The notes beneath the pieces are model-generated. The model was not told the DNA's origin, made no database searches, and was given only the letters and a program-made list of their open reading frames with translations. Positions 1-56,483 of a DNA stretch of 56,483 nt are shown here, one piece after another. Each line of letters starts with the position of its first letter. The first letter of the stretch is position 1. The translations under genes were made by a program, and so were the position numbers. Origin of the DNA: Simkaniaceae bacterium (GTDB lineage: Bacteria; Chlamydiota; Chlamydiia; Chlamydiales; JAJFMI01); NCBI GenBank assembly GCA_040880145.1, contig JBBDIZ010000037.1, positions 1-56,483 of the forward strand, in the 5' to 3' direction.

Positions 1-8
1 TTAAAGTA

Positions 9-890
9 ATGAACAACACAATCAGTTTAAAAAAAAACTTTTGTATATTTTTCCTTTTTTTAACTCTTGTTATTCCCCTTTCAGCCAAAACCTATCTCTC
101 CACGCCAAGGCGCTGTGGAACTCACTACTTTCTCTACTCTCTTGAATACCTCACAAAACATCGATGGAAGGTTCAAAAAAAACAGGATTGGAATTGGTTT
201 GATCTTGGAAGCGATCCGGAAAATGAGCGCTTTATTCACTGCCACAATCTCTATCGCTATCAAGATTATGACTCAAGTGAGGACAAGCTCATTCTCCTCA
301 TCAGAAATTATCGTGAAGGAATCCTGCGTGATACGAAATCATTTGAAGAAGCATTAAATTCGATTCATCCAAGTTATTGCTACTTTGCAAATTTAAACCT
401 CTATGACAAATGGACGCCTGAAAATCGGCTGCTGATCACATACGAAGAGCTGCTTTTGCATCCAAAACAAACCTTTGAAAAGGTTTTACAATTTCTTCAG
501 CTTCCCTCATTTTATCTCGATGAGTACCTTAACGACCTTGACAGTCATAAAAAAAAGGTCATGCGCTTTTACCGTCGCCTAGGAGGGTCTCAATCAAAAG
601 GCGAAAACTTCAACTTTCATTCTGAGAAATTAACCCTTGATGAGATCGAGCAATTTGACTCAAAAGTTGAAACAACCTTTCCCTATCTTTTTGCAAACTA
701 TCTCAAGCACTATAAAGAACAAAAAAATACGGACGCGACTGCAACCAATTCAAACCATTCCCTTCATCCTCAAAATCCCCTGTTACGAGCCCACCCCCAT
801 CTACCGCCTCCTCGCCCCCAGAACTCAAAGCCCTCAGCCTCACCAACGACAACATCGCCGCCAAACTCAAAATCAACAAGAAAACAATAG
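9..890 (+). CDS. Sulfotransferase-domain protein with N-terminal signal peptide; last ~55 aa are probably read-through into foreign DNA
   Basis: 5'-PSB-like STPRRCGTHY, 3'-PB-like LLIRNYRE, LITYEELLLHP motif; hydrophobic N-terminus ending PLSA. Confidence 0.7.
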   Translation: MNNTISLKKNFCIFFLFLTLVIPLSAKTYLSTPRRCGTHYFLYSLEYLTKHRWKVQKKQDWNWFDLGSDPENERFIHCHNLYRYQDYDSSEDKLILLIRNYREGILRDTKSFEEALNSIHPSYCYFANLNLYDKWTPENRLLITYEELLLHPKQTFEKVLQFLQLPSFYLDEYLNDLDSHKKKVMRFYRRLGGSQSKGENFNFHSEKLTLDEIEQFDSKVETTFPYLFANYLKHYKEQKNTDATATNSNHSLHPQNPLLRAHPHLPPPRPQNSKPSASPTTTSPPNSKSTRKQ

Positions 891-913
891 CCAAAAGCAT
901 ATCACTCTGCTAA
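727..913 (+). pseudogene. Frameshifted helix-turn-helix ORF remnant
   Basis: IRTRLQPIQT...PIYRLLAP in one frame continues as ELKALSLTNDNIAAKLKINKKTIAKSISLC* (821-913) in another; HTH-like pattern; C-rich composition. Confidence 0.5.
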
Positions 914-1079
914 AATTAACCGCTGACGTAAAGGAGATATTTTTGAACACCGTAAGGAAAGAAATAGTAAAAGGTGCTCTTAAAACCCTCTTAAACTGTA
1001 TTCCCAATTTTGGACCCGCTCTTATTGAAGCAATTTTCGAGACGCCTTCACGCATAGAACAACAAAGAAGAGATGAATA

Positions 1080-2010
1080 TAGTGAATTAAATTATAATTT
1101 TCCTTATTCACTTGATCCTCCAGAAAATGCATAATCGATCGCATCAGCCAGCCTAAGCCCTTCTGCTCTCTCTAAAAATACTCGCACTTTCTTTTTCAGG
1201 TTCGCCCAAAATATCTCAATCGGGTTTAAATCCGGTGAATAAGGAGGAAGAAACAGCAATCGACAACCCGCTTCTTCTATCAATCTTCTTGTCTCCTGTG
1301 ATTTATGGAAAGACGCGTTATCCATAATCACCACTTGACTAGCTTTCAACTCCGGAATAAGAAAGTCCTTTAACCACATGTTGAAAAGATCCGTATTGCA
1401 TGTCCCTCTATAGCAAAAGGGCGATAAAATAGTGCTTTCTCTTTGTGCTGCTACAAAGCTCTCTCTTGCATATCTCATTCCAGAGACCGCTCCGTATACT
1501 TGCTGACCTCTTTGGGCTCTTGCTCGCTCTCTTCTCAAATATTGGTTAATTCCGCTTTCGTCGAGGTAGACTCGATCTTTTTCCGGAATCATTTTGATTG
1601 CTTCAATAAACTGTTTTCTTTTCTCTTCATTCCTTTCTTTGTAGTAGGGGATCTTTTTTTTAAAGAAATTTTCAGTCTACGACAAGCATAAAATATCCCC
1701 TGTGCTGTACTTCCAAACTCCTCTGCGATCTCTCGGAGATAAGCATCGGGATGTTTTTGAATAAAAGCCTGAAGTTTTTGGGTATCAATTAAACTTGGAG
1801 CACTTCTTCTTGATTTGGGAGGCAAAACCCCTTCTTTCTCTCTTCTAATCCAGTTCACTAATGTGCGTAACGTAATGCCAAAAGCTTCGACAACTTTTTT
1901 CCGATCACCTGTTTTATCGAGATACCTTAGGGCTTTTTTTCTTAGGTCTAATGAATAAGTCATCCACACATTGTACATGATCTAAGAGAAAAACAAAATC
2001 TAAATCACTA
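1080..2010 (-). mobile_element. IS630-family insertion sequence, 931 bp, TA target duplication
   Basis: Terminal inverted repeats TAGTGAATTAAATT (1080-1093) and TAGTGATTTAGATT (rc of 1997-2010); TA at 1078-1079 and 2011-2012. Confidence 0.9.
1104..1978 (-). CDS. IS630 transposase in two frames (HTH orfA 1589-1978, DDE orfB 1104-1592) joined by -1 slippage at an A8 run (1654-1661)
   Basis: YSLDLR and LREIAEEFG (HTH); YLDESG, IMDNASFH, LPPYSPDLNPIE (DDE); shifted junction reads LKKKIPYYKERNEEKRKQF. Confidence 0.92.
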
Positions 2011-2235
2011 TATCTAAAAAATACCCAAAAGGTTTCGAGAGTGGGTGAGACTGAGCAGCTTCGTAGCGAGAGAGCTTTTTTGAAGAATGTCGGTGGCTTG
2101 GCAAAAATCAGCTTGGGTCATGTCCATTGGATTGTATCTTCGCTGGGTAAAAAAGGCAAGAACTATGGAAGCGTTGAATAAGAGTAGGAGGCTGATTCAG
2201 AACTGACCTTTTATTTGGAGGACTAGCCAAATAGA

Positions 2236-2267
2236 AACCCTTGCTCTCCTTGAGAAGGGCAAGGGTT
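2236..2267 (-). terminator. Hairpin downstream of tRNA-Ser
   Basis: AACCCTTGC...GCAAGGGTT stem; weak U tail. Confidence 0.55.
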
Positions 2268-2284
2268 CGAATTGATTACTTTAT

Positions 2285-2369
2285 CGGAAGAGGAGGGATT
2301 CGAACCCCCGTACAGTTTCCCGTAAGCTGTTTTCAAGACAGCCGCATTCGGCCACTCTGCCACTCTTCC
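2285..2369 (-). tRNA. tRNA-Ser(TGA), CCA not encoded
   Basis: GGAAGAG/CTCTTCC acceptor stem, GCTGT-CTTGAAA-ACAGC anticodon arm, long variable arm, GGTTCGAATCC T arm. Confidence 0.97.
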
Positions 2370-2429
2370 GTAATAAAAAGATGCTGCAGATTCTAGCGTA
2401 AGAGGAAAAAAAAGACAAGAAGAAAGTGT

Positions 2430-3452
2430 TTAAGAAAATTGTGACAAAAAACGCAGATCGCACTCTGAAAAAAGACGGATATCGCTGATACCATGACGAA
2501 GCATAAAAAGGCGCTCGACTCCCCCGCCCCAGGCATAACCTGAGTACTCTTCCGGATCTATGCCGCCGTTTTTTAAAACTTCAGGATGAACCATACCAGC
2601 TCCAGACACCTCTAGCCACCCGGTTTCCTTGCAAAGTCCACATCCCTTTCCTCGACAACGTGTACAGTGAATATCGACTTCAAACCCAGGCTCAACAAAA
2701 GGAAAGTAACTGGGACGAACACGCAGTTTAACTTTTTCGCCAAGCAGCTTTTCAAAGAAAGTTTGCTTTGTCGCTAGAAGATCGGCAAAAGAAACCTCTT
2801 TATCGATATAAAGAACATCTACTTGATGAAAAAAAACATGGGATCTCGCTGTTATCGTTTCATTTCGATAACATTTACCGGGAGAGCAAATGCGAATAGG
2901 AGGAGAGGTCTTTTCCATAACACGCAGCTGAATATTTGTGTTGTGGGAACGTAAGAGAAGATCGCTTGAAAGGTAAAAAGTATCCTGCATATCACGAGCA
3001 GGATGATCAGGAGGATAATTCAACCCTCCATAATTGTAATACTCAGATTCAATTTCCGGCGAAAGCTGCACAGAAAAACCCATTTCCATTAGAACATCCA
3101 AAATTTCGTCTTGCATCGTAGAAAGTGGATGTTTTCGAGCTAAGTTTTGCCTGCGGCCCGGTAGCGATACATCTACCTTTTCGGATAGAAGTCTCGATTC
3201 TAACTCAGATTCGTCTAACTTTTTTCCAAAAGATTGGATTTCAGATTCAATTTGAACTTTTAATCGGTTGATTGTTTGGCCAAGAATCGGACGCATGGAT
3301 TCGTCCAAAGTTCTAAGACCCTTCATCAGTTCTTGAATGGGCCCTTTCCGTCCGAGATATTTGATACGAACTCTTTCTAAATCTTTACTACTAAGTACGC
3401 TTTTAAGATCACTTTCGTATTCTTGCTTGAGTTCGTTGATTCTATCTTGCAT
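2430..3452 (-). CDS. pheS: Phenylalanine-tRNA ligase alpha subunit
   Basis: HPARDMQDTF, FHQVD, PSYFPFVEP, GMVHP; start moved to ATG 3452 because the longer ORF overlaps the rplT terminator. Confidence 0.97.
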   Translation of the reverse strand: MQDRINELKQEYESDLKSVLSSKDLERVRIKYLGRKGPIQELMKGLRTLDESMRPILGQTINRLKVQIESEIQSFGKKLDESELESRLLSEKVDVSLPGRRQNLARKHPLSTMQDEILDVLMEMGFSVQLSPEIESEYYNYGGLNYPPDHPARDMQDTFYLSSDLLLRSHNTNIQLRVMEKTSPPIRICSPGKCYRNETITARSHVFFHQVDVLYIDKEVSFADLLATKQTFFEKLLGEKVKLRVRPSYFPFVEPGFEVDIHCTRCRGKGCGLCKETGWLEVSGAGMVHPEVLKNGGIDPEEYSGYAWGGGVERLFMLRHGISDIRLFSECDLRFLSQFS

Positions 3453-3460
3453 CAGCTCAT

Positions 3461-3486
3461 AAAAAAGGCTCCTCTTTAGAGGAGCC
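3461..3486 (-). terminator. Rho-independent terminator after rplT
   Basis: GGCTCCTC-TAAA-GAGGAGCC followed by T6 on the minus strand. Confidence 0.85.
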
Positions 3487-3511
3487 AAAAGGTTTATAGA
3501 TTTTTAAAATC

Positions 3512-3868
3512 TCATGCGAGGGCGACTTTCGCCTTGTCCGCAACTTGCTTAAAGCCTTCAGGATCATGAAGGGCCATGTGCGCTAACATCTTGCGATTGA
3601 GGCCGCACTCAGCTCTTTTAAGGCCACAGATGAACTTACTATAAGAAAGTCCATTGATCCGTGAACCAACTCCAATTCTAATATTCCATAGGCGTCTGAA
3701 GTCGCGTTTTTTTCGCTTTCGATCGCGATAATTGAAAGCCATCGCTCTCATAACCGCATCAGAGGTCTGGCGTAAGTGATTCTTACGATCTCCAATAAAC
3801 CCCTTCGCTCTTTTAAATAATCTTTTCTTTTTTCGCTTTGAAGCGACTGAATTTTTGACTCTAACCAT
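3512..3868 (-). CDS. rplT: 50S ribosomal protein L20
   Basis: MVRVK, RDRKRKKRDFRRLW, LNRKMLA. Confidence 0.98.
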   Translation of the reverse strand: MVRVKNSVASKRKKKRLFKRAKGFIGDRKNHLRQTSDAVMRAMAFNYRDRKRKKRDFRRLWNIRIGVGSRINGLSYSKFICGLKRAECGLNRKMLAHMALHDPEGFKQVADKAKVALA

Positions 3869-3873
3869 CGGTC

Positions 3874-4071
3874 CTAAACTCCTTTAATCAACCGCTTATA
3901 CAAGGGAGCGTGCGCTTTAGAAACCAATGCAGGAGCTTTCAAAAAACGCTTTCGCTTTGAGCTCTTTTTGGTCAGGATATGCTTGCGTCCTTGCTTTCGT
4001 CTAAGGAGCTTTCCTGTCCCCGTTAGTTTAAATCTGGCTTTAATCGCCTTTCTTGTTTTCGCTTTAGTCAC
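3874..4071 (-). CDS. rpmI: 50S ribosomal protein L35
   Basis: KTRKAIKARFKLTGTGK, HILTKKS; lies between infC and rplT. Confidence 0.97.
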   Translation of the reverse strand: MTKAKTRKAIKARFKLTGTGKLLRRKQGRKHILTKKSSKRKRFLKAPALVSKAHAPLYKRLIKGV

Positions 4072-4084
4072 TTTGGATATTCTC

Positions 4085-4618
4085 CTACTTCTTTTTTATC
4101 TGCGGCGCCATGACAAGAGATAGGCTGCGGCCCATCATCTTAGCGCGGCTTTCGGGAGATCCGACCTCGACAAGTTCATCACAAAACCGATCGACGACTT
4201 TACGGCCGACATCAGTATGAAGCATCTCTCTCCCACGGAACATACAGGTTATTTTAACCTTATTTCCTTTTTCTAAAAACTCTTTTGCTCTTTTCAGTTT
4301 TACTTGAAGGTCGTGCTCATCAATATTTGGCTTGAGCTTGACCTCTTTCACTTTAATCTGATGTTGAGACTTTTTACTTTCTCTTTCCTTTTTTGTTTGC
4401 TCATAACGATACTTGCCGTAATCGATAATCTTGCAAACAGGAGGGGACGCATTTGGAGAAATTTCAACAAGGTCCAATCCCAAATCCTGCGCTTTAAAAT
4501 AAGCCTCTTTACTTGGCATGACGCCAAGCTGGGCTCCATCGGGTCCTATCACTCTAACACGTAGCGCTCTGACATCCCGGTTTATTCGTACTTTAGTTCC
4601 CGTAGGTCCCTTTGCCAT
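4085..4618 (-). CDS. infC: Translation initiation factor IF-3
   Basis: LDLVEISPNASPPVCKIIDYGKY, KEVKLKPNIDEHD, FRGRE. Confidence 0.98.
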   Translation of the reverse strand: MAKGPTGTKVRINRDVRALRVRVIGPDGAQLGVMPSKEAYFKAQDLGLDLVEISPNASPPVCKIIDYGKYRYEQTKKERESKKSQHQIKVKEVKLKPNIDEHDLQVKLKRAKEFLEKGNKVKITCMFRGREMLHTDVGRKVVDRFCDELVEVGSPESRAKMMGRSLSLVMAPQIKKK

Positions 4619-4632
4619 TCAATCTCTCAAGT

Positions 4633-5799
4633 TTAGTGTATTTCAGGGTTTTGCTGCTCTTCTAACAAGAGAGCAATCACTCGTTCGAGTGAGTTCAAAA
4701 GAGTTAGCTCATAGCTATAGAGCTCTCCTTGCTCTTCTATCATCAAATAGGGCCCAGTCCACTCAAATCCAAAAGGATCTTCGACACTAAACTCAACTCG
4801 AGCATGGCGCTCACCCTTTTCAGAGAACCGCATCTCAAAAGGAATCTTTTCCCTATCAAGAGCCGAGCGCAAAACTTTTTCACAAGCGGCGAAGCCATTT
4901 GATCGTTTCCCCCTAATTGGGCGGAGTAAATAGGCCTTCCACTTAAGCCCCAATATATTAATCGTTTTAACAATGAATTGCAAGAGAAAGTCGCACTCCT
5001 TCTCTCCGCCCCTTGAAAAAAGGGCGTCTTTTAAAGCACGATGATGATTTAAAAGACCGTTAGAAAAATTTTCATTATCACATCGATCCCATCCTGCAAT
5101 GCGAGCCGGTTTTGCAAACATTTTTCTATAGGATAAAGTATTGCTCTCGGAATCGACGACCGCAAATCCGGCTTCTTCAACCCAAGCTTGCCAATCACGG
5201 ATTAATTGGTCGCGAAGACGAACTCCTTTTGGATGCCAGAAGAGAGTTAAAGGCTCAGGAAATGCAGTGGGTCCATTTGGTTCATAAGAGAAAAGCTCTT
5301 TTCCTATTTCGAGATGATCTTGAATTTTCTTTTGATTGGATAGAGCCCCTTCAATACGTACAATCGTTTCCATATGACCACGAAACTCAAGAGGAGAAAT
5401 GGTGTGAATTTTGAGTAGTTGAAACGAAATATTTTGAACATTTTTTTCAATTGGATCTAGGGAATAGTCGAAAAAAGGACCAATCTTGATCACAGGGACG
5501 AGATCTCCCTTGTGCTTTTTAGCAAAATGAGCGCGTACGATTTGGCAGTTCTCTTTGAGATATTGTGAAAGATTTCCAGCCATCATCTCTGACAACTCAA
5601 TCTCTTCACCCCTGATCAATTCATTCATTCGGGCGCGAACAGCCGGAAGCTGCTTCTCAATTAAGGGATCCTTAAAACTGAAGTCAGCAAAAAACCCTTT
5701 TCTCGAATAAGCGGCATTGACAAGCTGAGCTTTAGGAGAAAGATCGATAACTGCTGCGGCAAGTATCTTAGATAACGTTGTGAGTTGCCCTGTTAGCAC
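4633..5799 (-). CDS. Degenerate threonyl-tRNA synthetase-like protein
   Basis: In the thrS position upstream of infC; relics DHLEIGKELF, FWHPKG, RIEG, SLERVIALL; only 388 aa, catalytic motifs missing. Confidence 0.75.
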   Translation of the reverse strand: MLTGQLTTLSKILAAAVIDLSPKAQLVNAAYSRKGFFADFSFKDPLIEKQLPAVRARMNELIRGEEIELSEMMAGNLSQYLKENCQIVRAHFAKKHKGDLVPVIKIGPFFDYSLDPIEKNVQNISFQLLKIHTISPLEFRGHMETIVRIEGALSNQKKIQDHLEIGKELFSYEPNGPTAFPEPLTLFWHPKGVRLRDQLIRDWQAWVEEAGFAVVDSESNTLSYRKMFAKPARIAGWDRCDNENFSNGLLNHHRALKDALFSRGGEKECDFLLQFIVKTINILGLKWKAYLLRPIRGKRSNGFAACEKVLRSALDREKIPFEMRFSEKGERHARVEFSVEDPFGFEWTGPYLMIEEQGELYSYELTLLNSLERVIALLLEEQQNPEIH

Positions 5800-5824
5800 C
5801 CTATACCATGGTTAATAAAAAAAA

Positions 5825-5898
5825 TGGGATATAGCTGACTCGAACAGCTGACCTCCACGATGTCAACGTGGCGCTCTAACCAACTGAGCTAATACCCC
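5825..5898 (-). tRNA. tRNA-Val(GAC), CCA not encoded
   Basis: GGGGTAT/ATATCCC acceptor stem, CCACG-TTGACAT-CGTGG anticodon arm, GTTCGAG T loop. Confidence 0.97.
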
Positions 5899-6001
5899 AC
5901 GATACCCCTGAACATATCTAAGGACGTTCAGAAGTAGAGGTTAACGATAGACAAATCGATGATTTTCATCAAGTGAAAATTGTGATAGACTCTTCACTTG
6001 T

Positions 6002-6562
6002 ATGGAAATTCAAACCTTTACCAAATCGCATATCCATCTTGCTCACGCGCTTTGGCTTCCTTTTTTAGCCCAAGGAGGGCTCTTTATCGATGCGACAGCC
6101 GGAAACGGCTGCGATGCCCTTTTTATAGCGGAGAAAGGGCTCCACTGCCCCCTTGATCACCTTCATCTTTTTGATATTCAAGAAAAAGCTTTAGAAAACT
6201 CGAGAAAAAGGTGTCTTCCCTATCTGTCTCAAATAACCTTTCATCATAAATCTCATCTTCAGCTCCCTGATATTAGAGCCCAGCTTATCGTCTACAACCT
6301 AGGCTACCTCCCAAATGGCGGCGACAACACTTTAACAACAGAGACAGAAACCACGCTAAAAAGTGTAAAAGAGGGGATTAAACGCCTTAAAAAGGGGGGC
6401 GCACTCTCCATTACCTGTTATCCCGGGCACGAAGAAGGGGCGCGTGAAGAGCGCGCCCTCTGCTCCTTTTTCAAAAATCAACCGGATTTAAAAGTCTCCT
6501 TTTATAAAAAACAAAACCGATCGCTCGCCCCTTCCCTACTGTTTATTAGACATCTTGCATAG
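6002..6562 (+). CDS. SAM-dependent methyltransferase, YtqB/MnmM-like
   Basis: IDATAGNGCD, FDIQ, YNLGYLP, YPGHEEG motifs. Confidence 0.85.
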   Translation: MEIQTFTKSHIHLAHALWLPFLAQGGLFIDATAGNGCDALFIAEKGLHCPLDHLHLFDIQEKALENSRKRCLPYLSQITFHHKSHLQLPDIRAQLIVYNLGYLPNGGDNTLTTETETTLKSVKEGIKRLKKGGALSITCYPGHEEGAREERALCSFFKNQPDLKVSFYKKQNRSLAPSLLFIRHLA

Positions 6563-6847
6563 CCCCTACCCCTGCCCTTGCCCTTGCCCCTGCCCCTGCC
6601 CGATTAGTGTTTTTTTTGAGCCATTTTCACTAGCATGGACCCTATACTAATCAGCAGCTCACGGCCTTTGACCTATCGTTCTTCATTCACAAGTTGTAAT
6701 CGTTGACACACATCCAAAATTCCTGCGCATTCTGTAGCAGATCGTTATATTAAAAAATAGTATTGTGTGCCAGAACTTTTTCAAACTTTTCGGGCAGGGG
6801 CAAGGGCAAGGGCAAGGGCAGGGAATTGGGGTTATGCAAGATGTTTA
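6547..6847. mobile_element. 301-bp palindromic (MITE/IVS-like) cassette with nested inverted repeats
   Basis: Outer IR 6547-6566 / 6828-6847 (18/20 match); inner IR of CCYTGC hexamers 6570-6603 / 6790-6823 (33/34 match). Confidence 0.8.
6604..6744 (-). pseudogene. C-terminal fragment of a four-helix-bundle (23S rRNA IVP / Avd-like) protein
   Basis: Translates RSATECAGILDVCQRLQLVNEER*VKGRELLISIGSMLVKMAQKKH*; internal TAG, 5' part absent; family recognised from memory. Confidence 0.7.
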
Positions 6848-6912
6848 TTCAATATTGCAGTCATAATAAAAAAAATACTTTTTAATTTAAATTTTTTATA
6901 TAAAGCTGTTTG

Positions 6913-7671
6913 ATGGGTGTTAAATTATTATATGCTATTATTGTGCCAATAACTTCTCTTTTTGCATTATCCGAAACACGTCAGAAACAACTGAATTCTT
7001 ATGCGGATAAGTATTCCATAACAGCCTATTCCTCTTTCGAATATCCCCGCATCCCTCCAAATGAAGTATTAAAAACAGGCAAAAATGGAAAAGTCCTGAT
7101 TTTTACTTATGGATCTCTTTTAAATAAAGAGTCTGCAAGCCACTCTCTTTCAGATCAAGCTATGAAAACTTATTCTCCTGCTGTTGCTTTAAGCGTCAAA
7201 AGACTCTTTAATCGCTATGTTCCAACTACAAAAAAGTGGGGCGTTCCTAAAAATCCCTTAGATGTTGCGATGCTCAATCTCCTCCCTTGCAGTGAGCCAT
7301 CTGCAATAGTCAATGGAGTTATGATGTGGGTTGATGAGGAAGATTTAAAAAATTTATTAACTAGGGAGGAGGGGTACGATCTCATCCCTGTCTTTGTAAT
7401 TAGCTGGAATGAAGCAATCGATCCTCTCATAACCAATCCCCCAATCGAAGTCGCCTACACGTTTTCAGCAAGTCTAAACGCTCGAGAAGGCATTCATTAC
7501 ACTCGTCCAAATATTGATCCCGTTCCCAAATATGCGATTGCTTGTATGAAGGGAGCTGCTCAATATGGTCAAGAATATCTCAATTTTTGGCTTTACACAA
7601 CTTACCTCTCTGATGGGAAAACAAAATTTATATGCTGGAAAAATAAGCATCTGAACAAGGCTTTGAATTAA
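6913..7671 (+). CDS. Gamma-glutamylcyclotransferase-fold (GGCT/ChaC-like) protein with signal-like N-terminus
   Basis: IFTYGSLLN, VNGV, LLTREEGYD motifs. Confidence 0.65.
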   Translation: MGVKLLYAIIVPITSLFALSETRQKQLNSYADKYSITAYSSFEYPRIPPNEVLKTGKNGKVLIFTYGSLLNKESASHSLSDQAMKTYSPAVALSVKRLFNRYVPTTKKWGVPKNPLDVAMLNLLPCSEPSAIVNGVMMWVDEEDLKNLLTREEGYDLIPVFVISWNEAIDPLITNPPIEVAYTFSASLNAREGIHYTRPNIDPVPKYAIACMKGAAQYGQEYLNFWLYTTYLSDGKTKFICWKNKHLNKALN

Positions 7672-7843
7672 AAAAAAGTTTATCTGTTGATCTTTTTATC
7701 AGAAGCAACTAAACAAGTGTTATTAGTTACAATTGATTAACATTGGATTATGATGTATAATTATTATAGGTTGTTATCACAATAATAACATAACGATAAC
7801 ATAACCTTTATATAATAATTGTAATAATCATAATAGGTATGCC

Positions 7844-8650
7844 ATGACTGTCCAAGACGTATTTCACGCGTCTCGTCTTATCCATGAAGTGGAAGGCGAG
7901 ATGTCTATAAGTTTAAGCCTAAACGAGTTAAGCTCATTAAGTTCAAAAATTTTATATATAAGCGAGTTTTTAAAAACTAACCCTCAGGAAGAATTAGAGG
8001 GGTTGCTTTCTGATTTAATTAAAAAATTTAATGACTATCTATTGCAGGCTGAGATCCAAAAAATTCTCGATCTAACTTGTGCATTAAAAAATAATCTTAC
8101 AGAGAAGAAGCCTTCTTCAAAAATTATTTTGACAGAATTAAGGTCTTCAATCGAGGTTATTTTTAAAAAATTCTCTTTATCTAAAAGAGATTTACGAAAG
8201 GTTTATGAGGCAAAAAAAGTTTTGATTTCTGCAGAAAATTTTGACAATGAAAATTTTCATCTTGCAGATCTTGATTCCTCTGATTTCGATGCTGACCTTC
8301 TCAATTGCTTTGAGGAAAAGGAGCAGCAGGAGCTAGGACTTGAGCTTCACATGCTTCAATATTATCTTATGAATGAGAATTTAAAAAAATTCTTTAGCCA
8401 TTACCGGGTCCTTCCCTATTCGGTCCAGTGCGCGCTGAACGAAGATGTCCATCGTAGAGGAGGCTGTATTTGCCATCTTTCACTAGAGAGTGACTTAACA
8501 AAGGTCCGCTCCCAAAGTCTTCTTGCTCAAAAAGCCGCAATAAACTTGGGCTTTTATTTGGCAACGGGACTTTCTCGTACAGATCAAGAAATTACGGAAG
8601 AACTCAATGTGATTGTTTCAGACTTAGCTAGCCTTGACGCGATCGGTTAA
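7844..8650 (+). CDS. Hypothetical helical protein
   Basis: 268-aa ORF with ATG after an AT-rich intergenic region; no motif recognised. Confidence 0.6.
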   Translation: MTVQDVFHASRLIHEVEGEMSISLSLNELSSLSSKILYISEFLKTNPQEELEGLLSDLIKKFNDYLLQAEIQKILDLTCALKNNLTEKKPSSKIILTELRSSIEVIFKKFSLSKRDLRKVYEAKKVLISAENFDNENFHLADLDSSDFDADLLNCFEEKEQQELGLELHMLQYYLMNENLKKFFSHYRVLPYSVQCALNEDVHRRGGCICHLSLESDLTKVRSQSLLAQKAAINLGFYLATGLSRTDQEITEELNVIVSDLASLDAIG

Positions 8651-9661
8651 CTCAAGCATCATATAAAAGCTTCCGGTTAGAACCAAAACCTCCCCTTCCA
8701 ACACTTCATAAGCATCAAGTGTTGGAAGAGGGAGGTTTTGAAGCCTTTCATGGCTTGAAGGAATCGCTTTGATATCGTTTGAATACTTTCTGATTACGGC
8801 CAAAGACTCTTCTAAAGAGCGCCCATTAGATAGGGCCAGCCCGACCTTGATCCTTTTATTTGGATAAACTTTCAGGACTCGATGGAACAAGGCCTCAAAA
8901 GCAGCAGGGTTGTGAGCGCCATCTATGATTACTCTTTTTTTTATTTCTTGAAATCGCCCGGGAGGTTCTTTACGAATTAAGGGGGGGACTTTAAGAAATT
9001 CAAGAGCTTGAAGCGCCATTTGAAAATTTTCCTCCTCAAATACATCAAAAAAATCGGTCTTATATAAAGGGGCTCCCATTTTTTCAGCAGCTTCTAAAAT
9101 GGGGGCTCGATTTGCTGTAGGGCCAATAATTACGGGAGTTTGGTTTTTAATAATTCCTGCTTTTTCATAGGCAATTTTATCTAAATGATCTCCTAAAAAA
9201 TTCGTATGTTCTAGGGAAATCGAGGTGATAATAGAAAGAATGGGATTTAAAAAGTTCGTCGCATCAAAGCGCCCGCCAAGACCTGTTTCGATAACAGCTA
9301 TTTTAACTTTTTTCTTTCGAAAATAGCGAATGGCACTTACCGTTAAGGTTTCAAAAAAAGTTAATTCGTCTAAATCGGCACTTAAAAGCTCCAACTCCTC
9401 AGCAGAAATGGGTATGCCATTGATTTGGATTCTCTCTTCTAGATCTCTAATATGGGGAGACGTAAATAACCCAACGTCGATTTTTGACTCATTTAAATTC
9501 TGAGCGATGTGATGGGCAACACTTCCCTTTCCATTTGACCCGGCAATATGAACGACCTTAAAAGGAACAGGCCCCGCAAGCTCTTTGATTCGAGCGAGAT
9601 CCGTTTTTTTTGTCCCCTGAGGCTTACTCAGCAGCTTGGATAAGGTTAAAGCTTTCTTCAT
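8624..9661 (-). CDS. folC: Folylpolyglutamate/dihydrofolate synthase (start uncertain)
   Basis: HIAGSNGKGS, FTSPH, ETGLGGRFDATN, DGAHNP, TGSFY. Confidence 0.92.
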   Translation of the reverse strand: MKKALTLSKLLSKPQGTKKTDLARIKELAGPVPFKVVHIAGSNGKGSVAHHIAQNLNESKIDVGLFTSPHIRDLEERIQINGIPISAEELELLSADLDELTFFETLTVSAIRYFRKKKVKIAVIETGLGGRFDATNFLNPILSIITSISLEHTNFLGDHLDKIAYEKAGIIKNQTPVIIGPTANRAPILEAAEKMGAPLYKTDFFDVFEEENFQMALQALEFLKVPPLIRKEPPGRFQEIKKRVIIDGAHNPAAFEALFHRVLKVYPNKRIKVGLALSNGRSLEESLAVIRKYSNDIKAIPSSHERLQNLPLPTLDAYEVLEGEVLVLTGSFYMMLELTDRVKAS

Positions 9662-10433
9662 CGGTCCAGGAGGCTCCGAGGGGGTTATAAAGTTTGTTGT
9701 CTCCGTGAAAATCTGAGCCTCCACTTATTAGAAGCCTTCTCTCTTTTGCCATTTTTATATAACGTTTTTCATAGTCGATTTGAAAGCGGGCGTAATAACA
9801 CTCCATTCCATCAAAAGAATATTTCAGAACTTCTTTAACACTACTTCCTTTCATTAAGTGAGGATGAGCTAAAAAAGCCTTCCCCTTAGCACTATGGATG
9901 ATGTCGATGGTCTCAGATATGGAGATGGGATCTACATTGACGTAAGCTTTTTTACCATTTCCTAAATAGCGTTTAAAAGCCTCATTGATTTCACTGACAT
10001 ATCCTTTCTTTACCATTAAATTGGCAATATGAGGCCGGCCAATTGATGCTCCTCCCTCTAATTCATCATAGGAAAGATCAAATCCTTCCTTTCTCAGCTT
10101 GTCAATCATAAGGCGATTGCGCTTTTCTCTTCTTTTTTGATGTCTTAAAACCAGCTCAGAAAGTGCCGGGTTTTTTAAATCAAGCGCATAACCGAGTATA
10201 TGAACAGGCTCATTACGATGAAAGCTAGAAAACTCAACTCCGATAAGCAGGCAAATACCCAAACGGTCTGCCAGTTCAAAAAGGGCCGAATCATAGCCGG
10301 CTAGTGTGTCATGATCTGTAATCGAAATCCCCTGCAGCCCTCTCTCTTTAGCGAGCTCTATAAGCTGGGCTGGAGAATAGGTTCCATCTGAAGCTGTCGA
10401 ATGGGTATGAAGATCCGCTCTAAACTCACTCAT
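9624..10433 (-). CDS. PHP-domain metal-dependent phosphoesterase (TrpH/YciV-like)
   Basis: DLHTHSTASDG, ITDHD, GRPHIA, AHP, GGSDFHG. Confidence 0.92.
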   Translation of the reverse strand: MSEFRADLHTHSTASDGTYSPAQLIELAKERGLQGISITDHDTLAGYDSALFELADRLGICLLIGVEFSSFHRNEPVHILGYALDLKNPALSELVLRHQKRREKRNRLMIDKLRKEGFDLSYDELEGGASIGRPHIANLMVKKGYVSEINEAFKRYLGNGKKAYVNVDPISISETIDIIHSAKGKAFLAHPHLMKGSSVKEVLKYSFDGMECYYARFQIDYEKRYIKMAKERRLLISGGSDFHGDNKLYNPLGASWTDEESFNLIQAAE

Positions 10434-11295
10434 AGGGGATGACCTTGACCTCTATTTTAAGCTCGGCGCCTTTTTTCTTTTCTACTTGTTCTTTTATTTT
10501 TTCGATTAAAAAGAGAACATCTTTTGCTTTTGCCCTGCCGCGATTGACGATAAAATTAGCATGGGTAAGTGAAATCTCTGCATCGCCAACCCTTAAGCCT
10601 TTTAAGCCCGCCTCTTCAATAAGACTGCCGGCACTTTGCTCCAATGGATTCCGAAAAATGCACCCTGCTGACTTTTCGCTATAGGGTTGCGTCGCTTTCC
10701 GATACCCCAAGATGGCAAGCTGCTTTTCTCTTGCGATAGAGGACTCAGTAAGCTTGAAGCTAGCCTCAATAACGATTTCATGGGTTGTCTGTAATAAGCT
10801 AGAGCGGTACCCAAAGGAAAAATCAGAGTTCAATTTTTTTTTTACTAATCCGCTGCGATCGACGACCAGGGCTTGAACTAGAGAGTCTTTAGTCTCCTGG
10901 CCATTTGCTCCGGCATTCATATAAACGGCTCCGCCAACGCTCCCTGGGATGCCTGAGGCAAATTCAAGGCCACAGTACCTTTTTCGCGCTGTGTACGATC
11001 CAAGTCTCGAAAAGCTCGTTCCTCCCCCAACGTGGAAAATATTGTTCTCTTGTTTGATATAATCAATTTTATTGAGAATAACGAGACGATTCAGCCCTCT
11101 ATCATCAAATAGAAGATTTGATCCCTTTCCAAGGATAAAATAGGGGATTTGCTTCTCGTTTGAAAAGGAGAGCGCCTCTTGTAATTCATCTAAATTCTTT
11201 ATAATAGTAAAGAAGCGGGCCGGACCTCCGATACCAAAAGTGGTATACTTGGATAATGGCTCATTTTCAAATATTTTTAACTTAGTTAGCAGCAC
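10426..11295 (-). CDS. murB: UDP-N-acetylenolpyruvoylglucosamine reductase
   Basis: GKGSNLL, GIPGSVGGAVYMNAGA, FGYRSS, SAGCIFRNP, HANFIVN. Confidence 0.97.
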   Translation of the reverse strand: MLLTKLKIFENEPLSKYTTFGIGGPARFFTIIKNLDELQEALSFSNEKQIPYFILGKGSNLLFDDRGLNRLVILNKIDYIKQENNIFHVGGGTSFSRLGSYTARKRYCGLEFASGIPGSVGGAVYMNAGANGQETKDSLVQALVVDRSGLVKKKLNSDFSFGYRSSLLQTTHEIVIEASFKLTESSIAREKQLAILGYRKATQPYSEKSAGCIFRNPLEQSAGSLIEEAGLKGLRVGDAEISLTHANFIVNRGRAKAKDVLFLIEKIKEQVEKKKGAELKIEVKVIPYE

Positions 11296-11704
11296 AGAAT
11301 TTGGATGATTTTTTATAAACAGAGTCTAAAATGGCATTGACGAAGTTCGCTCCGGATGGGGAGCCAAACTTACGGGTTAAGCGAACTCCTTCCGCAATGG
11401 CAACAATGGGTGGAACTTCCTCTTCGAAATTCATCTCAAATAGAGAAAGTCTTAAAATATTTTTCTCCACAGATGTAATTCTCTCTGAAGCATATTCAAT
11501 GGATGCTTCTTTGATAATTTCATCTAAAGCTGAGACAGAATCCATTATTTTTTTTGCTTTTACATGAGCAAGATGGATGTTTGCGCGAGTTGCTTTTAAC
11601 TCCTTCATCATAAAGGGAATCAACTCATCCGTATCTTGACCCTTTTCTAAGCAAAAAAGTATTTGAAAAATAGCTTCTCGTAGTTTTGTTTTAGGAAGTG
11701 CCAT
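11282..11704 (-). CDS. nusB: Transcription antitermination factor NusB
   Basis: REAIFQILF, EKNILRL, FVNAILD. Confidence 0.95.
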   Translation of the reverse strand: MALPKTKLREAIFQILFCLEKGQDTDELIPFMMKELKATRANIHLAHVKAKKIMDSVSALDEIIKEASIEYASERITSVEKNILRLSLFEMNFEEEVPPIVAIAEGVRLTRKFGSPSGANFVNAILDSVYKKSSKFCAAN

Positions 11705-11732
11705 AGGAGATCTATAATACGTTAAACTCCCT

Positions 11733-12194
11733 TTATAGTGAAGAGCGAATCATCCATGCGCTTTTTTCATGAGAATCAAGTCTTTTGTTTAAAAAATCTG
11801 CTGTGGCACCATCATGGAGTTTTTCAACTAAAGGAAGATGCTTTCGAATAATGCGGATCAGTGTTTCATGATCTTTTAATAAACGACGCAGTATTTCATC
11901 AGATGCAAGCTTTGTCTCTGTCTCCTCTTTTATCTCGGAGTTTTTTAGAAAGAGAGAAAAAGAGCCAATTGGATAAAAGCCGAGCGCTCGAACTCTTTCA
12001 GCCATCTCATCGATGGTTTCGGCAAGCTCTTCATACTGTTTTTGAAAAAGGAGATGAAGCGAATAAAATTCTTTACCCGTAATATTCCAATGATAATGCT
12101 GAGTTTTAAGATAAATCGTATAAGTATTGGCAAGAATCTTTTCGATGCCATCTGCAATCATTTTTCGATCATTTTCTTCTATACCTGTATGCAT
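11733..12194 (-). CDS. dps: Dps ferritin-like DNA protection protein
   Basis: HYHWNITG, LHLLF, DEMAER, HEKSAWM. Confidence 0.95.
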   Translation of the reverse strand: MHTGIEENDRKMIADGIEKILANTYTIYLKTQHYHWNITGKEFYSLHLLFQKQYEELAETIDEMAERVRALGFYPIGSFSLFLKNSEIKEETETKLASDEILRRLLKDHETLIRIIRKHLPLVEKLHDGATADFLNKRLDSHEKSAWMIRSSL

Positions 12195-12270
12195 GCCGGA
12201 CTCCTTTGATTAATCCAAGTTTAGAAAATTCTCTTGAATCTGTCATCACTATTTTGTATCTTTTTAAGAT

Positions 12271-12852
12271 ATGGATGGAATCTTTTTAGATATTGAAACC
12301 AATGGCCTTAACTTCTTAAGACATGTTCCACTTGAAATCGCTTTTAAAATTATCGATCTCAAAACAGGCGTTATCAAATGTTCATTTGAATCCATGATTG
12401 CTCCAAGTATCGAAGAATGGAAAAGAAGCGACAAGGAGAGCTTAGCCATTAATAAAATAAGGTTTAAGGCGTTAGAGAATACTAAGTCAAGAGAAGTGAT
12501 TGGCGAAGAAATCGCCTTAAAATTCAATCATCATCAGGTAAAACGAGGGAAAAGCGTTTATATCTGTCAAAACCCTTCTTTTGATCGTTATTTTTTTTCC
12601 CTGCTCATCGATCCGGATCTTCAAGAAAAGTATCACTGGCCCTATCACTGGCTCGATCTCGCATCCATGCAATGGGCCTTGTCGATGAGAGATCAAAACT
12701 GTCCGTGGCTTGCAGGATTAACAAAAGATAAAATTGCGGCGTTTCATAATCTTCCAAGCGAAAAGTACCCCCATCGGGCTATGAATGGTGTCGAGCATTT
12801 GATTCTTTGCTATGAAAAAGCTATAGGGTTTCGAGCAGGTGGCGCAACTTGA
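12271..12852 (+). CDS. DEDDh 3'-5' exonuclease
   Basis: FLDIETNG, QNPSFD, WLDL, PHRAM. Confidence 0.8.
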   Translation: MDGIFLDIETNGLNFLRHVPLEIAFKIIDLKTGVIKCSFESMIAPSIEEWKRSDKESLAINKIRFKALENTKSREVIGEEIALKFNHHQVKRGKSVYICQNPSFDRYFFSLLIDPDLQEKYHWPYHWLDLASMQWALSMRDQNCPWLAGLTKDKIAAFHNLPSEKYPHRAMNGVEHLILCYEKAIGFRAGGAT

Positions 12853-13627
12853 TATTCCTATCACCATTTTCGCGCATAGCTTCTACTTTTGAATAAAAGC
12901 TCCTACCCCCAAAAACAGCAAGGGAATCGCATAGCAAATCGAACTTTTCAAATGAAAGTTCTCCTTCCACAAGGCACTCCTCTTCAATTTTTCTTGCAAT
13001 CTCCAACTTTTCAAGCACTCTCTTTTCTTGAAGAAAGGAATGGATAAGTTGCAAAAGCTCTTTTGAATTCTTAAGCATTAAGGCACGCCCCAATGAACCC
13101 GCTGCTATTTTAGTCAGTAAATCTCTTGATTCTTCTTCTTCGAACTCTTCCTCTATCCACCTGTCCTGAAGGGGTGGAAAATAAAGAGAGTGAGATCGAG
13201 ATAAAATGGTTGGAAGCAGGGCGTTTCTAGAAGAGGCCACTAAGATAAAATGGGTTGTCTCTATAGGTTCTTCTAAAGTCTTTAGAAGAGCATTGGCGGC
13301 AGCTGTATGAAGACGATGGGCATCATCAATAAGAATCCATTTTTCTTTGGATTCAAAAGGAGGCTCTTTCGCATTTTCAATAATCTTTAATGCACTCTCC
13401 ATGGTAATCAATTGAGCCTTTCCAGAGCTCTTGATCACTCTTAAGTCAGGGGGATCTTTTTTTTGAGTTTTGAGTCGATACCGAGCAAACTCAATGGCAA
13501 AGGAAAGCTTGCCGACTCCACTTATTCCATGAAAAAGAAGGGTCTTTGGAAGCTTTTGGCTTTCCACGAGATGGCTTAGGATCGCTTTCGTTTCAGGATG
13601 CGCTTTGAGGTTTGAAAAGAGTGTCAT
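12821..13627 (-). CDS. holB: DNA polymerase III delta' subunit (short, no Zn module)
   Basis: AANALLKTLEEP, LLPTILSR; follows tmk. Confidence 0.88.
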   Translation of the reverse strand: MTLFSNLKAHPETKAILSHLVESQKLPKTLLFHGISGVGKLSFAIEFARYRLKTQKKDPPDLRVIKSSGKAQLITMESALKIIENAKEPPFESKEKWILIDDAHRLHTAAANALLKTLEEPIETTHFILVASSRNALLPTILSRSHSLYFPPLQDRWIEEEFEEEESRDLLTKIAAGSLGRALMLKNSKELLQLIHSFLQEKRVLEKLEIARKIEEECLVEGELSFEKFDLLCDSLAVFGGRSFYSKVEAMRENGDRNIKLRHLLETL

Positions 13628-14252
13628 TGATTATCTTCATTGAATTTTCAAATACTTGCGAAGGTGTAAAAAGCCCATCAATGCAATGAATGCGCTTTGG
13701 ATCTTCCTTGATCAGCCTTAAATAACCCTCTCTTACTTTCGTATGAAAGCTCAATCCTTCAGCCTCAATTCGATCATGCCCGCCTTTTGGACTCTCTTGA
13801 CGCCTTTGCGACTCAACGCGCTTTAAACCAACTTCGGGGTCGATATCGATGAATAGGGTTAAATCCGGCTTCAGCCCATCTGCTACAAAATCACAAAGCT
13901 CTTGGATGAAATCGAGATCAAAGTGCCTAGCGGCCCCTTGATAAGCTCTTGTCGAATCATTAAAGCGATCACAGAGAACGACTACCCCTTTAGCAAGAGC
14001 CGGACGTATCACTTCTTCGATATGTTGAGATCGATTCGCTAGAAAAAGAAAAAGCTCTGCTCTTGTTGATAGTGAGTAATCTTCCTTTCCAACTAGGATT
14101 TGACGAATCAGAGGACCAATGCTCGATCCCCCGGGTTCACAGGTCATAAGAACTTCATGCCCAAGTTCCTTAAAAGAGGCAGAGAGTTTTTTAATGAGGG
14201 TTGACTTCCCACTCCCCTCTCCCCCTTCTAGTGTGATGAAATAGCCCTTCAC
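13593..14252 (-). CDS. tmk: Thymidylate kinase
   Basis: FITLEGGEGSGKST, LCDRF, AYQG. Confidence 0.97.
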   Translation of the reverse strand: MKGYFITLEGGEGSGKSTLIKKLSASFKELGHEVLMTCEPGGSSIGPLIRQILVGKEDYSLSTRAELFLFLANRSQHIEEVIRPALAKGVVVLCDRFNDSTRAYQGAARHFDLDFIQELCDFVADGLKPDLTLFIDIDPEVGLKRVESQRRQESPKGGHDRIEAEGLSFHTKVREGYLRLIKEDPKRIHCIDGLFTPSQVFENSMKIINDTLFKPQSAS

Positions 14253-16723
14253 TCCTTATCCTTAATCTCTTCAATTTGCTCGATATCCTCAAGCTTTTGA
14301 AGCGCCACAATCCGATCTTCTTCAGCCTTGAGATTCACAAGCCGAACTCCTTGAGTAGAGCGTCCCATCACTCGTACATCTTCCATACGCATACGCAGAG
14401 TTTGGCCGGAATTTGACATGACAAGAACGCTATCGAGATCTCCAACTGAAATAGCTCCGACGACCTCTCCATTACGACGACTTGTAATGATAGAACGGAC
14501 CCCTTTTCCTCCACGTCGAGTTTGTCTAAAGTTATCGACGCTTGAGCGTTTTCCAAAACCTTTTTCACAAACAATGAGCAGAGTCTCATTACCTTTTACA
14601 ATTTCACAGGAAACAACTCCATCATCTTTATCTTTGAGCGTTGCACCGCGAACACCACGAGCAACTCGGCCCATAGCTCGTACATCATGTTGATCGAAAC
14701 GAACTGCCATTCCAGCCCGTGTGAAGATCATAATTTGATCATCATCCCGTACAAGGTTTGCTGAAATAACTTCATCGCCCTCATCAATATTGATTGCATA
14801 AACCCCTTTTCGTCTTGGGGAGCTGAATGCATCGAGTAAGGTCTTTTTGACTACACCTTTCTTTGTAGCGAGTAAAATGCAGGCTTCTTCAGTAAAGTCG
14901 CGAACTTTTAAAACAGCTGCAATTTTTTCATCACGAGCAATTCCCTCTAGCAAATTCACGAGAGGTTTTCCCTTTGATCGACGACTGCTCTCTGGGATTT
15001 CCCAAACTTTGACCCAATAACAGCGTCCATAGCTTGTGAAAATGATCAAGGTTTCATGAGTTGAGGCTACATAAACATCTTTCAATGCATCACTCTCTTT
15101 TTTCATTTCAACCCCAATGACCCCCTGTCCTCCACGGCGCTGTTCGCGGAAGGTATTGGCAGGCATTCGCTTGATATAGTCATCATTTGAGATCGTAATG
15201 ACAACAGACTCATCCGCAATGAGATCTTCCATCTGGAATTCTCCTTCTGCTGCAATGATCTTTGTACGTCGATCTGATTTGCTCTGTTTTTTTAAGCCTT
15301 CAAGCTCTTCTTTAATGATGTCTCGAACCATTTTTTCGCTTGCTAGAATCTTTCTTAAATAGGCAATCTTTTCTTGAAGTTCTTGATACTCATTCTCAAT
15401 TTTCTCGCGCTCTAATCCGGTCAATTGATAGAGTTTTAGATCTAGAACAGCACCTGCCTGGCGATCGCTAAGTTCATAGCGAGCTACTAATTCATTTTTT
15501 GCATCTTCACGATTTTGTGAAGCGCGAATGATTTTTACAACCTCGTCAAGATGATCAAGAGCTTTTAAATACCCTTCCAATATATGCGCACGAGCTTCTG
15601 CTTTATTAAGCTCAAATCGAGTCCGTCTTCTCACAACCTCGATACGATGATCAATCCATGCTTGGATCATCTGTTTAACATTCATCACACGAGGAAGTCC
15701 CTTGTCCAGGGCAAGCATATTAGAGCCAAACGTAATCTGAAGATCGGTATACTTATAGAGCTGATTGATCGTGACGTCTGGAATCTCACCTCTTTTGAGT
15801 TCAAGAACAATACGCATTCCATCTTTATCAGACTCATCACGAATATCTGAGACGCTTGTGATCGTTTTGTCATTGATCAAATGAGCAATTTTTTCAACGA
15901 GGCGAGCCTTATTGACATTGTATGGGATCTCATCGACAACGATGCGTTGACGGTCTGACGATCCTTCCATATCTTCTAAGTGAAGAAGACCTCGAATAAT
16001 CAGCCGCCCTCTCCCTTTGTAAAAAGATTCCTTAATTCCTCGATACCCGCAAATTATCCCCCCAGATGGAAAGTCAGGTGCCGGCATGACCTCCATAATC
16101 TGATCGATTGTGGTTGCAGCATCATCGATTAAGAGGTTCGTTGCTGAAATCAGCTCCCCCAAATTATGAGGAGGGATATTCGTTGCCATTCCAACAGCGA
16201 TCCCTGATGAACCATTACATAGAAGATTCGGAAATTTTGAAGGAAGAACTGTAGGCTCTTTTTTCGTCTCATCATAGTTAGGTATAAAATCAACGGTCTC
16301 CTTATCGAGATCTTCCATTAAAGCCATAGAGGGATGGGTTAATCGCGCTTCCGTATACCGCATCGCAGCGGGAGGATCCCCATCGACAGAACCAAAGTTT
16401 CCTTGTCCATCGATAAGCGGATAACGCATCACCCAATTTTGAGCCATACGCACAAGAGTTGGGTAAATGACCATCTCTCCATGAGGATGGTAATCTCCGG
16501 AGGTATCCCCGCTAATTTTTGCACATTTACGATGCTTGCCGCCAGGCGAGAGGTTCAGCTGCCTCATCGCGTAGAGAATACGGCGTTGACTCGGCTTAAG
16601 TCCATCACGTACATCAGGAAGAGCTCTGGAAATGATTACGGACATCGAGTAGCGTAAGTAACTCTCCTTAACCTCATCTTCTACATTACGAGGTAGAATG
16701 ATTTCATCTTTGGTATAACTCAT
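14249..16723 (-). CDS. gyrA: DNA gyrase subunit A
   Basis: RALPDVRDGLKP, HPHG, AAMRYTE, GyrA box QRRGGQG. Confidence 0.98.
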   Translation of the reverse strand: MSYTKDEIILPRNVEDEVKESYLRYSMSVIISRALPDVRDGLKPSQRRILYAMRQLNLSPGGKHRKCAKISGDTSGDYHPHGEMVIYPTLVRMAQNWVMRYPLIDGQGNFGSVDGDPPAAMRYTEARLTHPSMALMEDLDKETVDFIPNYDETKKEPTVLPSKFPNLLCNGSSGIAVGMATNIPPHNLGELISATNLLIDDAATTIDQIMEVMPAPDFPSGGIICGYRGIKESFYKGRGRLIIRGLLHLEDMEGSSDRQRIVVDEIPYNVNKARLVEKIAHLINDKTITSVSDIRDESDKDGMRIVLELKRGEIPDVTINQLYKYTDLQITFGSNMLALDKGLPRVMNVKQMIQAWIDHRIEVVRRRTRFELNKAEARAHILEGYLKALDHLDEVVKIIRASQNREDAKNELVARYELSDRQAGAVLDLKLYQLTGLEREKIENEYQELQEKIAYLRKILASEKMVRDIIKEELEGLKKQSKSDRRTKIIAAEGEFQMEDLIADESVVITISNDDYIKRMPANTFREQRRGGQGVIGVEMKKESDALKDVYVASTHETLIIFTSYGRCYWVKVWEIPESSRRSKGKPLVNLLEGIARDEKIAAVLKVRDFTEEACILLATKKGVVKKTLLDAFSSPRRKGVYAINIDEGDEVISANLVRDDDQIMIFTRAGMAVRFDQHDVRAMGRVARGVRGATLKDKDDGVVSCEIVKGNETLLIVCEKGFGKRSSVDNFRQTRRGGKGVRSIITSRRNGEVVGAISVGDLDSVLVMSNSGQTLRMRMEDVRVMGRSTQGVRLVNLKAEEDRIVALQKLEDIEQIEEIKDKE

Positions 16724-16735
16724 TTCAGTTCTCCT

Positions 16736-19587
<2,852 letters not shown>

Positions 19588-19692
19588 ACCTGGCCATCAT
19601 AACGGATCTCGGCTGATAAAAACAACATCAAAAGCGCTTATGATTTCTTTCATGGCAAAATAATCTCCTCTTATGTTATAGTCACTCACACT

Positions 19693-21504
19693 ATGGAAAA
19701 TAAAGATCAAATTCGCAACATTGCCATCATCGCCCATATTGACCACGGGAAGACAACCCTTCTCGACAGCCTCTTGAGACAATCAGATGTTTTTAGAGAG
19801 AACCAAGATATCCCGGATCGGGTTATGGACAGTTATTCCCTCGAGCAGGAAAGAGGGATCACAATTTTTGCGAAACACACTTCCCTGACCTTTGAAAATC
19901 ATAAGATCAATATCATCGACACTCCCGGACATGCAGATTTTTCTGGAGAAGTTGAAAGAGTTCTCGGCATGGTCAGTGCTGCCGTTTTACTTGTGGACGC
20001 CCGAGAAGGCCCTATGCCGCAAACTCGATTTGTCCTCTCGCAAGCATTAAAAATGGGACTTAAAATTATTTTATGTCTAAATAAAATCGATCGCCCCCAC
20101 TCCGACCCCGAAAACGCCTTAAATAAAACTTTTGACCTTTTTGTCGAACTTGGTGCGACAGATGAACAACTCGATTTCCCTTACCTTTATGCATCAGGGC
20201 TTACAGGATTTGCAAAAAAAGAATTAACAGATCCGGAAGTCAATATGCGCCCTCTTTTTGAGATGATTATTGAGCAAGTTCCTCCTCCGTCCGGCAACGT
20301 GGAACTTCCCTTTCTCATGCAAGCTTCAACTCTTTCTTACGATGACTTCGTTGGCCGTCAAGCGACAGGCCGCATTTTAGAGGGTAAGATCAGCAAAGGC
20401 GAGCCGATTGTCTTAGTTAACAAAGATGGTCATCCGACACACCATAAGGTATCACGAATTGAAGGCTATCTCGGACTTCAAAAAATTGAAATGGAAGAGG
20501 CTTTTGCAGGCGACATTGTCTCAATTTCAGGAATGCCTGAAGTCATGATCGGCGACACGCTGACAAACCCTCAAAAAATCGTACAGCTTCCCCCGATTGA
20601 ACTCTCTGAACCCACTCTCTCTGTCGATTTCTTAGTCAATAGTGGTCCCTTCGTTGGTAAAGACGGTAAACACGTTACAATGAATAAGATTCGCGAGCGT
20701 CTATTAAAAGAAAAGCGTGCCAATATCTCCTTTGCAATCGAAGAGCATTATGGTGAAGAAGATCTCATCCGCGTCTTTGGTCGAGGCGAGCTCCACCTAG
20801 CTATTCTCATTGAAGCGATGAGACGAGAGGGGTACGAATTCACGATTTCGAAACCAAAAGTCATCCTTAAGGAAATCGAAGGCGTTCGCCATGAACCCTT
20901 TGAATTAGCTCATATCGAAGTTCCCGAAGAGTATTCAGGTGTTGTTATTGAAGAATTATCACGAAGAAAAGGCGAAATGCGCCACTTAGAGACAAATGAG
21001 CATAAAATCACGACCTTAACTTTTTTTATTCCTACTCGTGGACTCATGGGATACCGCAATACTTTTCTTACAGCAACTCGCGGCGACGGCATTCTCACTT
21101 CGTCCTTTGACAGCTATGGACCTTATAAAGGAGAGATCCCAGGCCGAAAACAGGGGGCTCTAATCGCACAAAGCGCAGGAAGAACCACAGGCTACGCCTG
21201 TTTCAACTTGCAAGATCGCGGTGTCCTTTTCGTTAAACCAACAGATGAAGTCTATGAAGGCATGATCATTGGTGAAAATAACCGCGACAATGATATGAGC
21301 GTCAACATCACTCGAGAGAAACAACTCACAAACGTCCGTGCATCGGGTACAGATGAAAGCATCACGCTCACTCCACCAAGAAAAATGACACTCGAGCAAG
21401 CCATCGACTTCCTTCAAGACGATGAACTTGTCGAGATTACACCTAACCATATTCGATTGAGAAAACGTTTTCTTCAGGAAAATATGAGAAAAAGGAAGCG
21501 CTAG
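19693..21504 (+). CDS. typA: Translational GTPase TypA/BipA
   Basis: [39 protein letters not shown]. Confidence 0.98.
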
Positions 21505-21592
21505 CATCACCGGCTAAGAGAGTCCCATGTCAAAAGTTTTAACTTCTACAAGCTCCTTAATCGATAGCGCCCACGAACTATTTTTAGATTCC

Positions 21593-22099
21593 TTAAGGAT
21601 TCGAATTATTCTTTTGATTTAATAGTATTTGACGAGCCTCTTCGATTGATTCTTTGTGTATCGTGCACTTTGTTACATCTGTCATATTGTTGTAGTATAT
21701 ATTTCCATATCGAATAGAAATAATTCTTAATTCACTTCTGTCAATTTCTGAACCATCTTCATTTCTCAAAAATAGTGCTAAATAAAGGTGCTTGTCTTCT
21801 ATTTTGTCAACTTTAAGATATTCACTATGTATAGGAGATTCATTAAATTTCTCCCGAAGTTTATCTACAAGATCAACGGCAACTTCACGGGCTCCATCAA
21901 TCCCTAGTTTTTTATAGTAATTGAATTTGTATGACAAATGCTCTTTTCCTTTATAAAGTGACCCTCCAATGCAAACACATTGGACATGAAGCTCCTTTTG
22001 CACTTCGTTAATTACCCTAGCTTCTTCATTAACTCTTTCCGGTTTTTGACTTGGAAATATCGTCATTAATACAACAGATAAAATTTTTAGTTTAATCAT
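21593..22099 (-). CDS. Putative Rhs immunity protein, distal copy
   Basis: 168 aa, signal-like N-terminus, tandem near-duplicate of 22108-22614. Confidence 0.7.
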   Translation of the reverse strand: MIKLKILSVVLMTIFPSQKPERVNEEARVINEVQKELHVQCVCIGGSLYKGKEHLSYKFNYYKKLGIDGAREVAVDLVDKLREKFNESPIHSEYLKVDKIEDKHLYLALFLRNEDGSEIDRSELRIISIRYGNIYYNNMTDVTKCTIHKESIEEARQILLNQKNNSNP

Positions 22100-22107
22100 T
22101 ATCTTCC

Positions 22108-22614
22108 TTAAGAATTTGAATCACTCTTTTGATTTAATAGTATTTGACGAGCCTCTTCGATTGATTCTTTGTGCATCGTGCACTTTGTTACATCCGTCAT
22201 ATTGTTATAGTATATATTTCCATATCGAATAGAAATAATATTGAGTTCAGCTTTGTCGATATCTGATCCATCTTCATTATTCAAAAATAGTGCTAAATAA
22301 AGGTGCTTGTCTTCTATTTTGTCAACTTTAAGATATTCACTATGTATAGGAGATTCATTAAATTTCTCCCGAAGTTTATCTACAAGATCAACGGCAACTT
22401 CACGGGCTCCATCAATCCCTAGTTTTTTATAGTAATTGAATTTGTATGACAAATGCTCTTTTCCTTTATAAAGTGACCCTCCAATGCAAACACATTGGAC
22501 ATGAAGCTCCTTTTGCACTTCGTTAATTACCCTAGCTTCTTCATTAACTCTTTCCGGTTTTTGACTTGGAAATATCGTCATTAATACAACAGATAAAATT
22601 TTTAGTTTAATCAT
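22108..22614 (-). CDS. Putative cognate Rhs immunity protein, proximal copy
   Basis: ATG directly abuts the Rhs stop codon; AT-rich; 168 aa. Confidence 0.75.
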   Translation of the reverse strand: MIKLKILSVVLMTIFPSQKPERVNEEARVINEVQKELHVQCVCIGGSLYKGKEHLSYKFNYYKKLGIDGAREVAVDLVDKLREKFNESPIHSEYLKVDKIEDKHLYLALFLNNEDGSDIDKAELNIISIRYGNIYYNNMTDVTKCTMHKESIEEARQILLNQKSDSNS

Positions 22615-25600
22615 TTAATCCTCATTAAATATAAAATCATAAATACTTTTTTGATATGTTTTGCTTTGGAAAGCATGGTCCCAATAGGGCTCACCCTCTG
22701 CTTTTAATACCTTTGTTATGCGAGGCCTCGATAAGTTATCTCTAGACTTAAACAGCCTCTGCATCCGCGGAACTGGATCAAAGCCATCTGTAATTACATT
22801 ATCAGCTTCTCTAGCCAACTCAGGCGGAATGAATTTAGCGCCTGCAATGGTTAGCGCCCTGATATAGTTACGATCTTCAGGCTTCATCATAGCTAGCAGG
22901 TTGTAAGTTTTTATAGCCCCTTGGCTGTGTCCAATTAAATTGATAGTAGTGTACCCCTCTAAGATCTTTGATTCCAAGAAGTTTTTAAATGCCAGTTCTC
23001 CTTCATTTATGTATCCCTTAAGACCCAAATAACTCTCATTTATGTCATTGGACTTAGCATGAGTTGGGTTGTATAAGCAATAGACATTATATCCGCCTGT
23101 TAGATCCGATAGGTATTCTGCATTTTTAACGCAGGTTTCATAAGGCGTGTTCATGCCGTTCACGTATGCATTAAGGATTTTTTTATCGGGAAAAGGCGGC
23201 CTGTCTAGGTCAAAGCAGGCTGATCTTTCGTAGTCGAGATAGGTGCTCGGCTCGGTTGAGTATGGAGGCTCAAAGCTCATATATTGTGTTCTAGGGTATC
23301 CATTTTCCATAGGGTCTAGGGTGGGGTAATGGAAAAGGTTAACAGAGTCTCCATTTGGGAGGCAAATGCTGGAGAGCCCATAGAGGTCGTAGTGGAGGCT
23401 AGGGTTATTGAGAGCAAAGGGGTAGAGATTCGGGACGGTTTCGAATCCTTTGGGGTCGGGGGTGAAAAAGCGGCCTGTTTGGGGATCGTAGTAGCGCCTG
23501 CCAAAGAAGTAAAGGTTGGCGTCTTCATCGTATCTCTTCGATTGGTAGCCCCAAGGCGCTGTGGGCGGGGAGCTCTCTCCAAATAGGGTGTAGCGGATGG
23601 GGGTTGTGATTTTTTTTGTTTTGGGGTTGTAAAGAGTTAAAAGGTTGCCAAAAATGGAGTGCAGGGGGAGATGGACTTTGCCGTCGATTTCGATGGCGAC
23701 GGCAGCCCCAATTTCAGCGCCGCGGCCTAGGCCGAGGACGCGGAGGTGTTTGAGGTGCTTTTCCTGCAGGGTGCCGATGTCGTCTTGTTCAACATAGAGG
23801 TAGTGCTCGTTTTCGATTGGGGTCTCTTTGCTTAGGCGGCGATGGTCGGCGTCGTAGGTGTAGCGTATGGCTTTGTTGGGGGTTTCAATTTGGATGAGTC
23901 GATTAAAGGCGTCGTAGGTATAGGTGGTGGTGGTGGTATCGGTTGTGAGCGTTTTGGGGTTGCCGTTTAGGTCGTAGGTATAGGCTCCTGTGGGTGTGTC
24001 TTGGATTTGATTGAGCTCGTCGAGGTGGTAGGGTTGCTCGTCTTTTTGGGTGCGGTTATAGTGGGCGTCGTAGGCATAGGTGTGCGGGTCTTGGCCTCTT
24101 TCTTCAATGAGTTGGTCGAGTGAGTCGTAGGAATAGTTCGTTGTTTGATAATCTCCATTGATTTGGAGAGTGCGCATCTCAAGGTTATCGGTTTGAGGGT
24201 TTCGGGTGTGCAGCTCCAACGTACAGGGGGTCACATGCTGGGTTTCATAGTTATGTTTATTATAACGGCGGTGGATGTGGCCAAGGCCCATTATGGCACT
24301 TTCTTCTATCGGGTTTAGGGAGAGATCGTAGGTGTCATAGGTGTGGGTGTAGCTCGCTTGCTTTAAACGGCGTGTAATTTTCCGTAGGAAATATCCATCG
24401 TAGGTGTATTCAATGCTTGTCTCATCCGGTAGCTGCACTTCGATGCGGCGGTCATAGGCGTCATATTTGTAATTTAGAGTGTAGCCGGTTCCAAGGGTCT
24501 CCGATAAAAGGTTGCCTCGAGGATCATAGCTGCGGATTGTGGTGAGCTCATTGACTGCATCAAAGATTTGGATGGGTTTGTCGTGCAGGTCATAGGTGTA
24601 GGTGTAATCAATGGTTCCGTCTGAGGAGTATTGGGTCTTTTTTCGATCTCTTTTATCGTAGGTTGTCTCGAGGATGCATCCATCGGGTTTGATGATTTCA
24701 AGGATTTGTCCATAGGGGGTGGATCTCATTTGGGTTGTGCGCTCATCAGGAGTGCCAAAGGCTTCTGTCAGAGCCGTTTTTTGGTTGTTTTCGTTATATG
24801 CCCAGAGGGTCTTGCGCAAGTGTTCGCCGAGATGGCTTGTCTGCATAAGACAGTTTCCATTGAGGTCATAGGTGTATTCTTCTTTTTGGAGCTGTTCTCC
24901 TTCTTCGCTTAAGCGCTTTTTAAGGGCGATTCGGCCCATCGTGTCGTAGATTTCGATTTCCTTGCGGCCAATGGAGTTGGTTGTAATCGTTTTTTCAACG
25001 AGTTGGTGGTGCTCGTTTAGCGCTTTTTTATATTCGATGGTTGTAGTTTGTTTCAATGGGCTGATCGTTTGGGCGAGTCTCCCTAACGCATCGTAGTGAT
25101 AGGTAGTTATGGCTTCTTGCCCATTAATGTATTTGGTTTCGGTCTCCTTTTTGCCTTGTTCGTTGTAGGTCATTTTTTTAAGAAATATGGTTTGACCTTG
25201 CTCATCTTCATCATATTCGACTAGGGGCCGATTCAGTAAATCATATTCTATAATATGAGTCTTTGAAAGCAGCTCGGGGGCGCTTATAACTTTTTGCTCA
25301 ACGCGTCCAAGGGTGTCGTATACATATTCTGTTTTAAGTGCATGGGGTTCCCTCTCACTGAGAATTCTTCCAATGGGGTCATAGGTAATTTGTTTATGAA
25401 GGCCGAATCGATTGACTTCGCCTATCTTTTCTTCTCTGTTATAGATGTTGTATTCCCGGGTTCCATCGGGGTAGTGTTTTTCCTTCAATTGCCCGAGGGG
25501 GGTATAGCTCATTAAGGTGGTGCGGCCTTCCCGATCTGTATGGGAGGTCACGCGTCCGGCTAGGTCATAGCTATATTTTTCAAGGGTTCGATCCGGATAG

Positions 25601-27903
25601 ATGATTTGCAAAGGTTTTCCAAATAGGTTGGGCAGTATCAAAATTTGATTGCCTAGAGCGTCGACTTTTTTTATAGTTTGAGAGAGGGCGTTGTGCTTTT
25701 CAACGAGGGTGGCTCTTTCAAGCTGATTTGTCTTTGCCGGGGTCTCAGGCATTATGATTTTCTCAATATTATCCAGGCCATCAAAGTGATAGTAGGTCCA
25801 GTGTCCTGTCGGGCTTTTCTGGGCTGTTTTTCGCGATTTTGTGTCGTAGCGTGTTTCGGTTTCAAGCATCTCTCCATCGGGGAGCTTTTTTTGCATTTTG
25901 ATGCATCGATTGACTCGGTCGTAAAAATAATTTGTGATAAGCCCAAAGCTTGTTTCTTCCTTTATTTTATTGCCGAGTCTGTCGTAGGTGTAGCTTGTTT
26001 TGTTGCCGAGGGGGTCTGTTTTTGAGGTTAGATGCCTGGCTTTATCATAGGTGTAGTAGAGGGTGTAGAGATGCTGGTTTTTACTGTCAAAGTGCTTTTC
26101 TTCTATGACTTGGCAGCAGTTGTTGTAAGTTCTCTCTTCCTTTTTTAATAGAATTTCTTCATTTCTAAATAGATCGAGGGCTTTACTTTCAATCGAGACC
26201 GGAAGGCCTTTTTGATAGCTGTAATCGGTGATCAGCCGCTTCGTGGCATCTTGAAGGTTGTCTTGATCCGTGTGGCTGCCATTATCTTCGATTTTTCGAA
26301 TGAGGTTATTCTCTTCATCATAATGATAGTAGTTTCTCTCTAAGATTTCTCCTTCATACAGGGTCAGTTTTGAGGTGATGTTGTCGGTTTGACCAAGATA
26401 AGTATAGCTATAAGAGATGCCATCGGGGGTTTGGTGGGTTTTGACTAGATGATTGGGGGTATAGGTGTAGGTTGTGATATAACTCGATTGATCTTGCGCT
26501 TTTATGACTTTTTTCGTCATGTTTCCATCGGTGTCATAGGCATAGATGAAGGTCGCAATGGGCTGGTTATGATCGAAAATCTCTTTTTTCTTCAAGCGTC
26601 CTGTTTCATCGTCCCAATGAAAGCTCTCTTTTCGTACTTCTTCTCCTTGGAAGTATCGTATGATTTGCTGCTCTCTTAGGTTCTTGTCGAAATAGTAGCG
26701 GGTGAGTTGGCCTTCTGAATTATAAACTTCCGTATAGCCCTTGTCTCGAATATCATTTTGAGGATCCGTTTTTGAAAAATGGTAAAAAAAGGTATGGATA
26801 CCAACTTCTTCTCCATTTTTTCCGGCGGGCGCTTTGATTTGCGCAACGCGGCCTATTCTCGAATCATAGGGCTCTTTTAAAATAACGGAGCTTTGATTGA
26901 ATTGATTGATGCCGTAGCGGTAGTATTCAACTCCAATGTATTGATTGCTTCCTTCAATTGTTCGAGCGCGGATATAGTGCTCTTCTTCATCTTTATAGTT
27001 TCCGTAAAAAAGGACTTCGTTGAGGCGGTCGCTTCGGATGATTCTTTTTAAAAAGGGTGTCTTTTTAGTTGCATCGATTGAGCATCGTTTTTCATTTCGC
27101 CTTTTGGAGGCTCTTGTTAGAAATTCGGGGAATGTTTTGTCAGTTGCTATGGTTTGTTTTTCATATTCATATTTATACTCGCGGTCATCGCTTGTTTTAA
27201 TCAAAAAGGATTTGTCTTTTCCATAAAAAATCTGAAGGGATGCGTACTCAATTTTTCCGGAGGGCGAGGTCGTAGCGATTTTGGTGGGTCTTCGTTTTTC
27301 ATCGTATTGATAGAAGATTTGATTGCCGTTTGGGAGAACTTCTCGAACAAGAATAAAACCTCGAACTGTCTCCGCATAAAAAGAGGATGATTTCTTTTTT
27401 TTAGATTCTTGGTGCCTTCCATAATATCTGACGCCGCCATTTGGCAGCTGCAGCTCGTAAATATTGTGTTCGGGCTCCCAATTAATCACCATTCGGCTTA
27501 GGTCGTATCTAGCTCCTTGGCGATTCGTCAGTCCAGGGTGGTTTTCTTCTAGCTTAGGCTTGAACTGTTTTTCGTCCTTCTCAAAGTAGAACTGGGCTCC
27601 GCTAGGAAGAAAGAGGCTTAACTGCTTCTCTTTTGTTTCGTAGTCAGTCTCTTCATCGAGAATGAGATGGGGGAAGTAATCAAACCCGCTCTTCGTTCGC
27701 ATCGTGTAGTTTCGTCTGAATTTAAGAGGCTCTTTGCCTTGAACGACAAGGTCCTCTTCTGAAATGTAATAACGTCCTGTAATGGCATTGACTGAGTTCT
27801 CGACGACAATCGATGATGATGATTCGAATGTCGCATTGAGAAAAGTTTGATCTGTATCTAATGAAAATAAAAAACAGGGAATAAGTAGATATGTCCAACG
27901 CAA
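22615..27903 (-). CDS. Rhs/YD-repeat polymorphic toxin with C-terminal alpha/beta-hydrolase (lipase-like) domain
   Basis: Many YxYD repeats; core end YFFGRRYYDPQTGRFFTPDPKG...NNPSLHYDLYGL; tip with LIGHSQG, DPVP, WDH; start set to TTG 27903 after AGGAGG. Confidence 0.92.
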   Translation of the reverse strand: MRWTYLLIPCFLFSLDTDQTFLNATFESSSSIVVENSVNAITGRYYISEEDLVVQGKEPLKFRRNYTMRTKSGFDYFPHLILDEETDYETKEKQLSLFLPSGAQFYFEKDEKQFKPKLEENHPGLTNRQGARYDLSRMVINWEPEHNIYELQLPNGGVRYYGRHQESKKKKSSSFYAETVRGFILVREVLPNGNQIFYQYDEKRRPTKIATTSPSGKIEYASLQIFYGKDKSFLIKTSDDREYKYEYEKQTIATDKTFPEFLTRASKRRNEKRCSIDATKKTPFLKRIIRSDRLNEVLFYGNYKDEEEHYIRARTIEGSNQYIGVEYYRYGINQFNQSSVILKEPYDSRIGRVAQIKAPAGKNGEEVGIHTFFYHFSKTDPQNDIRDKGYTEVYNSEGQLTRYYFDKNLREQQIIRYFQGEEVRKESFHWDDETGRLKKKEIFDHNQPIATFIYAYDTDGNMTKKVIKAQDQSSYITTYTYTPNHLVKTHQTPDGISYSYTYLGQTDNITSKLTLYEGEILERNYYHYDEENNLIRKIEDNGSHTDQDNLQDATKRLITDYSYQKGLPVSIESKALDLFRNEEILLKKEERTYNNCCQVIEEKHFDSKNQHLYTLYYTYDKARHLTSKTDPLGNKTSYTYDRLGNKIKEETSFGLITNYFYDRVNRCIKMQKKLPDGEMLETETRYDTKSRKTAQKSPTGHWTYYHFDGLDNIEKIIMPETPAKTNQLERATLVEKHNALSQTIKKVDALGNQILILPNLFGKPLQIIYPDRTLEKYSYDLAGRVTSHTDREGRTTLMSYTPLGQLKEKHYPDGTREYNIYNREEKIGEVNRFGLHKQITYDPIGRILSEREPHALKTEYVYDTLGRVEQKVISAPELLSKTHIIEYDLLNRPLVEYDEDEQGQTIFLKKMTYNEQGKKETETKYINGQEAITTYHYDALGRLAQTISPLKQTTTIEYKKALNEHHQLVEKTITTNSIGRKEIEIYDTMGRIALKKRLSEEGEQLQKEEYTYDLNGNCLMQTSHLGEHLRKTLWAYNENNQKTALTEAFGTPDERTTQMRSTPYGQILEIIKPDGCILETTYDKRDRKKTQYSSDGTIDYTYTYDLHDKPIQIFDAVNELTTIRSYDPRGNLLSETLGTGYTLNYKYDAYDRRIEVQLPDETSIEYTYDGYFLRKITRRLKQASYTHTYDTYDLSLNPIEESAIMGLGHIHRRYNKHNYETQHVTPCTLELHTRNPQTDNLEMRTLQINGDYQTTNYSYDSLDQLIEERGQDPHTYAYDAHYNRTQKDEQPYHLDELNQIQDTPTGAYTYDLNGNPKTLTTDTTTTTYTYDAFNRLIQIETPNKAIRYTYDADHRRLSKETPIENEHYLYVEQDDIGTLQEKHLKHLRVLGLGRGAEIGAAVAIEIDGKVHLPLHSIFGNLLTLYNPKTKKITTPIRYTLFGESSPPTAPWGYQSKRYDEDANLYFFGRRYYDPQTGRFFTPDPKGFETVPNLYPFALNNPSLHYDLYGLSSICLPNGDSVNLFHYPTLDPMENGYPRTQYMSFEPPYSTEPSTYLDYERSACFDLDRPPFPDKKILNAYVNGMNTPYETCVKNAEYLSDLTGGYNVYCLYNPTHAKSNDINESYLGLKGYINEGELAFKNFLESKILEGYTTINLIGHSQGAIKTYNLLAMMKPEDRNYIRALTIAGAKFIPPELAREADNVITDGFDPVPRMQRLFKSRDNLSRPRITKVLKAEGEPYWDHAFQSKTYQKSIYDFIFNED

Positions 27904-27971
27904 TTGAAACCTCCTAAATGTGTGCACAACCACTGAAACTTTGAAAGTTGTCAGAAGTAAAATTTTCATGC

Positions 27972-27999
27972 AGTATAGGTTAAATTACGATCTTGTCAA
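27972..27999 (-). promoter_or_regulatory. Sigma66/70-type promoter of the Rhs gene
   Basis: TTGACA-N16-TATACT. Confidence 0.7.
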
Positions 28000-28009
28000 T
28001 AAAGAAGTT

Positions 28010-28813
28010 TTAAAGAACTGAAAAAGGCAGTGTGTATCGAAAAACAAAGGTGTGTGCACACTTTGGGTAAGCTCTTGCATAAAGTCGGTATGCATATTCT
28101 AGAGAAGCCCTTCCCCAAATATCAAAAAGGTAGGTATAGCGTCCTCCAAGGTCGATGGAGCGATGATAGATATTTGCATACCCCCTTAAATGAGAGATAT
28201 TCACAGTGTGAATTCCCCCCATACCCATATAGCCTTTCGCAAATGCTCTGAAATGATGATGGTTTTCTCGGTTTCCCTCAAAGGCCAGCTCACTGTTAAG
28301 CCAGGGAGCCCCTCGATTCCCAATGCCAAGCCCCAAGTAGCCCCAGCCTCTTACAACCCAGTAATCGAGGTGGTCGACCTCTTTTCCAATCGCTGTTCCC
28401 ACTTCGATATTTGTTGTCGCATGATAGGGTGTGGAGGGGTCTTTTTGAAAGTGGTAAGGGACGACTCGTATGATTGTTCCCAATGTTAAACTCACAGGAT
28501 CCCCTTGAACGTCATCGAAAAAAAGGTAGCGGAGGTCTGCTGCTATTGATTGCATTCCAAAGGGGGTTTTACTCGTTGCAGCAAAATCTGCTTCGAGCTG
28601 TAAATCCCACCTCGGCCAGAAAGAGACTTGTAAATTCAGTCCCAAGGTATGGTCGTGCGAGCTGTAATGACTGGGATTTCGGGCATTTTGGACGGCTGGA
28701 TAATATCGATATTGGTAAGAGGGTGTGAGATAAAATTCCCACTGCTGACCAAAGTAGGGTTGCTGCTCTAAAGAGAATAAGGGAAGGGCAAATAGAGCTA
28801 AAAGCCACCTCAT
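28010..28813 (-). CDS. Exported protein, probable outer-membrane beta-barrel
   Basis: Signal peptide; alternating aromatic/Gly strands; C-terminal YTLPF. Confidence 0.55.
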
Positions 28814-29760
28814 TGAATTAATCCTTTTTCAACAAGATAGCGTTCAGCGTCTAAAGCTGCCATACATCCGGTTCCGGCGGCAGTAACCGCTTGGCGATAG
28901 AGATGATCTGCAACATCTCCGGCAGCAAAGATCCCTTCAACAGAGGTTTTTGTAGAAAATGGCTCCACTTTTAAGTATCCCGTTTGATCCATTTTAAGTT
29001 GCCCTTGAATAAATCCGGTATTAGGGGCATGCCCAATCGCAAAAAAAACACCGCCTGCATCGCGCTTTTTTTCTTCATTTGTCTTCAAGTCTTTTATTGT
29101 GACGCTATTGACAACGTTATCCCCTTCTATTTTTGTAATGACTTGGCTCCATAAAATCTCGATTTTGGGATTGTTTTTAGCGCGCTCTGCCATAATTTTT
29201 GATGCGCGTAATTCATCTCGTCTATGCACGATATAGACTTTGCTTGCAAATTTTGTCAAAAAAGTCGCTTCCTCTACAGCAGTATCTCCTCCGCCGATAA
29301 CGAATAATTCCTTATCTCGAAAGATCGGACTTGCTCCATCACAAACCGCGCAAGCTGTAACCCCCTTCTGCCAAAACTCTCCATCATTTGCCCCTGGTAT
29401 GTCTAGTCTTTTTGCTGTAGCCCCTGTTGCAATGATCACGCTATCTGCCTCAACTTCAGTCTTCGGGCCTTTAATTCGAAAAGGGGGTTTTGAAAAATCA
29501 ACTTCTTCAACATCTTCTGAAACAATTTTAGTCTCAAATCGCTCCGCTTGCTGACGGAATTTCTGCATCATCTCAGGACCCGTTATCCCTTCCGGAAAGC
29601 CTGGGTAATTCTCCACTTCTGTGGTTGTCATAAGCTGTCCGCCGGGTCCTGAAAAAAATCCTTCAAAAAGAAAAGGGTTTAGATTCGCACGCGCTGCATA
29701 AATTGCGGCTGTATAACCCGCAGGTCCGGATCCAATAATAACTAGCTTTTTCTTATCCAT
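28810..29760 (-). CDS. trxB: Thioredoxin reductase
   Basis: [35 protein letters not shown]. Confidence 0.98.
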
Positions 29761-29801
29761 ATATTTCTCCTGTTCGCGGTCTATTTTTCAAGAGGTCTCC
29801 C

Positions 29802-29826
29802 TTTAAATTCAACCCTTGAATTTAAA
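29802..29826. promoter_or_regulatory. Perfect 11-bp inverted repeat between divergent trxB and potA (operator candidate)
   Basis: TTTAAATTCAA-CCC-TTGAATTTAAA. Confidence 0.45.
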
Positions 29827-29899
29827 ATTTTTTTTAATAAATGAGATTTAATCGAAAAAAGGTTAGAATAGTTGCGAAAATAGAACGGTAGGTAAGGAT

Positions 29900-30991
29900 G
29901 TGAGAAGTATCCGTTTTAAAAATGTCACCAAATCTTACGGTGAAGGGCGTGTATTAAGTCAAATCAACCTTTCCATTCCCTCAGGAAAGTTTTTTGCTCT
30001 TTTAGGCCCGAGTGGTTGTGGTAAAACAACTCTTTTAAGGTTAATCGGTGGATTTGAAGAAGCGAATTCAGGTCAAATCTTTCTTGGAAATACCGATATC
30101 ACCCATCTCCCTATCAATGAACGTCGTATTCATATCGTTTTTCAAAATTATGCTTTATTTCCCCATCTCAACGTCTTTGACAATATTGCGTACTCACTGA
30201 AGATTCAAAGGCGTTCAAAAGAAGAGATTGAAAAAAGAGTTTTACGTATTTTACGAGCCTTTCATTTGGAAAAGATGCGGCATCGCTATCCAAAGGAACT
30301 TTCAGGGGGTCAGCAGCAGCGCGTTGCAATTGGGCGGGCAATCATCAATGAACCCGATGTCTTGCTCCTCGACGAACCCTTAGCTGCCCTCGATTACAAG
30401 CTTCGCGAAAGGATGCTAATCGAACTCATCGAGCTTCAGGATAAACTTAAAACAACTTTCGTTTATGTCACTCATGATCAATTTGAGGCCTTAACCGTTG
30501 CCGATCAGATGGCTATTATGAATGCTGATGGAGAAATCGAGCAAATCGGAACCCCTAAAGAAATTTATGAATTTCCCAATAGCTCGTTTGTAGCTAAATT
30601 TGTCGGTACTACAAATATTTTACAAGGCGTCTTGAGAAATATGGCTTTTGATCCGGAGGTTGATGTTCCCTCTCTCGGGTCTTTTAAGGTTTATTCTCCT
30701 CAAAAAAAGGGCTGGATGGAGAGTGGTCATGAAATTACAATGAGTTTGCGTCCAGAAAAGATTTTAATTTCAAAAAAACCTCAGGAAAATTTTTCAAATC
30801 GTTTAAAAGGCGTTGTTCTATCTATCGTCTACTATGGCCGCTCTACTCAGTATAATGTCCTTTTAAAAAATGGAATGAAATTGCAAGTTTTTGAACAAAA
30901 TGAAGAGCACTTTCCCCACGAGAATATCGATTATGACGATGAGGTCTATCTTCACTGGCAAAAAGAAAATGTGGTATTACTCCAAAGGTAG
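29900..30991 (+). CDS. potA: Spermidine/putrescine ABC transporter ATPase
   Basis: GPSGCGKTT, FQNYALFPH, LSGGQQQR, LLLDEP, TOBE-like tail. Confidence 0.9.
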   Translation: MRSIRFKNVTKSYGEGRVLSQINLSIPSGKFFALLGPSGCGKTTLLRLIGGFEEANSGQIFLGNTDITHLPINERRIHIVFQNYALFPHLNVFDNIAYSLKIQRRSKEEIEKRVLRILRAFHLEKMRHRYPKELSGGQQQRVAIGRAIINEPDVLLLDEPLAALDYKLRERMLIELIELQDKLKTTFVYVTHDQFEALTVADQMAIMNADGEIEQIGTPKEIYEFPNSSFVAKFVGTTNILQGVLRNMAFDPEVDVPSLGSFKVYSPQKKGWMESGHEITMSLRPEKILISKKPQENFSNRLKGVVLSIVYYGRSTQYNVLLKNGMKLQVFEQNEEHFPHENIDYDDEVYLHWQKENVVLLQR

Positions 30992-30997
30992 GTTGAG

Positions 30998-31867
30998 ATG
31001 GCAAGAGCCAATTTTTTCAAAAGAAATTTTCCATTTGCTCTTGGCTCGGGGCCCTTTGTTTGGCAAATCCTCTTTTTCTACGTCCCATTAATTCTCCTTC
31101 TAGTCTCAAGTGTCGTCAAACTTTCCTCTGATAGTCATTTAAGTACTTTGACTTTTGATCATTTTCGCCCTCTTTTTCGTGGAACCTATTTTAGAATTAT
31201 GATCAATTCTTTAATTATGGCGCTTTCTACGAGTGTGCTTTGTCTCTTTATCGCCTATCCGGTCGCCTACTTCATGGCATTTCGAGCCAAGAGATTCAAA
31301 AATCTTTTACTCTTTCTTCTCATTGTTCCTTTTTGGACAAATTTTCTTCTTCATGTCTATGCATGGTTTTTTGTACTGGAAAAAGAGGGTTTTTTAAATA
31401 ATTTCTTAATTAAATTCCACCTGATTTCAGAGCCTCTTCATTTTCTAAATTCTCTTTTTGCGGTCATGCTCATGATGATTTACTACTATCTTCCCTTTAT
31501 GACTCTCCCAATCTACTCTTCATTAGAACGTTTCGATCATCGCTTAATGGAGGCTTCCTTCGACCTTGGCGCAAGCTGGTGGGAGACTTTTAGAGGGATT
31601 ATGCTGCCTCTTTCCCTTCCCTCTATGAGAGCCGGCTTTTTTCTCGTTTTCATCCCCTCTTTTGGGGAGTTCGTCATTCCGGAGTTGATGGGAGGGGATC
31701 GCCATTATTTTGTAGGAAATGTCGTCTCTCAGTTCATTTTAGGAGATCGAACAGGCGGCATGGGCGCTGCATTCACCGTCATTAGCTCTCTAATATTGAT
31801 CGGTGCCTCATTATCGATTTTCTATCTCTTTAAACGACTTTCAAATTTTTTAATCAAGAGGACTTAA
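30998..31867 (+). CDS. potB: Polyamine ABC transporter permease
   Basis: AYPVAY, PFWTNFL, EASFDLGA. Confidence 0.88.
   Translation: MARANFFKRNFPFALGSGPFVWQILFFYVPLILLLVSSVVKLSSDSHLSTLTFDHFRPLFRGTYFRIMINSLIMALSTSVLCLFIAYPVAYFMAFRAKRFKNLLLFLLIVPFWTNFLLHVYAWFFVLEKEGFLNNFLIKFHLISEPLHFLNSLFAVMLMMIYYYLPFMTLPIYSSLERFDHRLMEASFDLGASWWETFRGIMLPLSLPSMRAGFFLVFIPSFGEFVIPELMGGDRHYFVGNVVSQFILGDRTGGMGAAFTVISSLILIGASLSIFYLFKRLSNFLIKRT

Positions 31868-56483: not shown

Follow-up and report, generated by a model that had tools for sequence, protein, structure and literature searches.

The stretch 6548-6846 of the window, i.e. of the whole 56,483-nt contig from a Simkaniaceae bacterium that was analysed, is very probably a 299-bp non-autonomous, internally deleted (MITE-like) copy of a composite insertion sequence (IS) of the IS5 family. 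The full form of this IS carries a transposase gene and a gene of the 23S_rRNA_IVP (IVP) family between inverted arrays of short repeats. The nested palindrome seen in the window combines two layers that differ in origin. The outer repeat would be the transposon's terminal repeat, where a DDE transposase acts, while the inner arms of hexamers would form, together with the IVP gene, an IVS-type cassette module captured by this transposon lineage. An earlier note, made from the sequence alone, had proposed an undescribed stand-alone system, an interpretation which is partly supported: the structure was correctly described, but since the outer inverted repeat is an IS terminal repeat and the full form encodes a transposase, the object is a deletion derivative of an IS and not a stand-alone system.

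The window copy and its surroundings

The features of the window copy are listed in Table 1. The outer arms are complementary at 18 positions out of 20 and the inner arms at 33 out of 34; they enclose a 186-nt loop. Since the two repeats are only 3 nt (left) and 4 nt (right) apart, they could form a joint stem of ~55-58 bp, in line with the ~55 bp of the earlier note. The predicted RNA fold of positions 6540-6855 reaches -138.2 kcal/mol, against -79.8 ± 5.0 for 100 dinucleotide-preserving shuffles, none of which was equally stable (z -11.6); the corresponding DNA fold is at -68.4 kcal/mol (z -8.6). The only Rfam matches at the site (E ≤ 1) were sub-threshold ones to plant miRNA precursors, which are accounted for by the length of the hairpin.

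Table 1. Features of the window copy, its neighbours and the complete copies of the family
Feature	Position	Strand	Remarks
Methyltransferase-like gene, 186 aa	6002..6562	+	Last five codons (IRHLA) and stop supplied by the terminal repeat of the element
Candidate 3-bp target-site duplication, left copy (ATT)	6545..6547		Directly outside the element; ATT also at 6847-6849
Outer inverted repeat, left arm (IS5-family terminal inverted repeat)	6547..6566	+	Counterpart of the IVP-side (right) end in the reference
Inner inverted repeat, left arm	6570..6603	+	C-rich, five CCCYTG-type hexamers
Loop between inner arms	6604..6789
IVP gene 3' remnant	6604..6744	-	46 codons (6607-6744); TAG at 6673-6675, TAA at 6604-6606
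Deletion junction	6736..6746		~1.13 kb of the parent gone: entire transposase gene and first two thirds of IVP
Leader remnant	6745..6789	-	Parent region between hexamer array and transposase start codon; ~103-59 of the reference, 79% identity
Inner inverted repeat, right arm	6790..6823	+	G-rich GGGCAR hexamers, G3-N3 spacing
Outer inverted repeat, right arm (terminal inverted repeat)	6828..6847	+	Counterpart of the transposase-side (left) end in the reference
Candidate target-site duplication, right copy (ATT)	6847..6849		Outside the right end
Downstream gene	6910..7671	+	350-nt spacer after the methyltransferase-like gene
Complete copies in the genome (n = 5)	C37:6547, C35:6643, C16:9032, C7:38224, C24:13175		Both terminal repeats present

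On its minus strand, the loop encodes RSATECAGILDV...GRELLISIGSMLVKMAQKKH, in which there is an in-frame TAG; the TAA stop codon of this frame directly adjoins the inner arm. The earlier note took this peptide for the remnant of a four-helix-bundle protein, rightly so. With an X at the stop, it aligns with positions 68-105 of the 106 of the Pfam 23S_rRNA_IVP model (PF05635) at E 0.016, i.e. 15.9 bits for a cut-off of 33.8; the homologous full-length IVP on contig C35 covers positions 1-105 (E 1.2e-21, 77.3 bits). The in-frame TAG is common to all four copies in the genome that retain this part of IVP, no intact IVP gene of the element family was found in the assembly, and the gene is dead in this genome. 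As the earlier note had it, the copy is non-autonomous: there is no transposase coding sequence within 6547-6847. A promoter-like TTGAAA-16-TACTAT (6784..6757, minus strand) lies in the leader remnant; promoter-like sites are not in excess in the scanned region (3, against a mean of 2.8 in shuffled sequence).

The window copy is transposon debris which gives its neighbour a new stop codon. Orthologues of the methyltransferase-like gene align to residues 179-184 in 10 of 12 relatives; in one genome, two orthologue fragments align to residues 89 and 183, and two read-through orthologues from the same family are also 186 aa long, with different last residues. The insertion would thus provide this gene with another C-terminus and another stop codon; these, and a very stable hairpin in crossing transcripts, would be its only local effects.

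Could the hairpin have been adopted by the host and be kept because it terminates or stabilises transcripts or is a site of their processing? Such a role, compatible with a transposon origin, would fit the very stable fold, the position in the spacer between two co-directional genes and the provision of the upstream stop codon. The insertion, however, is not conserved (G001 and G002, of the same family, differ downstream of the gene), a T-tract is missing after the stem, and a search for an RNase III gene (PF14622, PF00636) found none in this assembly, which is 90% complete, whereas the gene is present in 12 of 12 relatives; the RNase III region is lacking at the end of contig C19. We hold adoption by the host to be very unlikely.

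The parent element and its deletion series

The family is present at least 13 times in this 1.26-Mb genome. A 316-nt query around the window copy matched 65 places, and the 17-nt core of the terminal repeat was found at 25 good sites (mean of 4.25 for shuffled patterns), so that the arms are indeed multi-copy. Ten of the 25 ends belong to the five complete copies and the other 15 lie within ~200 bp of contig ends, of which the assembly has 80 in all. Each of the 23 hexamer arrays of the CCCYTG type in the genome adjoins a terminal repeat of the family; the number of units varies from copy to copy and between the two arms. On contigs from four DNA runs, the depth summed over 6100-7300 was several-fold higher inside the element than in its flanks, a ratio that is not a copy number.

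An intact full element was found in another chlamydial genome, G151, where it spans 1,431 bp (L120:464-1894). It consists, in that order, of a terminal repeat of 17-26 bp, a hexamer array (GNGCCC/CTTGCC type), the transposase gene, the IVP gene, an inverted hexamer array and a terminal repeat. The DDE transposase, 304 aa in a single ORF, scores 208.5 bits with NF033581 (transpos_IS5_4; cut-off 140), and 76.5, 63.8 and 55.2 bits with the Pfam models DDE_Tnp_4, DDE_Tnp_1 and HTH_Tnp_4, respectively. The statement of the earlier note that there is no transposase is thus valid for the window copy and wrong for the family; at other loci, however, these arms do enclose IVP genes that are intact, in support of the earlier note. 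The IVP protein (127 aa; PF05635 83 bits, TIGR02436 77.7 bits) is encoded by a gene overlapping the 3' end of the transposase gene by ~50 nt, with a GGGAG ribosome-binding site ahead. In G151 the terminal-repeat pattern has 137 ends, and the reversed control pattern 0; the genome holds ~68 copies, in which transposase and IVP may each be intact, truncated or deleted, and two of its transposase genes are intact. Natural truncations of IVP fall at codon 104 or 106. Another genome, G154, has 51 ends, mostly those of uniform 141-bp hairpin MITEs, and gave no match to the transposase. In a plasmid collection, the transposase part alone matched IS5-family transposases and the composite element was absent.

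The five complete copies of the present genome each align to the 1,431-bp element as differing internal deletions. For the window copy, positions 3-197 correspond to reference positions 1431-1236 (86% identity over 196 nt) and positions 192-303 to 103-1 (79%); reference positions ~104-1235 are missing and all the remaining parts align to the parent. With only 79-86% identity, the G151 element is a cousin rather than the actual parent. The C7 copy retains the N-terminus of the transposase (PF13613, E 1e-6), and the C35 copy its C-terminus together with the whole of IVP. Comparison with the C35 copy revealed an imperfect 9-nt direct repeat present in both parental sequences at the window junction. 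The IVP genes of C35 and of G151-L103 differ by 25 synonymous and 6 non-synonymous changes (dN/dS 0.058), and dN/dS is 0.081 for the N-terminus of the transposase: strong purifying selection acted on IVP during the divergence of the element between the two chlamydial lineages.

One deletion junction is common to C35 and C16 (225 nt identical across the junction) and another to C24 and the end of C17; junctions shared by different loci indicate that shortened forms were copied to new sites. No second occurrence of the junction of the window copy was found, either in the genome or in the contigs of the four DNA runs, so that this copy may have lost its interior at its present site instead of moving in shortened form, and the term MITE may suit the family better than the window copy itself. 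No intact transposase of the family is present in the assembly, where NF033581 gives only a 30-bit fragment (the assembly is 90% complete, and a full copy may hide at the 15 contig breaks that end in the repeat); it is thus by inference that we speak of mobilisation in this genome. The copy would have arrived by cut-and-paste or copy-in transposition, with a transposase supplied in trans. Its interior would then have been lost by slippage at the 9-nt direct repeat, unless the copy derived from an already shortened one, and it would now be inert DNA.

Plain elements, 898-953 bp long and devoid of hexamers and IVP, occur in the same order of bacteria. Their transposases are homologous (51-63% identity for matches that extend over the protein), the matches often carrying one internal stop, and their ends read TAGAC[CT]TCTT[TG]C.... 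The terminal-repeat motif ends such elements in G017, G052, G067, G111, G132, G133 and others, and the outer repeat of the present family agrees with it at 16 of 17 positions. Identical AWT trinucleotides are found on both sides of 10 of 11 valid plain elements. In the composite family, 20 of 34 copies have identical flanking trinucleotides (free A/T alone would give 39%, for 28 copies); those of the window copy are ATT/ATT. No empty site was found among relatives or in the contigs of the four DNA runs, where no joint across the element exists in 6100-7300; as to the relatives, they are too distant (45-49% protein identity for the flanking gene). In the genomes of the same family, synteny is limited to the upstream gene, next to which the downstream gene is not found, and the DNA has diverged too far for an empty site to be recognised.

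The nature of the ends also bears on a likeness to Rickettsia palindromic elements inserting in frame into genes, which the earlier note pointed out for the ends of RPE-1 and to which one could add the five codons contributed to a gene. The ends are explained by the IS5-family terminal repeat, the body shares homology with an IS that encodes both transposase and IVP, and the insertion is at the 3' end of a gene, not in frame inside it; an RPE-like element is thus scarcely credible.

IVP cassettes with and without a transposase

Of the 22 IVP genes of the same order that could be tested, 17 are bracketed by inverted repeats; so are 38 of 77 testable IVP loci across phyla, where the search, started from a 9-sequence IVP alignment, gave 80 loci biased towards the chlamydia-like IVP clade; both figures are well above those of shuffled controls. 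Most of the arms are tandem units of 6-9 nt. The transposase of the family adjoins IVP in 23 of 110 loci, 22 of them in G151 and one in the present genome. The IS-borne genes group together in the IVP tree as one clade (SH-aLRT 97), which falls within a 14-row clade (SH-aLRT 95) of chlamydial cassettes with CTTGCC-type arms, and the arm motif tracks the IVP clade. On these sequence comparisons, the inner arms and IVP are to be seen as a separable module. Yet, with the transposase between the left hexamer array and IVP, the gene order of the G151 element is not the one expected if a cassette had simply inserted into an IS, or an IS into a cassette. A link of IVP cassettes to the RNase III gene was also considered and discarded, the two being side by side as the result of one event only (G009 and a close relative) among the 110 loci.

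That repeat-armed IVP cassettes without a transposase are so common could suggest that the window object is itself such a cassette, spread independently of a transposase by a route of its own which would be RNA-level or helped by IVP, with the outer repeat as a mere stem extension. Many cassettes do have a non-repetitive outer repeat beyond their periodic arms (e.g. L094, L131, L136 and L160). Among 150 genomes of the order, moreover, IVP and transposase do not co-occur: 23 and 22 genomes are positive, with an overlap of 3 for an expected 3.4. General in-trans mobilisation of IVP cassettes by this IS family is therefore unsupported; the IS-type terminal-repeat motif was found at 10 of 87 IVP loci outside G151, against 3 of 87 for the reversed control. 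Against a stand-alone cassette are the near-identity of the outer repeat with the plain IS5-family terminal repeat, the end-to-end alignment of the window copy with a transposase-bearing element and the presence, in another copy of the genome, of transposase remnants within the same ends. The stand-alone cassette is accordingly highly improbable, and the deleted composite IS is the reading retained below.

In eukaryotic PIF/Harbinger elements, a second DNA-binding protein brings a related DDE transposase to subterminal repeats. By analogy, IVP and the hexamer arrays might be a working part of the transposon, IVP recognising the arms, as DNA or as an RNA hairpin, and aiding or regulating transposition; by extension, operon cassettes and ORF-bearing 23S IVSs would be relatives or leftovers of such modules. 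We consider this rather unlikely; if true, it would give a 30-year-old orphan family a testable mechanism.

The interest of these observations lies in the parent element, which ties the orphan IVP gene family to a real transposon. No description of an IS carrying a 23S_rRNA_IVP/four-helix-bundle gene between inverted short-repeat arrays, nor of repeat-armed IVP cassettes in operons, was found in the literature searched. The origin of IVSs and the function of the S23p/IVP protein have been open questions since ~1990; the ideas that IVSs are a 'remnant of transposition' and their ORF a 'mobility factor' are recounted in a passage of PMC4990558. The ~68 copies of G151, with their varied transposase and IVP states, constitute a natural series for testing whether IVP and the arrays are needed in transposition.

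Comparison with known systems

ISCaa2 and ISCaa3 of Amoebophilus asiaticus are ~0.9 kb long and assigned to the ISL2 group, according to passages of PMC3196728. The likeness to these IS5-family elements resides in the DDE transposase with its HTH_Tnp_4 and DDE_Tnp_4/DDE_Tnp_1 domains and in terminal repeats of ~17-23 bp. The plain relatives described above, ~0.9-0.95 kb and often with one internal stop, recall the two-ORF frameshift layout given there for ISCaa3 (PMC3196728). Set against the ISCaa elements by description, the parent element differs by its length of 1,431 bp, its single 304-aa ORF, its IVP gene and its subterminal inverted hexamer arrays.

Bacterial MITEs are non-autonomous deletion derivatives of insertion sequences. 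As an element family, the copies resemble them in being small, hairpin-forming, multi-copy and located at gene ends, and in having the terminal repeats of an autonomous IS without its transposase; the uniform 141-bp copies of G154 are a textbook case. In contrast to MITEs, the complete copies of the present genome each differ in their deletion, with only two pairs having a junction in common, the window copy retains a gene stub, and the arms hold a microsatellite-like array.

The earlier note had likened the build of the object to that of a 23S IVS, and the comparison is apt. IVSs lie within 23S rRNA genes, in helix 9, 25 or 45, and are excised from the transcript by RNase III. In Coxiella burnetii, as far as the relevant passages of PMC4990558 go, the helix-45 23S IVS has an inverted-repeat stem, an S23p ORF that tends to decay and heptamers varying in number between strains. 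The common points are a stem enclosing an IVP/S23p gene and short tandem repeats beside the ORF, of which the window copy has only a stub (PMC4990558). The differences are that the present element is bounded by transposon terminal repeats, has a full form with a transposase and lies outside rRNA, as the earlier note had said: it stands between protein-coding genes, Rfam rRNA models matched neither the window site nor 20 related IVP loci, and no 23S gene is present in the assembly.

IVP and the Avd protein of diversity-generating retroelements (DGRs) share a fold and a Pfam family (PF05635), a term that a DGR review reportedly contains, and the gene remnant could on that account be taken for an Avd gene left by a DGR. 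Yet a search of the genome with the reverse transcriptase model PF00078 gave 0 matches, template or variable repeats (TR/VR) are absent, and the gene sits inside IS ends; a DGR origin has a negligible likelihood.

The closest parallel to the inner layer of the deleted composite IS is offered by the operon IVP cassettes of many phyla, in which IVP likewise stands between inverted arrays of 6-9-nt repeats. These cassettes have neither a transposase nor an IS-type terminal repeat, whereas here the module is inside an IS.

Structure of the window copy

The nested palindrome described in an earlier note was recovered with coordinates exact to the base (see table). Folded end to end, the window copy is predicted to form a stem of about 55-58 bp, in line with the ~55 bp claimed, and far more stable than shuffles: -138.2 kcal/mol as RNA (z -11.6; 0/100 shuffles folded equally well) and -68.4 kcal/mol as DNA (z -8.6). 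The four-helix-bundle remnant that was said to end at the inner arm is a stub of a 23S_rRNA_IVP gene (hereafter IVP) whose TAA stop touches that arm, and the element does lie outside rRNA.

Coordinates of the window copy and of related features
Feature	Location	Strand	Size	Remarks
Outer inverted repeat	window 6547-6566 vs 6828-6847			18/20 positions match
Inner inverted repeat	window 6570-6603 vs 6790-6823			33/34 match; CCCYTG/GGGCAR hexamers
Loop between inner arms			186 nt	
IVP gene remnant	loop	minus	46 codons	TAG in frame
Promoter-like TTGAAA-16-TACTAT	window 6784..6757	minus		in leader remnant, directed into IVP stub
Longest copy, same genome	C35:6643-7300			
Full element, genome G151	L120:464-1894		1,431 bp	transposase 304 aa, IVP 127 aa
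Shortened form, G151 (examples)	L103:770-1894; C34:3716-4321; C59:27049-27654		1.1 kb	
Premature IVP stops	L120/L121:1453-1761 (G151); C35/C37/C28 (window's genome)			
Compound arms	L138; L061/L033 (G036:C3 about 115680-116600); L106			
Cassette 3' of RNase III gene	L053/L034 (G009:C6 about 276914-278019); L082			
End of synteny with G001	C19 about 24244-24454			

A few features of the sequence deserve mention. The G-rich inner arm, like the equivalent arms of all copies, contains at least four G3 tracts with 3-nt spacers, which is the spacing of a G-quadruplex motif. The number of hexamer units varies in a microsatellite-like manner, both from copy to copy and from arm to arm within a copy (about 5 versus 8-9 in the copy of contig C16). 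The scanned region was not enriched over shuffled sequence in promoter-like sites such as the one listed. The copy lies at the 3' end of a methyltransferase-like gene (186 aa), the terminal repeat supplying its last five codons (IRHLA) and TAG stop (window 6545-6562); the two same-family orthologues that were followed to their ends likewise measure 186 aa and have other terminal residues.

A family of shortened copies and its parent element

The arms are not single-copy. The window's genome (1.26 Mb, 40 contigs) gave 65 matches to the region of the window copy, 25 good sites for the 17-nt core of the outer repeat (shuffled patterns averaged 4.25) and 23 hexamer arrays of the CCCYTG/GGGCAR type, all belonging to the family. 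Ten of the 25 sites are the ends of five complete copies; the other 15 lie no more than about 200 bp from a contig end, which means that 15 contig ends out of 80 break off inside the repeat. The longest copy has, on the minus strand, an entire IVP domain (PF05635, match over positions 1-105 of 106; E 1.2e-21). Its gene is dead: AGG replaces the ATG start of a relative, and an in-frame TAG is present as in the window copy, common to all four copies retaining that part. The copy on contig C7 has a transposase N-terminus (HTH_Tnp_4) in place of the IVP; no intact transposase of this family was found in the assembly.

Intact cargo was found elsewhere. When species-representative genomes were searched with an alignment of nine IVP sequences, 478 relatives emerged, of which the best 80 were kept; 23 of these 80 loci belong to G151, an uncultured Chlamydiae MAG. 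There the IVP gene lies within 1.1- or 1.43-kb elements whose ends carry the outer repeat and the hexamer arrays of the window copy (137 terminal-repeat ends versus 0 for a reversed control pattern), and two transposase genes are intact. The full element encodes an IS5-family transposase (NF033581 transpos_IS5_4, 208.5 bits for a cut-off of 140; also Pfam DDE_Tnp_4, DDE_Tnp_1 and HTH_Tnp_4) and an IVP (PF05635, 83 bits; TIGR02436, 77.7 bits) whose gene overlaps the last 50 nt of the transposase gene. All five complete copies of the window's genome align to it, each with a different internal deletion. The window copy retains reference positions 1431-1236 (86% identity) and 103-1 (79%), and lacks the entire transposase gene and two thirds of the IVP; its deletion junction is at an imperfect 9-nt direct repeat. 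Junctions are common to two pairs of copies, each pair at different loci, and therefore the shortened forms themselves propagated. The members in genome G154, where 51 ends were counted and nothing matched the transposase, are uniform 141-bp hairpin MITEs. Each has a terminal repeat of 26 bp, five hexamers and, as loop, 37 nt comprising 24 nt of IS leader and 12 nt of IVP 3' end; their folding energies are about -104 to -106 kcal/mol.

The window copy very probably derives, by decay and with loss of autonomy, from a composite IS5-family element; in itself it is ordinary. The absence of transposase noted earlier holds for the window copy, where the gene is deleted, but not for its parent; similarly, the proposed IVS-like cassette is non-autonomous and of intervening sequence (IVS) type in build, but derives from an IS.

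The commonest G151 form, present in many copies, is the 1.1-kb one: an in-frame deletion in the transposase (residues about 81-181) leaves a 207-aa ORF, which might act as a truncated-transposase regulator, and an intact IVP. Premature IVP stops occur at almost one place in two lineages: five G151 copies, among them both with an intact transposase, have TGA at codon 104, and the four copies mentioned have TAG at codon 106; downstream, the frame remains open and conserved.

Origin of the two layers of the palindrome

Among 150 genomes of the order, 22 carry a homologue of the transposase. Where both ends were found, the plain elements are 898-953 bp long, contain neither hexamers nor IVP, and end in repeats (TAGAC[CT]TCTT[TG]C...) that match the window's outer repeat, which is accordingly an IS5-family terminal repeat. 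Identical AWT trinucleotides, a candidate target-site duplication, flank 10 of 11 valid plain pairs (14 listed, 3 dropped as contig edge or spurious motif pairs) and ATT is on each side of the window copy; only 20 of 34 composite elements have identical flanking trinucleotides.

IVP genes lying between inverted short-tandem-repeat arrays without any transposase are common. When a score 15 points or more above that of the best shuffle was required, a flanking inverted repeat was recorded at 17 of 22 testable IVP genes of the order, with arm units GTGCCC/CTTGCC, GGAGTTC, AATCTT, ATCAATG, AAAGGCT, CGTAAC or TGAATGGAC, and at 38 of 77 testable loci among the best 80 of 478 relatives (Chlamydiae, Verrucomicrobia, Coxiellaceae, Legionellaceae, other Gammaproteobacteria, Myxococcales); 22 of the 39 loci without repeat are G151 copies whose left arm is mostly outside the 450-bp search range. 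The IS5-family transposase is beside the IVP at only 23 of 110 loci (22 in G151, one in the window's genome), and across 150 genomes of the order the presence of an IVP is not associated with that of the transposase (3 genomes have both, 3.4 expected). In some cassettes the arms are compound: unique spacers separate two or three hexamer arrays, and the series recurs in inverted order on the opposite side (inverted-repeat scores 149-249).

A maximum-likelihood tree built quickly from 70 IVPs, rooted at midpoint only and with many forks unresolved, places the IS-borne IVPs in one clade (SH-aLRT 97), which is nested within a clade of 14 rows (95) made up of chlamydial cassettes whose arms are of CTTGCC type. 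Most simply read, the two layers would be of separate origin, an IS terminal repeat outside and an IVS-type cassette (inner arms and IVP) inside, one IS5-family lineage having presumably captured the latter. A simple insertion of either into the other would predict another order than the one seen, in which the transposase gene sits between the left array and the IVP, and no array separates the two genes. The IVP of the longest copy differs from a G151 copy by 25 synonymous and 6 non-synonymous changes (dN/dS 0.058; 0.081 for the transposase N-terminus), and therefore the gene stayed functional while the element diverged.

RNase III and comparison with known systems

No RNase III gene (PF14622, PF00636) was found in the assembly of the window's genome, in contrast to 12 of 12 relatives. 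Synteny with the rnc neighbourhood of genome G001 stops exactly at the end of contig C19, inside a copy of the element, and five G001 genes, rnc included, are unmatched; either a gap in the assembly or a loss linked to the IS may explain this. An IVP cassette with hexamer arms is found immediately 3' of the RNase III gene in genome G009 and in a close relative. The placement is curious, IVS stems being substrates of RNase III, but probably due to chance (one event in 110 IVP loci).

A diversity-generating retroelement was rejected, as no reverse transcriptase was found in the window's genome. By description rather than by sequence, the plain relatives are similar to IS5-family elements of ~0.9 kb from intracellular bacteria, as portrayed for Amoebophilus in PMC3196728. 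Our literature search, limited to papers without their supplements, found no IS carrying an IVP gene. In build the element matches the Coxiella 23S IVS, which, according to PMC4990558, has an inverted-repeat stem, short tandem repeats by the ORF and a decay-prone IVP/S23p ORF, with RNase III excision shown and origin unknown; unlike it, the present element is outside rRNA. The parent element is apparently an undescribed variant, through which the family of IVS proteins is tied to a DDE transposon.
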